From assembly GCA_018819225.1 (NCBI GenBank), contig JAHJQN010000008.1, forward strand, positions 160,001 through 224,000: DNA of 64,000 bases, written 5' to 3'. The translations under genes and the position numbers were made by a program. Positions within the stretch are counted from its first letter, which is position 1. Every line of letters begins with the position of its first letter. The stretch comes from Candidatus Micrarchaeota archaeon. GTDB taxonomy: Archaea; Micrarchaeota; Micrarchaeia; Norongarragalinales; SBBD01. The notes beneath the pieces are model-generated. The model was not told the origin of the DNA, did not search any database, and worked only from the letters and a program-made list of their open reading frames with translations. Positions 1 to 64,000 of this stretch are shown one piece after another.

Positions 1-1660
1 AACGCTGCACGTTGATGTGAATAACGCGGGACATGATGAATAGGAAAATCAGGAATAATAGAATCCCTAACGCAACGAGAATCATGTCGCGAGGAAATGG
101 GATGCCGGACAAATCGTCCTCAAACACTTCGGGGGTAGGCGCGGGTTCCTCGAACGCGACGACAAGGGCTTGAGAAAATTCATGAGAAGGAATGCGAATG
201 GAAACCGACGCACGCAATTCTTTCGCCGTGCCCACGTATAAAGAGAACGGCACGTCTTGAACTTCCCCGGTACGCAAACGCAACGAACGCGTTTCATTAA
301 AACCCGGAGCCGTTAAAGAGACGTTGACATCGGGAAGCGGCTGGTTGCCGGTATTCTTGATTAAAATGGAGAGATTCATTACGCCGCCATTCTTATCCGT
401 TGAAACCGAAAGAATTTCAACGCGTTCCTCTTGCGTGCGTTCACCGCCTTTGGACGCGTTCAACATTTTAACGACGCGCTGGCCCAAACTAATGACTTCG
501 ATGGGGAACGTGTAAACGTAACCTTCATCCAATTGAGGCACCAATACCTTCCATCCCACGGTGCGTTCTTCATAGGGTTGCAGAAACAAGAGCTTATCGT
601 GATTGTATTCATCGGGACCGAGTACGTCGAGCTCGGAAGGCACGTTCAGCGTCAAAGGAACCGCCAAACGCCTATCGCGATTTCGAACGGTCAGCCAAAC
701 GGTTTCCAATGAATGGGATCCGACGCGTTTGTCCGTGACATCCAGCTCCATATCGAAATACTTCGGAAAGGGCTGGGTGTCCGTGAATTCAACATTAAAG
801 GAACGCGTCAACTTGATTTGGCCCACGTCCGCATTGAAACTGCGAATGAGAATGTCTTCCTTGATGTCCTGCTGATCCAACCCTTCCCCGAACTTGATGT
901 GCGTCGCGTCCAATAACATGGCTTCATTGAACGTGGGATCCACCGGAATCCACTCGTCCTCAATTAACGCCTCGACGAACGCATGCGCCCCCCAATCCGT
1001 CCCGCTATACACAAAAGCGGCTGAAAATTTTGCGGGAATGCCTACGGAACGCAGCATGGCAATCAACAAATGAGAAAATTCGTCGCACGTGCCCACGCGG
1101 TCGCGAAACACCTCCTCCGCATCATTCGTGACGGAAATGAGTGCCGTATCGTAGGCGAGATTGTTATGCACCCACAAACTCAATACGATCAATCGATTCC
1201 AGTCCGTTGTTTCATCGTGCGTCAACTGTCGGGCCATCTCTCGGATCTCGGGCGTCAATCGAATGTAAGGACTTTCCTGCAAATAGTACTCGGCTTCCGC
1301 CGGTAATGCCCGCTTGAATTCCAACGGAAAACCCACATGGACTTGGGACACCATGCCAAAGGTTTGGAAGGGCTTGCCGGGATCCAAGGTAAACAAGCGA
1401 ATCTTATTCCCATAATCATCCGTTTCAAACGAAGTAAAGAGCGACGTTTCTTCCGATAAGACCCGTTGAGAAGGATAATCCTTGAAACCGAAACTCTTGA
1501 TGCTGAGCTCGCTGACTTGCTGCGAACCCAAGTCAACCGACCAATTTAAGGTCACAATGGCGGTCGCACTCCCAATCATCTTCGGCTGCAGATCCACGTC
1601 CTCCGCATGAAGACCGGAAAGGAATAGAAGAAAGATAACGAGGAAGATCGCGTGCCTCAT
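1..1660 (-). CDS. Secreted, C-terminally membrane-anchored transglutaminase-like (papain-fold) protein; 3' end runs off the window
   Basis: Not in the ORF track. Manual translation from ATG at 1660 gives signal peptide MRHAIFLVIFLLFLSGLHA, catalytic-triad motifs GTCDEFSHL / GAHAFVE / WIPVDPT, Ig-like segments (ILIKNTGN) and TM MILVALGILLFLIFLFIM near position 1. Confidence 0.85.
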   Translation of the reverse strand, partial: MRHAIFLVIFLLFLSGLHAEDVDLQPKMIGSATAIVTLNWSVDLGSQQVSELSIKSFGFKDYPSQRVLSEETSLFTSFETDDYGNKIRLFTLDPGKPFQTFGMVSQVHVGFPLEFKRALPAEAEYYLQESPYIRLTPEIREMARQLTHDETTDWNRLIVLSLWVHNNLAYDTALISVTNDAEEVFRDRVGTCDEFSHLLIAMLRSVGIPAKFSAAFVYSGTDWGAHAFVEALIEDEWIPVDPTFNEAMLLDATHIKFGEGLDQQDIKEDILIRSFNADVGQIKLTRSFNVEFTDTQPFPKYFDMELDVTDKRVGSHSLETVWLTVRNRDRRLAVPLTLNVPSELDVLGPDEYNHDKLLFLQPYEERTVGWKVLVPQLDEGYVYTFPIEVISLGQRVVKMLNASKGGERTQEERVEILSVSTDKNGGVMNLSILIKNTGNQPLPDVNVSLTAPGFNETRSLRLRTGEVQDVPFSLYVGTAKELRASVSIRIPSHEFSQALVVAFEEPAPTPEVFEDDLSGIPFPRDMILVALGILLFLIFLFIMSRVIHINVQR

Positions 1661-1711
1661 GTCAATAGAACGCCAGCCGCGTTTAAATGCTTTAGGTCAA
1701 ACGAAACCCGA

Positions 1712-2971
1712 TCAACGGATCCAACTAAAACGCACTCCAGAAAGCGCTTCCTCGATCTGAAGCAAACGATTATATTTAGAGGTGCGTTCCCCGCGGCAAG
1801 GCGCCCCCAACTTGATTTGCTTGCAATCCATGGCCACGGCAAGATCCGCAATGAACGCATCCTCGGTTTCACCCGAACGATGGGACACCATGACGCCCCA
1901 CTTATGGTTGACCGCGAGTCGAGCCGCCTCAAAACTCTCGCTCAACGTACCGATCTGATTGACCTTCAATAGAAGGCAGTTCCCCGCGTTTTTCTCCACC
2001 GCGGTTTTCAGGCGCGCCGTATTCGTTACCGTCAAATCATCCGCCACCACTTGCACGTTGGAAAAGCGTTTCGTTAACGTGGCATACGCCTCGAAATCCT
2101 CTTCATGAAATGGGTCTTCCAACGAAAGCAAGGAATAGTTGTTGATGAGGTCCGCATAATAATCCGTCAATTCGCCCGTCGAAAGCGATCGGCCGTCCAT
2201 TGAATACGATCCGTCCATGTAAAAAGAGGAAGCCGCTGCATCCATGGCCAGACGCACGTGCTTGGAATAACCGAGCTCGTTAATCGCCGTGACTATGGCA
2301 TTCAACGCCTCCGCGGTTTTTGTAAACGGCGGCGCGAACCCCCCTTCGTCTCCGACGTTGATGCTCGAAGAGCCCATGCGATTCTTCAACTGTTTTTTCA
2401 GCGTCGAATACACTTCGGCCACCATACGCGTGGCCTCCGCCCCATTCTTGGCGCCGACCGGCGCGATCATGAACTCCTGAATACTCAAAGCATTCCCCGC
2501 ATGCTTCCCGCCATTCAACAAATTCGCGAACGGCACCGGAATGGATAAAGACGGCGAACCATACAACTCCTGCAAGTAAACGTATAACGGGTGGTTCTCA
2601 CTCGCAGCCGACGCACGCGCTGAAGCCAACGAAATCCCGAGAATCGCGTTCGCCCCCAATTTCTTTTTCGTGGGCGTCCCATCCAATTCAACGAGAAACG
2701 CGTCCAGCTCCCTCTGATTACCGGCTTCCCGCCCCACCAGCTTCGGAGCCATGACTTTCCGAATGTTCGTGACCGCATTCAATACCCCGCGGCCCAAAAA
2801 CCGTTTGCCGCCATCACGCAATTCAACGGCTTCATGGATTCCCGTGGACGCACCGCTCGGCACCATCGCCGAACCCCGACTGCCATCCTCCAGCAACACC
2901 GTACAGTCGAGCGTGGGACTGCCACGCGAATCCAAGACCTCTCGTGCGGATACTTCGGAAATGTTTGCCAT
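1712..2971 (-). CDS. eno: Enolase (phosphopyruvate hydratase)
   Basis: REVLDSRG, VPSGASTG, GDEGGFAP, LLKVNQIG and SHRSGET motifs. Confidence 0.98.
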   Translation of the reverse strand: MANISEVSAREVLDSRGSPTLDCTVLLEDGSRGSAMVPSGASTGIHEAVELRDGGKRFLGRGVLNAVTNIRKVMAPKLVGREAGNQRELDAFLVELDGTPTKKKLGANAILGISLASARASAASENHPLYVYLQELYGSPSLSIPVPFANLLNGGKHAGNALSIQEFMIAPVGAKNGAEATRMVAEVYSTLKKQLKNRMGSSSINVGDEGGFAPPFTKTAEALNAIVTAINELGYSKHVRLAMDAAASSFYMDGSYSMDGRSLSTGELTDYYADLINNYSLLSLEDPFHEEDFEAYATLTKRFSNVQVVADDLTVTNTARLKTAVEKNAGNCLLLKVNQIGTLSESFEAARLAVNHKWGVMVSHRSGETEDAFIADLAVAMDCKQIKLGAPCRGERTSKYNRLLQIEEALSGVRFSWIR

Positions 2972-3027
2972 AGCCGCTTACCTGAAACGGGTTTAGAAGT
3001 CAAACGTTTTAAATCCTGGTTACGGCG

Positions 3028-3594
3028 CTACTCGGAAGCGATAAAGCGCGACAAGTCAATGGGATGCGTGAACTCGAACCAAAATTCCGAGGGGGTCCAG
3101 CCTAAAAACGACGGAAAATAGAATAAGGCGACAAAAAAGAACGCGAACCCGACCATCACGCCGTAATTAAACCACTTTTTTTCCGGCGGATCCGGCTCAT
3201 GATACAAATCCGAGCGCATGCTCATCGCGAAACCAAACGGAGATCGCATCACCGCAAACTTACTGTACCGCAAGAAAATGTAACCGAAAACCGTCGCCAC
3301 GAAAAAATTGAAGAAGGACGCGAGACGGAAAAAAAGCAGTGACCCCAAGAAACCTCCCAGAAAAATAAGGCCGTCATACATGCTTTTACGAGCCACCTCC
3401 TCCGCGCTTTGACGCAACGACTTGCCGTGCTTCGCCAACGCCCACACATAGTTCGCAGAACGCTCGTCATACCCGTTCGCGACCAACCACATCTTGCAGT
3501 ACATGTAATCCTTGCCCGAATGCTGCAGGTTGCGGATCTCCTGAACGCGTCGTTTCAAACCCTCAGACGGCTCGTCTTCCATACCATTCACCAA
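3028..3594 (-). CDS. Hypothetical membrane protein (about 3 TM helices)
   Basis: 188-aa ORF with Phe-rich hydrophobic segments; GAGGT SD-like site upstream. Confidence 0.7.
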   Translation of the reverse strand: MVNGMEDEPSEGLKRRVQEIRNLQHSGKDYMYCKMWLVANGYDERSANYVWALAKHGKSLRQSAEEVARKSMYDGLIFLGGFLGSLLFFRLASFFNFFVATVFGYIFLRYSKFAVMRSPFGFAMSMRSDLYHEPDPPEKKWFNYGVMVGFAFFFVALFYFPSFLGWTPSEFWFEFTHPIDLSRFIASE

Positions 3595-3670
3595 TACCTC
3601 TTACCTTAAAAAAATAAGCGGAAAGCCCGCAGCACACGGTTTAAAAAAACGCGGGAAGTGCAAACCATTC

Positions 3671-4975
3671 ATGATCGTCGAACAACCGCATATGCTGCAG
3701 CGCCCGCGATTTCCTCCATTATTCAAAGGATCGGAAGCGGCCACCGTAATTCAAGCGCAGAAACAATGGATTGCAGGAGCCCCCCGAACAGGATTCTGCC
3801 CCATTTGCCGTAGTCGGGGGTGCGCGCACCTTGAAAAACTCCAGCTTCAAATCCAATTGAAGCAAAAAAAGAAATTAACCCGAGACGTATTTGGGGCGTC
3901 GCCACCGAACGCGTTCATTGGCACTCACGGTTACCCGTTCGTCAACATCGGGCCATTAGTCGGAATCGACGACAGCGTGGATTCAAAGACATTCGATCAT
4001 CCCGCGGACTGGTACGGTAAAACCGTGAACGAAATCGTCGAGTTCCGCAGCATGCTCGCCCGCGGGAAAAAAATGCATTCAGTAAAACAAGAAAGCCGCA
4101 CGCTCTCGGAATTGCAGGATGTCGTGCTATCCAGCCAAACCATCGATCTGGAAGTGAGATTCCGGAAAGAGTTAAGCTTCAGCGTCGCGTTGTCCCCCGT
4201 CACCCAGCCCATGGGACCGTCCGCCGAAATGGAGCGCATGCGGCTGGCGGGCAACCCAACGATTCCGAGAAAAGTGGATAGCCTGCTCGAAGAGAACCTG
4301 AAGACGCGCGATGCCGTCGACGAACTCATGAAACGGAATTACGACGTGTATTACTTGCAGAAATTATTGTCGATAGGCGTGTTCGGACAAAGACAGCGGA
4401 AGCGGCTCGTGCCCACGCGATGGAGCATCACCGCCACGGACAAGATGACGGCCGATCATTACATTGACGAAATCAAAACGCTCCCGTGGCTGCCTGAAAT
4501 TCGCGTGTACAGCAATGAATACCTCTTCAACCGATTCGATATCCTATTAATTCCCGGTCCGTGGGAATTCGAACAATTCGAGGCATGGCAGAAAGGAAGC
4601 GCGTGGTCCGCTGGAGGAAAAGAAGAATGGGGATTCGTATCGGAATACGAACCCTATAAGGGGAGAAGCGATTACGCCGAAAAAGAAGCCGGAGGATATT
4701 ACGCGGGGCGATTCGGCGCGGCGGAAGCGCTCGCTAAACAGCTGCGAAAGCAGGCGAAAGTCGTGGTGTTCAGGGAAATCGGAAAGGAGTATAACATGCC
4801 CGTCGGGGTTTGGGCTGTTCGTCAAACAGTAAGAGAAGCCTTCAAAAAACCACCATATAAATTCGCTACCCGAAATGAAGCCGAAGAGTTCCTGAAAAAC
4901 AGATTAAAGGTAAGTATGCGGGATTATGCTAAAGGCAGTCGCGTGCTTCCTCAAAGAAAATTGACCGAATACTAA
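3671..4975 (+). CDS. nreA: DNA repair protein Nre (PCNA-interacting)
   Basis: N-terminal Cys cluster CPICRSRGC, G.SPP..F.G..GYP.V..GP, LVPTRWSITA.D, GGYYA.R, PVGVW, and a C-terminal PIP box QRKLTEY. Confidence 0.92.
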   Translation: MIVEQPHMLQRPRFPPLFKGSEAATVIQAQKQWIAGAPRTGFCPICRSRGCAHLEKLQLQIQLKQKKKLTRDVFGASPPNAFIGTHGYPFVNIGPLVGIDDSVDSKTFDHPADWYGKTVNEIVEFRSMLARGKKMHSVKQESRTLSELQDVVLSSQTIDLEVRFRKELSFSVALSPVTQPMGPSAEMERMRLAGNPTIPRKVDSLLEENLKTRDAVDELMKRNYDVYYLQKLLSIGVFGQRQRKRLVPTRWSITATDKMTADHYIDEIKTLPWLPEIRVYSNEYLFNRFDILLIPGPWEFEQFEAWQKGSAWSAGGKEEWGFVSEYEPYKGRSDYAEKEAGGYYAGRFGAAEALAKQLRKQAKVVVFREIGKEYNMPVGVWAVRQTVREAFKKPPYKFATRNEAEEFLKNRLKVSMRDYAKGSRVLPQRKLTEY

Positions 4976-6260
4976 ATGGACTTAAAAGAAAAGCCAACCA
5001 CTGGAACACGAGGGTCGAACAAGCTACTTAGTTATTCACACCGAAAATAGGTTATGGATTACTTTCATTTCTGGGATTTGCCACCCGATTCTTACATTAT
5101 TTTAACAGAACCATGCCAAAAGCAACTTCTCTTAAAATCAATTGACAAAACGAAAACGTTAAGACAGTTATCAATAATATTACGGGAAAAAGCGCGGGTA
5201 TACCGTATCCGGGCAATGGTTAGTTTTCCCGTGATAACAAATTGGAAAACATGTAAACGAAGAAAAATTCCAGTTTGGGTAATAATCGAACTAAGTAGGT
5301 TATTGGATATCAGTCCGGACCATATTGAAACAAAAATTATCGGATACGGAAATGCGGGGAGGAGCTTATTCATTACCGGAAATTTTCCCATAAAAATTTC
5401 TCCAGAATTCGACTCCGTCGTTTCGAATTTTATGGGAGACGGAAGTTTTGGAAATATTAAAAGCCTGCCTAACTACAAACAAAAAAATGAGCTCGGTAGA
5501 CGAATTTTTTTAACCAAACTTTATAACGTATTTGGAAAATTTTGTAAAAATGATCTCGCGTATGATACCTATTGGCAGGTTAGAATTCCTAAAATCATTG
5601 GAGAAATCATAAAAAAGTATTATCAAATCAGTCCAACGGATAGTTTGAACAGAAGACTGCCCAATCAAATGAAGAACAAATCAAGAAATTTCAAAATAGC
5701 CATTTTAGCATCATTTATTGTTGACGAAGGCCATATCGGAGACTCCATAGAAATCTATTCGGGGAATAAAGCGTTACTTCAAGATTATCTCGAGATAGCG
5801 GAAAGCCTCGAGTATAGATGTACTGAAATAAAAAAGAAAAAAGGGCACTTGACACCGCGACCCTCATACCGATTTCGAATTTCTGCAAGAAGTAGTAAAA
5901 AAATTCTTGCTGATCTCGAAGAACTTAAACAGGAATATCCAAATTGTAGTTTGGCTCACAAACAGAAGCAGTTAGAACAAATCGTTAGAAAACAGGAAAT
6001 TCAATTTAAACGCTGTCAATCAAGAAAGCAGGATATATTGAAATTATTGGACCACGAAGTGAATACGATCAACAAGCTTAAAGAGATCCTTCCGATAACC
6101 GGCACCACTATTTCGGAACACCTCAGAGAGCTTGAAAATAAGGGATTAATCGAAAGAGTCGGAAAAGTGAAAGATGCCGATATTTGGAAGCGAATGATCT
6201 CAATGGCACCCAACATGCAAGGAAAGCATAGTCCAATACGGTAATTGGATACTCCGATTT
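4808..6260 (+). mobile_element. Putative homing-endonuclease element (recoded nreA 3' end plus free-standing LAGLIDADG gene); boundaries approximate
   Basis: AT-rich segment (sampled lines about 32-35% GC versus about 50-60% in flanks). The codon-usage switch begins inside nreA at about 4808. Confidence 0.5.
5054..6244 (+). CDS. Free-standing double-motif LAGLIDADG endonuclease-family protein with C-terminal winged HTH
   Basis: Motif 1 VVSNFMGDGSF and motif 2 ILASFIVDEGHI, each with its acidic residue. C-terminal ArsR-like wHTH (TISEHLRELENKGLIERVG). No intein splice residues. Confidence 0.85.
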   Translation: MDYFHFWDLPPDSYIILTEPCQKQLLLKSIDKTKTLRQLSIILREKARVYRIRAMVSFPVITNWKTCKRRKIPVWVIIELSRLLDISPDHIETKIIGYGNAGRSLFITGNFPIKISPEFDSVVSNFMGDGSFGNIKSLPNYKQKNELGRRIFLTKLYNVFGKFCKNDLAYDTYWQVRIPKIIGEIIKKYYQISPTDSLNRRLPNQMKNKSRNFKIAILASFIVDEGHIGDSIEIYSGNKALLQDYLEIAESLEYRCTEIKKKKGHLTPRPSYRFRISARSSKKILADLEELKQEYPNCSLAHKQKQLEQIVRKQEIQFKRCQSRKQDILKLLDHEVNTINKLKEILPITGTTISEHLRELENKGLIERVGKVKDADIWKRMISMAPNMQGKHSPIR

Positions 6261-6323
6261 CTAGGAAAGCAAAAGCCTTATTAAAACGAGCGCGGCAAAG
6301 AGCACTAGAGGAGAAAGCCTGGA

Positions 6324-7145
6324 ATGCGCGCACTCATCTTAATGGCATTCGTGATGATCGGAATCGCGAGCGCCGCCCCGCACGTCATCATTGTCGATCC
6401 GGTTGTGCATACCATCTCCGAAGGAGAAACACTGGATTTGGGCGTGGTAGGGCCGGGACAACGCCTGGAAGTGGAAATTCGCAGTGGAACAGGAGAACCC
6501 GATTTCCAAGGAGAGGAAAAAGACTGGGATCGCTTGCTCGTGGATGAATCCTCCTTGCCCATCGGATGGGAACAACTCGACAGCAAGTACTACGAGCGAA
6601 TCATGAAGGCATTCGTCATCGTTTCACCGCTCGCGCCCGACGGAGAGTATGCGTTTGCACTCCGCACGTTCGACGAATACCAGGGAACGGATCCCGTACG
6701 CTTCAACGCGAAAGTGAAAGTGAGCCGAGACGTATTCAGGTTCCAAGTCCTGCAAGAAGATGTCACGGCCGGAACCGACCAGCCCGCCGTCTACGCCATG
6801 AAGCTCCAAAACCTGGGAAGCGCCAGCGACGCATTCCGGATCGAAGTCGCGGAAGGACTGCCGTCGAAATGGGCGTATACGAGAGACGTGTTCGTACCCC
6901 ATAATACGGAACAGACCATTCAATTCGAGCTCGTCGGAACCGACCAAGGCGAGTACAACGTGCACTTCACAGCGACCTCCCTGTCTTCCGCGGAAATCCA
7001 AGGAGACCAATACGCGGGATTGATAGTCAGAAGCTCGATCATCGAGGAAATGAAAGCAGCGGGTCGAGGCATGCTCTTGTTTCCAACCATCGAGCAAATC
7101 GTGTACAACTTGATAGGCCTTATTGCCATCAACGCGTTCGAATAG
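6324..7145 (+). CDS. Hypothetical secreted/membrane-anchored protein with Ig-like beta domains
   Basis: Signal peptide MRALILMAFVMIGIASA, an 'LQNLGSASDAF' Ig-like motif and a hydrophobic C-terminus. Confidence 0.75.
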   Translation: MRALILMAFVMIGIASAAPHVIIVDPVVHTISEGETLDLGVVGPGQRLEVEIRSGTGEPDFQGEEKDWDRLLVDESSLPIGWEQLDSKYYERIMKAFVIVSPLAPDGEYAFALRTFDEYQGTDPVRFNAKVKVSRDVFRFQVLQEDVTAGTDQPAVYAMKLQNLGSASDAFRIEVAEGLPSKWAYTRDVFVPHNTEQTIQFELVGTDQGEYNVHFTATSLSSAEIQGDQYAGLIVRSSIIEEMKAAGRGMLLFPTIEQIVYNLIGLIAINAFE

Positions 7146-7147
7146 AC

Positions 7148-8290
7148 TTAACGCAACGCAGCGCGAACCTCTTTAACGGAAGCATTCGTCTTGATACTCG
7201 TCGGCGAAAAATGCGTCCGCGAAACCTGAAACCCCTTGCGCTTCAATTGATCGGAAACGCGTTCAACGGATCGAACCGACACTCCAGACTTTTTCGCCAA
7301 CACGTGCAAATCGAAAAAAGAAACGGGAAACGCGTTCTCGGAACGCAGCAAGCGAATAAGCTTCTCAACGGATTTCGCATCCTTTGAATGATCTTTTCGA
7401 ACATCCTTCAGCAGCGCATCCAAAAATTTCGAGTCATTTAATTCAGAAAGCCACAACGGGCCCGCCGCTTCCAAAGGCTCGCGGCAACTCGGACAACATT
7501 CTTTTTGCCGCCTGGAAGGAAAGCGGTGCAGGCAATGAACGCAGTGGTTCACGAAACCGATGTTCGGAATCATGTCATCCGCCTTCATCGCGCCTTTCTC
7601 GCATAACAGAAAGGTTTTCACGTAATGACGGCGGTAAAAGGACAAAAGAGGCAGGACGGCGAAATCAAATTTCATCGCCGTACGCGCGACGCGGCCCACG
7701 AGAACACGCAATGCGATCTCGTGCGCGTACGCGCTATGCAACGGACGCGCATCGTAGTGCTTAATGCAGGGAAGCATACGGGCTCCCGCCAAGTTCGCGA
7801 GATCCGTTGCCGTAACTGAAAGAACAGAGGTTTTCTTCAAGCGCCTGAAAGCCGACTCCAGAAAGAAAACCGGGGAACCGAACGGATCGATTTCAATGAA
7901 ATCGAAAAACGTTTCCGAATTAAGGAAAAAGCGGTTCAAGTCCGTGCGTTCAATGGAAGAAACGCGCTCGAGTTTATTCGCTTTCACGTTTTTTTTCAGG
8001 AACGGTAACGCGTCATCGTTCGCGTCCACGAAAAACATTTTTTCAACGTTTTTTCCTTCAAGCGCATAGCGGATGCCGCGCACCCCCAGAGCGCACAAGC
8101 CATCAACAGCAACTGCTTTCTTCACGCCGATGCGCTTCATGGAGTGCTTGAAAGCCAGAACGGAAACGTCGCGGTTGAACTTCATGGCGGGGTTGAAGAA
8201 CACGGGGCAGTGAAACGGATCCCGCAGGCTCTGCCTCGGAATCGTCAAAGAAGCTAAACCTTCCGTTATTTGAGTGGTTTTCATCGTCAT
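7148..8290 (-). CDS. trm1: tRNA (guanine(26)-N2)-dimethyltransferase
   Basis: VFFNPAM..NRD, G.RGIRY, IEIDPFGSP, VTATD, a Zn ribbon and SRTHF. Confidence 0.95.
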   Translation of the reverse strand: MTMKTTQITEGLASLTIPRQSLRDPFHCPVFFNPAMKFNRDVSVLAFKHSMKRIGVKKAVAVDGLCALGVRGIRYALEGKNVEKMFFVDANDDALPFLKKNVKANKLERVSSIERTDLNRFFLNSETFFDFIEIDPFGSPVFFLESAFRRLKKTSVLSVTATDLANLAGARMLPCIKHYDARPLHSAYAHEIALRVLVGRVARTAMKFDFAVLPLLSFYRRHYVKTFLLCEKGAMKADDMIPNIGFVNHCVHCLHRFPSRRQKECCPSCREPLEAAGPLWLSELNDSKFLDALLKDVRKDHSKDAKSVEKLIRLLRSENAFPVSFFDLHVLAKKSGVSVRSVERVSDQLKRKGFQVSRTHFSPTSIKTNASVKEVRAALR

Positions 8291-8306
8291 TCGAAATCAC
8301 AAGAAA

Positions 8307-11300
8307 TTATCCTGCCAACTTTTTGCAAAGCACAGAGTAGAAAACGCTTTCGAGACCGTTTTGCAATTGATAATGGAATACGGAAGTACCCGAAAGCGGA
8401 ATATTCAATGTTTTTTCAAGAGCTTTAAGGATCGCGGGAGTCTGCGCGTCTGTAACTCCCCATCGTGCCTGCAATAAAGTTCCCAACCAATTGGCATAAA
8501 CGCTGTACTCAGGGTATTTGTATTGCGTGTACACTTGAGCCCCCGCGATCGCGATTCCAACGTAATCAAGGTGACAGGTTTCCGTTACGCCGGCATGAAC
8601 AACCGCATACATCTGATTATCACATACAGAAGAAACGACATAGGAGCGCTTGGGATTGCATTTCTCTATGCAGATGACCACACCTTCAGGCGGAGGACCG
8701 TATAGAGGTTCGGGGAGCCCAACAAGGCAGGAACAAAGGAGTTGTGTGGTGCGGGTCAATGGGAAGAATCCGGGGAAATCGATGTCGATACCCGAAGCAG
8801 TTACTGCCCCCGCTTTCGTCGCCGCTTGAGTTGCAGTGTATGCTGCTTCCTTACATGCAATTTTTGTAGAATACGCAGCTGCTTCACATGCGGTCAATTC
8901 TGCAGCACAAGCGGGTTGAGCACAACAGGGGCATATCAAAACTGCACAGGTAGCGGCGGAGCACGCAGCGTATACATCCCCACAAATATTCATTTCGGCT
9001 AAGTAAGCCGCATCACACGTACGAACCGCCGAAGTGTAACTGGTCGTTTGCGATGAAGCGACGTGGTCGCACATCAGTTTTCTGACAGGGATTTGCCAGA
9101 AACTGCTTGGAATCGGAATCGGAGTCAGATTCTCCTTGTCCTTGACTTGCTCTGCAGCTGCAAGGTTAGCATTCGGATCCGAGTCCACGCAATCTGGCTT
9201 GCCCGTCAGGAAATCGCATAAGGCCAGATAGCCGCCGGACGATTGTCGGCTGAACGACTCGGTTCCTTCGGAAGCCGGCGTGCGCGAACTGCCGGGACAA
9301 GACGGAGGCTGGTTCGGGGAAACGTACTGGTAGCGGTACAGGCGGGAAATGCGTGCGCGGTACGTCCACGCAAAACCGTCGTAAGTGGAAGCGTAGACTT
9401 CGTAAACCGCTGGCGCGTCGCTCTCGCAACCGTACTGCGAAGGCGAGTCCTGAACGGAGACTTGACTGGGAAGCTTGGCGCCTTGAAGCAAGCGAATCAC
9501 CGTAGAGAAAATGAAGGGTTGATCCGTAATCTTTGAAATAGGTAGTTTCGCTCGCTTGTCCGTGCGGAAAGCGGTTTGGTCGGCCATGTTTTGAGCCAGT
9601 TGTTTGAACGCAGAAAACGAGCCTGCGGCTGCTTGAGTCGTGCACCAGCCGTCCGCGCAACAAAACGCGTCGCTGCAGCTTTCCTTGCGCGGGCCCTGAT
9701 CGCTGATATCTTGGTAGTAAGTGGAAGTGGGAGCGTATACGAGGGAAGCGGCCTTGCCGTCGTTCTCAAAAAGTTCCAATAGGCCGTCGCCGCTCCACGC
9801 ATAACTTTTAGCGCCCGCGCGATCGAATTCAGTGAATTGTTGATTGTTAATGGATAGGCGGCGCTGGCCCTGCGCTTCACTGATAATGTGGAAGAGCTTG
9901 GAGGAAGAGCCCTCTAAAGAAGCGGGTTCCAAGTAAGTCGTGGGAAAGCTGTTGTCGATGCGCAAATCAATGGGAAGCGATAAAACGTTGGAAGCGTCTC
10001 CGGGACAGGTCAGCTCGAGAACGGATTCGCCTGCTTGCGTTAGCTGGCCTCCGCTTAAATCAATGGGGCACGACGGACGATAGGGTCCGCCGCGGAAAAT
10101 AATGTAGCCGTCTTGAACTGAGAAACAGTCTGCGTTCGGGGAACGGATCGCCGTAAGCGGATGAGTGCATTTATCGGTGATGTCGAATTTCACTACGTCG
10201 CCTGGGAAAATGGGATCGGCCTGCATTTGAATGGACGCGATGTTGGTAACAAGTTGTCCGTTGACGATATCGATGCCGATGCCGGGACGAGGAGTCGGAG
10301 TCGGCCCTCCTGAATCCCCAACGCATACGCCGTTCTGGCATCCACGCAAGCAGTTTTGCACGCGTTCGGCTTGCAGAACATTGGAACACGTTCCGAAATC
10401 ACATGAACGCGTTCCATAATTCGAGTATACATCCCCGTTTTGACAGAAGGGCTCGCCGGAATAGCCATCCAAACCGCAATCGCCGTCGTAATGGCAGTCA
10501 ATAGTGGGATCGGGTTCGGAAATCACGTCTACAAACGTGTCGGTGCAGGCCTTGCTGCCGATGGATGCGGAAACCGAAAAGCTGCCGGAGTTGGGATAGT
10601 AACACATCGCCGAGCATAAACCCGTGCGGTCCGCGCAATTCGTTGCAACGGTTGCGCGATCGTTCCCGCAATTAATGTTAATGATTTGAGGCGCTGAAGA
10701 AAGATCGAAGTAATTGACTTGAGCCATCGTGGATTGACCTGAATTCAGCTCGCTCTTTTGAACGTTGACGGTGCAACGACCGTTTTCAGTTGGAATAGAG
10801 GGAATGCACGTGCCCGTGCTTTGATCGCATTCGCCGGAAGCGCATTCGTAATTGTAAGTGCACTCAAGCGGAGTCGAACAAGAGCCCGTGCAGCAAACCC
10901 CTGCGGTACAAGCGCCCTCGATGGGAGAGCATTCCTCGTAATCGCCGCAACCGCCTACGCACGAGCCGCCTGCTTCGGAGCATAAGGCGTCTGCAGACGG
11001 CGTTTCGTCACAGAGTCGAGTATTTTCATTACAGCTCCCGGAATCACATTCCGAGTCTTCCTCGCAGGGTTCCGGAGCAGCGTCCGGAGATTCACAGTAT
11101 CCGGTCGCGACGTCGCATTGTTGCGGATAACACTCCCAGTTCTCGGAACAAGGCTGGAGCGTGGGCTCGGGAGTCGGCGTGCCGATGAAACCGCAATCCA
11201 CGCGGCAGATTCCATCCAAACAAAGCATTTTCCCGGAAGGACATACCTCGAGTTCGGGCTCTTCCGACGGATCGGGAAGGGTTATGCAAAGGTATTGGCA

Positions 11301-14084
11301 CGAGCCATCCTCGCAAATGCGCTTTCCTCGGCCGCAAGAAGTTAGAATGGAGAAATCGATGGTTTCACGGATCTTCTGGTTCTCAAGATTTTCTGGCCAG
11401 ACTTCAACCGTAACGGTTTCCTCACCTTCGCGCAAGGGCCAGCTCGTTACTTTAACATCGTAATAGGAGCTATCGGAAACGGAGGCAAGAACAGAAGAGG
11501 CTTGAGAGTCCATAGAAGCGGCGTGGTTAACCGAGTACTTTTTGAACGCGAGAAGGCCGCCGCGTTGTGAAACACGGAAATTGAAGGGACGATTCGAGAA
11601 CGAAGGAGAGGGATCGAAATCGAGGTGAACGAATAATGCGGAGAGAACGCAGGAATCCTCGCAGCCATCGCACGAATCGTCGCACTCGAGTCCGGAAGGG
11701 CCTTCCAATGCGCGGGCTTGAAATCCGTCACCAGCTAGAAACCCGTCTTGCTCCAGCGCAATGGATAAACAGCCGGCTGCTTGACACCTGAACTCTTGAA
11801 CTTGCACGAGCGGAAGAGATTCCTCGAATGTACTGGCATAGCAGCCTCCTTTGTCCGGCGTGCTTTCCAAGAAGCCCAGTTGTTCGTCAGGAGGGACGCG
11901 GAAATAGCCGTCATCTTGCAACGCGTACGCCCTGTAAAAGAACGGAATCGAGGTTTTACCTTGCACATTATTTTTGACTTGGAAGCGGAAGGAAACGTCT
12001 TGGACCATGGGACCGTTGAAAACAAGTTCCATCCATTTGAAGCCGTCATCGCTCGCCGTATCCACTGGGCAAACCGGACCCGGAACGTAGGAAGGAGAAC
12101 GAACCACTGAATCAGCGGGAGTCAGCGCATCATAAGAGAGAAGCTGGCCCTCGCCTTGCTCGAGGTCCGAACCCGTACCCAAACGGAAATAGACGCCGGT
12201 TTCCTCCGCGTCACTTGAACCCACTAAAAGCTTAGCGGTATATTGAAGGCCGGCTTGCAGCTCGGATACTTGGTTGTCGAAGGCATCGAAGACGCCCAGC
12301 CATTGAACATAAGACCCTTCCAGCTCATCGATGGGTAACAGGAATAAGGGAACGGATTTCTCGTCCTCTCCTCCGGAGAACACTTCAGAAGAGTAATCGA
12401 AGTACTCGGACGCGAACACGTCCACGATTCCCGAAGAAAGATGGGGCAAGCGCAGATAACAAAGCGTGCCCGAACAGTAATCAAAGGATTCGTCTTCAAC
12501 GGAAAGCGCGAAGTCCGCAAACACGGGCGCTTCAGAAAACGCGTCGTACGCCGAGACTTCTAAGAACGTGACCGGGCCGCTCAAAAATATTTCTAAGTAT
12601 TCGTTTTGTAGAAGGAGGACGCGGCCGTAACCGGTCTCGCCTGAATAATGTTCTTCAACGGTGTATTTGAAATTGATAGGAAGGTAGACCGTTAAACTCG
12701 CGGAAGAATCGGTGTTGGATTCCAAGAGCACGGTCTTATCCTCCGATAAAACGCGTACCTCGGCACCCGAAAGCGCATTGCGGGAAGCATCCTGAGTTTG
12801 AATGGTTAATGCGGCGGAATTCTCGGCGGTCGCCATTTCCAAAAACAAAGAAACGTCTTCCGAAAAGGGAGCGGTAAAGAAGCCGCTGACCGCCGGAAGA
12901 CGCGCATCCGAAAAAGCGGACACGTAATAAGTGAGGGAAGCGGGATCTTCACCCAATGCGAGTTCGATGTCCGCGAGAGTCAACACGGATTCGCCCGAAC
13001 TCTCTTGTTGCAATACGAGCCGGCTATCGGACGTGTAAAGCGAGATGGTTGAGGAAACGAGGTTGCCTTCCTCGTCCAACGTGCGAACCTTGAAGTCTTC
13101 CGTGAGTCCGTCCGAACGAAGCGAAATTTCGTGCTTCGTCAACGCTTTGATCTTTATTTGCTGCGAGCCCGCATAGGGAAGGAAGAGGTCGGAACGGGCG
13201 GCAAGATACACGCGGGATCCGACGAGCAGGCCATCGAAGGTAGTTTTGCCGTTCACCGTGTCCTTGGAAGCGAGCTGCACATCCGTGGACGCGTCGAAAA
13301 CCGTTACCGTGGATTGGGACACGGGATTTCCGTCCGGATCTTTCACGAGAACCTCGAGCGAACCATACTCCAAATCAGCGGGCGCGCCGGACGGACGAGG
13401 CGTGGCCGAACCCGACCGGCGCTGCAAAGTCACTTCAACGACTTTCCCTTTTTTCGGGAGAAACGAAAACGATTTTTCCAAGTAGTTCGGGTGAGACACG
13501 CGCGTGTTCACCGTACGGCCCTCGGAAACCAACAAAACCGCCTTTCCTTGGGCATCCGTTTCGGCCGAAGAAGATTTTTGGGAGCGATCCGAAGCGTATT
13601 GAATGGATGCTTTGGAAATGGCCGAACCGGAATCGTGATCCAAAACGAGAACGGTGATGCTCAAGGTTTCAAGCGCGGGAATGGTTTGTTCAGGCGATAA
13701 TTCCACGCTGACGGACGGCTTGTTTTGAACAACAGCCGTCGCCAACTCGTAACCGTTCTTCAGCACTTTCACGACGACTTTCGGCAGGTTGACATTTGAA
13801 AACAAGGCGCGGCCTTGCGCGTCGCTTCGCTGTTCGTCAATGAAATTTCCCTTCTCATCGAAAAGTTGAACGCGTGCATCGGACACGGCTTCACCGCTCT
13901 CCGATAACACGGTCACTTTCAATTCGCTGATCACGGATTTCGGGAGAAAGAAAGTGGTCAAGAAAGCGAGAATGGCGAGAACGAGAATGATCAGAATAAT
14001 GAGGGACGGGAGCGCGGGAAGACCCTTGGATTCGGCGAATTCGGCGAACTGAGCATATACGCGCTTGAGGTCCTCAGGATCCAT
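8307..14084 (-). CDS. Giant (1925 aa) N-terminally anchored surface protein: carboxypeptidase-regulatory-like beta repeats, Cys-rich repeats, C-terminal Cys/Ala domain
   Basis: N-terminal TM (SLIILIILVLAILAFL), repeated V.D..G..V..A.V / TD..G motifs, PTPTP linkers and many C..D.EC motifs. Confidence 0.85.
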   Translation of the reverse strand: MDPEDLKRVYAQFAEFAESKGLPALPSLIILIILVLAILAFLTTFFLPKSVISELKVTVLSESGEAVSDARVQLFDEKGNFIDEQRSDAQGRALFSNVNLPKVVVKVLKNGYELATAVVQNKPSVSVELSPEQTIPALETLSITVLVLDHDSGSAISKASIQYASDRSQKSSSAETDAQGKAVLLVSEGRTVNTRVSHPNYLEKSFSFLPKKGKVVEVTLQRRSGSATPRPSGAPADLEYGSLEVLVKDPDGNPVSQSTVTVFDASTDVQLASKDTVNGKTTFDGLLVGSRVYLAARSDLFLPYAGSQQIKIKALTKHEISLRSDGLTEDFKVRTLDEEGNLVSSTISLYTSDSRLVLQQESSGESVLTLADIELALGEDPASLTYYVSAFSDARLPAVSGFFTAPFSEDVSLFLEMATAENSAALTIQTQDASRNALSGAEVRVLSEDKTVLLESNTDSSASLTVYLPINFKYTVEEHYSGETGYGRVLLLQNEYLEIFLSGPVTFLEVSAYDAFSEAPVFADFALSVEDESFDYCSGTLCYLRLPHLSSGIVDVFASEYFDYSSEVFSGGEDEKSVPLFLLPIDELEGSYVQWLGVFDAFDNQVSELQAGLQYTAKLLVGSSDAEETGVYFRLGTGSDLEQGEGQLLSYDALTPADSVVRSPSYVPGPVCPVDTASDDGFKWMELVFNGPMVQDVSFRFQVKNNVQGKTSIPFFYRAYALQDDGYFRVPPDEQLGFLESTPDKGGCYASTFEESLPLVQVQEFRCQAAGCLSIALEQDGFLAGDGFQARALEGPSGLECDDSCDGCEDSCVLSALFVHLDFDPSPSFSNRPFNFRVSQRGGLLAFKKYSVNHAASMDSQASSVLASVSDSSYYDVKVTSWPLREGEETVTVEVWPENLENQKIRETIDFSILTSCGRGKRICEDGSCQYLCITLPDPSEEPELEVCPSGKMLCLDGICRVDCGFIGTPTPEPTLQPCSENWECYPQQCDVATGYCESPDAAPEPCEEDSECDSGSCNENTRLCDETPSADALCSEAGGSCVGGCGDYEECSPIEGACTAGVCCTGSCSTPLECTYNYECASGECDQSTGTCIPSIPTENGRCTVNVQKSELNSGQSTMAQVNYFDLSSAPQIININCGNDRATVATNCADRTGLCSAMCYYPNSGSFSVSASIGSKACTDTFVDVISEPDPTIDCHYDGDCGLDGYSGEPFCQNGDVYSNYGTRSCDFGTCSNVLQAERVQNCLRGCQNGVCVGDSGGPTPTPRPGIGIDIVNGQLVTNIASIQMQADPIFPGDVVKFDITDKCTHPLTAIRSPNADCFSVQDGYIIFRGGPYRPSCPIDLSGGQLTQAGESVLELTCPGDASNVLSLPIDLRIDNSFPTTYLEPASLEGSSSKLFHIISEAQGQRRLSINNQQFTEFDRAGAKSYAWSGDGLLELFENDGKAASLVYAPTSTYYQDISDQGPRKESCSDAFCCADGWCTTQAAAGSFSAFKQLAQNMADQTAFRTDKRAKLPISKITDQPFIFSTVIRLLQGAKLPSQVSVQDSPSQYGCESDAPAVYEVYASTYDGFAWTYRARISRLYRYQYVSPNQPPSCPGSSRTPASEGTESFSRQSSGGYLALCDFLTGKPDCVDSDPNANLAAAEQVKDKENLTPIPIPSSFWQIPVRKLMCDHVASSQTTSYTSAVRTCDAAYLAEMNICGDVYAACSAATCAVLICPCCAQPACAAELTACEAAAYSTKIACKEAAYTATQAATKAGAVTASGIDIDFPGFFPLTRTTQLLCSCLVGLPEPLYGPPPEGVVICIEKCNPKRSYVVSSVCDNQMYAVVHAGVTETCHLDYVGIAIAGAQVYTQYKYPEYSVYANWLGTLLQARWGVTDAQTPAILKALEKTLNIPLSGTSVFHYQLQNGLESVFYSVLCKKLAG
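10315..11340 (-). repeat. Cys-rich protein-level repeats with Pro/Thr linkers inside the giant surface protein
   Basis: CEEDSECDSGSC, CTYNYECASGEC, CSENWECYPQQC, CHYDGDCG; also two C.DG.C units. Confidence 0.7.
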
Positions 14085-14128
14085 GCAATGTCGCTAGGCA
14101 CTAAGAAGCGAGAGCTTAAAAAAGGTTT

Positions 14129-16201
14129 TTAGGAACGAAGAATGCGGCGAATCTGATCCTTGGGAGTCCCGTGATACGCGTCTTCGGATAAAATGCCGGC
14201 CTGGAAAAGCTTGCGGCCGCGCACGCGACCAACGCCCTTGATCCGGCACAGCGAAAGCAATTCCTCTTTAATGCCGTGGCGCAGACGGCGACGCAAGCGC
14301 TTGGCTTCCGCGTGCACGCCGGAGGCATTCAGAATAAAAGCGAGTTCCTGCACCGAATAACATAACCAGACCACGTTGCGCAAACGGGTAGCAAGCATTC
14401 CGGGAGGGACTTCAAACTTCTCGAGAAGCGATTCCTCCGTTTCCTCATTGATCCAAGCGTTCAACAGCTTCGCGGCCTTGAACTTCGACAGAAAATTATA
14501 GTCATCGAACTGTTTTTCCAAATAGAGGTTCAGCGGAATGCCTTCGAGTTCCTCGAACAGGGCTTGCTCTTCGTTGCGCTTCACCACGGGAAGAGGAGAC
14601 ATCTCCGTTGCGCAGTGCAATGCCAGCAAATAATCCAAGACGCGCTTGTCTCCCTTGGATTGGATGAAGTCCACGAACGCGTTCGCGGAAAGCGGATCAA
14701 TGTAAAGCTCGGAAATTCGTTTTCCGAGCGGAGTGGCGGTCAGCGACGCGTTCTTGCGTTCGCTCACAAAACCCATGTTCTTGAGCTCGAAAACCACTTC
14801 CTCCACCATACCCAGCAATTCATCCGAAGAACCGTATTGAAACGCGAACAGGCTTTTCTGGAAAAACTCAAAAAGCTCTTTAAACGAATGGCAGTACCCG
14901 GACGCCAATAATCCCAAGCAATGCATGCGCAAAACCGCTGCGGACGAGAGTTTGGATTCAATGTTCTCGAGGCCCCCGAACACGTATTCCGAAAGTACGC
15001 GATCCTTGTCCTTCGGAGCACACATGAGAACCGCTATGCCTTGCGAATCATACCGGGGACGGCCCGAACGGCCCGCCATTTGAGCGACCTCAAAACGCGG
15101 AATGTACTCGGAAAAAGCACCCGTAAAACGCTTGAGATCCCGAATGATCACGTAAGAAGCAGGTAAATCAACGCCCATGGCCAAGGTCGTGGTAGCCACA
15201 ATCACTTTAATGACGCGTTTCTCCTTGAATCCCTCCTCAATCACGGTGCGTTGTTTCCCCGTAATGCCCGCGTGATGAAACGCGATGCCGTTCCGAAGAG
15301 CATCGGAAAGCGTGCGGCACTGCATCGTGGGATGGGGCAACGCCTTCAAAGCGCGAGCCGAAAGCGTCTCCAAGGAAGCGCGTTCCTCGGAAGAGATGAA
15401 CGGGGAAATGAACGGACTCAGCTCTCCAGCCGTGCGTTCTGCCGAGCGACGAGAGGAAACGAATACAATGGCTTGACCTTTCGAAGTCAAGCAACGACCC
15501 AATACGTCTTCCAGAACGCGCTTGGAAAGGATTTCCTCGGAAGACGAGCCGGAGTCGCCCAGTAATAAATACTGGTTCCCAGCAGCAATCGCGTACACCA
15601 ATTTAGTGGGACGGTAATCACTGGAAAAGAGTCGCGCATTCATCCAGCCCGCGAGTTCCTGCGCGTTCGCAACCGTGGCGCTCAAGGCGAGGAGCTGCAC
15701 GTCCAAGTTCATGAGCTTAACGAACACGATTTCCAGGGTGGCTCCGCGGCCGGCATCATGTAATAGATGCACTTCATCCACGACCGCCAGGGTAATGCGT
15801 CGGATCCAAGAGGCGTTGTGGCGAAGCAAGGAATCGAATTTCTCGACCGTGGCAATGATGACATCCGCGCGTTGAAGCTCTTCCGAAGAGGAATCAAAAT
15901 CAGACGTGGCAACGGCTACTTTCAAACCAAACGGGGCCAGCGAAGCGGAAAACTCGCGATGCTTTTCTTGCGCCAGCGCTTTTAATGGAACCAAATAGAT
16001 GCTCTTGCCGTTAAGCTCCTGCGCGTTTTGAATGATGCGAAGAATGGCCAGAAGCGTTTTGCCGGAAGCCGTGGGAGCGCACACGAGTGACCGCGGGGAT
16101 CCAAGAAATCCTTGAGCCAGGAGATGGCTCTGCATGGGATTCAACGAACGATAGGGAAGTTTTTCTAATGCGGACTGCCAACGGAACACCTGCATAAACA
16201 T
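14129..16201 (-). CDS. hel308: ATP-dependent DNA helicase Hel308 (Ski2-like SF2)
   Basis: PTASGKT, DEVH, LSAT, FHHAG, QMAGRSGRP and C-terminal G.GRVR.RKL. Confidence 0.93.
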   Translation of the reverse strand: MFMQVFRWQSALEKLPYRSLNPMQSHLLAQGFLGSPRSLVCAPTASGKTLLAILRIIQNAQELNGKSIYLVPLKALAQEKHREFSASLAPFGLKVAVATSDFDSSSEELQRADVIIATVEKFDSLLRHNASWIRRITLAVVDEVHLLHDAGRGATLEIVFVKLMNLDVQLLALSATVANAQELAGWMNARLFSSDYRPTKLVYAIAAGNQYLLLGDSGSSSEEILSKRVLEDVLGRCLTSKGQAIVFVSSRRSAERTAGELSPFISPFISSEERASLETLSARALKALPHPTMQCRTLSDALRNGIAFHHAGITGKQRTVIEEGFKEKRVIKVIVATTTLAMGVDLPASYVIIRDLKRFTGAFSEYIPRFEVAQMAGRSGRPRYDSQGIAVLMCAPKDKDRVLSEYVFGGLENIESKLSSAAVLRMHCLGLLASGYCHSFKELFEFFQKSLFAFQYGSSDELLGMVEEVVFELKNMGFVSERKNASLTATPLGKRISELYIDPLSANAFVDFIQSKGDKRVLDYLLALHCATEMSPLPVVKRNEEQALFEELEGIPLNLYLEKQFDDYNFLSKFKAAKLLNAWINEETEESLLEKFEVPPGMLATRLRNVVWLCYSVQELAFILNASGVHAEAKRLRRRLRHGIKEELLSLCRIKGVGRVRGRKLFQAGILSEDAYHGTPKDQIRRILRS

Positions 16202-16261
16202 GTACCTGAATGCTTCAAGAGAGGAAAAAGGTTATTAGAGGCATCAGGCGCCGCGTTTCCA

Positions 16262-17818
16262 TTAAGGTCGCTTGACCTGCAACGAAAGCCCGCGTTCAGC
16301 CAATTCGTTCATGCGGTCAACGGAAAGACGGGCCCGCGGACTCAAATCCATTTCCTTAAAATGCTCCAACTCGTCTTGAATCTCTAGCAATACTTGCTGG
16401 TGGACCAACGGTTTTTGCAATACCGTTGCTTCTTTCGCGTTCCGGCTTCCCTCTCGCGGCTGGAACCAGAACTCCAATCGCAATTCATCAATTTTATCCA
16501 TGAGAGGCGTCAAATCCACTTGCGAACGCGAGGAAGGCTGAACGCGTTTAGACCAGTCGGAAATTTCCCGTCGAAGCATCGAAAGATCGTCATCCGAGCG
16601 TTTGGAGACATGCGTTCTCGCAAGCACCTGACCCATTTGAAACTGGAGATTCGAAAGCAATTTCTGGAGCTCCGGATCCTCTTTCTTTCGAGAAACCGCT
16701 TGCTGAACCTCATGCAATACGCCCGCAAGGTGCGCGTCCCGCTTCGATGCCTCCATCTGTCGACGGCGCAACTCCAATGATACGCCGCCCAACGCCTCGT
16801 TCAAATCCCGCAACACCGGAGTCAATTGCGCCAACTGCGTGTTGAAGTGACTCGAGCGCTGGCCTTGAACGGCCATGGCATTCTGCAACGCATCCATTCG
16901 CTCCAGCGTATGTTGTTCCACGAGATCGGCGTGTTGAATGACTTCCTCGAACTGATTGCTGTACGGCATGGCCTCCTTGATTTGAGCCAACAGCAAACGT
17001 TGCTGTTCCAAAGATTCCTTAAGCGTTGAAAACTCCTGTTGCAAGCCCTGCACGTCCTCCTTCCAAGGAACATGTTGCTTCTCCGCAATCATTCGTTCCG
17101 TTGACGATTCCAACGAGCTCCTAAGAAGGGAAAGCGACAAGTCCATCGATCGGAGTGCCTGTGAATGGCGTTCAACGGCCTTGGAAAGCCCTTTCACGTT
17201 CGATTCAACGGAAGAGGAAAGGGATTCGAGAGCGCGCTCACGGTCCATTCCTTCCTCCGTACGCGCGCGCTGATCCGAAAGCGCGGACAGCACGGCCGTC
17301 AGCTTGTGATTCAAATCCTCGATGCTCGACGCATTATCGGAATACGATTCCTGCAAACGCGCCAAGCCTTCATGAAACGTTTTCAAGTGCTCCAGACGCT
17401 CGCCCAAACCCTCCGGCGCCTTGACGGGCTTGCCGGAAAAAGAACGCATTTCCTTGCGAACCGCTGAACGAAGCGTCGTGCGCACCACGACTTCAAAGTG
17501 ATCGAGTCGCCGGGAAAACGCATTCAATGACGCTCCCACGACCTCGGACTCCATAAAGTGAGTCGTGGCCAATTTCAAATGCGCAAACTCCTTCCGAAGA
17601 GCGCGCAACTGATCATGCAACGCACCCGTGTTCGTGGCGTGCGCGTCATCCAAATTCGAAATCTGTTTTTCCAGCGTCGAAGACGAAGTGGCTAAGCGAT
17701 CCAAGGCCTCCGCTAATTCGCGTTGATGAGCCGGTGACGCGCCATGAACGTTTTGGCGCATATGCGCCAGTTCATCTTCCATGGCCCGAAGCGCCCGACG
17801 AACCGTCTTTTCTTCCAT
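16262..17818 (-). CDS. Hypothetical long coiled-coil protein
   Basis: 518 aa with heptad-like L/E/R/Q/S composition; no TM and no Walker motif. Confidence 0.7.
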   Translation of the reverse strand: MEEKTVRRALRAMEDELAHMRQNVHGASPAHQRELAEALDRLATSSSTLEKQISNLDDAHATNTGALHDQLRALRKEFAHLKLATTHFMESEVVGASLNAFSRRLDHFEVVVRTTLRSAVRKEMRSFSGKPVKAPEGLGERLEHLKTFHEGLARLQESYSDNASSIEDLNHKLTAVLSALSDQRARTEEGMDRERALESLSSSVESNVKGLSKAVERHSQALRSMDLSLSLLRSSLESSTERMIAEKQHVPWKEDVQGLQQEFSTLKESLEQQRLLLAQIKEAMPYSNQFEEVIQHADLVEQHTLERMDALQNAMAVQGQRSSHFNTQLAQLTPVLRDLNEALGGVSLELRRRQMEASKRDAHLAGVLHEVQQAVSRKKEDPELQKLLSNLQFQMGQVLARTHVSKRSDDDLSMLRREISDWSKRVQPSSRSQVDLTPLMDKIDELRLEFWFQPREGSRNAKEATVLQKPLVHQQVLLEIQDELEHFKEMDLSPRARLSVDRMNELAERGLSLQVKRP

Positions 17819-17932
17819 GAATTAAACCTGAAAGCGGGGGAATGACCAAGTAACGCCCCGAACCATTTAAAGGTTTGGTTCCAACCGCCGGAAAATTCAG
17901 GTATTTATTCATTCCCTTTACCAATAACTCCC

Positions 17933-19201
17933 ATGAACGTCTTCTTCAAAACGTACGGCTGCACATTGAACCAAGCCGACGCGGAGCTGGCCCAACAACT
18001 CGTGCAATCCCATGGACATTGCATCGTCGAAAACGAAAAGAATGCCGATCTCGTTATCGCGACCACGTGCGGCGTCAAGGAAACCACGGAAAATAAGATC
18101 CTGCATTATTTACAAACACTGGAAACCCGTAAAAAACCGTACATTGTAGCGGGCTGCCTTCCCGCCATGAACATAAAAAAAGTGAAACGCTTCGCGCCTT
18201 CCGCCAACGGATTCATCGGACCCAACCACCTGAAAAAAATTCCGGAAATAATGGAATCATTAAATGGAAAAGCGGTGGAAGCACTGAATGCGCCATTCTC
18301 CGAAAAATTTGAAATCAGTCCACGCGGCCTTACCCCCATTACTCGCATCCAAATTTCATCCGGATGCTTGAGCGCCTGCAGTTTTTGCGGTACGAAACTC
18401 GCACGCGGCATGTTTCAAAGCAAGCCGGAAGAACGCATTATTCAAGAGGCCGAACGCGCCGTGTCCGCAGGCGCCAAGGAATTGCAGTTGTGCTCGCAAG
18501 ACACCGGATGCTACGGATTCGATCAACAAACGAATCTGGCGCGAGTCGTCAAACAATTAAACGCATTGGAGGGAAGGTTCCGCATACGCATCGGGATGGG
18601 TTCGCCTCACCACATGATGCGCTTTGAGGATGAACTCGTGGAAGCGCTCCGAATGCCTCACACCTACCAATTCTTACATATTCCGTTACAGTCCGGAAAT
18701 AATGAAATACTTCAAGCCATGCGACGGAATTACGCGGTGGAAGACGTGCAAGGGTTTATATCTCGTTCAAGGAAAGCCATTCCGGGGATAACGCTTGCTA
18801 CGGATATGATTGTCGGGTTTCCGGGGGAAAGCGAAGTTCAGCACCGCGATTCAATGACGCTTTTGAAAGAACTGCGTTTTGATGTGGTGAATGTGAGCAA
18901 GTACTCCGTACGAGAAGGAACCAAGGCAGCTGAAATGGAGCAAGTGCCATCCCAAATAAAAAAACGGCGAGCGAAAGGAATGGCCGTCCAGGAACGGAAT
19001 ACGGCTTGGGAAAAAAATCAGGCGTTTATCGGAAGAACGTATCCCGTGCTGCTCACGGAGAACGGCACCCGGGGATTTCTGGCGGGAAGAAATGATTTCT
19101 ATAAAACGGTGCTCGTTCCGAAGGAAGGAAAAGAAATAGGGCAATTCGTGGAAGCGGAAATCGAATCCGCCACTCCCTCGTACTTGAAAGCCAGAAAATG
19201 A
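17933..19201 (+). CDS. mtaB: MiaB/MtaB-family radical-SAM tRNA methylthiotransferase (likely t6A37 methylthiotransferase)
   Basis: TYGC..N, TC.VK, GC, the CxxxCxxC motif (CLSACSFC) and a C-terminal TRAM domain. Confidence 0.9.
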   Translation: MNVFFKTYGCTLNQADAELAQQLVQSHGHCIVENEKNADLVIATTCGVKETTENKILHYLQTLETRKKPYIVAGCLPAMNIKKVKRFAPSANGFIGPNHLKKIPEIMESLNGKAVEALNAPFSEKFEISPRGLTPITRIQISSGCLSACSFCGTKLARGMFQSKPEERIIQEAERAVSAGAKELQLCSQDTGCYGFDQQTNLARVVKQLNALEGRFRIRIGMGSPHHMMRFEDELVEALRMPHTYQFLHIPLQSGNNEILQAMRRNYAVEDVQGFISRSRKAIPGITLATDMIVGFPGESEVQHRDSMTLLKELRFDVVNVSKYSVREGTKAAEMEQVPSQIKKRRAKGMAVQERNTAWEKNQAFIGRTYPVLLTENGTRGFLAGRNDFYKTVLVPKEGKEIGQFVEAEIESATPSYLKARK

Positions 19202-19305
19202 AAAAAGAGGCGTAAAAAGGCGCTTATAAAGCAAATAACGATTTTAAACCCCCTTAGCGTACATCCGTCCTATCAATTAATGAATTCAACCGAAAAGGTG
19301 ATTAG

Positions 19306-19890
19306 ATGCAGTTTGTAGACCAGTGGGTTGCCGTATTAACCAAACCCAAGGAAACCTATGCGTCCGAAAAAGGAAAATCGAGCCTCGCGGAAGGAGCCAA
19401 ACATCTGGCCGTTGCGTACGGCATCATGGGACTCATCTATGGACTGGGCATCGCCTTGTTCTCGGCATCCCTGACCGTGATTCCCGGAGCAGGAGCCATC
19501 GCCGGACTGGGAATGGCCATGATCGTCGTGGCGCCCATTATGATGGCTGTCTTCGGCATCGTCGCAAGCCTGATCGGTAACGGAATCATCTGGATCATCG
19601 CGAAAGTATTGGGAGGAAACGGGCCGTTCGAACAACAGTTTTACTTGAGTTCATTGTACTTGGCACCCATCGCCTTGCTAGGACTCATTCCGCTCGTGGG
19701 CATGTTGGCTGGGCTCTATGGATTGTACCTCTTGACGCTCATGCTCAAGGAAGTGCATGCATTCGACACCCTGAAAGCCGTGGCCGTATGGATCATCCCC
19801 GGAATCATTGGATTCATCATCATGGGAGCAGCGGTCATGACGCTGATTGCCGCGGGTGCAGCGGGCGCAGGCAACGTTCCAGTCCGATAA
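19306..19890 (+). CDS. YIP1-family membrane protein
   Basis: VLTKPKETY start, IAKVLGG.G, five hydrophobic segments; SD AGGTGA. Confidence 0.85.
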   Translation: MQFVDQWVAVLTKPKETYASEKGKSSLAEGAKHLAVAYGIMGLIYGLGIALFSASLTVIPGAGAIAGLGMAMIVVAPIMMAVFGIVASLIGNGIIWIIAKVLGGNGPFEQQFYLSSLYLAPIALLGLIPLVGMLAGLYGLYLLTLMLKEVHAFDTLKAVAVWIIPGIIGFIIMGAAVMTLIAAGAAGAGNVPVR

Positions 19891-19901
19891 AATGGCCGGA
19901 A

Positions 19902-19929
19902 TTTTTTCTTTTTTCCTTTTCTTTTTTTT
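19902..19929 (+). terminator. Oligo-T archaeal terminator of the YIP1 gene
   Basis: Long T/C tract about 12 nt after the stop codon. Confidence 0.6.
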
Positions 19930-19981
19930 ATTCTCAAGCTCCATCTGGCGCTGAGCGCGAGAAATCAGTTAATGAAATCCA

Positions 19982-22003
19982 TTAGCAGCCGTGCTTGCCT
20001 TCGCTGAACAGCTTGATCATCTCGGGAAGCAGCTTATGCTCCTCTATCAATACGCGCTCCGCGAGCTTCTCAGCCGTATCACGAGGTTTCACGGGCACGC
20101 GACGCTGTCCCAAAACGATCCCCCCATCCACATCGGAGGTCACCAAGTGAACGCTGCAGCCGCTTTCCTGATCCCCGGAGGCGAGGACCTGCTCATGGCA
20201 GTGAATGCCCATGCAACCCTTAAACTTGGGCAATAACGTCGGATGAATATTGATGATTCGTCCAGTAAATGGCTTGAGAAGCGTCTCGCCTACAATGCGC
20301 ATGTAACCGGCGAGTACCACGAGACGCACGTCCCGCTTCTGCAATTCCTTCAGAATCGCTTTCTCGTGCCCGATTCGATCGGAATACGCTTTCGAATCAA
20401 TGCACACCGCGTCAATACCGTGTTGTTCCGCCCGTTTCAATGCGTGCGCATCCGGACGGTTCGAGATGACGACGCTGATGTTCACGTGCAACGATTTGTT
20501 ATCCACCGCATCAATAATGGATTGCAGGTTACTGCCGCGACCCGAAACCAGTACCGCTATATTGAACGAGCGCTCCAACTTCTTGCGACCACGGGCATAC
20601 GCGTTAATCTTTTCCGTGGGGTAGACATCCGTCAAACAACTTAAACAAATGTCCTCGCGAGGCAACCCGATGGAATTCACTAAACCGTCCAGCGACATGT
20701 ACTGCACGCTATCCGCACCCAATTCCGCGCGTATTTGCTCCGTATTCCGAGCCGAAGCAATCAATTCCTTGTACGTCGGAAAGTCAATACCCATGTAACA
20801 CGGTGCAATAATGGGAGGGCAGGAAATCAGGAGGTGTATTTCCTTCGCGCCCACCGAGCGCAGCATTTTAACGAGTTTACGCGTCGTGTGGCCTCGCACG
20901 ATACTGTCATCCACGATGGCGACGCGCTTCCCTTCAATCAAGGGTTTCACGGGAGACAGCTTCAATCGAATGGAGGACTTGCGTTTGGAATCCGCGGGCA
21001 TGATAAACGTCCGATGAATATAGCGGTTCTTGATCAAACCTTCAGCAAACGGAACGCCGCTCTCCCGGGAAAACCCCAAGGCAGCGGAACGCCCGGAATC
21101 CGGAACCGGAATCACGACATCCACTTCATTATGAAACGGTCGGGCCAACTCGATACCCAAGTTTTCGCGCACTTGATAGACATGACGGCCATTAATAATG
21201 GAATCCGGACGCGCGAAATAAACGTATTCGAACATGCAGTGCGCGCGCGGCCGAGCTTTCATGACTTTAGATTCCACGGACGTGCCTTGAATGACCACGA
21301 TTTCGCCGGGAAGGATCTCGCGATCGTATTGCGCGTCCAACGCATCCAGAGCGACGGTTTCCGATGCCACGTAAACGAGTTCGTTAACCAACGTGCGCTT
21401 GCGGCCTAAACACAAGGGCTTGTAACCCTGCGGATCGCGCGCCGCAATCAAGACGCCGTTGGACAACAATAAAATCAGGGAGTATGCGCCCTCCAATTGC
21501 GTCATCACGGATTGCATGGCCGTAATATAATCGGCCGACGACGGGACACGCGTATGAAGTCGTTTGAGATGATCCGCAAACAGTTGCAAAATGAGTTCGG
21601 TGTCCGCCGTGCACGAAAACTTGAGGGAGCCCCCCAAGCGTTGTTTCAGTTCTTCATAATTGACGATGTTGCCATTAAAGGAAATGGCGATCTGCAAGCC
21701 ATTCGCATGGCGCATCAACGGCTGCGCGTTATCTACGGTAGAGGTGCCGGTCGTAGAATACCGGACGTGACCCGCCCCCACTGAACCGGTGAGCCAATCC
21801 AAGTCCTCGTAATCGAATACCTCGGACACCAGACCCATCGCTTTAATGGTACGCAACTTCTTGTTCCGAACCACCGTAATCCCCGCAGACTCTTGCCCGC
21901 GGTGTTGCAACGCCGTTAAGCCATGGAAAAGACTCAGCGGCACTTCAACGGAAGGCGTCTTTCCGGATACGCCGATGACGCCGCATTTTTCTTTCACGGC
22001 CAT
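19982..22003 (-). CDS. purF-purN: Fused amidophosphoribosyltransferase (PurF) and phosphoribosylglycinamide formyltransferase (PurN)
   Basis: PurF part: EK|CGV N-terminus, LQHRGQ, GHVRYST, VDDSIVRG and Fe-S cysteines. PurN part follows in frame: IAVLVSGRGSNLQ, LAGYM, NIHPTLLP, VDGG. Confidence 0.93.
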   Translation of the reverse strand: MAVKEKCGVIGVSGKTPSVEVPLSLFHGLTALQHRGQESAGITVVRNKKLRTIKAMGLVSEVFDYEDLDWLTGSVGAGHVRYSTTGTSTVDNAQPLMRHANGLQIAISFNGNIVNYEELKQRLGGSLKFSCTADTELILQLFADHLKRLHTRVPSSADYITAMQSVMTQLEGAYSLILLLSNGVLIAARDPQGYKPLCLGRKRTLVNELVYVASETVALDALDAQYDREILPGEIVVIQGTSVESKVMKARPRAHCMFEYVYFARPDSIINGRHVYQVRENLGIELARPFHNEVDVVIPVPDSGRSAALGFSRESGVPFAEGLIKNRYIHRTFIMPADSKRKSSIRLKLSPVKPLIEGKRVAIVDDSIVRGHTTRKLVKMLRSVGAKEIHLLISCPPIIAPCYMGIDFPTYKELIASARNTEQIRAELGADSVQYMSLDGLVNSIGLPREDICLSCLTDVYPTEKINAYARGRKKLERSFNIAVLVSGRGSNLQSIIDAVDNKSLHVNISVVISNRPDAHALKRAEQHGIDAVCIDSKAYSDRIGHEKAILKELQKRDVRLVVLAGYMRIVGETLLKPFTGRIINIHPTLLPKFKGCMGIHCHEQVLASGDQESGCSVHLVTSDVDGGIVLGQRRVPVKPRDTAEKLAERVLIEEHKLLPEMIKLFSEGKHGC

Positions 22004-22088
22004 TCTGAAGGCCTCGTATACCCAATCGGTGCGTTCAATTGAATCATGCCCGCGTACCTATTAAAACGCATCAGACCGTCTTTCCACG

Positions 22089-24302
22089 CTATTTCATGCA
22101 ACCGGGAATCCGGCGCTCGAACTCATCCCGCATCGCAGTCACCGCGCAATCCACGACGCGCTTGCGTGAAGATTCCGAATCAAATAGGACAAAACGTTTT
22201 TCAAGAACCGGCTTTCCGATAATCTCCGCCTTGACGTTCCGGCTCTTCGCCAAGTTCAAGAGCTTCTGAGGCTCGCGCGACGCGACTAAAAACCGGCCAG
22301 GGGTCTCCGCAAACATGATTTCATCCGCCTGCAGTTTTCCCTTGGAAGGCAACCGATCCAGTTGCACCTCCGCGCCCATATTGCTGCGAATGCACATTTC
22401 CGCCAACGCCAAACCAAAACCGCCAGACGACACGTCGTGACAGGAGGAAATCAAGCGCAGCTTGTTCGCTTCCAAAATAATTGAAAGGGTTCGTTTTTCC
22501 CGGTCGAGATCAACGGAAGGCGCCTTGCCGCCCTCCCATTTCAGGATCGAGTGCGCGTATTCACTTCCCCCGAGCTCGGGAGCCGTTTCTCCAATAATGA
22601 CGATCGAATCCTCCGTGTTCCGGAAACGCATCTCCGTAATGCGCGCCATGTCCTCCACCACGCCTACCAAAAGAATGACGGGAGCCGGCTTGATGGCTTC
22701 CTTGGTACGGTCGTCCTCATTGTAAAAAGAAACATTGCCACCGACGCACGGAATCTGCAACATCTTGCAGGCATCCGCAATACCCCGAACGGATTCAGAA
22801 AACTGCCAGAAAACAGCGGGATCGTTCGGATTACCGAAATTCAAATTGTCGACCATGCCAACGGGCACCGCGCCCACGGCCGCCAGATTGCGCGCGCACT
22901 CCAGCACGCTTTCCGCGCCCCCCGAATACGGGTCCAAATAAGATAAACGGTACACGCAATCCGTTTTCAATGCCAGACCCTTCTTTTCCGTCAAACGCAG
23001 CACCGCCGCATCCGTGTCCCCTGCTTTTAACACGGTACGGGCCTGCACCTCATGATCGTATTGTTGATACACCCAACGCTTACTCGCCAAATTATCCGAA
23101 CGCAGCATATTCATGAACACGTGATTCAAGTTTTCGGGAACCGGCGGGCGTTTTTGTTTGGCAAGCGTTTTCACGTACTCCGGAACTTTTACTGGCATCG
23201 AAATCGTGGGAACATCCGTTAACAAATCCACCGGAATCTCGGCCACGACGCGGCCCTCGAACTCAATCACAAACTGAGGTTCATCCGTAAACGAGCCAAT
23301 CACCGCATGAGTCAGGCCGTACTTATCAAAAACGTTCGTGAGATGCTTCAAATCCTTCGGAGCACACGAATAGAGCATGCGTTCCTGCGATTCGGACAAC
23401 ATGATTTCCATGGCCGTCATATCCTTCTCGCGAAGCGGTACCGCCGACGCATTGATCTTCGCTCCCTTGCCGCCCTTGAACGCCATTTCCGACGCGCAAC
23501 ACGTCAGCCCTCCGCCTCCAAAATCCTTCAACGCCTTCACTTTACCGGAGGGAAGCAATTCAAGCGTCGCATCCACGATCAACTTCTTCGTGAACGGGTC
23601 CGGAATCTGAACGGCCGGACGCTCGCCCTCACTCTTCTCACTCAAATTCTTGGAAGCGAACGTCACGCCGTGAATGCCGTCGCGGCCCGTGAGACTTCCT
23701 ACTAACACGAGCAAGTCTCCCGCATCCCTTGCTTTTCCGAGAATCAATTGATCCTTGGCCACGAGACCCACGCAAGCCGCGTTCACGATGCAATTCGTTT
23801 CAAAACCGCGATCGAAATTCGTATCGCCCGCCACCGTAGGAATCCCCACGCAATTCCCGTAATCCGCAATGCCTTTCACCACGTAATTCATGAGCCACTG
23901 CGAATGCTCGCTATCCAAGCGACCGAAACACAACGAATCTAAAACGGCGATCGGCGTCGCACCCACCGCAAGAACATCCCGAATAATGCCTCCCACGCCG
24001 GTGGCCGCACCGCTATACGGTTCAATGGCGGACGGATGATTATGCGACTCGATCTTGAACGCAATGCATTGATTGTCTCCCACATCCACCACGCCGGCAT
24101 CAAAACCGGGTCCCAATACCACGCGCTTTCCCTCGGTAGGCAATTGCTTCAACACGGGTCGAGACGTTTTATAACTGCAGTGTTCGCTCCACATGATGTC
24201 AATCATGCCGGCTTCCACGGGAGAGGGATCGCGGGACAAGCGCTTCTTGACGAGCGCCAGTTCTTTTTTCGTCAAATCGACTTCGATGCCCGAAACCATC
24301 AT
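22089..24302 (-). CDS. purL: Phosphoribosylformylglycinamidine synthase subunit PurL
   Basis: WSEHCSYK, ESHNHPS, LSESQERM, GGNVSFYN, HDVS.GG. Confidence 0.97.
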   Translation of the reverse strand: MMVSGIEVDLTKKELALVKKRLSRDPSPVEAGMIDIMWSEHCSYKTSRPVLKQLPTEGKRVVLGPGFDAGVVDVGDNQCIAFKIESHNHPSAIEPYSGAATGVGGIIRDVLAVGATPIAVLDSLCFGRLDSEHSQWLMNYVVKGIADYGNCVGIPTVAGDTNFDRGFETNCIVNAACVGLVAKDQLILGKARDAGDLLVLVGSLTGRDGIHGVTFASKNLSEKSEGERPAVQIPDPFTKKLIVDATLELLPSGKVKALKDFGGGGLTCCASEMAFKGGKGAKINASAVPLREKDMTAMEIMLSESQERMLYSCAPKDLKHLTNVFDKYGLTHAVIGSFTDEPQFVIEFEGRVVAEIPVDLLTDVPTISMPVKVPEYVKTLAKQKRPPVPENLNHVFMNMLRSDNLASKRWVYQQYDHEVQARTVLKAGDTDAAVLRLTEKKGLALKTDCVYRLSYLDPYSGGAESVLECARNLAAVGAVPVGMVDNLNFGNPNDPAVFWQFSESVRGIADACKMLQIPCVGGNVSFYNEDDRTKEAIKPAPVILLVGVVEDMARITEMRFRNTEDSIVIIGETAPELGGSEYAHSILKWEGGKAPSVDLDREKRTLSIILEANKLRLISSCHDVSSGGFGLALAEMCIRSNMGAEVQLDRLPSKGKLQADEIMFAETPGRFLVASREPQKLLNLAKSRNVKAEIIGKPVLEKRFVLFDSESSRKRVVDCAVTAMRDEFERRIPGCMK

Positions 24303-25000
24303 CGCACGAGCACCTCTTTCATGCTTTCAAATACTAGCCGCGCCTTCTCGTTATTGAATGGATTCAAGATACGCTCGGACGCCCGCTCCGGATGCGGCAT
24401 CAAGCCCACCACGTTGCCTTCCGGACTACAAACCCCTGCAATGTTATCAAACGAGCCGTTCGGATTCGACTCCGGCGTTTCATTGCCCTTGAAATCCGAA
24501 TACTTGAATACGATCTGTTCGTTATCCTCCAACTCCTTCAACTGCTCCGGCGGAATAAAGTAATTGCCTTCCCCATGCGCAATCGGCACTTGAAACACGT
24601 CGCCGCGAACGAACTTGCGCGTAAACGATGTGCGAATCGTCGTCACCTTCAATTGCACCCACTTGCACACGAATTTCAGCGACTGGTTTCTCAGAAGCGC
24701 GCCAGGAAGCAACCCCGCCTCCGTCAGCGTCTGAAAACCGTTGCAGATGCCCAGAACCGGACGGCCATCCTTCGCCATGCGCTTCACTTCCTTCAACGCA
24801 GGAGAAAACGCGGAAATAACGCCTCCCCGAAGATGATCCCCGTACGAAAAACCGCCCGGAAGAACCGCGGCATCAAAACGAGATTCCTTGAAATCACGGT
24901 GCCAAACCAGCTCGGCGTTCATGTGAATGACGTCCCGCAGAACGTGCAACGCATCCAAATCACAGTTGGCTGCCGGAAAACGAAGGACCGCTATCTTCAT
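24299..25000 (-). CDS. purQ: FGAM synthase glutaminase subunit PurQ
   Basis: PGGFSYGD, GICNGFQ, MPHPER. Start moved to MKIAVLRFP (25000); the track gives 25036. Confidence 0.96.
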   Translation of the reverse strand: MKIAVLRFPAANCDLDALHVLRDVIHMNAELVWHRDFKESRFDAAVLPGGFSYGDHLRGGVISAFSPALKEVKRMAKDGRPVLGICNGFQTLTEAGLLPGALLRNQSLKFVCKWVQLKVTTIRTSFTRKFVRGDVFQVPIAHGEGNYFIPPEQLKELEDNEQIVFKYSDFKGNETPESNPNGSFDNIAGVCSPEGNVVGLMPHPERASERILNPFNNEKARLVFESMKEVLVR

Positions 25001-25028
25001 GTTAAAACCATTAAAATCGGAGGAGACA

Positions 25029-25289
25029 TCACGCAATCGAAACAGAATAATCTTGGGAAACCGGATTCGCGAGACGCAACTCGCGACACATCTTGTCCAC
25101 CATGGATTTGGCTTTGTCCTTGTTAGCGGCCTTCAGATGAATCCGCAATAGCTTGGCGGTACGCACCCGATCCACGTGCTCAAACCCGTTCCGCTTCATC
25201 AAATCATTGGCGATGGTTGCCCCCTCGGGATCGCTAAGCGATGGCTTGTATTCGATGGTAACCTCGGCCACAAACTCTTTTTCCGTCAT
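25029..25289 (-). CDS. purS: FGAM synthase subunit PurS
   Basis: DPEG..I, VR..K, LANPV..Y. Start placed at MTEKEF after a GAGGGGG SD. Confidence 0.93.
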   Translation of the reverse strand: MTEKEFVAEVTIEYKPSLSDPEGATIANDLMKRNGFEHVDRVRTAKLLRIHLKAANKDKAKSMVDKMCRELRLANPVSQDYSVSIA

Positions 25290-25410
25290 GAGACAAACCC
25301 CCCTCGAAATCGATGAGACCAACAGTTTACACTGGTTTTCTTAATAATGTTTGCGGCCGTACGAAAAGCATATATATCCGGAATGCATTACGCATCGGCT
25401 GATTCTTCCG

Positions 25411-26292
25411 TCAGGCTTCAAACAATAGCGATAAGTCGATGGGCTTCGCGCGCAAGGTCAATGCACTGGAGGAAACGAAATCCGCTCCGGCTTTCAAGTA
25501 CGACGACGCGTTTTTTTCCGTAATGCCTCCGCTCGCCTCCAAAATCAACGAGGGATATTTCCGGCGCAGAACGCGAGCGATCCTCCGCACGTGGTAAGGA
25601 GAGAGATTGTCTAACAAGAGCGCATCCGGCCGTTCCTCCGCAGCCGCCAATGCCTCGCGCATCGAACGAACCTCCACTTCAACTACAGGAGAGCGCTTGC
25701 CGCGATGCCCTCGAACTTTTTGAACCGCTATACGCAGCGCATTCAAGTAAGAAACGCGTTGTTCCCTCGCAAGCGCCGCCACATGATTCTCCTTGATCAG
25801 ATACCCGTCAGCGAGGGACAAGCGATGCGTCAGGCCTCCGCCTACTTTCACCGCACGCTTCTCGGAATCGGAAAGCAAGGGATGCGTTTTGCGCAAGCTC
25901 GCGATCCGCGGTCCAAAACGATCCGCCAACGCTCGAGTCGCAGTCGCAATCCCGCTCAACACCATCAAATAATTCAATGCGGTACGCTCCCCGGCCAGAA
26001 TGCGGCGAACGTCGCCGCGCACTTCCAATAACACGCGGCCTTTGCGAAAGCGTTGGCCTTCCCGAACCCGGGCTCGCACCTTCAAACCACGAAATACGGA
26101 CTGCGCTTCCGGTAACCCGCAAAAGACTCCGCTTTCCTTCGCGATCACGCGGCCGGTAACCGATGACTTCAGATTCATGGCGACCGTGGTCACGTCCGCT
26201 GAAGCATCTTCACGCAATGCGAGCAACGCCTTCCTTTGAGCCCTTGCAGTAAACGTTTCCGGACGTTTGGAAAACCCATTAAGAGAACGCAT
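25411..26292 (-). CDS. nadC: Nicotinate-nucleotide pyrophosphorylase (quinolinate phosphoribosyltransferase)
   Basis: ERTALN, SGIAT.T, RKT, HR..L.D..LIKENH, EVEV, LLDN, EASGGI. Confidence 0.92.
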   Translation of the reverse strand: MRSLNGFSKRPETFTARAQRKALLALREDASADVTTVAMNLKSSVTGRVIAKESGVFCGLPEAQSVFRGLKVRARVREGQRFRKGRVLLEVRGDVRRILAGERTALNYLMVLSGIATATRALADRFGPRIASLRKTHPLLSDSEKRAVKVGGGLTHRLSLADGYLIKENHVAALAREQRVSYLNALRIAVQKVRGHRGKRSPVVEVEVRSMREALAAAEERPDALLLDNLSPYHVRRIARVLRRKYPSLILEASGGITEKNASSYLKAGADFVSSSALTLRAKPIDLSLLFEA

Positions 26293-26348
26293 GAAAGGGG
26301 TTGAGGAGACCTTCCTCTTAAAAGCCTTTTCCGGTAAAAGAAAAGGGT

Positions 26349-26648
26349 ATGGACGAAAACGAACAGGAAGAATACGGAAAGCGGGCGGAAGAAGCGCAGC
26401 ACCGGGCCCAACAGGACGCGGCGCTGAAGAACCTGCTTAGGAAAATGCTGGAGCCGGAAGCCTACGAGCGCATTCAGAACATCAAGCTATCCAACCCCGA
26501 GCTGTACGCGCAACTCATCAAAATGATCGCGTACTTGCAGCAAAGCGGGCAGTTGAAAAGCAAAGTATCGGAAGTCCAGTTGAAACAAATCGTGTCCCGG
26601 ATTCTGAGCCAGAGAAAGGAAACGAGCATCCGGTTCGCGAGAAAGTAA
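26349..26648 (+). CDS. PDCD5-family DNA-binding protein
   Basis: L.PEA.ERI.NIKL..PE, QLK.IV..I, and a C-terminal I.F.RK. Confidence 0.88.
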   Translation: MDENEQEEYGKRAEEAQHRAQQDAALKNLLRKMLEPEAYERIQNIKLSNPELYAQLIKMIAYLQQSGQLKSKVSEVQLKQIVSRILSQRKETSIRFARK

Positions 26649-26695
26649 AACGGATCCTGCGGGCATCGATTCAGGCGAGTCATTAGGGGGCGCGA

Positions 26696-26741
26696 GAAAA
26701 ACAAGAAAAAAAGAATGGAAAAAGAAAAAAGAAAGAAAAAA
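26696..26741 (-). terminator. Oligo-T terminator of the pilin gene
   Basis: Long A/G tract on the + strand, which is a T/C tract just after the pilin stop on the - strand. Confidence 0.55.
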
Positions 26742-26750
26742 GCCGGAAAC

Positions 26751-27215
26751 TTATTCCAGCTTTCCGCGGATGAATCCGCCCGTGTCCGTGTGCGTCAATA
26801 GACTCTGCGAGTCATTGTACGTGATCGACACCGTGTAGTCGTACGCGTCTCCCGGATTTCCATTAATGCCGTCACAGTTTATGGTAAGCAAACCGTTGGC
26901 TGGCACAATTGCAGGATTCGGGCTCGGAACGCAGTTGTTGAGAGCGTTTGGAGCAGTACCGATCGTGGCAGTACTAACCGTAATGACGCGGCCTACTGCG
27001 TTACCGAGAACGAGCGTAGCCGTACTCGTAGCGTTCGCTGGAACCGTGAAGTCCGAACATGTGAACGCGGTAAAACCTCCACATTCTTTGCCTCCACGGA
27101 ATTTGGCGGGGTTGAAGACTCCGGTATACCACAAAACGGCCGCAATAATGACGATTGCCAGAATGGCCCAGCCGTAGGTCACCAGATACTCCAACGCGGA
27201 TTGACCTCTTTTCAT
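26751..27215 (-). CDS. Type IV pilin-like protein (class III signal peptide)
   Basis: MKRG|QSALEYLVTYGWAILAIVII, a class III cleavage site with E5; SD AGGTGA. Confidence 0.9.
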   Translation of the reverse strand: MKRGQSALEYLVTYGWAILAIVIIAAVLWYTGVFNPAKFRGGKECGGFTAFTCSDFTVPANATSTATLVLGNAVGRVITVSTATIGTAPNALNNCVPSPNPAIVPANGLLTINCDGINGNPGDAYDYTVSITYNDSQSLLTHTDTGGFIRGKLE

Positions 27216-27330
27216 TAAATCACCTGCTTAGGCGGGTATTAATAGTACCCAACAAACCTGAAACCAATAATATTAGCCTCTTTAAAAGGATTTCCATTCG
27301 TACGAGCCAAACCCGACGGAAAAAAACGCG

Positions 27331-27531
27331 TTAAGACTTCATGAAAATTTCAAAAACAGCGGGCAAGTGCAAGGCGATACCGGCGATCAGTAACGGAATA
27401 GCGAAATCAAAAACGAGTCCGGAAAAATAGGCGCCCAATGCGAGTCCGGCCAGGAAATCGCCTATGGCCACAAAAATGTGGCCCCAGACGCTGATGCGCT
27501 TCAAACGCTCGCGGAATTTCTTTTTTTTCAT
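27331..27531 (-). CDS. Small hypothetical membrane protein (2 TM)
   Basis: Basic start MKKKKFRER followed by two hydrophobic helices; start moved to avoid the purM overlap. Confidence 0.6.
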   Translation of the reverse strand: MKKKKFRERLKRISVWGHIFVAIGDFLAGLALGAYFSGLVFDFAIPLLIAGIALHLPAVFEIFMKS

Positions 27532-27598
27532 GCACGCTACCCAAAGCCATATTAAACAGGCGTTATTAACCTTTTCCATTCGAGGGGAAAAACGGGTT

Positions 27599-28612
27599 AT
27601 GCCTTACACTTACGCTCGCGCGGGGGTAAACGTCCAGCGAGTCAAAGGCATTCAACGGGACACGCAAAGACAATTGGCCTCGACGCTGAACCGAGACGTC
27701 ATACTATCAGCGGGGCATTACTCGGCGCTCGTCAACATCCAAGGAAAAAAAATTGCCGTGCACACGGATGGCGTGGGCACGAAAGTGCTCGTGGCGCAAC
27801 AACTCGGAACGTACGATACCGTAGGGATTGACGCGATTGCCATGAACGTCAACGACTTGGCGTGCATTGGCGCCAAACCGATTACCGTCGTCGATTATCT
27901 AGCGCTGCAAAAACCGGATCCTGCACTCATTCGCGAGATCATGAAAGGACTCGTGAAAGGCGCGAAAAAGGCGAACGTGAGCATCGTCGGCGGGGAAACC
28001 GCGATCACCCCGGATTTGATCAAAGGAATCAACGGCAACGGATTCGACTTGTCCGCAACGTGCGTGGGCATCGTGGAAAAAAAGCTTATTACGGGAAAAG
28101 ACATTCGGGAAAACGACGTGCTCGTGGGAATGGCGAGCACGGGATTGCATTCCAACGGATACACGCTCGCCCGAAAAGTACTCCTCAAGGGAAAAAACCG
28201 TTCCAATAAAAAACTCATGAAAGAGATGTTGAAGCCTACGCGTATCTATTCACCCGCAGCCCTGGAAATGGCGGAAAAAGTCCGCGTGCACGGTTTCGCC
28301 CACATTACGGGAGGGGCGTTCTCGAAATTGACGCGCGTGCTCCCCAAGAAGCTCGGGGTCGTCCTGGATCGCATGCCGACGCCCCCGCGCCTGTTCAACA
28401 CCATTCAACGGAACGCCCATCTCGGAAAACGGGAAATGTACCGCACGTTCAACATGGGTATCGGGTTCTGCGTGTGGGTGGCGTCCAAACAAGTGAAGCG
28501 CACGCTCGCCATCAGCCGAAAACACGGTATTCCCGCGCAGGTCATTGGAAGGGTCATCAAAGGCCATCGCATTCTATTGCACGACAAAGGATACGTGTAC
28601 GATTTAACGTGA
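27599..28612 (+). CDS. purM: Phosphoribosylformylglycinamidine cyclo-ligase (AIR synthetase)
   Basis: TY..AGV, TDGVGTK, GGETA, GLHSNG, HITGG, TFNMG. Real start MPYTY at 27599. Confidence 0.96.
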   Translation: MPYTYARAGVNVQRVKGIQRDTQRQLASTLNRDVILSAGHYSALVNIQGKKIAVHTDGVGTKVLVAQQLGTYDTVGIDAIAMNVNDLACIGAKPITVVDYLALQKPDPALIREIMKGLVKGAKKANVSIVGGETAITPDLIKGINGNGFDLSATCVGIVEKKLITGKDIRENDVLVGMASTGLHSNGYTLARKVLLKGKNRSNKKLMKEMLKPTRIYSPAALEMAEKVRVHGFAHITGGAFSKLTRVLPKKLGVVLDRMPTPPRLFNTIQRNAHLGKREMYRTFNMGIGFCVWVASKQVKRTLAISRKHGIPAQVIGRVIKGHRILLHDKGYVYDLT

Positions 28613-28616
28613 GTCC

Positions 28617-29561
28617 ATGGATGCATTAAACTTCGAACTGGCGCGCGTGCTGATCGCCGTCATTGGAACCGCTTTCGCCGCGTACCAAGATTTCCGAACC
28701 TCGTTCATTGATGACAAAATCCTGTTTTCCATGATCGGAGCGGGAGCACTCATTACGCTTGCGTCCCTCAACGAAACCATTATCGTGTACACATTCGTGG
28801 TCGCCGCATTCATTTTCCTTATGGGATACGTGTTGTACCGGCAAGGACAACTCGGAATGGGCGATGTCCTTCTGTTCGTGGGTCTCCAGTTGTTGTTGCC
28901 GTTCCACCCGCAGATCTTCTCGGATTATGTGATCCGGCCGTTCCCGTTCGAATTACTATCGACGATGGTTCCGCTGGTGGGAAGCTCGTTCTTGATAACG
29001 CTCAATATCCTCAAGCACCTGCTGTTCTTCCTCACGATTTTCTTGGTGAGCTCGTACGTGGCCACGCTGGTGAGTGGAATCACGTACGCACGGGAATTGT
29101 TTAAAACCCGCAAACCCTTGAAACCGAGCTGGACCGGAGCCGGCGTCTCCTTATTCGTTCTCGTGATCGCGGGATTCGTGTTATGGACCACGCTCGCGTT
29201 CTCGTACGGAACCGTTCTCTTTCTGTTGCTGTTGTTATCCACGGCATTCTTCTTGACGTTCCGGGAACAATTATTGGAGGAAGTCGTCACCAAGCGCATG
29301 ACGCTGAAAGAAATCGAGGACGAGGATATTCTGGCACTCGAAAGCATGCCCAAGCGCATCGTTCAAAAATACCATCTCGGAAAAGTGCTGACTAAAAGCG
29401 AAGTGAAAAAGCTGAAACTCATTTCGCGCAAGGAAAGAATGACTCGGTTCCCCGTCTACAAAATATTGCCGCGGTTTGGCCCGTATATTCTGATTGGTCT
29501 GCTCGTGGCGCTGGCATTCGGAGACTTGTTCTCCCTCTTGTTCCGCCTCTCCGGAGGATGA
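28617..29561 (+). CDS. Prepilin/preflagellin peptidase (A24 family, PibD/FlaK-like)
   Basis: Polytopic membrane protein with catalytic Asp motifs YQDFR and GMGD and a C-terminal PRFGPYI. Confidence 0.85.
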   Translation: MDALNFELARVLIAVIGTAFAAYQDFRTSFIDDKILFSMIGAGALITLASLNETIIVYTFVVAAFIFLMGYVLYRQGQLGMGDVLLFVGLQLLLPFHPQIFSDYVIRPFPFELLSTMVPLVGSSFLITLNILKHLLFFLTIFLVSSYVATLVSGITYARELFKTRKPLKPSWTGAGVSLFVLVIAGFVLWTTLAFSYGTVLFLLLLLSTAFFLTFREQLLEEVVTKRMTLKEIEDEDILALESMPKRIVQKYHLGKVLTKSEVKKLKLISRKERMTRFPVYKILPRFGPYILIGLLVALAFGDLFSLLFRLSGG

Positions 29562-29566
29562 TTCGG

Positions 29567-29827
29567 TTATTCGGAGATATCGATTTGCTGTCCCAGCGCT
29601 TGACCGGGAAGACCTTTCATCATGATCGCTCGAACCGCACCTTGTTTTCCGTGCGCTTCGACGACCTGTCCCTTGATCAGTTTTCCAGAAGGACTCTTCC
29701 ACACGACCGCTTTCCCTTTAAGCTTCTCGGCGTCCGAACGCTTCTTCGACCCCTGGGGAACGAGAACGTAATGGCGCTTGTACTGCGAGTGCCTTCCTCC
29801 ACGATAATTTCGAATCCGTGCTTTCAT
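29567..29827 (-). CDS. rpl35ae: 50S ribosomal protein L35Ae (eL33)
   Basis: I.NYRGG...Q, HG..GAVRA, GLPGQALG. Confidence 0.95.
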   Translation of the reverse strand: MKARIRNYRGGRHSQYKRHYVLVPQGSKKRSDAEKLKGKAVVWKSPSGKLIKGQVVEAHGKQGAVRAIMMKGLPGQALGQQIDISE

Positions 29828-29938
29828 ATCTATCCACCAAAACCGCGAATACTTAAAACTTATTAAGTGCTACACGCTAAGAGCGTTAACGTAAGTACCC
29901 ATGCGGATAAGGATTAAAAAACGTATCCTTACCCTCCC

Positions 29939-31051
29939 TTGTTGGAGAGAACGATGAACGAGCTACTGATCAACGATCGCGTCATGCGCAAGCTCTTGCC
30001 GCGCATTCAAGCCACGGCGGAATTTCTTAAAAAAGCCGCCGAACGGAACCAGCACATTCTCATCAAATTTGATGGAGACGGGGACGGAATTTGTTCCGGA
30101 CTCAATATGCTGAAAGCCCTCAGGCGCGTGAGCCATAACAAGCGCATCAGCAATTATCCGGGTCCCTCCGCCGTCTATCGCATCGAGGAAGCGCTGAACG
30201 ACTTGAATCGCGCGGAAAGCACGAAGGAAACCGTTTTTCTATTCCTAGATCATGCCGCCAATGAGGAAAGCGTGGACGCACTGCATTTATTAAAAAGTTA
30301 TGGCGCGCGCATCGTCATCATAGACCATCACCCATTTTCAACGAAAACGAAGGCGCTCGCCGAACGCATGGTGTCGCCCATGCTGGTTTCCAAGGATGGG
30401 GCGTCGTATGTCACCGGATTACTGGCATATGAAGTCGCTAAACGGATTGCACCCGAAGAAGCGGATGATGCGCTGGCATGGTATGCATTGCAAGCGGACA
30501 AGAGTCGTTTCGCGTCCAAAAAAGAATTCATGGAACCCATTGCCATCGAGTATCTCGAGTTCTTCCGACGGAACAATTCACTCGAATTCTATGAAAAAAC
30601 GCTGGCCGATTCCGAAACCGTGAAAGAAAGCTGCCATCAAGCCAAGGAAAAAATCGGGCAAGCGCTGACCCTGGCCAAGCGAAACGCGGAATACAAGAAA
30701 AGCAGGCGCTTTACTTCTGCCGTTGTCCGCGTCGCTAAATGCGTTCCGGAGGGCGATTATCCTTCCAAAAGTAGACTGATCAGCGAATTTCAGCAGCTCA
30801 TGGAAAAAAAGCACGAGAACCTCGTGAGTTTAGGGGTGGACAGCGACTCCATGAGTTTCCGTGCCAGCAAGAAGGCGCTGAAAAACGGTTTTCGGGCCTC
30901 TCAGATCATTCGCCAACTCAAAGACATGTTCGGAACCGAAATTATTTCGGGAGGAGGACATGATGTGGCGGCGAGCTTGAAAGCCAATCCCTCGGCGATC
31001 CATGCCATCGTGCATGAAGCGCTCGCGCTCGTCGAAAAACCTAAGAAATAA
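29939..31051 (+). CDS. DHH/DHHA1-family phosphoesterase (RecJ-like)
   Basis: DGDGDG, FLDH, IDHH and C-terminal GGGH. Confidence 0.85.
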   Translation: MLERTMNELLINDRVMRKLLPRIQATAEFLKKAAERNQHILIKFDGDGDGICSGLNMLKALRRVSHNKRISNYPGPSAVYRIEEALNDLNRAESTKETVFLFLDHAANEESVDALHLLKSYGARIVIIDHHPFSTKTKALAERMVSPMLVSKDGASYVTGLLAYEVAKRIAPEEADDALAWYALQADKSRFASKKEFMEPIAIEYLEFFRRNNSLEFYEKTLADSETVKESCHQAKEKIGQALTLAKRNAEYKKSRRFTSAVVRVAKCVPEGDYPSKSRLISEFQQLMEKKHENLVSLGVDSDSMSFRASKKALKNGFRASQIIRQLKDMFGTEIISGGGHDVAASLKANPSAIHAIVHEALALVEKPKK

Positions 31052-31061
31052 ATTGAAACGA

Positions 31062-31388
31062 CTAAGGTAATGGAGGGAGGCCGTCACCATTGTCTTCGGG
31101 TAACGGAGGCAGCTCATCATTTGGACCTCGAGTATCCTCAGGCACAACCTCGCCAGTGGAATCATCGTCTGGAGGCAAAGGAGGCAATTCTTCTCCAATC
31201 GTGGGATTCGCCGTAGGGCAAGGAGCAAACTCGCATGAAGGAGGAACGCGTCCCACGTTACTTCCGTCCGCGCATACTTTGGCTTCCTGCGTACATCCCG
31301 TCGAAGGCGGTTGTTGAACGCAACCCATCAGTAAACCAAAAGCGAAAACACCCAGAAAAGCAATGAAAGCGAGTTTCATGATAACCAA
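31062..31388 (-). CDS. Small lipoprotein-like secreted protein with a CTQEAK.C.DGS.VGR.PP.CEFAPCP module and an acidic PPLP-repeat tail
   Basis: Lipobox-like LLMGC, a 4-Cys module, and three acidic-L-PPLP repeats. Confidence 0.8.
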   Translation of the reverse strand: MVIMKLAFIAFLGVFAFGLLMGCVQQPPSTGCTQEAKVCADGSNVGRVPPSCEFAPCPTANPTIGEELPPLPPDDDSTGEVVPEDTRGPNDELPPLPEDNGDGLPPLP

Positions 31389-31403
31389 TCACCAAATCGA
31401 TGA

Positions 31404-31441
31404 ACAAGAAAAAAGAAAGAAGGGAGGGTTAAAAACCCTCC
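31404..31441 (-). terminator. Hairpin plus U-tract terminator downstream of the 627-aa gene
   Basis: GGAGGGTT-aaa-AACCCTCC (31423-31441), followed on the - strand by CTTCTTTCTTTTTTCTT. Confidence 0.6.
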
Positions 31442-31455
31442 TGTTGCGGGAGGCA

Positions 31456-33339
31456 TTAACCGTAATAGCCGTCCTCTTCCCCAGCGGCTTGTGCATCTTC
31501 CGTTTCGTGGGACTTGGTCTCTTCCGGTAACGGAGGAATGTCTTCGAAGGCGCCTAACGTGCACGCACTCGAGACCTTCACGAAATACCCTTCACCGGGA
31601 ACCAACGTGCTCACGCGCTCGTATTGTTTGGAGAACGCGTTCCACTTCCACGGCCCGCTCTGGACATTGCAGCCCTGCGAAATCGAACTGAACGAAACCG
31701 CGTCCGCCGGACCCCCGATTTGGTTCCAACCTTGGAACAAGCGCTCGCCCTCCAGCGTTTCCTTCCGGTTACCCGCAATGGTCACGCTGCAGGAATCGCT
31801 GACTTTTACCCAGTACCCACTTCCGCTGGGCACAGACGCGCCTTCCTTGAGAACCCCATATTTCACGTATCGGCGCTGTTGCGTGTTGTAATGCCACAAC
31901 GTCGCCTGCGAGCAAGTGCTCTCCGTGATAATTCCGCCCTTGAACTGAACCGGCAAAGGCTGAATTAAGGTCGGCATATTGGTCTGCACGATCGCGGCAC
32001 CGTAACCGCCACCTCCCGAAGAACCCGGCGCAATTTTGGCTTGCGTCGTGTCAGCTTGATCGCTCGTTACTTTCATTGCCGTTTCCGATTGGGGAACTTG
32101 CACGACGTTTAAAGGCAACGGATTTTCAACCGCGCACGCCTTGCCTGCCGGACAATAGTACGGGCTCTGCGAATACGGACTTGAAATCATGTTCCAGCCT
32201 TTCGCGAGACGCAAACTCATCTCGTATGTTTGCGGAGGCAACGGGGGCGTATTCGTTCGAATCACGAACGAAGCCTTGTCGGACGAGCTCTGACCGTTAT
32301 ATTTCACGCTGGCTTCCGCCGTATAAAATCCGTCGTCCAAGCGGTACGCCGTATGTTCATAATACGCGCCGTTGAATCGCATGGGAATCAATACTGATGA
32401 GGACTGGCCCTCGCGCGCATACGACAAATAGACGTTATATGCGGGGTGAGGCATCGCGATGTCTTCTTGGCCGGAATTCGAAGTGATTCGGTTAACCGTC
32501 AAGCGATTCAACACGGCCTTGAATGTCGCGGTAGAGCCATCCGTGCTAACATCCAAATCCACTTTTAATCGGTAATCCGGAGGCACGAGCGTCGGTTTAG
32601 GGACGGACTTCACCGTCGTAATGGCGTACGCCTCCTGTCCAAATGCGCCCGGAGATACGTAAGGCACGTGAATACTGACGGCTTTGCCGTTATCGAACCT
32701 TAACGTCTGAGACTCGCCTTGCTCGAGTTGAATGCTTTGACCCACCCCGTTTAATTCAACACCATAAGTGACACGCGGATAGTTTCGCTGGCTGCCATCT
32801 TCATAATAGCCATAACCCGAAATATCGAGCACTTTGACTTGGATGCCGTTGTTCGCGGTAATGGAATAACCGACACATAACGCGTGGGTCCCGTCGTTAT
32901 TGAAATTCTTGCAGTGCAAGTCACCGACCGGCGTCACCGTAGGTACAATAGAGACAATTGATGTGGCTGTCGGCAAGGAAATAATGCTTACAATAAGCTT
33001 TGTGGGGCCATCATCGTTTACCGCGATATCCGAAATCTCCAAGCGAACGTATTCGTTAAAGAACGTCGTGCCGGGTCCGAAGACTCCGCCTAACGTGTCA
33101 ACGAGTTCGTTGCTCGGGTTATATATTTCGAATGTGACGTGAAACTGCATGGGATCGTTGCTGTATGAAGACAGCTCCGTTAGTTTCACGACAAATTGCG
33201 TATTCGTCTGAATGGCATCGCCGACTTCCATGGCGTACGTGCCATCACCATACGCGTAATATGATTCCGTTGAATCAGCGCTCACCAAAGGAATCAAAAG
33301 CAACGCAACGATTCCCAGCAAGCTAATTGCATTTTTCAT
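31456..33339 (-). CDS. Secreted multidomain beta-rich protein with two L..GWN.I repeats
   Basis: Signal peptide, S-layer-like N-terminal beta domains, LAKGWNMISSP and LFQGWNQIGGP, each followed by G.GY(W/F)VKV. Confidence 0.8.
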   Translation of the reverse strand: MKNAISLLGIVALLLIPLVSADSTESYYAYGDGTYAMEVGDAIQTNTQFVVKLTELSSYSNDPMQFHVTFEIYNPSNELVDTLGGVFGPGTTFFNEYVRLEISDIAVNDDGPTKLIVSIISLPTATSIVSIVPTVTPVGDLHCKNFNNDGTHALCVGYSITANNGIQVKVLDISGYGYYEDGSQRNYPRVTYGVELNGVGQSIQLEQGESQTLRFDNGKAVSIHVPYVSPGAFGQEAYAITTVKSVPKPTLVPPDYRLKVDLDVSTDGSTATFKAVLNRLTVNRITSNSGQEDIAMPHPAYNVYLSYAREGQSSSVLIPMRFNGAYYEHTAYRLDDGFYTAEASVKYNGQSSSDKASFVIRTNTPPLPPQTYEMSLRLAKGWNMISSPYSQSPYYCPAGKACAVENPLPLNVVQVPQSETAMKVTSDQADTTQAKIAPGSSGGGGYGAAIVQTNMPTLIQPLPVQFKGGIITESTCSQATLWHYNTQQRRYVKYGVLKEGASVPSGSGYWVKVSDSCSVTIAGNRKETLEGERLFQGWNQIGGPADAVSFSSISQGCNVQSGPWKWNAFSKQYERVSTLVPGEGYFVKVSSACTLGAFEDIPPLPEETKSHETEDAQAAGEEDGYYG

Positions 33340-33418
33340 GTATCAAACACCTCTACTAAACAATATTCTATTTTTTTCAGCCTCGATCATCGGCTGCGGA
33401 ATGATTACTCGAAATCGT

Positions 33419-33492
33419 GATATATATAATTTGAGCGGAACAAAAGAAGAGAAAACGGTTCCAACAAGCAGGAAATTGAAAAAGAACGGTTC
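33419..33492 (-). promoter_or_regulatory. TATA box with upstream candidate operator for the 627-aa gene
   Basis: TATATATA at about 33421-33428, inverted repeat GGAAC-N16-GTTCC (33437-33462), and direct repeat AACGGTTC at 33454 and 33485. Confidence 0.45.
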
Positions 33493-33499
33493 AAAAGAC

Positions 33500-34549
33500 C
33501 TATTTTTCGGAAAGGAACCATTCGGTAAGCTTCAATTCGCGAACCTTGCCGAATTTACGCGTTTCGATGATTTTTTTGCTTTCGAGGGCGAAAATGACTC
33601 GGGAAAGGGTGGTCTTTGGAATCAAGAGCTTGTAGAACACTTTACTAAAGCGTGCGCGACCCCTTTCCTCCAACAGGAATTCGACCGTGCGGCGCTCGTT
33701 ATCTTGAAGCGTGTTCAGAATGGCGCGCATCTTCGGGGTTAGAGAAATTGTTTTGGAGTCGGTTTTTTGAGGGGAGTGCTTGGAACTACGAGACACCTTA
33801 TGCGTCACGTGATGCACCTTCGGAGGCTCTCTGTTCTTCCGAGCCAAGAAATAATACCCCCCGCCCAATACAAGGAAAAGGAGTGCAATGAGTCCGAGCG
33901 GAGTATAATCCATCACCGGTTCGGGTGGATCAACGGGTGCTTTTTGCTCATTGAGAGACAGGCGCGCGTTCAGATATTCGCCGGGTTCCAATCGCAACTC
34001 CAGGAATCCGACTTCCGCGGTCTTCGAGCCCAATAAACGACACGAACGCGTCGGAACCAAGGGAATAATGAACGATCCGAACTCGTCCGTTATCAAGTCT
34101 CCTGCCTCGGCTTCAAAACTTCGAAGCACTTCGTTGGAACCTAAGCATTGCATGCGCACCAACGCACCTTCCACTACTTTTCCCTGAGAATCCACCACGA
34201 CTCCGGAAACGCTTCCGACGCTCAACAAACCGATTTGATGATCTTTGGCTCCAGTAACTTCTAGAGTTCGAAACGAGGCGTAATCATCCGCGTTCGTGTC
34301 CCGGTCATTCACCGTAACCATGAGGTGCCACGAGCCCGTTGGAAGCGCAAACGAAACACGGGATTCGTTACCCAACAAATACTCGCTCGTAATTCGCCCT
34401 CCTTGTTCATCCACAAACAAAAGAGATGCAATTCCGGTCACCGGTTGCAGAGTATCCGGATTCAAGAAAATGAAGGTTTGCTGAAACGATTCTTGGGCGT
34501 AGCCCAGCGGTAACGACAATAATAGCGCCAACAGGATCGCGAGTCGCAT
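33500..34549 (-). CDS. Membrane-spanning transcriptional regulator: signal peptide, extracellular carboxypeptidase-regulatory-like domain, TM, cytoplasmic wHTH (COG2512-like)
   Basis: VSGVVVDSQGKVVEGA...TDEFGSF, TM LGLIALLFLVLGGGYYFL, and C-terminal L...ER..V..L....G...PKTTLSRVI..LE.K.II...K.G. Confidence 0.8.
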   Translation of the reverse strand: MRLAILLALLLSLPLGYAQESFQQTFIFLNPDTLQPVTGIASLLFVDEQGGRITSEYLLGNESRVSFALPTGSWHLMVTVNDRDTNADDYASFRTLEVTGAKDHQIGLLSVGSVSGVVVDSQGKVVEGALVRMQCLGSNEVLRSFEAEAGDLITDEFGSFIIPLVPTRSCRLLGSKTAEVGFLELRLEPGEYLNARLSLNEQKAPVDPPEPVMDYTPLGLIALLFLVLGGGYYFLARKNREPPKVHHVTHKVSRSSKHSPQKTDSKTISLTPKMRAILNTLQDNERRTVEFLLEERGRARFSKVFYKLLIPKTTLSRVIFALESKKIIETRKFGKVRELKLTEWFLSEK

Positions 34550-34596
34550 GAACTAAGTAGACGAACCACCGGTTTTATTCCTTTGGATTTGCTGAA

Positions 34597-37179
34597 TCAT
34601 CTCTTTTTCGCGTCCAGTTTCGCCTGCCATTCAATGATTTCTTTATCAATACCCGCCATTAATTGGGCGTATTGTCCGTAATCGATTTCCCGTTTCATGA
34701 ATTTTTTAATGAGTTGCACCCGTTGTTCCTCGAGGCCCAGTATGCGATTCGAAACCTCGCGTTCCAACTGCTTGACAGACGGTGGAACCGGCGCCCGTTG
34801 TCTAAACGCAAAAAAGGCCATGACCGCCAGCAAGGCAAGAGCGGCCAATGCGGCGAGAATAAACGTATACATTCGGGTCGTTTCCTGCTGGCGCTCTAAT
34901 AAGTTGCTTAAACGCGATCCCACTTCCTGCCATAACAAACGCGCCTCATCCGTTCGCCCCTTTCGCTCGAGCTCATCCGCAATCAACATCATTCGCCGCA
35001 ATTCATCGGCCTCATCACTGTCTCCGAGTTGCGCAATATATTTCTGGAGTTCTCGCAAGCGTTCTGGAGACAGTACGGGAGATGAAACATTCGTTTCAGA
35101 TCCGTTTGAAATATTCGGTTTACCGGTTGGAGATTGACAGTTTGGAATCGAAATGGGATAACACATGCCTTCCACGCACGTATCCTGCGTGCAATCGTTC
35201 GCATCATCACAAATAACATGACAACACAAATCCCGTTTCACGCAGTCCCTCCAGTATCCGTTGATACACGAGCGCAACCCATCACATTCATTGACGACGC
35301 AGGTCGTCAATGCGCCTTCCGGACTGCAGGGTTCAAGAGTAGGCGTTGGCGTAAAGGTCGCATTTCCAGGAGGCGTTGGCGAGGCATTGGCTTCGCATTC
35401 ATCGGCGCAACAACGCCCAGAATCCGATGCATTGAGCCATTCGTCTCCGGGACACGTCTCTTCCTGGCCGCAAATATGGCCGTCCTGATCCGCGCACGTG
35501 GGAAACGGGGTAGGCGTTGGCGAGACGCCCGAACACGGCCCAACAGAAACAAAATCATCACAGCAATATTGTCCTTCCTCGGCAATGTCTCCTCCGCACG
35601 CGCAATTTTCGGAAATGATTCCTTCACGGCACGCATTCATCAACAAAACCGCTTCATTCGTTGCCAGCATAACGCTTTGAACCGGTTCCGGAGATAGCGT
35701 TCCGTCAATATTGACGATATGAAACGCTTCCCCATACGTCTTACTTTGATCGTTTAAGAAAATCTCTTCTTCCAAACTAAATGATTGGCATTCGGGAGTC
35801 GGGTCACCGCACTGCAAGGGTTTCCAGCGCGCCAGCACCAACCCGTAATCAAAATTGCGCGCCATGACAATAAACGCATGCTGACCAACGACTCCTCCGC
35901 AAACGGGTGCTGCGCCGGAAGTCAACCAATCAAAAAAGTTGTTGGTGCCCGTATTTCCTTGAAAATCACGAACGCCTCCGCGATTGATTTTGGGAGCCCC
36001 CAGATTCACCTCCACCATGGGATTCCATTGGTACGCTTGAGCGGAATCGCCACCCATTCGCTCGTTATATCCATAAAACAAATTCGGGTTCTGCACCAAA
36101 TAATACTTCGCAATGGAAAACGCGCGGGTTTTATCCCAGCCCGGAGAGGTCACATCATTAAATGAGAACACGCTCATTTCATGTCCTCGATTCGTCGTGA
36201 TGTCCCACGTTTCGTGCAAATCAAAACAATCCTTAATCCAAGAAGGCGTATTCATCTCTCCGTCATTCTTGGGGTTGACCCAGCTTAACGGAGTGATGTG
36301 ATCCAATTCGTCTATCGCCTCGTTTCCATAATATTCTTCAGGATCAATGGTGTCCATGGAGGTTACATCGTTGATGAAGAACAGGTTGGGGTGAGATGAA
36401 CGGAAATTAAAAGCGATACTCGAATAATGTGAAAAGTAAGAATCAGCATAATGGGTTTGCGGATTTATAAAATCCGAATACTCCCTTGTTTTTTCAACGT
36501 ATGGAACCGCTCCATTATACTCGTCTTCCGGTAAATACACGTTGTCTTCCCAGAAGAATCCGTCCGGAGTATTGGCTCCGGAATACGTTTCAGATAGTAA
36601 TCTTTCTAAATACCACAACGAGAAAACATGAGGAATGGGCCCGATATAGTTACGATGCCGCCATCCTTCAGTATACAACATAGAATCAGCCGGGGGGGCT
36701 TGAGACTGTTGCAGCTCTTCCGCATCACTACGATCACATTCCGACGGGGGATTCGTCGGATCGCACGTCATCTCCTCCTCGTTGACCAGATTACAACCTG
36801 GAACTGGATTCTGTCCGCTAAGTTTAACGTTGCATTTATGATGGAGAAATACTTTTTCAACCTGGTAATCTAATAATCCATTATCTAACTGGAAATCACT
36901 AAGCAACTGAGCGTAATCCGCTAAGATATAATTCATTCTGGCTATTGGCACCAAACGAACGCGTAAATTACGAGACCGAATAGCTCCCAAATTGTTTTCG
37001 AAATTTCCAATAGCCGTATCGTAGTGAGTGGCAATAAACAGTCTACTGTTCTGAAAATCGTCAGGACCCGAATCAGGCGCGTAAAAAACCGTGTTGATCC
37101 AGGGAAAGTAATCAATGGATTCCGTCGCACTCGCGAAAGGGGCGAATAAAAGGATGACCATAACGTAAGCGATGCGCAT
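34597..37179 (-). CDS. Membrane-anchored surface protein with putative glycoside-hydrolase (GHL15-like) domain, Cys-rich stalk, TM and cytoplasmic tail
   Basis: Signal peptide; DGFFWED and FSIAKYYL...W.P..E.NLGAP...R.F..GLVL pattern resembling the hypothetical GH15-like family; PTPTP linkers; Cys repeats; C-terminal TM. Confidence 0.65.
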   Translation of the reverse strand: MRIAYVMVILLFAPFASATESIDYFPWINTVFYAPDSGPDDFQNSRLFIATHYDTAIGNFENNLGAIRSRNLRVRLVPIARMNYILADYAQLLSDFQLDNGLLDYQVEKVFLHHKCNVKLSGQNPVPGCNLVNEEEMTCDPTNPPSECDRSDAEELQQSQAPPADSMLYTEGWRHRNYIGPIPHVFSLWYLERLLSETYSGANTPDGFFWEDNVYLPEDEYNGAVPYVEKTREYSDFINPQTHYADSYFSHYSSIAFNFRSSHPNLFFINDVTSMDTIDPEEYYGNEAIDELDHITPLSWVNPKNDGEMNTPSWIKDCFDLHETWDITTNRGHEMSVFSFNDVTSPGWDKTRAFSIAKYYLVQNPNLFYGYNERMGGDSAQAYQWNPMVEVNLGAPKINRGGVRDFQGNTGTNNFFDWLTSGAAPVCGGVVGQHAFIVMARNFDYGLVLARWKPLQCGDPTPECQSFSLEEEIFLNDQSKTYGEAFHIVNIDGTLSPEPVQSVMLATNEAVLLMNACREGIISENCACGGDIAEEGQYCCDDFVSVGPCSGVSPTPTPFPTCADQDGHICGQEETCPGDEWLNASDSGRCCADECEANASPTPPGNATFTPTPTLEPCSPEGALTTCVVNECDGLRSCINGYWRDCVKRDLCCHVICDDANDCTQDTCVEGMCYPISIPNCQSPTGKPNISNGSETNVSSPVLSPERLRELQKYIAQLGDSDEADELRRMMLIADELERKGRTDEARLLWQEVGSRLSNLLERQQETTRMYTFILAALAALALLAVMAFFAFRQRAPVPPSVKQLEREVSNRILGLEEQRVQLIKKFMKREIDYGQYAQLMAGIDKEIIEWQAKLDAKKR

Positions 37180-37223
37180 AAACGCCCTTAACCCATCTCG
37201 GAATAAAAAGATGCTGGAAAAGA

Positions 37224-37541
37224 CTATTTCTCCAGGGAAACGCCAATAGCGCGCTTAATGAGTGCCTGAATGTTTTCCTTCGCCGCTTCTCCGGTTGCGC
37301 TCACTTGGACGACCACGGGCTTAGAAATGAGTTCCAAACGGCGCTTGGTTTTCAACGCGAGACCCTCGAAATACGCGTCTTCCAGAATAATGATGCCCAC
37401 ATCCGCGCGGTCAAAAAGCTGGTTTAATTGGGCATCGGCTTCCTCGGGCGTAATCTCGTAGTTTTCTTGAACGCCGACGAGTTGGAAGCCCAACACCAAA
37501 TCCTTCCCCCCAACCACCACGATCTTATCCATATTCATCAC
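37224..37541 (-). CDS. atpF: A/V-type ATP synthase subunit F
   Basis: KIVVVG..D.V.GF.LVGV and IKRAIGV. Confidence 0.93.
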   Translation of the reverse strand: MMNMDKIVVVGGKDLVLGFQLVGVQENYEITPEEADAQLNQLFDRADVGIIILEDAYFEGLALKTKRRLELISKPVVVQVSATGEAAKENIQALIKRAIGVSLEK

Positions 37542-38569
37542 GCGGAAAACCGGAACAGCATACTTTTCAGCTCTTCCGTAAACTTAAACTGCTTGGCGTA
37601 CGCGATTTTTCGAATCGCGCCAATCTCCAATTGTTTCAAATACAAATAACTCATAATCGTGCTGAAATCCAGCACGCTCAAACGCAATTTGCGCATCACG
37701 TAACCGTAAAATCGGCGTTCCAACGCGATTTCCAAAGGAACCAGCGAACCGTTACTGCGCACCTCCGCAACAGCATCCACTGCTTTCGGATACTCCTTGG
37801 CCACCCGATCCAATATCTTGTCGAAATCCTGCAGCTTATTGAGATCATTGATCAGCAAATGATGCTTACGCACGAAGAACTCAGAACAATCGCGTTTAGG
37901 ATCCATGCGTTTGACGCGCAAGAGAATCATTAAGTCCATTAACGCAATACGCATGCGCACCAAATCCGCGACAAACGGCGCTTTTTGTTTCTCCGCCAAA
38001 TTCAGCAATTGATGGAAACGGTACGCATTTAACGCGCGAATGTACAAGCGGAAATCCCTTGTTTTATCGTAAGCCAACGCCTGTTGCTGAAGCGATTTTC
38101 CGAATTCCGAATTCTGCAGGGCGCGAATCACCGCTCCCACCGACTCCTTTTCCATCAAGGAATCCAAATTACGTTTGCTTTCCGCATTCAAAATGACCAA
38201 ATCGGTTTCTTGAATCGAGGCCCCCGTGTCCTTGACCGCCAAAACCGTTGCCAAATTCTGCACTTCATATTCTTGCAGCATCACGTCCAGCATACGCTCT
38301 CCTTTTTTCGGAGTGAATTTCATGATCTTGGCCAGGGTATGCTCCAAATCCGTTTTCAATGCATGCGCGATCAGTTCCATGCCCTCGAACTTCGTGCTTG
38401 AAGCCACAAAGGCATCGCGGTACTCGGTTTCCTCCAACAACTCAATTAATTCGGCAATACTAGGCACCTCCAACAGCTCCCGGAACTTGCTTTCAGTGAA
38501 CAGCTTGCTCTTCATGCCTTTTATTCGCGCATTCGCGTACGCGTAGGTGAGATCCAATAGTCCATTCAC
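37538..38569 (-). CDS. atpC: A/V-type ATP synthase subunit C
   Basis: YAYANARIKGMKSKL, YL..K..EI..IR.I, and operon position. Confidence 0.9.
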   Translation of the reverse strand: MNGLLDLTYAYANARIKGMKSKLFTESKFRELLEVPSIAELIELLEETEYRDAFVASSTKFEGMELIAHALKTDLEHTLAKIMKFTPKKGERMLDVMLQEYEVQNLATVLAVKDTGASIQETDLVILNAESKRNLDSLMEKESVGAVIRALQNSEFGKSLQQQALAYDKTRDFRLYIRALNAYRFHQLLNLAEKQKAPFVADLVRMRIALMDLMILLRVKRMDPKRDCSEFFVRKHHLLINDLNKLQDFDKILDRVAKEYPKAVDAVAEVRSNGSLVPLEIALERRFYGYVMRKLRLSVLDFSTIMSYLYLKQLEIGAIRKIAYAKQFKFTEELKSMLFRFSA

Positions 38570-39123
38570 TTGAATAACTGTTCGAACGCTTTCTGCTTGA
38601 CGACTTCATCGTTTTGTTCGAGCAATGCTTCGAACGTGTTATTGATTTTCACGCGACCATCCGCCGACACGACGATCACGCCACCCGCTGTTTCAATGGG
38701 CGGGCCCAATGAACCGAATCGACGGGCAAACACCGCGTCTTCCTTTCGCACCAGCAGCTTGCTCTTGCTGCCCACTTCACTCGTGCCTTGACGAATCAGT
38801 TTCTCCAGCAGAACGTAATACTCCTTCTTGTTCTTCGTTTGCTTCGCGAGCAGTACGCGTACACGCCCAACAACCTCTTCCACGAGATCGAACCGGGCGT
38901 CCTGTACAATGCGTGTCGCCTTAAGTTTAGCCGCAGAGACTTGCGTACGCTCCTTTTCAGCGAATTCCAAAGCGTTTTTGCGTGCCTTCTCAATGATATA
39001 TTGTCCGTTGGCTTGCGCTGCTTCACGGATTTGCTTACACTCCATATCCGCTTCCTTCTCGAGGCGATGGACTTCCGTAGACGTCTTTCGCCGGAGCTCC
39101 TCCTTCAAATTAGTGAGGGTCAT
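38566..39123 (-). CDS. atpE: A/V-type ATP synthase subunit E
   Basis: N-terminal coiled coil and GG.IV.S.DG.V.INNTFE..L. Confidence 0.9.
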   Translation of the reverse strand: MTLTNLKEELRRKTSTEVHRLEKEADMECKQIREAAQANGQYIIEKARKNALEFAEKERTQVSAAKLKATRIVQDARFDLVEEVVGRVRVLLAKQTKNKKEYYVLLEKLIRQGTSEVGSKSKLLVRKEDAVFARRFGSLGPPIETAGGVIVVSADGRVKINNTFEALLEQNDEVVKQKAFEQLFK

Positions 39124-39157
39124 GTCGCTTCATCCAAACCGGAATGGGTTTCGAACG

Positions 39158-39406
39158 CTAACCAATACCCGGAATCTTTCCGATCAAGAAGAACGCGACC
39201 AAGAAACCAAGAATAACCATGGTTTCGGGAATGGCCATAAGAATCAACACATTCGTGAACGTGCCGTCCTTTTCGGCCATGAGGCCCATACCTGCCGAAC
39301 CTATTGTGGACTGCGCCCACGCCGTAGCGAGTGCCGCAGCACCAACGGATAAACCGGCTCCCAATCCAATGAGCCCTGCCGTCAAATCTACCATATCATC
39401 CAACAC
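39158..39406 (-). CDS. atpK: A/V-type ATP synthase subunit K (c, single hairpin)
   Basis: Gly/Ala-rich two-TM proteolipid with ion-binding Glu in IPET. Confidence 0.92.
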   Translation of the reverse strand: MLDDMVDLTAGLIGLGAGLSVGAAALATAWAQSTIGSAGMGLMAEKDGTFTNVLILMAIPETMVILGFLVAFFLIGKIPGIG

Positions 39407-39480
39407 CTCTATTTCGTTATCTTTGAAAGAAAAAAATATAAACCCCCGCTCGGATTCACGAGGTACTTAAAGCGTATATT

Positions 39481-41379
39481 TCAAGGTTCGCCTTTCTCCC
39501 GTAACGGCTTAAACGCCACCCCTCCCCCTTCATAAAACTTTGAAAAGAACTCCACGTAATGCAGTCGCAACGTCTGAATCGAGGATTCGAACAATCCTAA
39601 CGTCATGGCCCCTATTTGTCCGAACACGAAAATAAGGAGGAACGCCACGAAACCAAGGAACGCGCCGATATCAAATGGTTTCTGCAGGGTTAGCATGGCC
39701 CATGTGCCGGCAAAATCAACAGGAACCTGGTTGATGATGATCGCGAGAACGACTCCGGAAATGCCGAGTGCCGCAATACGCAAATATGAAAGCACGTTAC
39801 TGATGAGCCCCGGAAGCTCCAGCAAATGCGTGGGCGACTCCAGCTTCGCGATCCCGCCCAATCCCAAGACCAACAAGCCAACGGAATACGGGTAGGGCAT
39901 CCAGAACTTTAACGGCACCAGAAACTCGAGCAAGGAAATGTCGGCGTTCTGAATCACGATGGCAATCAACGAAAGCTCGACGACAAGCCACGACAGCTTC
40001 GCGATCGCATGCTTCATATGCCTTTCCTTGAACTGCGTAAAGAATCCCAGTAAAAAGCCCATGGCGACGTGAATGGCCCCCACTAAAATCGACAAATTGA
40101 TGAGGGTTTCGGGATGCTCCAACCGGTGCAGCAAGGGATGCAGTTCAATGCCGAACAAGTCCTCTCGACCAAATGCCTCCCCGTAAATGAAACCAAATAC
40201 GATCGTGCTAAAGGCAGCCAATGCGAGCATGCCCGCAATGCGTTTCACCAACGCGTTTTTGGACTTGAGTTTCAAGAACAACGCCAAAAAGAAGCTGATG
40301 AGTCCATACCCGATATCTCCCAAGATCATGCCGAAGAACAACGGAAACGTCAAGAAAATGAAAAGCGTCGGATCCAAACTGTAACTCTTCGGAAGCGAAA
40401 AGAATTCCACTAAAAACTCGTACGGTCGAACGAGCTTCGCATTCGAGAGCTTGCTGGGCGGTAAATCGTTCGTTTCAGGGTATTCGTAAAATACGTTGGG
40501 AATGCGCGCTAAACGCTTCTCGAAATCCAGAACGTCATTATCCGTAATCCATCCCTCCACCACGGAAAAGTGAGCGGTTTTGCCGAACTTGAATGGCAGC
40601 TCCGCTTTCACGGCCAGTACCTTCAAACCCGCCTTCACTTCCTGAAGCTTCGGACCGTACTGCTCGCGATACGTCTTCAGCCGTTCCTTCGCGTTTTGTA
40701 ACTGCGATTCCGTCACGGCGAGCTCGCCCTCCACTTTGCTGAGTGCTTCCCCGAAACCCTCTTGCACGTCCGGAATCGCGTGCACAATCACACCGTATTT
40801 TAACACCAGCACGTTCACGTCCGTTTCCATGCGCACGTCAAAAGCTAACAACGCGTACCGCTTGCCATCATCGTTAACATACAATAATTCATGCGGAATA
40901 GTCTTCAGCTCGGCTTTCAACTTCTTTTCCGTGCCCGGCTTCAATTCAAAGTAAACGAATTGCACGGAAGCCCCTTCCAAATGAGTCGAATCCACATATA
41001 ACTTGCGGAACGGCAACAAGTCTTCTTTCCGCTCCACTAAGTGCTCCTTCTTCGCCTGCAATTCCTGAATGTCTTTTTGAATGCGTTCCGCATCATGCAA
41101 GCGCAGTTTCCCGTACTGCTTCTTCGCTTCTTCCAATGAATAAATCGGGGCCTCCGGCGCTTCCGGCTTAATGTGCAGCTGATGCTCCATCGCCCGCAAC
41201 TTAATCAACATCTCGGAAATGGGTTCGAACGAGGACAAGGGACGATCCAAATCCGATACTTGGCAGTCACGGACATCAATATCCCCGAAATCGTACAACG
41301 AACCGATCACGGACTCGACGCGATCCTTTAACGTAATGACGCGAACCTTCCGCATCTTCTGCAAATCCAGCATGGCCAT
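39481..41379 (-). CDS. atpI: A/V-type ATP synthase subunit I (a)
   Basis: FG.ILGDIGYG, SNVLSYLRI.AL, LRLHYVEFFSKFY. Confidence 0.95.
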   Translation of the reverse strand: MAMLDLQKMRKVRVITLKDRVESVIGSLYDFGDIDVRDCQVSDLDRPLSSFEPISEMLIKLRAMEHQLHIKPEAPEAPIYSLEEAKKQYGKLRLHDAERIQKDIQELQAKKEHLVERKEDLLPFRKLYVDSTHLEGASVQFVYFELKPGTEKKLKAELKTIPHELLYVNDDGKRYALLAFDVRMETDVNVLVLKYGVIVHAIPDVQEGFGEALSKVEGELAVTESQLQNAKERLKTYREQYGPKLQEVKAGLKVLAVKAELPFKFGKTAHFSVVEGWITDNDVLDFEKRLARIPNVFYEYPETNDLPPSKLSNAKLVRPYEFLVEFFSLPKSYSLDPTLFIFLTFPLFFGMILGDIGYGLISFFLALFLKLKSKNALVKRIAGMLALAAFSTIVFGFIYGEAFGREDLFGIELHPLLHRLEHPETLINLSILVGAIHVAMGFLLGFFTQFKERHMKHAIAKLSWLVVELSLIAIVIQNADISLLEFLVPLKFWMPYPYSVGLLVLGLGGIAKLESPTHLLELPGLISNVLSYLRIAALGISGVVLAIIINQVPVDFAGTWAMLTLQKPFDIGAFLGFVAFLLIFVFGQIGAMTLGLFESSIQTLRLHYVEFFSKFYEGGGVAFKPLREKGEP

Positions 41380-41407
41380 AAAAGGTTCCTTAAATAGCTG
41401 TATTCCA

Positions 41408-41752
41408 TCACGAAGCCTTAAGCACGAGAGGCAATAATTTCTCCGCCACGCGCTCCACGTCCTTTCCGCGCTTCAAGCGCTCCGCTTCCTTCTCCGCATC
41501 CTCAATAATCGCATCGCACTCGCTTTGGATGCGCTTGAGCTCGGCATCCAACACTTTCTTCCGCTCCTTTGCCGCTTGTATGCGCGAATTCTCCACGATT
41601 TTCTGTCCGTCCTCCTTGGCGGCTCGAATGGTTTCCGCCTTCTTTTCCTCCGCCTCTTCCATCGTCTTCGAAGCCCGCGTTTCCTCTCGCTTCAATTCTT
41701 CGAGGTTTTCAGAAAATTCTTTTTCCGTGTTCGCTTGAAGTGGTTTCGCCAA
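41408..41752 (-). CDS. atpH: A/V-type ATP synthase subunit H (G)
   Basis: E/K/A-rich helix, first gene of the operon. TTG start at 41752 behind a GGAGGTG SD (track start 41815). Confidence 0.8.
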   Translation of the reverse strand: MAKPLQANTEKEFSENLEELKREETRASKTMEEAEEKKAETIRAAKEDGQKIVENSRIQAAKERKKVLDAELKRIQSECDAIIEDAEKEAERLKRGKDVERVAEKLLPLVLKAS

Positions 41753-41872
41753 CTGGCAGCACCTCCCACTAGTTCGTTTGGAATCATTCCAGAAATACGG
41801 TCGGGGGTTTCCCAATGGATTACTGGCAAACCATATTTAAAAGCCTTGGGAATCCGAGGACTTTGCGAGGGA

Positions 41873-43135
41873 TTACGTGCCTTCCGTCCACGAATTCAAG
41901 TACTTTTCCTGCGCGGACGTCAACGAATCGATTTTCACGCGATATGCTTCGAGCGTTAAACGCGCGATCCCCGCATCAATATCGCGAGGAATCTCATGAA
42001 CGCCGGGCGCGAGCTTCCCCTTGTTCTTGAGAAGATACTCGGATGCCAACGCCTGCGCAGCAAACGACATCTGCATCACTTCCGAAGGATGACCTTCTGC
42101 TGCCGCGAGATTGGCCAAGCGCCCTTCCCCAATCAAATACAAGTGCTTGCCGTCATCGAAATCGAATTTTTCGAGGTGCGGACGAATGGTTTCCACGTGT
42201 TTCGCCATCTGGCGCAACGCCTCCACTTGAATCTCGCAATCGAAATGCCCGGAATTCGCTAGCACCGCACCACTCTTCATCAATGCGAAATGGTCTTTCG
42301 TTAACACGTCCTTGTCACCCGTTACCGTAACAAAAATATCTCCGATTCGCGCCGCTTCCTTCATGGGCATGACTTCAAAACCATGCATCACCGCATCCAG
42401 CGCCTTAACGGGATCCGTTTCCGTGACAATAACGCGCGCGTTCATACCGCGAGCCTTCATCGCCAACCCTTTCCCGCAATACCCGAATCCCGCGACCACG
42501 AAAATGGATCCGGCAATCAATAGATTCGTCGCGCGCAAAATACCGTCGAGCGTACTTTGAGAGGTTCCTTGAACGTTGTCAAACATGTGCTTCATCGGCG
42601 TGTCGTTAACGGCAATGACCGGGAACTTCAGCGCCTTATCCTTCGCCATGGCCCGCAATCGGATCACGCCCGTCGTCGTTTCCTCCTGCCCGCCCCATAT
42701 GCCTGGAAGCAATTCCTTGCGTTTGGAGTGAAGCGTGCTAATCAAATCCGCGCCGTCATCGATCGTGATATGCGGTTGGGCATCCAATACGGCATTCAAG
42801 TGTTTGTAATACGATTCATGGTCTTCTCCGTTGACTGAAAAAATGCGAAATCCGTCTTCCGCTAAAGCCGCCGCCACGTCGTCCTGCGTGCTCAACGGAT
42901 TCGAAGCGCACAACGATACTTCCGCACCGCCCGCGCGGAGCGTGCGCACTAAAACCGCGGTTTCCTTGGTGACATGAAGACACGCGGCAATACGAACGCC
43001 TTTGAACGTTTTTTCTTTCTGAAACCGTTCCCGAATCTTTAGCAAGACGGGCATATGGCGTTCCGCCCACTCAATCTTCTTCTGACCTTGAGGCGCTAGT
43101 TTTACGTCTTTCACATCATGATCCATAGAATCCAA
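41873..43135 (-). CDS. ahcY: Adenosylhomocysteinase
   Basis: CLHVT.ET, SNPLSTQD, DDGAD, EETTTG, K..FDN, GHFD.EI, GHPSEVM. Confidence 0.97.
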   Translation of the reverse strand: MDSMDHDVKDVKLAPQGQKKIEWAERHMPVLLKIRERFQKEKTFKGVRIAACLHVTKETAVLVRTLRAGGAEVSLCASNPLSTQDDVAAALAEDGFRIFSVNGEDHESYYKHLNAVLDAQPHITIDDGADLISTLHSKRKELLPGIWGGQEETTTGVIRLRAMAKDKALKFPVIAVNDTPMKHMFDNVQGTSQSTLDGILRATNLLIAGSIFVVAGFGYCGKGLAMKARGMNARVIVTETDPVKALDAVMHGFEVMPMKEAARIGDIFVTVTGDKDVLTKDHFALMKSGAVLANSGHFDCEIQVEALRQMAKHVETIRPHLEKFDFDDGKHLYLIGEGRLANLAAAEGHPSEVMQMSFAAQALASEYLLKNKGKLAPGVHEIPRDIDAGIARLTLEAYRVKIDSLTSAQEKYLNSWTEGT

Positions 43136-43270
43136 CTCCCCATTAAAATGATGGAACGGCTCGTCGTCTTATTCGAATAACATCCACGAATCCCGCAATC
43201 TCTTGGAAGGCCAAGCTATAAAAAGCTATTTCGATATACAAACGATGTCAATACATCTAGAGGATTGTTC

Positions 43271-43384
43271 ATGGGTGCACGACCCCGAAAATGGAAAAAG
43301 GCCGGACGCATGCGCTGGAAGTGGATCCGAAAGCGCAGGCGCCGCTTGAAGCGAAAGATCAAACGCCGAGTTGGCGAGCTCTAA
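43271..43384 (+). CDS. rpl41e: Ribosomal protein L41e (eL41/eS32), 37 aa
   Basis: Below the track size cut-off. Translates as [37 protein letters not shown], with the archaeal RPRKWKK.GRMRWKW signature. Confidence 0.9.
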
Positions 43385-43422
43385 CGCGCTAGATTTAAAT
43401 ACGTACGCTGCCTGCTCTACTC

Positions 43423-43872
43423 ATGAAGAGGGGAGTCGTTTTTGCGGTCCTAGTACTCTCATTGTGGACCTCGTTTGTGGCGGCGGACGTGATTTACTTG
43501 CATTGCCCAACCATTTTCACGAAAAGTATTTCGAACATCACGGCCAACTATTTTCAGGATCCCGGAACCGGACCTGCACCGGCATGCAACGGCTTGAACG
43601 TCACCATTGACGGCCAAGAAGCGATCCGTATTTGGTGCGTGCAAAACGGGCTCATGAAATTCGAGCTATCGACTCCCGAAGCGAAAACGTATACCCTGGT
43701 GGCCACGTCAAACACGGATCCCGTGTTCGGAGGGGACGGCACGCAGGAAAGCTGCACCGTGCGAAGAAGCTCGTTCAACGTCAACATCACTGTTCCCGAT
43801 ATTCCGATATTAATGATCCCCCTCATCCTCGCCGGAGGACTGTTATTCATCCGAAGAAAAAAATCGGTTTAA
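43423..43872 (+). CDS. Small secreted protein with a C-terminal VP(D/E)-TM-basic sorting signal (PEF-CTERM-like)
   Basis: Signal peptide, four Cys, and C-terminus VPDIPILMIPLILAGGLLFIRRKK. Confidence 0.7.
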   Translation: MKRGVVFAVLVLSLWTSFVAADVIYLHCPTIFTKSISNITANYFQDPGTGPAPACNGLNVTIDGQEAIRIWCVQNGLMKFELSTPEAKTYTLVATSNTDPVFGGDGTQESCTVRRSSFNVNITVPDIPILMIPLILAGGLLFIRRKKSV

Positions 43873-43876
43873 ACTC

Positions 43877-44848
43877 GTGAAGCGCATGAATGAATTCATT
43901 CCCTGGATTGAAAAATACCGGCCCCGCTCCCTATCGGACGTGCGCGGAAACCCGGCAGCGATTAACCAGCTGAAAGCATTCGTCGCCAACCAAAACCCCC
44001 CGCACTTAATGTTCGCGGGTCCGGCAGGAAGTGGAAAAACGTCGAGCGCCCTCGCGCTGGCTCACGACTTGTTTAAAGATTGGGTTCACCAAGCGCTTCT
44101 CGAACTCAATGCCTCGGACGAACGCGGCATCGACGTCGTGCGCACTAAAATCAAGGACTTCGCGCGCACGCTCCCGTTGGCATCCGTTCCCTTCAAAATC
44201 ATTTTCCTCGATGAAGCGGATGCGTTAACCCAGGATGCGCAACAAGCCCTCCGGCGCACCATGGAAAAGTATTCCTCGAACACGCGCTTCATTCTCTCCT
44301 GCAACTACAGCTCGCGCATCATCGAACCCCTTCAATCGCGCTGTGCCGTATTCCGTTTCAGCCGGTTGACGGACGAAGACCTCAAAATAATGGCGGGCCA
44401 CATCATCCAGGAAGAAAACCTTAAAGTGGATGCCAAGGCGATGGAGGCATTGCTTTACATCGCGGAAGGCGATGCACGCAAGCTCATTAATACGATGCAA
44501 GGCGCCAGCAGCGTATCCGATAAGATCACGTCGGAAGAAATCTACACGATCGCGAGCCGTGCCCGCCCCGAAGAAATCGAGAAAATGGTGAACCTCGCGA
44601 TGAAAGGCGAATTCCTTCCTGCGCGCAAGCTTCTCAACGATGTCTTGTTGAAATACGGGATGAGCGGGGAAGAAGTCATGGTTCAAATCTTTCGCGAAGT
44701 CACGAGCATGAACATTCCCGACAAGGAAAAAGTGCTTCTCGTGGATAAAATCGGGGAATACGATTTCCGGCTCGTGGAAGGCGCCAACGAACGAATTCAG
44801 CTGGAAGCGTTACTGGCGCAGTTCATGCTGCACGGAAAAGGAAAATAA
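43877..44848 (+). CDS. rfcS: Replication factor C small subunit
   Basis: PW.EKYRP, GPAGSGKT, ELNASDERG, DEAD, SRC. No intein. Alternative ATG start at 43886. Confidence 0.97.
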   Translation: MKRMNEFIPWIEKYRPRSLSDVRGNPAAINQLKAFVANQNPPHLMFAGPAGSGKTSSALALAHDLFKDWVHQALLELNASDERGIDVVRTKIKDFARTLPLASVPFKIIFLDEADALTQDAQQALRRTMEKYSSNTRFILSCNYSSRIIEPLQSRCAVFRFSRLTDEDLKIMAGHIIQEENLKVDAKAMEALLYIAEGDARKLINTMQGASSVSDKITSEEIYTIASRARPEEIEKMVNLAMKGEFLPARKLLNDVLLKYGMSGEEVMVQIFREVTSMNIPDKEKVLLVDKIGEYDFRLVEGANERIQLEALLAQFMLHGKGK

Positions 44849-44852
44849 GCGG

Positions 44853-45098
44853 TTACCGTCTCTTGCGACGGTCCAAAGAATCCAGTAGGTCGCGAAGAAA
44901 AGACTCGTTATCGAAAAGCTCCGCCATTTCCTCATCGATCTTCCGAAACGCCGTATCCACATCGTTTTTCAGAAGTTTCAACTGCGATTCCGCGTCCCCT
45001 TTTCCATACGGATGCGCCACATAGTATTTGTTGATCGCGCGCGTCAAGCGATCCTTCAATTTCCGGAGCTTGGGGCGCACGTGTTTCTGGAACGGCAT
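44853..45098 (-). CDS. Hypothetical small basic protein
   Basis: 81-aa ORF filling the gap after rnp2. Confidence 0.55.
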   Translation of the reverse strand: MPFQKHVRPKLRKLKDRLTRAINKYYVAHPYGKGDAESQLKLLKNDVDTAFRKIDEEMAELFDNESFLRDLLDSLDRRKRR

Positions 45099-45134
45099 AC
45101 CATGCGAAGCAAGCGCTGCGAGGAATAAAAGCGT

Positions 45135-45488
45135 TTAGGTTCCGCGAAGCCTTTTCAACATTCTTGGAGGCCGGGCATCCGGAAACAACGGCTTCGATTT
45201 TCTCAGCGTCCCGAAAATCTTCTTTAAATGCAGTGCGATATCGCGTTTTCGGAAAAAGCGCTTAAGCGTAAAGGCCGCGATCACCGACTCCGTCGAATCA
45301 AGGGCCGTTTGCACCAACATCTGCTGCGTGGTCGCATTAAATGCCTTCACGCGCGCGCCGGATTCCGCTAACCCTTTCGTTCCCAACCCCTCGAGAACCG
45401 ACTCCTTAACCAGATCCGAGGCGTCCCGCTCGGAAAGATTTTCAAAAAAACGAATACCGTATAACAAATAGCGACGTTTCGACTTCAT
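45135..45488 (-). CDS. rnp2: Ribonuclease P protein Pop5/Rpp14
   Basis: K.KRRYL, LG..G.A and GTLRK. Start at MKSKRRY. Confidence 0.8.
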   Translation of the reverse strand: MKSKRRYLLYGIRFFENLSERDASDLVKESVLEGLGTKGLAESGARVKAFNATTQQMLVQTALDSTESVIAAFTLKRFFRKRDIALHLKKIFGTLRKSKPLFPDARPPRMLKRLRGT

Positions 45489-45489
45489 G

Positions 45490-46932
45490 TTACTCCGCCA
45501 TAATGTTTCGCACAATCCACTCTTCATTAAAGGGCTTCAAATCGTCGTACGATTGCCCGACCCCCACAAAAAGAATGGGAAGCTGGCACTCAAACGAAAT
45601 ACTTAGACTGCCCCCTCCCTTCGCGTCACAGTCCAGTTTGGTCAGAATAATGCCGTCCACGCCCAATTTCTCATGAAATTTTTTCAATTGCTGCACCATC
45701 GAGGTGCCGGCAATGGCCTCGGCCACAAATACTTTCAAGTCCGGTTGGGATATGCGCACGATCTTCTCCATCTCCGCCAGCAGATTGCGGTTGGTTTCCT
45801 GCCGCCCAGCCGTATCAATCAGCACGACATCGATTCCCGTTGATTTCGCGTGAGCAATCGCGTCAAATGCCACCGCCGCCGGGTCCGCTCCATACCGGTG
45901 ACGAATCACTTTCACGCCCAGCTTCTTTCCATGATATTCCGCTTGCTCGATGGCCGCCGCCCGAAAGGTGTCGCTCGCGGAGATTACGGAAGTAAAACCG
46001 GATTGTCTCAACTGATAAGCGATTTTCGCGATCGTCGTCGTTTTACCCGCTCCATTCGGTCCTAAAAAGAGAACCACGTACGGCGTCCTATTTTGTTTTT
46101 TTGCCTCGGAAATGCGTTCGACAAAATCGGTTTTGTGCGCATGCATCACCGAAGATAACGCGAAGGCAATTTCTTTTTTTACTTCTTCCTCGACGTTTCC
46201 GCGTGCCACCCGTTTTCCAACCAAACGCTTTCGCAAGTCCGCCACGAGGGCCTGCGCCGTATCCATGGACACATCGCTCTCCAACAACGCCATTTCCAAA
46301 TCCTCGAATAACGGCTCCGTTTCCTTTTCCGAAATCGTGATCCCTCCGGTGATAACCCCCTTCAATTGCGTCAACAAGCCGACTCGAGGCTTCAATTCGC
46401 GTTCCTTCTCGTCCACGAGAAACGATTCCTTCTTCTTGTCTTGGAACACGTGTTTCGAAACGTCCTCGCGACGCTTGTGCTCCACGATCTTCTTCTCAAT
46501 GCGCTGTTGCTCCTTCTTGATGGAGCCTTCCACGGTTCCTCCGACGAGCTCCTCGATTTCTTCCTCGTCTTTTTCGAGTTGTTCGGAAAGCGGTTGCGAT
46601 GTTGAACCCGTCATTTCCAACGTTTCAACCGCCTGTTGAGTGATTTCACGCCGCTCTTCCTTTTCGACGGCTTCTTTCAGCTCCTCAACGTGAACCGCAT
46701 GTTGAATCTCCTCCACTTCCGGAACCGGTTCGGGAAGGGGCGTTTCACTCGTTGGTTTCTCTTGTGAAATCGATGGGGGGGGGTTTAGCGGCTCTTGAAA
46801 CACGTCGCGCGATGCCACCTCACGCACAACGTTTGCCGCAGATCCTTCTTCAATTTTCTCTTCCGACGCCTGGGATTGTCCGACGACTTGACCGACAAAC
46901 GTCTTAATCTTCTTCTTCAGGAAATCGAACAT
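45490..46932 (-). CDS. ftsY: Signal recognition particle receptor FtsY
   Basis: Acidic N-region, GPNGAGKTT, DTFRAAA, DTAGR, TKLD..AKGG. Confidence 0.97.
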   Translation of the reverse strand: MFDFLKKKIKTFVGQVVGQSQASEEKIEEGSAANVVREVASRDVFQEPLNPPPSISQEKPTSETPLPEPVPEVEEIQHAVHVEELKEAVEKEERREITQQAVETLEMTGSTSQPLSEQLEKDEEEIEELVGGTVEGSIKKEQQRIEKKIVEHKRREDVSKHVFQDKKKESFLVDEKERELKPRVGLLTQLKGVITGGITISEKETEPLFEDLEMALLESDVSMDTAQALVADLRKRLVGKRVARGNVEEEVKKEIAFALSSVMHAHKTDFVERISEAKKQNRTPYVVLFLGPNGAGKTTTIAKIAYQLRQSGFTSVISASDTFRAAAIEQAEYHGKKLGVKVIRHRYGADPAAVAFDAIAHAKSTGIDVVLIDTAGRQETNRNLLAEMEKIVRISQPDLKVFVAEAIAGTSMVQQLKKFHEKLGVDGIILTKLDCDAKGGGSLSISFECQLPILFVGVGQSYDDLKPFNEEWIVRNIMAE

Positions 46933-46943
46933 GGATTAACGCA

Positions 46944-47354
46944 TCACTGTTTCAAGTTAGCCGCCAGCGCACGACCCCGCATTTCCAGCTCGGAGAGCGT
47001 GGCAATCACCCCCTGCATGTCATTCTGGATGCGCTGGCTCGCCTCATCCAACTTGTTCTTTCGTTCCGCCAGAAGCGGCAACGCTTCCTCGCGCGTCTTT
47101 TCCACGATGACTCCTGCACCCACGTTCATAAGCACGCGTTCGCCATCCTCGACTTTAATGCGGGCATGCACTCCCGAACCCAGAGGCAGCAACGAAGAGG
47201 ACGCGCCGTCCTGCAAATGGGTGACTGCTTCTTCCGTACGCTGCACTTCCATGAGGGCATTCGCCAACATTTCGGCCTGCTGTTGCATCTCATTCAATCG
47301 CGCTTGATGGGTCTGCAAATCCAAATAGATTTGTTTCAATTCGTCTTCGGACAT
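46944..47354 (-). CDS. pfdA: Prefoldin subunit alpha
   Basis: L.PLG.G, V.V.VGAG..VEK, flanking coiled coils; conserved position before ftsY. Confidence 0.92.
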   Translation of the reverse strand: MSEDELKQIYLDLQTHQARLNEMQQQAEMLANALMEVQRTEEAVTHLQDGASSSLLPLGSGVHARIKVEDGERVLMNVGAGVIVEKTREEALPLLAERKNKLDEASQRIQNDMQGVIATLSELEMRGRALAANLKQ

Positions 47355-47430
47355 ATGGAATCACCACGAAAAAAGAAGCGTAACTATGGATTGCGAGAAC
47401 CCATTTTAATAAACATTGGTTTTTTCGGTT

Positions 47431-48087
47431 TCAGGCGAATAACGCCTCGTAAACCCGCTGGACTTCAAAACCCGACGTCAAGCTGCCCACCAATGCTCCC
47501 TTCGCATTCGCGACCACGCCCAAGGAAATAAACGGACTGCCCAAATTCGCGGTCCCGATTCCGGCAGGAACTTGAAAGAACCGTTCCAGCAGCTTCAATT
47601 CCTCCTCGGAGCTGTCGTTGTACGCCAGGATCCCGCGGTTCGTCACCACATGAATCGATCCCACGGTCGGCATGGGCGAGACTTGCTGTGAAAACACTTC
47701 TACATTTAATGCATCGGCAATCGTCTTCTGATCTTCTTTCGGAAGTCGCGGATTCACCAATGCCGACTTATTGTTAACGAGCACGTTATTTCCGGGACAA
47801 AAACGTTCCGTGATCGTACATACGTTCCACCCCGCCTGTTTCAATCGCTTCTTCTCTTCAGGCTCCGCGAACGAGGGCAGAACGCATCCCGTATCATTCA
47901 AACTCGCGAATATGCCGAGAATGCTGGCTTGGTCCACGTACAACTCAAGCGTCTTCGTTCCCAGAACGCGTTCGACTTGCCGAACCAGTTTTTCAGGCGC
48001 GTTCTTCGGAACCAGCGTCAACGTATCACACGAGCGCAAAAATAGTCCAATGAACGGATTCTTGTAAAAAGAGCCTTTCTCAATCAC
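47431..48087 (-). CDS. eif6: Translation initiation factor 6 (aIF6)
   Basis: NP.IGLF, GN..LVN, VTN.G.L, GTAN.GS, T.G.E. Confidence 0.93.
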   Translation of the reverse strand: MIEKGSFYKNPFIGLFLRSCDTLTLVPKNAPEKLVRQVERVLGTKTLELYVDQASILGIFASLNDTGCVLPSFAEPEEKKRLKQAGWNVCTITERFCPGNNVLVNNKSALVNPRLPKEDQKTIADALNVEVFSQQVSPMPTVGSIHVVTNRGILAYNDSSEEELKLLERFFQVPAGIGTANLGSPFISLGVVANAKGALVGSLTSGFEVQRVYEALFA

Positions 48088-48104
48088 GCAAGACCGCCTC
48101 GAAT

Positions 48105-48563
48105 TCAGGCGGACTGCTCTGCGAGCACGACGCCTTCCTTGTCCTTAGTAGCGAGAATCTTGACTTTCTTCAACGGGCGTCCGCTTCCCCGAGCGCGGAT
48201 TAAGTTGTTCAATGCCACGGCCACATGCACGTTCGGGCGATCGGCCTTCATGTGCCGAGACAAAAAATCTTTGAGCATTCGAATGGCCACGTTCGCGCGT
48301 TTCATTTGCGGCTTGGAATACGCGTCTTTCAACGACACCGTGTAAATGCGCTCGAGAACCACTTCCCGCTTCTTTTCAGGCGGCTTGGCGTCCTTCTTTT
48401 CCTCTTTCTTCTCCGGTTTTTTGGCTTCCTTCCCATCCGTCTTTTTAGCGATTTCGGCGGATGGCGCGGCCGCGGGCTTGACCGCCTCTTCCTTTTCTTC
48501 GAACGCCTTCTTCTCCTGAAGCTCTATAAACTTCTCTTGTTTGGCACTCATTTCCTGCGGCAT
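48105..48563 (-). CDS. rpl31e: 50S ribosomal protein L31e with K/E-rich N-terminal extension
   Basis: ERIYTV.L, RA..AI...K.F..RHMK, LN..I..RG. Confidence 0.9.
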   Translation of the reverse strand: MPQEMSAKQEKFIELQEKKAFEEKEEAVKPAAAPSAEIAKKTDGKEAKKPEKKEEKKDAKPPEKKREVVLERIYTVSLKDAYSKPQMKRANVAIRMLKDFLSRHMKADRPNVHVAVALNNLIRARGSGRPLKKVKILATKDKEGVVLAEQSA

Positions 48564-48565
48564 GA

Positions 48566-48730
48566 TTAGTCATCCTTCAACTTCAATTTTTTCGACAGCC
48601 AGTTACGCTGCAAACGGTTGAAACGCAATCGACGCTTGGTTTTCGCGACAACGAATAAAGGCATTCGCCGGTTTCTTCGCTGCGCCAACGCCAGTTGCTG
48701 TTTTCGCCGAGCCGTCTTGTTGGTTGCCAT
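48566..48730 (-). CDS. rpl39e: 50S ribosomal protein L39e (54 aa)
   Basis: Below the track cut-off. MATNKTARRKQQLALAQRRNRRMPLFVVAKTKRRLRFNRLQRNWLSKKLKLKDD, directly upstream of L31e. Confidence 0.92.
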   Translation of the reverse strand: MATNKTARRKQQLALAQRRNRRMPLFVVAKTKRRLRFNRLQRNWLSKKLKLKDD

Positions 48731-48736
48731 GAATCA

Positions 48737-49330
48737 TTACGCCTCGAATTCTTCGGGAGTCAGCGTAAACTCCTCGTCAGAAGCAATCTTCCCTTTCGCT
48801 TTCAAGAGTTCGCGCGTGAAAAGCCATAACAACAACGCAATCGCTTTACGTCCTTTGTTGTTCGTCGGAATAATCAAGTCCAAATATTTCGTCAAGTTGT
48901 TCGTATCGCACAAGGCGATGGCCGGCACATTAATCTCATACGCTTCTTTCACGGATTGCCGGTCCGATGCAGGGTCCACGACTAATACGATGGAGGGTTC
49001 AACAAAATCTTCGCGTGCCGGATTCGTGAACCGTCCCGGCGTGAAGCGTCCGATGAGAGGTTGAAAACCGACTTGCTCGCACATCTTGGTAATCGGTTTG
49101 CGCGCGTTATCCTTGTTGCTGATCACGTACACCTTGTCTTCAGGGTACTTCATCAACAAGTTGACGGCATGACGTAGGCGGGCATCCATTTTCTTTAGAT
49201 CCAGCACATGCAAACCGTCTTCCCGCGCTTTGTAAATAAACTGGCGCATGCTCCCCGATTTATTCCGCGTTCCAATGTGCACTCCGGCTCCCAGATACTT
49301 TTCCTGGGGAACCAGCATCTCAAAGACCAT
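48737..49330 (-). CDS. rps2: 30S ribosomal protein S2
   Basis: YL.AGVHIG, GRF.PG.FTNP, D..IPTNNKG. Confidence 0.97.
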   Translation of the reverse strand: MVFEMLVPQEKYLGAGVHIGTRNKSGSMRQFIYKAREDGLHVLDLKKMDARLRHAVNLLMKYPEDKVYVISNKDNARKPITKMCEQVGFQPLIGRFTPGRFTNPAREDFVEPSIVLVVDPASDRQSVKEAYEINVPAIALCDTNNLTKYLDLIIPTNNKGRKAIALLLWLFTRELLKAKGKIASDEEFTLTPEEFEA

Positions 49331-49467
49331 ACGGCCACCGTTTAAGCTTAAAGCGTCTAAGCCCTAAGAATGAGGAGCATCAGACCCTAGTTAGAACTCC
49401 TTTTTAAAACCTTAGGAGAATATAGAGAATTACATTTAAAAAGCTCTGGTTGAGGAGGGGAACACCC

Positions 49468-50001
49468 ATGGAGCAAGCCGAAGCCCAAGTGGAAGCGCCC
49501 GAAACGCCGACACCGACTGCCACCGATTTACCAAAAAAACGGGTGCTGGAAGCCGCGTTATTTCTCGCGAACCGACCCATGCGCTTGGATGAATTATGCG
49601 CCGTAAGTCAGTGTACTCCCGATGAAGCCGAAGGACTGGTGGCGGAATTATCGGAAGAATTCGAACAACACGGCAGCGCACTGAAAATTACTAAAATGGA
49701 GGATCCCCAGCGTCTCGTCGGCACCGAGTTTCGCATGGAACTCCGGGAGGAATACGTGCCCGCCGTCTCCACGCTCTCCGAAAACGTGGAACTGCCGAAA
49801 AAAGCGGTTCGCATTCTAGGCTTGATTGCCAAGAAAAAGAAGATGCTGCAAAGCGAGTTGAAATATTATTTCAAGGGGGATGTGTACGATTACGTGGACG
49901 AGTTAGTGCGGCAAGGATTCATCACGTCCAAGAAGTTCAAGACCACGAAGGAACTCAAACCCACGCCCAAGTTCTTCGAACACTTCCAGAGCTTCCAGTG
50001 A
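49468..50001 (+). CDS. scpB: SMC-Scp complex subunit ScpB
   Basis: LEAALF, L...A...L..IA, T.KF...F. ATG at 49468 after a GAGGAGG SD. Confidence 0.88.
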   Translation: MEQAEAQVEAPETPTPTATDLPKKRVLEAALFLANRPMRLDELCAVSQCTPDEAEGLVAELSEEFEQHGSALKITKMEDPQRLVGTEFRMELREEYVPAVSTLSENVELPKKAVRILGLIAKKKKMLQSELKYYFKGDVYDYVDELVRQGFITSKKFKTTKELKPTPKFFEHFQSFQ

Positions 50002-50388
50002 GGGACGTGCCTAAGAACCAACCGATGCGTCTCAACGAGAAGGAGAGCAACTCGGTCGGCTGATTCGAACGCATGGATGGGACTATATTCACCATGGATT
50101 TAACGTTCCTAAAGTGAGCGGAACGTTCGAAACACCGGAGATCGCGATACGAGTCTTTATGGATACCTAACCCCGTCACTCCGAAGCCGCTCGGCCAAAA
50201 AAACTCATCGAAAAAAATGGAACGCGTGCTGCGAAACGTGAAATGGAGAAACGGAAACCATCCGATCCAAATTCACATGCCGATTGAAAAGGAAATAGTT
50301 TTGAAGGCAACCACCCGCGAATCGGATGCGACTTGCCGCCGTGAAAAAATGGCATCCGCGCAAAGAAAATAGGTTCGAAAAAACGGAT

Positions 50389-51249
50389 TCAGATCTCGAT
50401 GCCCGAAGCCTGCAAGATCTGCAAATCCTCTAACGAAATCTTTCGACCGGCCCTGAACTCGTCGTAAATCTTTCGCGCCTGTTCATCCAACGTCAGCTTC
50501 TGCTCCGATTCCTGTTTCCGGCGAGTGGCTTCCGCGGTCCGACGACTCTCCTGAGTCTCCTCATCCAGTTCTTGCTTGGTGCTGCGAAGCTTCGCGAAAA
50601 CTTCATCCGCCTCCTTGCTCTTCTCACCAATAATCGATAAGTAATCCGTTATTTGCGCTTTGACTTCATCGGATTTCGCGTAAATCGAAAGCATTTTCTT
50701 ATGCATTTCGTCGCTTTCCTTGCGCGCCAAATCCAAGGTTTTATCCAAGGCCCGGAACTCCAGACTTAAATCATGACGTTCCTTGCGCAGCGTGCGAAGA
50801 TCCTGATACAAGGGATCCCTCTTTTGAACCTTCTTCAATTCTTTCAAGAGCCGGTTGATTTCTTGAGAGAGGGCTTTCTCATCCCTCGGACTCAACGACT
50901 CGGTTTGAAGCTGCCACTCGAGTTGCTGAATCGTGCGTCTCAATTGGGAAGCGCTGTAACGGCTTTCTTGGGGGAGCGCCTGCAATTGCGCTTCCTTTTC
51001 CTTTAACCGCCTATCCACATCGCGTGAAATCGCGACGAGCTGGCGGCGTTTATCCACCTGATCTTTAACTTGCCCGTTGAGCACGTCGCGCTGGTGCTTG
51101 GTTTCGTTTGCTCTCGCCATGAGTTCACGGAACCGCACGATGTTCTGCTGGTTCGTATCCGCGAGTTTCCGGACTTCCTGATTCATTTGTGTGCCTTCCT
51201 GACGCAGATCCAAGGCCTGTTTTTGCAAGTCAGTCATAAGCCCATCCAA
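50389..51249 (-). CDS. Archaeal long coiled-coil protein (COG1340-like)
   Basis: RD.LN..VK, I..LEW..QT..LS...EK.L, A..IY..F..G.KI...DL..LQ. Confidence 0.8.
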   Translation of the reverse strand: MDGLMTDLQKQALDLRQEGTQMNQEVRKLADTNQQNIVRFRELMARANETKHQRDVLNGQVKDQVDKRRQLVAISRDVDRRLKEKEAQLQALPQESRYSASQLRRTIQQLEWQLQTESLSPRDEKALSQEINRLLKELKKVQKRDPLYQDLRTLRKERHDLSLEFRALDKTLDLARKESDEMHKKMLSIYAKSDEVKAQITDYLSIIGEKSKEADEVFAKLRSTKQELDEETQESRRTAEATRRKQESEQKLTLDEQARKIYDEFRAGRKISLEDLQILQASGIEI

Positions 51250-51261
51250 TTAATAAGACAT

Positions 51262-51699
51262 TTAAAGAGTCGAAGATGCCGAAGGCGTTTCCAGCTCGAT
51301 CTCCGTGATGATTTCGTCCAATTCCGCCCGCTGTTTCTCAAGCACTTTTTTAATGCGGTGAACCCGTTTCTGGCTCAACGCGATCTCGCGATATTTACGC
51401 GATGCTTTGTTGAAATGTTCAATCGAAAGCGTATTGTACGGTTCGGCATCCATCGTCTTCGATATGTCCCTGAGAATCTCGCCCATCAACTTGTTCGCCG
51501 TAATCTTGACGTCCTTCTTGATCTGATGAGGATTTTTTAAATTTTCTCGAATGATTTTAACGACGCGCGCGTTCGGAAATGCCAGATGCAACGCCTCCTC
51601 TTCCGCCTCATCCACGTCTTCTTCTACCACGTTTTCAGCAGGCGGCGTTTCGTCTGAAACCTGCTCTTCAGAAACAGTAGGTTGTTCGGTTTCCACCAT
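51262..51699 (-). CDS. Histone-fold protein with acidic N-terminal tail and C-terminal coiled coil
   Basis: LAFPNARVVKIIRE (alpha1), I..DVK...N...EIL.DI (alpha2), T(L)..EH...A (L2/alpha3), then an amphipathic helix. Confidence 0.75.
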   Translation of the reverse strand: MVETEQPTVSEEQVSDETPPAENVVEEDVDEAEEEALHLAFPNARVVKIIRENLKNPHQIKKDVKITANKLMGEILRDISKTMDAEPYNTLSIEHFNKASRKYREIALSQKRVHRIKKVLEKQRAELDEIITEIELETPSASSTL

Positions 51700-51787
51700 A
51701 AGATCACCTAGAAGATAAGAATAATCAGGTGGAAGAATAGCTGTGTTTAAGTTTAAAAGCCTAGTCCCGGCCGGAAGAACCAGAAGG

Positions 51788-53056
51788 CTAGGCCACGATC
51801 CGCGCGATCACCCGCATTTTTCCGGATAATACTCCATGCGCATATTCCCGTTTTTTCTCGAACGCCGCTTGTTTCAACCACTCGAACACATTCCCCTGAA
51901 ACATCGCGCCCTTGATGCCTTCCGTCGGTTCCCCGTTTCGAATCCGGAAGGCCACCAGCAAAGGAAATGCGAAATCCCCGGTAACCGTATTCGCGCCACT
52001 GGTCAAGAACGAGTTCACGTAGACTCCATCGCGTACATCGTCTAGGGCATTGGATAGATGCCCCCCTTCCACCGTCATATGAGTCCACGAGGGCTTCGGA
52101 GCCGCTTCAAAAGACGATCGATAACCATTCCCCGCCGTTTCCCCGATTTTAGCCGCCGTCGCCCCGTCAAACAAAAACGATTGCACGCGCCCCTTTCTCA
52201 CCAGCGTTTTCCGTTTGGCCATCACGCCCTCATCATCATACACGCACGCATTCTCACCTTCCTTCAGCCGGGGGTCATCCACCAACGAAATGGACTCGCT
52301 AAACGCGCCATCTCCTTTCTTCCAATGACTCAGCCCCTTTCGAAACGATTCGCCGCTGAAATGAAACGGAAGAAACAACGAAAAAAGGGATTCGAGGGCC
52401 CGCACATCGAATACGAACGGCAAGGTTCCGCCCCTCATTTTTTTTGCCCCCGACATGCGCTCCGCGTGCGAAGCCGCGTTCGCGGCAACCCGATCCGTGG
52501 AAAAAGACAAGCGACTCGAAGAAAAACTGTCATCGGCTTCACTGCCCGCCTGACTGCAATGCGAAAACGCGTAGAACCGTGAAAATTTCTGTTGAATGGA
52601 AAGCCCGTCCGTATTCCACAAGGACTGTTGAATAACGCGGGTACCGAACGCGGTTTGAATGGGCGTGGCATGCATCGCGATCACGCGATCCCGCATGGAT
52701 TCCACGCGTTGCATGTAATCCGCCTCGGACAACTGATTAACCCGCGCATCAAAAAACGCCTGCGACCGCGCGCGCGCCTTTCCCGCAAAATAGTAATCAG
52801 CGGGTTCTTGTTTCTCCGCCAGCCTGGAAGCCATTCGAACCGCGTCCTCCACATCCGACTCGCGTTCAAATGCCGCAAACCCCATGCGTCGACCCTTCAA
52901 AACTCGCACACCGTAACCCCGACTTCTCACATGCTCGCGATTCTCGACCGCGGTTCCATTCGCGGTGAACGCGGTGTGTTGACTCGATTCCTCGAAGACC
53001 TCCAACGAAGCCCTCATTTTTTTGGCTAATTTCACAAGCCATGATTCGGAAATCAT
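51788..53056 (-). CDS. pmbA: TldD/PmbA-family protein (PmbA/TldE type, no HExxH)
   Basis: GYGVRV..G.R.GFA, L.DDP, D.EG, N.VTGDF. Start placed at MISESW. Confidence 0.85.
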   Translation of the reverse strand: MISESWLVKLAKKMRASLEVFEESSQHTAFTANGTAVENREHVRSRGYGVRVLKGRRMGFAAFERESDVEDAVRMASRLAEKQEPADYYFAGKARARSQAFFDARVNQLSEADYMQRVESMRDRVIAMHATPIQTAFGTRVIQQSLWNTDGLSIQQKFSRFYAFSHCSQAGSEADDSFSSSRLSFSTDRVAANAASHAERMSGAKKMRGGTLPFVFDVRALESLFSLFLPFHFSGESFRKGLSHWKKGDGAFSESISLVDDPRLKEGENACVYDDEGVMAKRKTLVRKGRVQSFLFDGATAAKIGETAGNGYRSSFEAAPKPSWTHMTVEGGHLSNALDDVRDGVYVNSFLTSGANTVTGDFAFPLLVAFRIRNGEPTEGIKGAMFQGNVFEWLKQAAFEKKREYAHGVLSGKMRVIARIVA

Positions 53057-53128
53057 AAGAGTCGCCGGCAGCATATCAGCCCACTGCTTTTAAATCGTTC
53101 CGGACCCAAAAAGGAGTTTGCAATACTC

Positions 53129-53878
53129 ATGAGCTTTCTAGAAGTCAAAAATGTTTCGAAAACCTTTGAAGAAGAAGGTCGGAAGTATACCGTACTCGGT
53201 AACATCTCGTTCAGCGTGGAAAAAGACGAGTTTATCGCCATCGTCGGCCCATCCGGATGCGGTAAAAGTATTTTGCTGCGCATCCTTTCCGGTATCGACC
53301 TCCCATCCTCGGGACAAGTCTTGTTCGAAAACGAGCCCATTGAAACCAGCAATCCGCGTGTCGCCACCATTTTCCAGAACTTTGCCTTGCTGCCCTGGAT
53401 GACCGTCGAAGAAAACGTGGAACTCGGATTATACGCGCAAAAAATGCCTTCGGATAAACGCAAGATCACGGTTGAAAAATTCATTAACATCGTGGGATTG
53501 GACGGCGTTGAAAACGCGTATCCCCGCGAGCTTTCCGGAGGAATGAAACAGCGGGTCGGTATTGCGCGGGCACTGGCCGTTGATCCCGCGCTCATCGTGA
53601 TGGACGAACCCTTCAGCAGCCTGGACAGTTTGACGGCCACCAACTTGCGTGAAGAATTATTGCTGCTCTTGCAAGACCAATCCCTTCCACCGGACTCACT
53701 CGTCATGGTCACGCACAACATCGAGGAAGCCGTTTACATGGCGGATCGCATTATCGTATTGTCCAATCCGCCGGCACGTATCATTGCCCAACTGAAAATC
53801 TCGCTTCCCCGACCCCGCGACATGAAAAGCGAGGCCTTCGTAAACGACGTGGACAAAGTCTATTCATTGATGACGTGA
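53129..53878 (+). CDS. ABC transporter ATP-binding protein, NitT/TauT family
   Basis: GPSGCGKS, FQ..AL.PW.TV..NV, YPRELSGGMKQR, DEPFS.LD, VTH.IEEA. Confidence 0.93.
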   Translation: MSFLEVKNVSKTFEEEGRKYTVLGNISFSVEKDEFIAIVGPSGCGKSILLRILSGIDLPSSGQVLFENEPIETSNPRVATIFQNFALLPWMTVEENVELGLYAQKMPSDKRKITVEKFINIVGLDGVENAYPRELSGGMKQRVGIARALAVDPALIVMDEPFSSLDSLTATNLREELLLLLQDQSLPPDSLVMVTHNIEEAVYMADRIIVLSNPPARIIAQLKISLPRPRDMKSEAFVNDVDKVYSLMT

Positions 53879-53984
53879 TTCGATTGAAACCGACATTAAC
53901 CAAAGGATTAAAAATACGGTTTTTCTTAAAAGGGCGCACGGGAGGCGAAACCGACGCTCCACAGCGGGATGGGTCGAAGAAGAA

Positions 53985-54458
53985 ATGAGCTTACAATTAC
54001 CTGGAGCCAACATGTCGAAAGTCATCGGATTACTCGAAGTCGTTAATGACGAAGGCGGCGAATGCGAAACCGTTGAGCTCGCCAACGACCTTCGACTCGA
54101 CGCCGAAAGCCTGTTACCGGTAACGGATGCCGCCGAATTACTGGGGTTCATCACCATTTCCGGAGGACGCATGACGCTGACACCGGCCGGCAAGAAAGCC
54201 ATAACGGGAACGATTCTCCAACGCCGTGAGTCCGTCAAACAACGCTTGATGACGCTTCCCACGATCAAAAAAGTGCTAGATCTTATTCAAGCCAAAAAGA
54301 ATAAACGGTTACCCAAGCGCGCGCTCGCGCGCGTCTTATCCGCGGAAATGCCGCGAAGTCAAGTGGAAAGTAACATCAAGCGACTCATCAACTGGGGCCG
54401 CCACTCCGGACTCATCGGTTTCAATGCGGACACCGACGAGTTATTCATCATATCCTGA
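53985..54458 (+). CDS. Stand-alone C-terminal 'AAA-associated' (wHTH-like) domain of NitT/TauT ATPases
   Basis: LP.A.....IGLLE, L..LA..L.L....LLP..DAA..LGF, LT..G, I.WGR..GL. Confidence 0.8.
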   Translation: MSLQLPGANMSKVIGLLEVVNDEGGECETVELANDLRLDAESLLPVTDAAELLGFITISGGRMTLTPAGKKAITGTILQRRESVKQRLMTLPTIKKVLDLIQAKKNKRLPKRALARVLSAEMPRSQVESNIKRLINWGRHSGLIGFNADTDELFIIS

Positions 54459-54477
54459 TGGCGAGGTGTATGAAGGT

Positions 54478-54945
54478 ATGGAACGGACGTTAGTTATTCT
54501 CAAACCCGACGCGCTCCACCGCGGGGTGATTGGTGCGGTCATCCAGCGTTTCGAACAAAAAGGATTGAAGATCGTCGGCTTGAAAATGGAGAAACTCGAC
54601 GAAAAAACGCTTTCCGAGCATTACGGACACTTGAAGGACAAGCCGTTCTTCCCGCGCATCGTATCGTTCATGAAAAGCGCGCCCGTGGTCTTGGTCGCCA
54701 TCGAAGGACTGGAAGCCGTAGGGATCGTGCGAAAAATGTGCGGAGTCACGAACGCGCGAAACGCCGCCATCGGAACGATTCGAGGCGACTTTGGAATGAG
54801 CGTTCAAGCGAACATCGTGCACGCCAGTGACAGCCTCGAGACCGCTCAAAAAGAAGTCAAACGATTCTTCAAGAACTCCGAATTATTCGAATACAAAAAA
54901 ATGGATTTCGGACACGTATATGCGGAGGACGAGCAAACGAAATGA
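54478..54945 (+). CDS. ndk: Nucleoside diphosphate kinase
   Basis: ERTLVILKPD, GTIRGDF, N.VHASDS. Confidence 0.96.
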   Translation: MERTLVILKPDALHRGVIGAVIQRFEQKGLKIVGLKMEKLDEKTLSEHYGHLKDKPFFPRIVSFMKSAPVVLVAIEGLEAVGIVRKMCGVTNARNAAIGTIRGDFGMSVQANIVHASDSLETAQKEVKRFFKNSELFEYKKMDFGHVYAEDEQTK

Positions 54946-56384
54946 GTCTCGAACGCGTTTGGAAACAACGCCTAACCCAATCCGTAGATCCGTGTCTCAA
55001 ACGCCTCAGGAAACGACACGCATTTGCCGGATTCGTTACCAACGTCGACAACGTCTGTTATTGCCAGCCCGAAAACCTGGAACCCCTTTTCTCCCAAGCC
55101 AACATGGAAAAGGTCAACCAGTTGAAACGACGAGCCGACCAACTCGAAATCCGCGGTCTCGAAGAATTTCTGGCCGGCTATTTGTTTTGCTTCGGGAACG
55201 GAAAAGCCCTCGAACTCCCTTTTTTCGATCCCGCTTTCGGCGAATGGCTCGATAAAACGTTTCAAGTAGAAGAAGCGCGCATGGGCGGACAAGCCGGAAT
55301 CATCGCCAACCAAATCGCGGAACTTGGCGGACACGTCGTATGCTATTGCACATTACTATCGCCCGTTCAAGCCAAGCTCTTTCATCCGCAACGCGTGTCC
55401 TTTCCAATCGAACGCAACGGGAAACTCCAGTTGTTGCAGCCCATTCAAGCAGCGAATATATCGGACCGAACGAAAATCAACTGGATATTCGAGTTCCACA
55501 AAGGAGATGTCATCCACGTCAACGGAAAAAAGATTGCGGCGCCTCGCGACAATCGCTTCATCGTGCTCTCCAAACTCATCAAAACCCAGCCCTTGTTCCC
55601 GCCATCCCTGGATGCCCATCTTCCAGAACTGGCGCAGCACTTCGATCGCGCCATGATCGCCGGATTCCATCACTTGCACGCATCCGAAAAAGGAAAGGGG
55701 TACTCGTTCTACTTGGACGTGCTATGCAAACAATTGGAACGTATCAAAACGGCCAATCCGTCGTTGAAACTCCACGTGGAATACGTCATGATTCACGATC
55801 CCGGACTCGAAAAAGAGGTGTACGAACGCGTCGGGTATTACGCGGACAGCCTCGGAATCAACGAGGTCGAAACGCCCCACTTGCTGGAACGATTAGGGTA
55901 CACGCATCTCGCGCGCAACATTCGAACGCAAGATAATGCCATTCATTTATACGAAGGAGCCGTCAAACTCTGCGAAAAATATGAATTCGAACGCGTCCAT
56001 ATCCACTCACTCGGATTCTTTCTGTTGCTATTACACAAAAAAGCATGCGATGCCTCCCGCCTGAAAGACTACCGCCATTCGTTACTTTTTGCTTCCTTGA
56101 CTGCCGAAGCGCGAGCGGCTCTGGGAAAACCCCCGACTCCCGCCGATATAAAGAAACGAAACCCCGGAGTATCCCCGATCGGAATGCAGCAAATGAGATT
56201 ATTCGCAGCAGAAGCCAAGAAACGCTATCCGGATTTCAACGAAAACCAATTCTTGGAAGAAGGCACTGCGGAATTCGGTCAACACTTCCTAATCATGGTT
56301 CCCACCGCCGTGGCTCAGAAACCGAAAAGCACGGTCGGGCTCGGGGATACGATCAGTAGCAGCGCGTTATTAAGTGAGCCGTGA
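54942..56384 (+). CDS. pfkC: ADP-dependent phosphofructokinase/glucokinase
   Basis: N.D, RMGGQAGI.AN, NRFI, SLG.NE.E, TVGLGDTIS. Confidence 0.93.
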   Translation: MSLERVWKQRLTQSVDPCLKRLRKRHAFAGFVTNVDNVCYCQPENLEPLFSQANMEKVNQLKRRADQLEIRGLEEFLAGYLFCFGNGKALELPFFDPAFGEWLDKTFQVEEARMGGQAGIIANQIAELGGHVVCYCTLLSPVQAKLFHPQRVSFPIERNGKLQLLQPIQAANISDRTKINWIFEFHKGDVIHVNGKKIAAPRDNRFIVLSKLIKTQPLFPPSLDAHLPELAQHFDRAMIAGFHHLHASEKGKGYSFYLDVLCKQLERIKTANPSLKLHVEYVMIHDPGLEKEVYERVGYYADSLGINEVETPHLLERLGYTHLARNIRTQDNAIHLYEGAVKLCEKYEFERVHIHSLGFFLLLLHKKACDASRLKDYRHSLLFASLTAEARAALGKPPTPADIKKRNPGVSPIGMQQMRLFAAEAKKRYPDFNENQFLEEGTAEFGQHFLIMVPTAVAQKPKSTVGLGDTISSSALLSEP

Positions 56385-56486
56385 ACGCACGTATTTCATG
56401 CCCATGGGTTTACGATATCTTTCCGCACCCAACACGGAAATTGAAGTGAGCATAACGATTTCAAATCCAAGAAACCAGTGGAAAAG

Positions 56487-56828
56487 CTAAAGTAGTTTCA
56501 ACGTGCCGGTAACCGCGTCCACTTTCTTTTCTTCGGCCGGTCCGATCGCAAGCGCCGTAACGGTTCCCGCAGGAATCTGCGTATGACCCGCATCCCGAAT
56601 TAACGAAACCGGCAGCTTCAGGCGCTTGGCCTGATTAACAAGACTCGTCAACGCGGATTCGCTGTTCACTTTTAACACGATTTTCTCTTCGCCAATTAAT
56701 TCCCAAGCCCTGCGGGCGACCGCGTTTGATTTTCGATAAGCCGATAGACTGGCATGAGCGGCCTGCGCGGCCAACTTGCCTTTCCCCATCCCCAAATCCG
56801 ATCGCAACACAATGGCTTGTTTAAACAT
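56487..56828 (-). CDS. pth2: Peptidyl-tRNA hydrolase Pth2
   Basis: KQ.IV.R.DL.MG.GK.AAQ..HA, DAG.TQI, TG.LKLL. Confidence 0.96.
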   Translation of the reverse strand: MFKQAIVLRSDLGMGKGKLAAQAAHASLSAYRKSNAVARRAWELIGEEKIVLKVNSESALTSLVNQAKRLKLPVSLIRDAGHTQIPAGTVTALAIGPAEEKKVDAVTGTLKLL

Positions 56829-56829
56829 C

Positions 56830-57573
56830 TCAGGCCCCCCTCACGAAGTTTAACGCGTCCTCTTCCGTCATCTTCACTCCACGACGCTTGAAGAACTTCA
56901 GGATGTTTCGCACATCCTTCAAGAAAAAGCCTTCCGATCCTTCATGCGATAGCAAAACGGACTGCCCCACATCCAAAAGATACGGATGATTCTCGTGCAC
57001 CACGATGTTGTACTCGCTCAAGTCCGCATGCACCAAACCGGCTTCCCTCATTTTTTTCACATCCTCAAGTAGTTCATTCAACATACGTTGAGGATCATCC
57101 ATCCACACATCCTTCAACGACGCGGAAGGAATCCCGCCGACACCCAACCACTCCATTATCACGACATTCTCTTTGAATGCAATGGGTCGCGGCGATCTCA
57201 CGCCATGTCGAATGCACAACGATAGATTCGCAAACTCTTTTCGAGCCCACGTGCGCACCGCCGACCGCAAACCTTTCGGAACCTTAAACCGCGGGTCCCC
57301 TTGAACGTATTGCATGCGCTTTCGAAACGAAGCCGTCTCGTACTTAAAAATCTTGACGGCCGCGTAACCAGTGGGCGTCGTGGCCCGGAACACCATGGCT
57401 TCCTTCCCCTGCGCGATCGGAAAATCAAGAGACGTGATGCGTTTATTGCTCAGAAAATAGTGGAGCACCGTCATCGTTTGGTCGTCAAACACCTTATTCG
57501 ATATCTTCATGCGCGATCGAATCGGCTTGAGCTCCCGGGCCGGTCGCTTGCGTGTCGACAACTTCCGAGCCAT
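56830..57573 (-). CDS. rio1: RIO1-family serine/threonine kinase
   Basis: GKEA.VF, AVKI, WA.KEF.NL, VHADLSEYN, DVGQSV. Start placed at MARKLS. Confidence 0.93.
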   Translation of the reverse strand: MARKLSTRKRPARELKPIRSRMKISNKVFDDQTMTVLHYFLSNKRITSLDFPIAQGKEAMVFRATTPTGYAAVKIFKYETASFRKRMQYVQGDPRFKVPKGLRSAVRTWARKEFANLSLCIRHGVRSPRPIAFKENVVIMEWLGVGGIPSASLKDVWMDDPQRMLNELLEDVKKMREAGLVHADLSEYNIVVHENHPYLLDVGQSVLLSHEGSEGFFLKDVRNILKFFKRRGVKMTEEDALNFVRGA

Positions 57574-57669
57574 GAAACCGTATGGGTTACCGGATATTAA
57601 TACCCCGTTGCACGACGACCAAAGGTATTTAATGTTGCGGCCACCCCGAATGAATATAGGTGCACGAAG

Positions 57670-58347
57670 ATGGCGTTCGTCAAATACTTGGGTCACTCCT
57701 CATTCGAAATCCGAATGGGCGGCCGCATCCTGTACACGGATCCGTGGTGGGACCCCCGTCCATTGCACGGTGAGCGGCTCGTGCCTCCCGGAATCCAAGT
57801 GGAGCAGATCAAGAAAGCGGACATGATTCTCATCAGCAACGAAGCCCCCGATCACTGCGATAACTTCGAGGTCAAGCGCCTGCAGGAAAAAACGTTCGCG
57901 CAAGTACTTGCCCCGGAACCCGCGCTCGCCAAACTCGAGGTGAACCCCCGTCAGCGCATGACCGCGTATCAAGACGACCGATTTCACGTCATGGGACTCG
58001 ATATTCACGTGACGAAAGCCAAGCAACCGAAAAGCCAATACCCCGTCGGATACATTATTTCGGCGGGAGGCCAAAGCGTGTATTTCGCTGGAGCGACTTA
58101 CGAGTTTTATGACATGCACCACATCAACGTGGACTGCGCGATTCTGCCCATTGGCGGAAGACAAACCATGGATATTTTCGGGGCATTGAATGCCATTCGC
58201 ATGATCAAATGCAAGTACGTGGTGCCCATGCGGTATAACACGTTTAAGCTCATTGAAGCGAACGCCCGCGAATTCGAATTAAAAGCCCAAAAAAGCGGGA
58301 AGGCCTCGCCCGTCATGCTCCGCGTGGGAGAAGGCTTCGACTTTTAA
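57670..58347 (+). CDS. Metallo-beta-lactamase-fold protein (UPF0173-like) with degenerate metal-binding motifs
   Basis: Scaffold YLGHSSF, TDP, LPIGG..TM is intact, but HxHxDH reads NEAPDH, GDT reads GAT and PMHY reads PMRY. Confidence 0.85.
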   Translation: MAFVKYLGHSSFEIRMGGRILYTDPWWDPRPLHGERLVPPGIQVEQIKKADMILISNEAPDHCDNFEVKRLQEKTFAQVLAPEPALAKLEVNPRQRMTAYQDDRFHVMGLDIHVTKAKQPKSQYPVGYIISAGGQSVYFAGATYEFYDMHHINVDCAILPIGGRQTMDIFGALNAIRMIKCKYVVPMRYNTFKLIEANAREFELKAQKSGKASPVMLRVGEGFDF

Positions 58348-58406
58348 TAAAATAACGGTATTTCTGCTCACGACTAGAGCTCAGAATAAAAAAAATAATG
58401 AAAAAA

Positions 58407-58778
58407 TTAGTATTCCTGCGAGACGTTGTACAAGGCTTTCAACGCCACGACCGCCGCACCCGGACCCACGAACACCACGATGTTATTCAAAATCGCGGGA
58501 ACGTACGGCCCCAGCGTCGGAACCACGGCAAAGACGCCCAGCAAGCTCGTTGAAGCGACCATGAACGTTAGCGCGGCCACGAGAAACTGGATGATTTCCC
58601 GGTCGCCAATGTTCAAAATACCCACGAGAATTCCGAGAATCCCGAGAATAAACACGGTGCCCGAACTGGTTTCCGGATAGAGAATGCCGGCGCCCACGGC
58701 AATGACGAGACCCGCAAGAAACGACCATGCGCCCACGCGGGCCCAAGAATCACGATTCTTTTTCGCCAAACAAACCAC
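58407..58778 (-). CDS. Hypothetical small membrane protein (4 TM)
   Basis: G.W.F..GL.IA, LG..VG.LNI...E...FL.A, P.A..VALK. Confidence 0.75.
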   Translation of the reverse strand: MVCLAKKNRDSWARVGAWSFLAGLVIAVGAGILYPETSSGTVFILGILGILVGILNIGDREIIQFLVAALTFMVASTSLLGVFAVVPTLGPYVPAILNNIVVFVGPGAAVVALKALYNVSQEY

Positions 58779-58914
58779 CTCTCAACAGCGTACTTTTGAC
58801 CGACTTAAAAACATACCCGTCTACGGCAAACGACGAAAATTCGTAAAACGAAGCTTTTTATATTCGGATTCAGAAGTCTTAGTATTAATTCTTTGAATTC
58901 TCGAGGGGAGAGCA

Positions 58915-60336
58915 GTGGGACTTCGTTCGAAAGGCATCAAACAGTTCCGACGCGTCAAAACCGCCGTCGGACCCATCGTCGGATCCCTCGTATTCATTCT
59001 CGCCGTCGTCCTCTTCCTGTCAGCGATACGCGCTTCGCTGTTTTCCGATATCGATGAAGAAACGCGCATCTGGTTTGAAATCACGTTCTTATTGCTCGCG
59101 GCCGTCCTGGCTGAACTGCTGGTCGTCTACTTGCGACAGCCCGTTGTGATGGTGCTGTTACTCGTCGGCGTCATCATATCCCCTAATGCCATCGACGTAT
59201 TCTGGCCGACCATTGTCGACATTATCAACATCCTGCTGTTAACGATTACGAGCTTTCAATTGCCGCTGACCCCACCCCACATCGTTCCCCTCGAAGGAAC
59301 CGTTCAAGTCTTTGCGCAACTCGGCGCCATCATCCTCTTGTTTAAAATTGGTCTCCATTCTGAAATCAAGCAAATCTTCAATATTCGCAATTTCGTGGTC
59401 GGACTATTAGGCGTCGTGATTCCGTTTGTGGCCGGCTATTATTACGCGGTGTGGACCGGAGCCTCATTCGCGTACGCGCTATTTCTGGGCGCGGCATTGA
59501 CGGCAACGAGCGTCGGCGTCACCGTAGCCGTATTGCAGGAACTGGGAGTGATGCAGAAAGAGTATGCGAAAATCATTCTCGGCGCCGCCGTCATCGATGA
59601 CATTCTCGCCCTTCTCGCCCTCTCGTTTGTTCGCAACATACCCTCCTCATTCGATGCCGCTGCACTCCTTCCACTCATCACCACGCTCGCCATCGCCTTG
59701 CTGTTTCTCATCGGAGGCATTCAAATCGGCTTGTTCGTGGTACGAAAATACTTCAATAAAATCACGGAAGAAAACTTCTCGAACCGAACCTTTCTCGTGG
59801 CGCTCGCCTTTCTCCTGATGTACGCGTATGTGGCCGAGGTGATCGGGCTTTCCGCGATCGTGGGCGCATTCATTGCCGGCGTCACCCTGAATTACAGTAA
59901 AATAGTGCATAAAATCAATGAGCTCATGGCCCCTCTCGAAATGCTGTTCACGCCCATATTCTTCATTTCATTAGGCATGTTCGTCGATATAACCGCCGTT
60001 GGCGAGTTTTGGCTCCCGATACTCATCATCTCGGTCATTGCAGTAGCCACAAAGTTTATTGGAGGCGGATTGGCTGCGAAATTCATGGGAGTGAGCACAA
60101 AGGATTCCATGATCGTGGGAGTTGGATTGGTGCCCCGAGGAGAAATCGCGTTGATTATTGGCTTATACGGATTGACCGCTACCACGGCTTCCGGAGAACC
60201 CGTGCTCACGGTCGCTCAATACACCGTGATTTCGGCCATGGCATTCATCACCACCATCATCGTCCCCGTCATGCTTCAGAAGATCATCGCATCGAAAAAG
60301 GAAGTGCGAGCAACGGCTTGGAATGCAGGCACCTGA
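58915..60336 (+). CDS. Cation:proton antiporter, CPA2/NapA type
   Basis: LLF.IGL, ATSVGVT, AAVIDD, GAF.AG, PIFF, PRGE. Confidence 0.92.
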   Translation: MGLRSKGIKQFRRVKTAVGPIVGSLVFILAVVLFLSAIRASLFSDIDEETRIWFEITFLLLAAVLAELLVVYLRQPVVMVLLLVGVIISPNAIDVFWPTIVDIINILLLTITSFQLPLTPPHIVPLEGTVQVFAQLGAIILLFKIGLHSEIKQIFNIRNFVVGLLGVVIPFVAGYYYAVWTGASFAYALFLGAALTATSVGVTVAVLQELGVMQKEYAKIILGAAVIDDILALLALSFVRNIPSSFDAAALLPLITTLAIALLFLIGGIQIGLFVVRKYFNKITEENFSNRTFLVALAFLLMYAYVAEVIGLSAIVGAFIAGVTLNYSKIVHKINELMAPLEMLFTPIFFISLGMFVDITAVGEFWLPILIISVIAVATKFIGGGLAAKFMGVSTKDSMIVGVGLVPRGEIALIIGLYGLTATTASGEPVLTVAQYTVISAMAFITTIIVPVMLQKIIASKKEVRATAWNAGT

Positions 60337-60355
60337 ATCGGAAAAAGAATTTTTT

Positions 60356-61804
60356 TCAAGCCCCGCGTCTTTTTCTCCTTTCCATCAGCCGCTTCCTCGA
60401 ATCCAGTCGTTCTTCCTCCCGATCGAAATGTCTTGACTGGACGATGCGGGTCCGCTCCATGGGATCCAATGCGCCTAATTTATAGCGATAAGCGAGATTG
60501 AATGGAAGCCGTCTCGCAGGGCGTTTGCCCCTCAACGAAACCGAGATCCGCGAAATACCTTCGAGGAACTCGCGCGCACGCTGCCTAGCCTCCGGGGATT
60601 CGGGATGCAGCACCTTCAGCGTGCGTCCTTTCATGAACCAACCCCTGCGCTCCCATTCCGAAAAACGAAGCGGGGCTTGGGACGGCGACACGTACGTCAG
60701 CCAATCCTGCCGGGACGGATCCTCACCCTTTACCGCAAGCTCGAAACGTCGCCTAATTTCTTCGGAAATCCGGCCCGTTTTTCCGTCTCCGATGCGGATT
60801 TTAAATAACCCATTCTTGGGCATGCGTCTTCCGACTCGTCCGGCAATCCGCTCTTGTTCCCTCCGGGAAATCAAAAAGGGATCCCCGCGACGCGCTTCGT
60901 CCTTCACGAAGATGCGGCCGCCTTTCATACGAAGATGCAACTCGTGAATTGGAGTCACTTCCGCGGCAGTTCCCGTGTAAAAAAGTTCGTCGGCGGCAGC
61001 CACCTCCTCCAACGAAAGCTCCTTCTGATTCACTTTCAAACCGCTTTTCCTCGCGATGTCCAAGATGGCCTCGCGCGTGATTCCCGGAAGCACCTCGCCT
61101 TCGCGAACCGGAGGAGTGAATAGGACGCCGTTCTTGACCACGAACATGTTTTCCCCACTTCCTTCCGCGGCCTTTCCCTTTGAATTCAACAACAACGCCT
61201 CGACGCTTCCGTGGGAAGTCGCTTGAAAGTGCGCGACCGTACCCGCATGGTACGCTCCGGAAATCTTCTGCCCGGGATACGCGGTCTTACGGGGTTCCGA
61301 GGTAACAAACGCCGTAATCTTCTTCGCCTCCAGGTATTTCCCCCAAGGCATAGTCTGCACGTGAAAATTAATGGAGCTACCTTGGGCTCCGACACCCAAC
61401 GGTCCCGCTCCCCAGAACACCAACGGTCGGATATACCCCTGCTTCAAGCCGCTCCTCCGAACGGCTTCCACGATGGATTGGCGAAGCATGCGAGGCGAAT
61501 AAGGAAACCGCATGCCTTCCGGCAACAGGCGACTAAAACTCCGTTCCAAACGAGCGACATGCTCATCAAGCCTAAAGATGGCGGACCCGTTTCGCGTGTT
61601 ATAGAACCGGATTCCTTCGAACGCACCCGTACCGTAATGAAGCGCATGGATGTTAATCGGAATCCTTGGGACGTCCGGTGGATACAAACCTATTTCGATC
61701 GTTCCTTTCTTGAGCCATGGGTTGTGCGTCGCAAAGATTTCCACGTTCCCTTTTTTTGCTGTGAGAGCCAACCGGACCACCTGCACAAAAAAAAGCAGGT
61801 ACAA
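60356..61804 (-). CDS. ilvE: Branched-chain amino acid aminotransferase (fold type IV) with basic insertion and C-terminal extension
   Basis: LHYG.G.FEG, YIRP, catalytic Lys in QKISGAY, EGSGEN.F, LPGITR, GTAAEVTP. Start uncertain (TTG after CAGGTGG likely). Confidence 0.85.
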   Translation of the reverse strand: MYLLFFVQVVRLALTAKKGNVEIFATHNPWLKKGTIEIGLYPPDVPRIPINIHALHYGTGAFEGIRFYNTRNGSAIFRLDEHVARLERSFSRLLPEGMRFPYSPRMLRQSIVEAVRRSGLKQGYIRPLVFWGAGPLGVGAQGSSINFHVQTMPWGKYLEAKKITAFVTSEPRKTAYPGQKISGAYHAGTVAHFQATSHGSVEALLLNSKGKAAEGSGENMFVVKNGVLFTPPVREGEVLPGITREAILDIARKSGLKVNQKELSLEEVAAADELFYTGTAAEVTPIHELHLRMKGGRIFVKDEARRGDPFLISRREQERIAGRVGRRMPKNGLFKIRIGDGKTGRISEEIRRRFELAVKGEDPSRQDWLTYVSPSQAPLRFSEWERRGWFMKGRTLKVLHPESPEARQRAREFLEGISRISVSLRGKRPARRLPFNLAYRYKLGALDPMERTRIVQSRHFDREEERLDSRKRLMERRKRRGA

Positions 61805-61841
61805 CTATATTAATGAAGTATCCTAACCAAGAAAATTCGAA

Positions 61842-61979
61842 TCACACCCTACGCTCCGCTCCTTTTCTCCAATGCGGCAATTTCCAATTACCGATCAGCC
61901 ACGCGATGACGACGACAAGCAATGCAAAGTATACAATCGTCTGACCATCAAAACCGAATAAAGCGGCGAATGGAAGCAT
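61842..61979 (-). CDS. Small single-TM protein (45 aa)
   Basis: MLPFAALFGFDGQTIVYFALLVVVIAWLIGNWKLPHWRKGAERRV, with a TTATAAATA TATA box about 23 nt upstream (62002-62010). Confidence 0.55.
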   Translation of the reverse strand: MLPFAALFGFDGQTIVYFALLVVVIAWLIGNWKLPHWRKGAERRV

Positions 61980-62004
61980 GCATTTCAGAACGGGCAGGCG
62001 CTAT

Positions 62005-63531
62005 TTATAATTTCCGCACGATGCCGTTCGTCGCATTCACTTCCACTTCATCCCCGTCCTTGAACGCCTTCGTCGCCTTCTTCGTTCCCACAATGCACGG
62101 AATCCCCATTTCCCGCGAAACAATCGCCGCATGGCACGTCAAACCTCCTTCATCCGTGACAATGGCAGCGGCTTTCTTCATGGCAGGCACCAAATTCGGA
62201 TTCGTGGCAACGGAAACGAGAATGTCCCCTTCATTCATCTTACCCATTTCATCCGCATGCACAATGATTTTCACGGTTCCCCGCGCTACTCCGGCGCACG
62301 CCGGCGTGCCTTTCAACTCCCGGACATCCACCTGCGCTTCTTCGGCAACAATCAAGGACCGGTATTTTTCAACATGGTTGCCAGTAAATATTGTCATACG
62401 TCCGTTATCCGCATAGAAAACGCTTTTCTGAAGGCGCGTCTCCAATTCGGTTTCATCGGCTCGTTGATTTTTCTTCAGCAAGGCCTCCGCCTCATCCATC
62501 GTGAGATAGCGCACGTGCTTCAAGGAAACACCTAAACGTTTGCCTATTTCCGTCAAGAACCCCCGAACATTTCGAGAGGAACGGAAAATCACGTCCTTCC
62601 GCAACCCCTTGAGGTGCACGCACGCCCGAGCCACTTGAATCCATAACCGTTCCTCTCCTGAAAATTCCATCCGGTTTTCCATATCCCGTTGTTTCACGGC
62701 TAACTCCTTTTGCTTTTCCCGCATTTGCCTTAATTGCTCTTCCGCATTCGCGTTTTGATGAAGCTCCGCCTTCAGCAACCGAATGAAATACGCCCGATCC
62801 AGTATTTCCGGCCCGTCGTAATGGTATTGCATCCAATCGAATTGCCGAACATGCGAGTCTAATGGCTTGTCCAAAACGGGAAACCGGTGCACGCCCGTTA
62901 AAATGGAGTTTTCATCCGTTTCGAAAAGAACCAAGAGACTCTTATCGGACTGAACGGCCTTGAGCATCTCAAGAAAGTGCTCGTCCTGCTTGATGAATAA
63001 CGACCGCTCGGCCGGAGTGGTTAAGATGCTGAATAACTCCGCCGTGGATTCGGATACGTTGTTTTCCACGCGCTTCGCTTCGATGAAATCCATAATTTTA
63101 TGCGAAAGGGCGTAATGCTCGAAATCCAGGACGTTGATGACGTGCCCCCACACGCACATGCGAATCCATTCATTCGACAGGGATCGGTACTCCTTCGCCA
63201 AATCCTCGTTGGAATAAACGGAAATATCTGCATCCCGCAAGCGAAACGCATGCAGTTCCAACGCATTGCAGGAAGCGCGTTGTTCTCGGTCCACGCGTTC
63301 GAAAAAGCCGGGTTCCTGCAGGCGTTTCATCGCGCGAACCCCTTGATCTTCCCACGTGTTTAAACCGGTCAAGTAATCCCACTTGCCGTTCTGCCATATG
63401 AAGAATCCCGCTTCATCGTTGGCTCCGAGAATGGGTTTCATGTGTCCGGTGGCCGCTTGCATATACGTGATACAGTGCGGCATCGGGCTCCCGAAATCCG
63501 TTGCGATACTCTTGTATTTCGACATGGACAT
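62005..63531 (-). CDS. PEP-utilizing-enzyme mobile (phospho-His) domain protein lacking an ATP-grasp domain
   Basis: C-terminal G..A..G...G.V, TNP...PAM.KA.AIVTDEGG.TCHAAIVSRE.GIPC.VGT; N-terminal about 400 aa helical region. Confidence 0.88.
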   Translation of the reverse strand: MSMSKYKSIATDFGSPMPHCITYMQAATGHMKPILGANDEAGFFIWQNGKWDYLTGLNTWEDQGVRAMKRLQEPGFFERVDREQRASCNALELHAFRLRDADISVYSNEDLAKEYRSLSNEWIRMCVWGHVINVLDFEHYALSHKIMDFIEAKRVENNVSESTAELFSILTTPAERSLFIKQDEHFLEMLKAVQSDKSLLVLFETDENSILTGVHRFPVLDKPLDSHVRQFDWMQYHYDGPEILDRAYFIRLLKAELHQNANAEEQLRQMREKQKELAVKQRDMENRMEFSGEERLWIQVARACVHLKGLRKDVIFRSSRNVRGFLTEIGKRLGVSLKHVRYLTMDEAEALLKKNQRADETELETRLQKSVFYADNGRMTIFTGNHVEKYRSLIVAEEAQVDVRELKGTPACAGVARGTVKIIVHADEMGKMNEGDILVSVATNPNLVPAMKKAAAIVTDEGGLTCHAAIVSREMGIPCIVGTKKATKAFKDGDEVEVNATNGIVRKL

Positions 63532-63534
63532 CCA

Positions 63535-63589
63535 TCACTAAATATTTCTCAAAAGAATTAGTGAAATCAAATGCAGCGATAACTATAAA
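63535..63589 (-). promoter_or_regulatory. TATA box and inverted repeat in the leader of the PEP-mobile-domain gene
   Basis: TTTATA on the - strand at 63584-63589; TCACTAA-N16-TTAGTGA at 63535-63564. Confidence 0.4.
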
Positions 63590-63636
63590 GTGATTGTGCC
63601 GCCATATGCCTGGTCAGGACAAAGGGCATGGAGGTA

Positions 63637-63999
63637 TCAGAACGCAATCAAGCCCAAATCCCCTTGCTTCGCCAGCTCGCAAAGGAGTTTGTTCTCCGCT
63701 TTCCGTAAGTGCTCGCGGTACGTGTTGCGCGGAACCTTGATTTTTTCCGCAATGTCCTCGAGACTCATCTGCCGAGGCAATTCATAGTACCCATACCGAT
63801 ACGCATGCAGAAACGCCCAACGCTGCTTCTCAGTTAACTTGGTAAACACGTTGGGAACGAACAAATTAAGGGGCTCTTCCTTCAAGCTGATGAGATCAAT
63901 GGTAGCCGCTTGTTTTTGGCGCTTGACGGCTTTATACAAATCCAGCAACCGCTTCTTCTCCCAACTGGCTACCGTCCAATGCTCAAAGCCTCCGGTAAT
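63637..63999 (-). CDS. HTH-10 (Bat-type) transcriptional regulator; 5' end outside the window
   Basis: LT.KQ..A...AY..GYYE.PR...L..IA......NT..EHLRKAE.KL. The frame stays open to the window edge (GFEHWTVASW). Confidence 0.9.
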   Translation of the reverse strand: MTGGFEHWTVASWEKKRLLDLYKAVKRQKQAATIDLISLKEEPLNLFVPNVFTKLTEKQRWAFLHAYRYGYYELPRQMSLEDIAEKIKVPRNTYREHLRKAENKLLCELAKQGDLGLIAF

Positions 64000-64000
64000 C

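What the first reader, a model, noticed from the sequence alone, without database searches (positions are those of the whole stretch)
4808..6244. Free-standing LAGLIDADG element that appears to carry a recoded replacement 3' end of nreA (intron-less homing)
Seen: an AT-rich two-motif LAGLIDADG gene with both catalytic acids follows nreA. The atypical codon usage starts inside nreA, at the conserved PVGVW motif. After ccc-gtc-ggg (about 4807), nine of the next ten codons end in A/T, and only about 19 of the last 55 codons end in G/C, unlike the body of the gene. The usual VRE reads VRQ. Established: free-standing homing endonucleases in T4-like phages and organelles spread by cutting a conserved site in a neighbouring gene and co-converting a resistant allele. 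Inference: this element targets the nreA PVGVWxVRE coding site and restores the gene with a recoded, immune tail that keeps the PIP box. It would be a selfish element parasitising a chromosomal DNA-repair gene with no intron or intein. Alternative: a domesticated WhiA-like LAGLIDADG-HTH regulator.
Basis: partly seen in the sequence, partly recalled or inferred. Interest (0 to 1): 0.72.

Follow-up and report, generated by a model that had tools for sequence, protein, structure and literature searches.

The report
Homing-endonuclease cassette replacing nreA's tail
A selfish 1.4-kb DNA cassette, made of a free-standing LAGLIDADG endonuclease gene and a foreign AT-rich copy of the last ~53 codons of the repair gene nreA, sits in this small Micrarchaeota genome, and relatives across several archaeal phyla show the same insertion, a spreading strategy so far described in fungal mitochondria.

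Summary

- **Composition:** nreA (3671-4975) switches from GC3 0.63 to 0.35 at codon 380-382 (4808-4814). This is the largest body-to-tail drop among 528 long ORFs of this genome.
- **The gene:** the next ORF (5054-6244) folds as a two-domain LAGLIDADG endonuclease. Both catalytic acids (D129, E225) are present, followed by a C-terminal winged helix.
- **Insertion:** same-family genomes have nreA directly followed by the next host gene.
- **Relatives:** about 19 of 24 homologues with readable context, from Micrarchaeota, Nanoarchaeota/Woesearchaeota, Iainarchaeota and Hadarchaeota, abut the 3' end of nreA. GC-rich hosts show the same GC3 break at codons 378-388.
- **Identity break:** identity to endonuclease-free relatives collapses after codon ~380.
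- **Orphan tails:** about eight cassettes keep the displaced native tail beyond the endonuclease gene.
- **Motif:** endonuclease-bearing alleles have lost the conserved W-E/Q-V-R-E-N motif.

No orphan tail is detectable in this window. Cleavage is untested.

The closest analogue is the mobile endonuclease ORFs that make hybrid genes in fungal mitochondria. I found no paper describing this for archaea or nreA. The scan has already noted the same cassette on other genomes (e1-1069854, e1-3380765).

The parts
3671..4813 (+). nreA, native part (codons 1-381, ending in P-V-G-V-W at 4799-4813)
   Evidence: Pfam Nre_N and the start of Nre_C. GC3 0.63, host-like. Closest homologue 62% identical.
4799..4843 (+). 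Junction and disabled putative homing site: PVGVW followed by AVRQTVREAF instead of the usual (E/Q)(V/I)RENVRHAF
   Evidence: GC3 change point at codon 380-382. Relatives' orphan tails start at codons ~383-390. E/Q382 is present in 27/27 free against 2/18 bearing alleles, and N386 in 24/27 against 1/18. This allele has 3 mismatches at positions at least 80% conserved among free alleles.
4814..4975 (+). Replacement (cassette-borne) nreA tail, codons 382-434 plus stop. The left edge is uncertain by about 2 codons (4808-4814).
   Evidence: GC3 0.34-0.35 against 0.63, the largest such drop in the genome. Analogous tails in relatives are foreign by identity and by the presence of orphan native tails.
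4952..4972 (+). PIP-like PCNA-binding motif QRKLTEY, kept at the C-terminus of the replacement tail
   Evidence: Read from the sequence. The C-terminal PIP of Nre proteins and its requirement for function are described in PMC7776575.
4976..5053 (+). 78-bp AT-rich spacer between the nreA stop and the endonuclease start, probably holding the endonuclease promoter
   Evidence: The spacer of G054 shares only a short AACCACTGGAA. A promoter is inference only.
5054..6244 (+). Free-standing LAGLIDADG-wHTH homing endonuclease gene, 396 aa, single copy in the genome
   Evidence: AF2 pLDDT 90.8. Foldseek best matches are TliVMA, PI-TkoII, PI-PfuI, I-DmoI and I-Tsp061I. Family alignment A1. Single copy. 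GC 0.36 against 0.52 in the flanks. The N-terminus aligns with homologues, so the 5054 start is preferred over the 342-aa gene call P0001.
5417..5446 (+). LAGLIDADG motif 1 (VVSNFMGDGS, catalytic D129)
   Evidence: D129 and G130 are invariant in alignment A1. Coordinates.
5705..5734 (+). LAGLIDADG motif 2 (LASFIVDEGH, catalytic E225)
   Evidence: D224 is invariant and E225 is conserved in at least 90% of A1. Coordinates.
6032..6193 (+). C-terminal winged helix-turn-helix (residues ~327-380), a presumed extra DNA-binding module
   Evidence: Pfam HTH_5 3.6e-05 and related wHTH families. PDB profile hits to ArsR/MarR-type regulators. Helix-helix-hairpin in the model.
6245..6323 (+). Right junction: 79 bp between the endonuclease stop and the host gene p273. 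GC returns to the host level here and no orphan nreA tail is detectable.
   Evidence: A tail HMM with --max finds nothing here. Manual six-frame reading. GC profile.
6324..7145 (+). Host gene p273 (no Pfam family), the normal downstream neighbour of nreA in this family
   Evidence: In 4 genomes of genus g4 it follows nreA after ~130 bp. No Pfam hit.

Best explanation
Positions ~4808/4814-6244 are a mobile homing cassette. It consists of a replacement 3' end of nreA (codons ~382-434, PIP box kept), a 78-bp spacer, and a free-standing gene for a monomeric two-domain LAGLIDADG endonuclease with an N-terminal helical domain and a C-terminal winged helix.

The inferred mechanism has three steps.

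1. **Cleavage.** In a cell that receives the cassette, or its DNA, together with an endonuclease-free nreA, the enzyme recognises about 20-30 bp encoding P-V-G-V-W-(E/Q)-(V/I)-R-E-N-V-R and cuts near codons 381-383.
2. **Repair.** The break is repaired by homologous recombination from the cassette-bearing allele. The endonuclease gene and the foreign tail are copied in.
3. **Immunity and gene function.** The resulting hybrid nreA stays intact and functional, but its site is disabled (here A382, Q385, T386), so the carrier is immune.

In many relatives the displaced native tail remains beyond the endonuclease gene. There it can serve as the downstream homology arm. In this genome it has been lost or was replaced outright.

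**Shown:** the foreign composition, the insertion relative to family synteny, the fold and catalytic residues, the recurrence at the same site across phyla, identity breakpoints and orphan tails in relatives, and the altered site codons.

**Inferred:** nuclease activity, the exact target and cut site, current mobility, and the route of DNA exchange.
For: **1. Composition**
- The GC3 change point lies at codon 380-382, p = 0.004.
- This is the top outlier of 528 ORFs, and the island is in the lowest 0.9% of windows.

**2. Insertion**
- Same-family genomes have nreA followed directly by p273.
- The protein is absent from 10/10 same-family genomes and strongly matched in only 4 other genomes of 68 in the order.
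- G054 against G024 (same genus) shows an 1166-bp indel that is exactly the spacer plus the endonuclease gene.

**3. Same site elsewhere**
- Homologues abut the nreA 3' end in G030, G039 and G054, in P0002-P0005 and P0009, and in 12 of 14 genome-contig hits from five phylum-level groups.
- In the convergent form the two 3' ends overlap by 14-21 bp, so the tail is physically part of the cassette.

**4. Tail is cassette-like**
- The six largest body-to-tail GC3 drops of 36 alleles are all endonuclease-bearing (Mann-Whitney p = 9e-4).
- Their change points lie at ref 378, 382, 382 and 388.

**5. Identity breakpoints at codon ~380**.

**6. Orphan native tails**
- L054 has an orphan with iE 1e-14. 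It is 64% identical to the tail of the nearest free relative but only 47% to its own in-frame tail.
- L068 has an orphan with iE 7e-12 that begins I-R-E-N-V-R, while the in-frame copy reads W-V-C-G-E-T-T-K.
- Remnants are also seen in L056, L051, L059, L067 and L073, plus a weak L065 hit (iE 0.27).

**7. Site codons**
- N386 is present in 24/27 free against 1/18 bearing alleles. E/Q382 is present in 27/27 against 2/18.
- Mismatches at conserved site positions differ with p = 1.7e-4.

**8. Enzyme**
- The model has pLDDT 90.8 and a LAGLIDADG fold.
- D129, G130 and D224 are invariant and E225 is conserved in at least 90% of members.

**9. Life-cycle signs**
- G039 carries a truncated copy with an internal stop.
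- G024 is endonuclease-free but has a non-canonical site.
- Hadarchaeota and Iainarchaeota copies nest inside a Nano/Woesearchaeota clade.

**10.** No terminal inverted repeats or target duplications are present, as expected for homing rather than transposition.
Against: - No biochemical evidence of cleavage exists.
- No orphan tail is detectable in this window. Here, 'replacement' rests on composition, the altered motif and analogy with relatives.
- No close endonuclease-free allele of this organism exists in the databases (best 62% aa). At amino-acid level this tail is about as similar to the nearest relative (54%) as the body is (67%).
- Tails of bearing alleles do not cluster together, and tail identity does not track endonuclease identity (regression coefficient ~0). 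So common descent of the tails with the endonuclease gene is not demonstrated. They may diverge fast or be exchanged repeatedly.
- Endonuclease identity correlates with NreA body identity (r = 0.83). Much of the inheritance is therefore vertical or between close kin.
- The two gene orders (co-directional here and in G054, convergent elsewhere) need an extra rearrangement or an independent seeding event, and the tree does not resolve which.
- The Fisher and Mann-Whitney tests are not corrected for phylogeny. The free alleles come from one order only.
Confidence: 0.8

Rival explanations
1. Domesticated LAGLIDADG-wHTH protein. On this view it is a WhiA-like DNA-binding regulator or repair partner functionally coupled to NreA, kept next to nreA by selection rather than by homing.
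For: - The C-terminal wHTH is of ArsR/MarR type, and WhiA is among the structural matches.
- Most copies are intact and the link to nreA holds across phyla.
- Endonuclease identity tracks NreA body identity (r = 0.83).
Against: - Both catalytic acids are conserved throughout the family. From my own knowledge, WhiA has lost them.
- The distribution is sporadic, with none in 10 same-family genomes.
- The gene is AT-rich relative to every GC-rich host.
- Orphan tails and identity breakpoints are insertion scars that a regulator would not make.
- The orientation relative to nreA varies.
- G039 holds a decayed copy.
Confidence: 0.07
2. The endonuclease gene inserted in the intergenic spacer after an intact nreA, and the tail was never exchanged. 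On this view the AT-rich, divergent tail reflects relaxed constraint or AT-biased mutation next to the insertion.
For: - There is no orphan tail in this window.
- In G054 against G024 the indel lies exactly after the stop codon.
- Tails of bearing alleles evolve faster than body or endonuclease.
- The nreA-p273 spacer is an insertion hot spot in relatives, holding toxin-antitoxin-like pairs.
Against: - The composition break is abrupt and falls at the same codons (378-388) in four independent alleles.
- It coincides with the 5' ends of orphan tails in relatives and with sharp identity breakpoints.
- Conserved site residues E/Q382 and N386 are specifically replaced, while the PIP box is kept.
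- In the convergent form the tail overlaps the endonuclease ORF.
Confidence: 0.08
3. A true homing cassette, but now an immobile relic. It is fixed in this lineage, has no susceptible alleles left to invade, and the endonuclease is on its way to decay.
For: - It is single copy, and no other allele of this organism's nreA turned up in the protein search (best non-self hit 62% identical).
- The homing cycle predicts this stage. A decayed copy is seen in G039.
Against: - The ORF is intact, with every family-invariant residue.
- Its GC (0.36) is the least ameliorated of all copies relative to its host (0.52), which suggests a recent arrival.
Confidence: 0.05

Closest known systems
Mobile endonuclease ORFs (mORFs) that create hybrid genes in fungal mitochondria: Allomyces macrogynus atp6; Glomus sp. 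atp6, atp9, cox2, nad3 (Beaudet et al. 2013, PMC3630166)
   Same: A free-standing LAGLIDADG (or GIY-YIG) ORF enters the 3' part of a conserved gene together with a foreign C-terminal coding segment that keeps the gene intact. The native C-terminus is displaced downstream or completely replaced. The native remnant groups with close relatives while the inserted one does not. The same pattern is seen here and in relatives.
   Different: - The host is an archaeal chromosome, not an organelle, and the target is a DNA-repair gene.
- The enzyme has extra N-terminal and wHTH domains.
- The cassette occurs in two gene orders.
- It is spread across several archaeal phyla.
- In this window no native remnant is left, as in Glomus atp9.
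Intron-less homing by free-standing endonucleases of T4-like phages (SegF, SegG, MobE; for example PMC2790892)
   Same: The endonuclease gene lies between genes. It cuts a nearby conserved gene in endonuclease-free genomes and spreads with co-conversion of flanking markers. Carriers are protected by site polymorphism.
   Different: - The phage enzymes belong to the GIY-YIG or HNH families.
- Spread there happens during co-infection.
- No duplicated or replaced gene end is part of those elements.
Archaeal LAGLIDADG enzymes of rRNA introns and inteins (I-DmoI, I-Tsp061I, PI-PfuI, PI-TkoII, TliVMA)
   Same: They are the best structural matches. They share the monomeric two-domain fold with one acidic residue per motif.
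   Different: Those enzymes are embedded in a self-splicing intron or intein. Here nreA ends in its own stop codon and the endonuclease is a separate ORF with its own start. Sequence identity is only 10-19%.
WhiA (bacterial LAGLIDADG-HTH transcription factor)
   Same: A LAGLIDADG core followed by a C-terminal helix-turn-helix. It appears among the structural matches (8dy9_I).
   Different: From my own knowledge, WhiA lacks the catalytic acids and is conserved and syntenic in Gram-positive bacteria. This family keeps both acids, is sporadic and leaves insertion scars.

Membership tests
LAGLIDADG homing endonuclease (monomeric, two-motif) | Two alpha-beta-beta-alpha-beta-beta-alpha domains whose LAGLIDADG helices pack together | tested here: met
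   AF2 model pLDDT 90.8, pTM 0.80. Foldseek probability 1.00 to PI-TkoII, PI-PfuI, I-DmoI and I-Tsp061I.
LAGLIDADG homing endonuclease (monomeric, two-motif) | One catalytic acidic residue at the end of each LAGLIDADG motif | tested here: met
   D129 (invariant) and E225 (at least 90%) in alignment A1.
LAGLIDADG homing endonuclease (monomeric, two-motif) | Match to a curated Pfam LAGLIDADG model above threshold | tested here: inconclusive
   This protein has no LAGLIDADG hit even at E <= 1. 10 of 15 family members hit PF14528 (best 1.4e-05). A family profile hits I-DmoI at E 0.0018.
LAGLIDADG homing endonuclease (monomeric, two-motif) | Site-specific double-strand cleavage of a long target | not testable with these tools
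   Needs purified protein and substrates.
Free-standing homing endonuclease gene / intron-less homing | Not embedded in an intron or intein | tested here: met
   nreA ends with its own stop at 4973-4975. The endonuclease has its own ATG at 5054 after a 78-bp spacer. No Rfam scan for a group I intron was run on this window.
Free-standing homing endonuclease gene / intron-less homing | Sporadic presence at one conserved genomic site in otherwise syntenic relatives | tested here: met
Free-standing homing endonuclease gene / intron-less homing | Carrier allele differs from the susceptible allele at the target | tested here: met
   E/Q382 and N386 are replaced in bearing alleles. That these codons are the target is inferred.
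mORF-type hybrid gene (inserted C-terminus + endonuclease ORF + native C-terminus) | Foreign in-frame C-terminal segment joined to the native gene core | tested here: met
   GC3 step at codon 380-382. Identity breakpoints in relatives.
mORF-type hybrid gene (inserted C-terminus + endonuclease ORF + native C-terminus) | Displaced native C-terminus downstream of the endonuclease ORF | tested here: not met
   None in this window. It is met in relatives L054, L056, L051, L059, L067, L068 and L073, with a weak hit in L065. Complete replacement is also known for Glomus atp9.
WhiA-like domesticated LAGLIDADG-HTH regulator | Loss of the catalytic acidic residues | tested here: not met
   Both acids are kept family-wide.
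Intein-encoded endonuclease | In-frame fusion within the host protein, flanked by Hint splicing blocks | tested here: not met
   It is a separate ORF, and Pfam gives no Hint or intein domain.
NreA (archaeal Nre family) | Nre_N and Nre_C domains and a C-terminal PIP motif | tested here: met
   Pfam 8.7e-84 and 5.3e-29. QRKLTEY at the C-terminus. PIP as a family feature per PMC7776575.

The most novel reading that the evidence does not exclude
These cassettes may be an active gene drive that crosses phylum boundaries among DPANN and other small archaea. Three points follow.

- The displaced native tail would be a built-in downstream homology arm.
- Repeated invasion and escape would force rapid turnover of the PCNA-binding C-terminus of NreA and of the conserved W-E-V-R-E-N motif. 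In bearing alleles the tail diverges faster than either the gene body or the endonuclease.
- The large LAGLIDADG-wHTH family has 223 clusters at E <= 1e-30. It may retarget other repair and replication genes in the same way; one member splits an Lhr-type helicase gene.

If true, this would imply frequent DNA exchange and homologous recombination between cells of these episymbiotic archaea.
Probability: 0.35. Interest if true: 0.85.

Novelty: new variant of a known kind. Interest (0 to 1): 0.7.

Why it matters
- **New setting for a known strategy.** Free-standing homing endonucleases that bring a spare gene end are known from fungal mitochondria and, in looser form, from T4-like phages. I found no paper that reports one in an archaeal chromosome or in nreA.
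- **DNA exchange in uncultured archaea.** The cassette recurs at one codon-level site in at least five phylum-level groups of mostly uncultured, small-genome archaea. It therefore marks DNA exchange and homologous recombination in organisms whose genetics cannot yet be studied directly.
- **A candidate enzyme.** It predicts a new long-target endonuclease with an unusual three-module DNA-binding architecture and a defined candidate site.
- **Annotation.** The last ~53 codons of nreA, including its PCNA-binding motif, are foreign in carriers. Short 'hypothetical' ORFs beyond the endonuclease gene can be orphan gene ends.

Tried and rejected
- **Orphan tail in this window.** A tail HMM with all filters off, plus manual six-frame reading of 6200-6340, found nothing. 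A faint 'AKALL..R' resemblance is too short to count.
- **Transposon-type ends.** No terminal inverted repeats or target-site duplication flank 4808-6244.
- **Shared ancestry of cassette-borne tails.** Tails of bearing alleles are not each other's nearest neighbours. Tail identity is not explained by endonuclease identity (coefficient 0.01). A tail tree would be uninformative at ~53 residues, so I did not build one.
- **Sister relation of the two co-directional cassettes (this genome and G054).** It is unresolved in the tree. Their tails and spacers are only ~55-60% identical in nucleotides.
- **Close endonuclease-free allele of this organism.** None exists; the best is 62% aa.
- **Other ORFs with large tail GC3 drops in this genome** (C2:320217, C1:179147). 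One is probably a spurious antisense frame (it overlaps longer opposite-strand ORFs) and the other looks like a membrane-type protein. Neither is followed by a stretch of endonuclease-like low GC; the downstream ORFs were not scanned for domains.
- **Pfam on the single protein.** It gave no LAGLIDADG hit, so family-level and structural evidence was needed.
- **Complex prediction.** No job was sent, because no protein-protein binding is claimed.
Full report
**What is in the window.**

nreA occupies 3671-4975 on the plus strand (Pfam Nre_N 8.7e-84, Nre_C 5.3e-29). A 396-codon ORF follows at 5054-6244. Names attached to the NreA homologues place the organism in Candidatus Micrarchaeota. The genome held is 1.37 Mb in 8 contigs.

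A low-GC island of about 0.35, against about 0.52 around it, runs from roughly 4800 to 6250.

**Checking the observation.**

- After ccc-gtc-ggg, nine of the next ten codons end in A/T.
- GC3 is 0.63 over the first 379 codons of nreA and 0.345 over the last 55 (19 of 55). The best change point is codon 380-382, that is 4808-4814, with permutation p = 0.004.
- Among all 528 ORFs of at least 300 codons in the genome, nreA shows the largest difference between body and last 55 codons (0.29; mean -0.004, sd 0.077).
- The island's GC of 0.372 lies in the lowest 0.9% of 1.4-kb windows.
- With correct numbering the motif is P377-V-G-V-W381 (4799-4813), followed by A382-V-R-Q-T-V-R-E-A-F391 (4814-4843). 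The protein ends in QRKLTEY (4952-4972).

**The downstream gene.**

Pfam sees only a C-terminal winged helix on this protein alone (HTH_5, residues 327-367). The case for a LAGLIDADG nuclease comes from the family and the fold:

- In an alignment of 15 family members, D129, G130 and D224 are invariant and E225 is kept in at least 90%. These sit in the two motifs VVSNFMGDGS and LASFIVDEGH.
- Ten of the 15 members hit PF14528.
- A family profile reaches I-DmoI (E 0.0018).
- An AlphaFold model built on that alignment has mean pLDDT 90.8. Its best PDB matches are archaeal LAGLIDADG enzymes (TliVMA, PI-TkoII, PI-PfuI, I-DmoI, I-Tsp061I), with WhiA further down the list.
- The architecture is an N-terminal helical domain (~1-100), two LAGLIDADG domains, a long helix (301-332) and a wHTH.
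- The N-terminus aligns with homologues. The 5054 start is therefore better than the 342-aa gene call in the database.
- The gene is single copy in this genome.

**It is an insertion.**

In the same family the gene order is enolase, a 188-aa membrane protein, nreA, a 273-aa protein (p273) and trm1. In four genomes of genus g4 only about 130 bp separate nreA from p273.

None of the 10 other genomes of the family has a homologue of the endonuclease. In the order, 4 genomes of 68 besides this one have a strong match.

**The same gene sits at the same place in distant archaea.**

- Strong homologues abut the 3' end of nreA in G054 (same strand, as here), G030 and G039 (convergent).
- The same holds on metagenome contigs carrying P0002, P0003, P0004, P0005 and P0009. 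These are convergent, with the 3' ends of the two genes overlapping by 14-21 bp.
- A scan of species-representative genomes found 14 further relatives, labelled Micrarchaeota, Hadarchaeota, Nanoarchaeota, Woesearchaeota and Iainarchaeota. Twelve are convergent at the nreA 3' end.
- Genes beyond the pair differ between loci.
- More distant members lie elsewhere (L050, L061/L075, L062/L077).
- In total about 19 of 24 members with readable context are at nreA.
- The wider family is large: 223 clusters at 50% identity with E <= 1e-30.

**The tail belongs to the cassette.**

I compared 36 nreA alleles.

- The six largest GC3 drops after codon 380 are all endonuclease-bearing alleles (0.29, 0.28, 0.26, 0.17, 0.16, 0.12). 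The free alleles range from -0.15 to +0.10 (Mann-Whitney p = 9e-4). The two bearing alleles without a drop come from hosts that are already very AT-rich.
- Significant change points map to reference codons 382 (this genome), 378, 382 and 388. No free allele has a significant change point there.
- Sliding identity shows sharp steps at the same position. G054 against G024 (same genus) is 0.73-0.91 nt identical before codon ~380 and 0.53-0.64 after. L054 against L014 falls from 0.82-0.91 to 0.44-0.53.
- Against the regression from free/free pairs (tail = 0.86 x body - 0.04, sd 0.058), these pairs lie 2.6 to 5 sd low.

**Orphan tails.**

Beyond the endonuclease gene, on the nreA strand, several relatives keep a second, unattached nreA 3' end.

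- In L054 it covers codons ~390-434 (iE 1e-14). It is 64% identical to the tail of the nearest free relative, but only 47% to the in-frame tail of its own gene.
- In L068 (iE 7e-12) it begins I-R-E-N-V-R-F-A-L, the canonical motif. The in-frame copy reads W-V-C-G-E-T-T-K.
- Shorter remnants of host type are present in L056/L055/L047, L051, L059, L067 and L073, and weakly in L065 (iE 0.27).

These are direct scars of an insertion near codons 381-390 that brought its own tail. None is detectable in this window or in G054. In G054 against G024 the indel is exactly the spacer plus the endonuclease gene, after the stop codon. So in the co-directional form the native tail has been fully replaced or lost.

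**The probable target.**

- Free alleles share the nucleotide consensus CCn gTn GGc GTg TGG gAg gTn cGc GAg AAc Gtg cGg cAc.
- Bearing alleles carry 2-8 mismatches at positions that are at least 80% conserved. Most free alleles carry 0-1 (p = 1.7e-4).
- E/Q382 is present in 27/27 free and 2/18 bearing alleles. N386 is present in 24/27 and 1/18.
- These tests are not corrected for phylogeny. The free set also comes from one order only. The L068 orphan shows that the canonical motif is native in a distant lineage as well.
- This genome reads A382, Q385 and T386.
- G024, which is free but has a non-canonical site (6 mismatches), may be an allele that lost the endonuclease gene.

**Signs of a selfish life cycle.**

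- The G039 copy lacks its N-terminal part and has an internal stop.
- The gene is AT-richer than every GC-rich host, most strongly here (0.36 against 0.52).
- Hadarchaeota and Iainarchaeota copies nest within a Nano/Woesearchaeota clade.
- There are no transposon-like ends.

**Caveats.**

- Cleavage is untested.
- Tails of bearing alleles are not more alike than expected, and they diverge faster than both the gene body and the endonuclease. Their common descent with the endonuclease gene is therefore not shown.
- Endonuclease identity correlates with host NreA identity (r = 0.83), which suggests mostly vertical or close-kin spread.
- The two gene orders are not explained.
- For this organism no close free allele exists.

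**Comparison with what is known.**

The nearest described system is the mobile endonuclease ORFs of fungal mitochondria. These insert with a foreign C-terminal segment into atp6, atp9, cox2 and nad3, and they displace or replace the native end (PMC3630166).

Intron-less homing in T4-like phages shares the logic but not the carried gene end (PMC2790892, listed; the mechanism is from my own knowledge).

Searches for nreA with homing endonuclease, for LAGLIDADG with DPANN, and for free-standing archaeal endonucleases found nothing that describes this.

NreA is a PCNA-dependent repair factor whose C-terminal PIP motif is needed for function (PMC7776575). That fits the retention of the PIP-like end in the replacement tail.

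Earlier notes of this scan describe the same cassette on other genomes (e1-1069854, e1-3380765). I treated them as leads only. All evidence above was generated here.

**Verdict.**

This is a new variant of a known kind of selfish element, in a new domain of life, with a defined and testable target. Confidence in the cassette reading is about 0.8. Confidence that the enzyme is currently active is lower.

Noticed in passing
L003:2594-3261, L004:2792-3460, L008:2687-3183: In same-family genomes G001, G004 and G003, small two-gene cassettes occupy the spacer between nreA and p273. By eye they look like toxin-antitoxin pairs: an 89-aa ORF plus a PIN-like 130-133-aa ORF, or a 78-aa ORF plus a RelE-like 87-aa ORF. 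The site seems to be a general hot spot for selfish insertions.
   Followed up: partly
L062:2496-5784: A distant member of the same LAGLIDADG-wHTH family lies inside an Lhr-type helicase gene and splits it. The upstream ORF ends at WH_Lhr profile position 83 of 168. The downstream ORF resumes at position 97 and continues into DEAD_assoc. All three ORFs overlap by a few bases.
   Followed up: partly
L015:1459-2610 (G024): This nreA is endonuclease-free but has a non-canonical site (Q-V-R-T-G-V-E-G, 6 mismatches to the free consensus) and a mild tail GC3 drop (0.10). It comes from the same genus as the cassette-bearing G054. It is a candidate resistant allele left after loss of the endonuclease gene.
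   Followed up: partly
L055:5184-6217: On one contig carrying the P0004 cassette, nreA matches in two pieces that are out of frame with each other, and the called gene has Nre_N only. Another sample with the identical endonuclease (L056) has an intact nreA. This is either a disrupted host gene or an assembly error.
   Followed up: no
G000:C5:93677-95641, C5:11569-11802, C3:98793-99035, C3:101856-102101 (outside the window): There are five further PF14528 LAGLIDADG domains in this genome. Three lie in very long open frames (1657 and 1392 aa, probably inteins). Two lie in short frames of 182 and 224 aa.
   Followed up: no
window 8307-14084 (-): A 1925-aa ORF encodes a very cysteine-rich, apparently extracellular protein next to trm1. 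I did not analyse it.
   Followed up: no
G000:C7:28601, C2:195401, C7:237001, C7:35601, C7:25201 (outside the window): Other 1.4-kb stretches have even lower GC (0.28-0.36) than this island. They may be further foreign insertions.
   Followed up: no
window 5054-5215: The database gene call for the endonuclease (P0001, 342 aa) starts at Met55. Homologues align from residue 1-5 of the 396-aa frame, so the longer ORF is the likely gene.
   Followed up: yes
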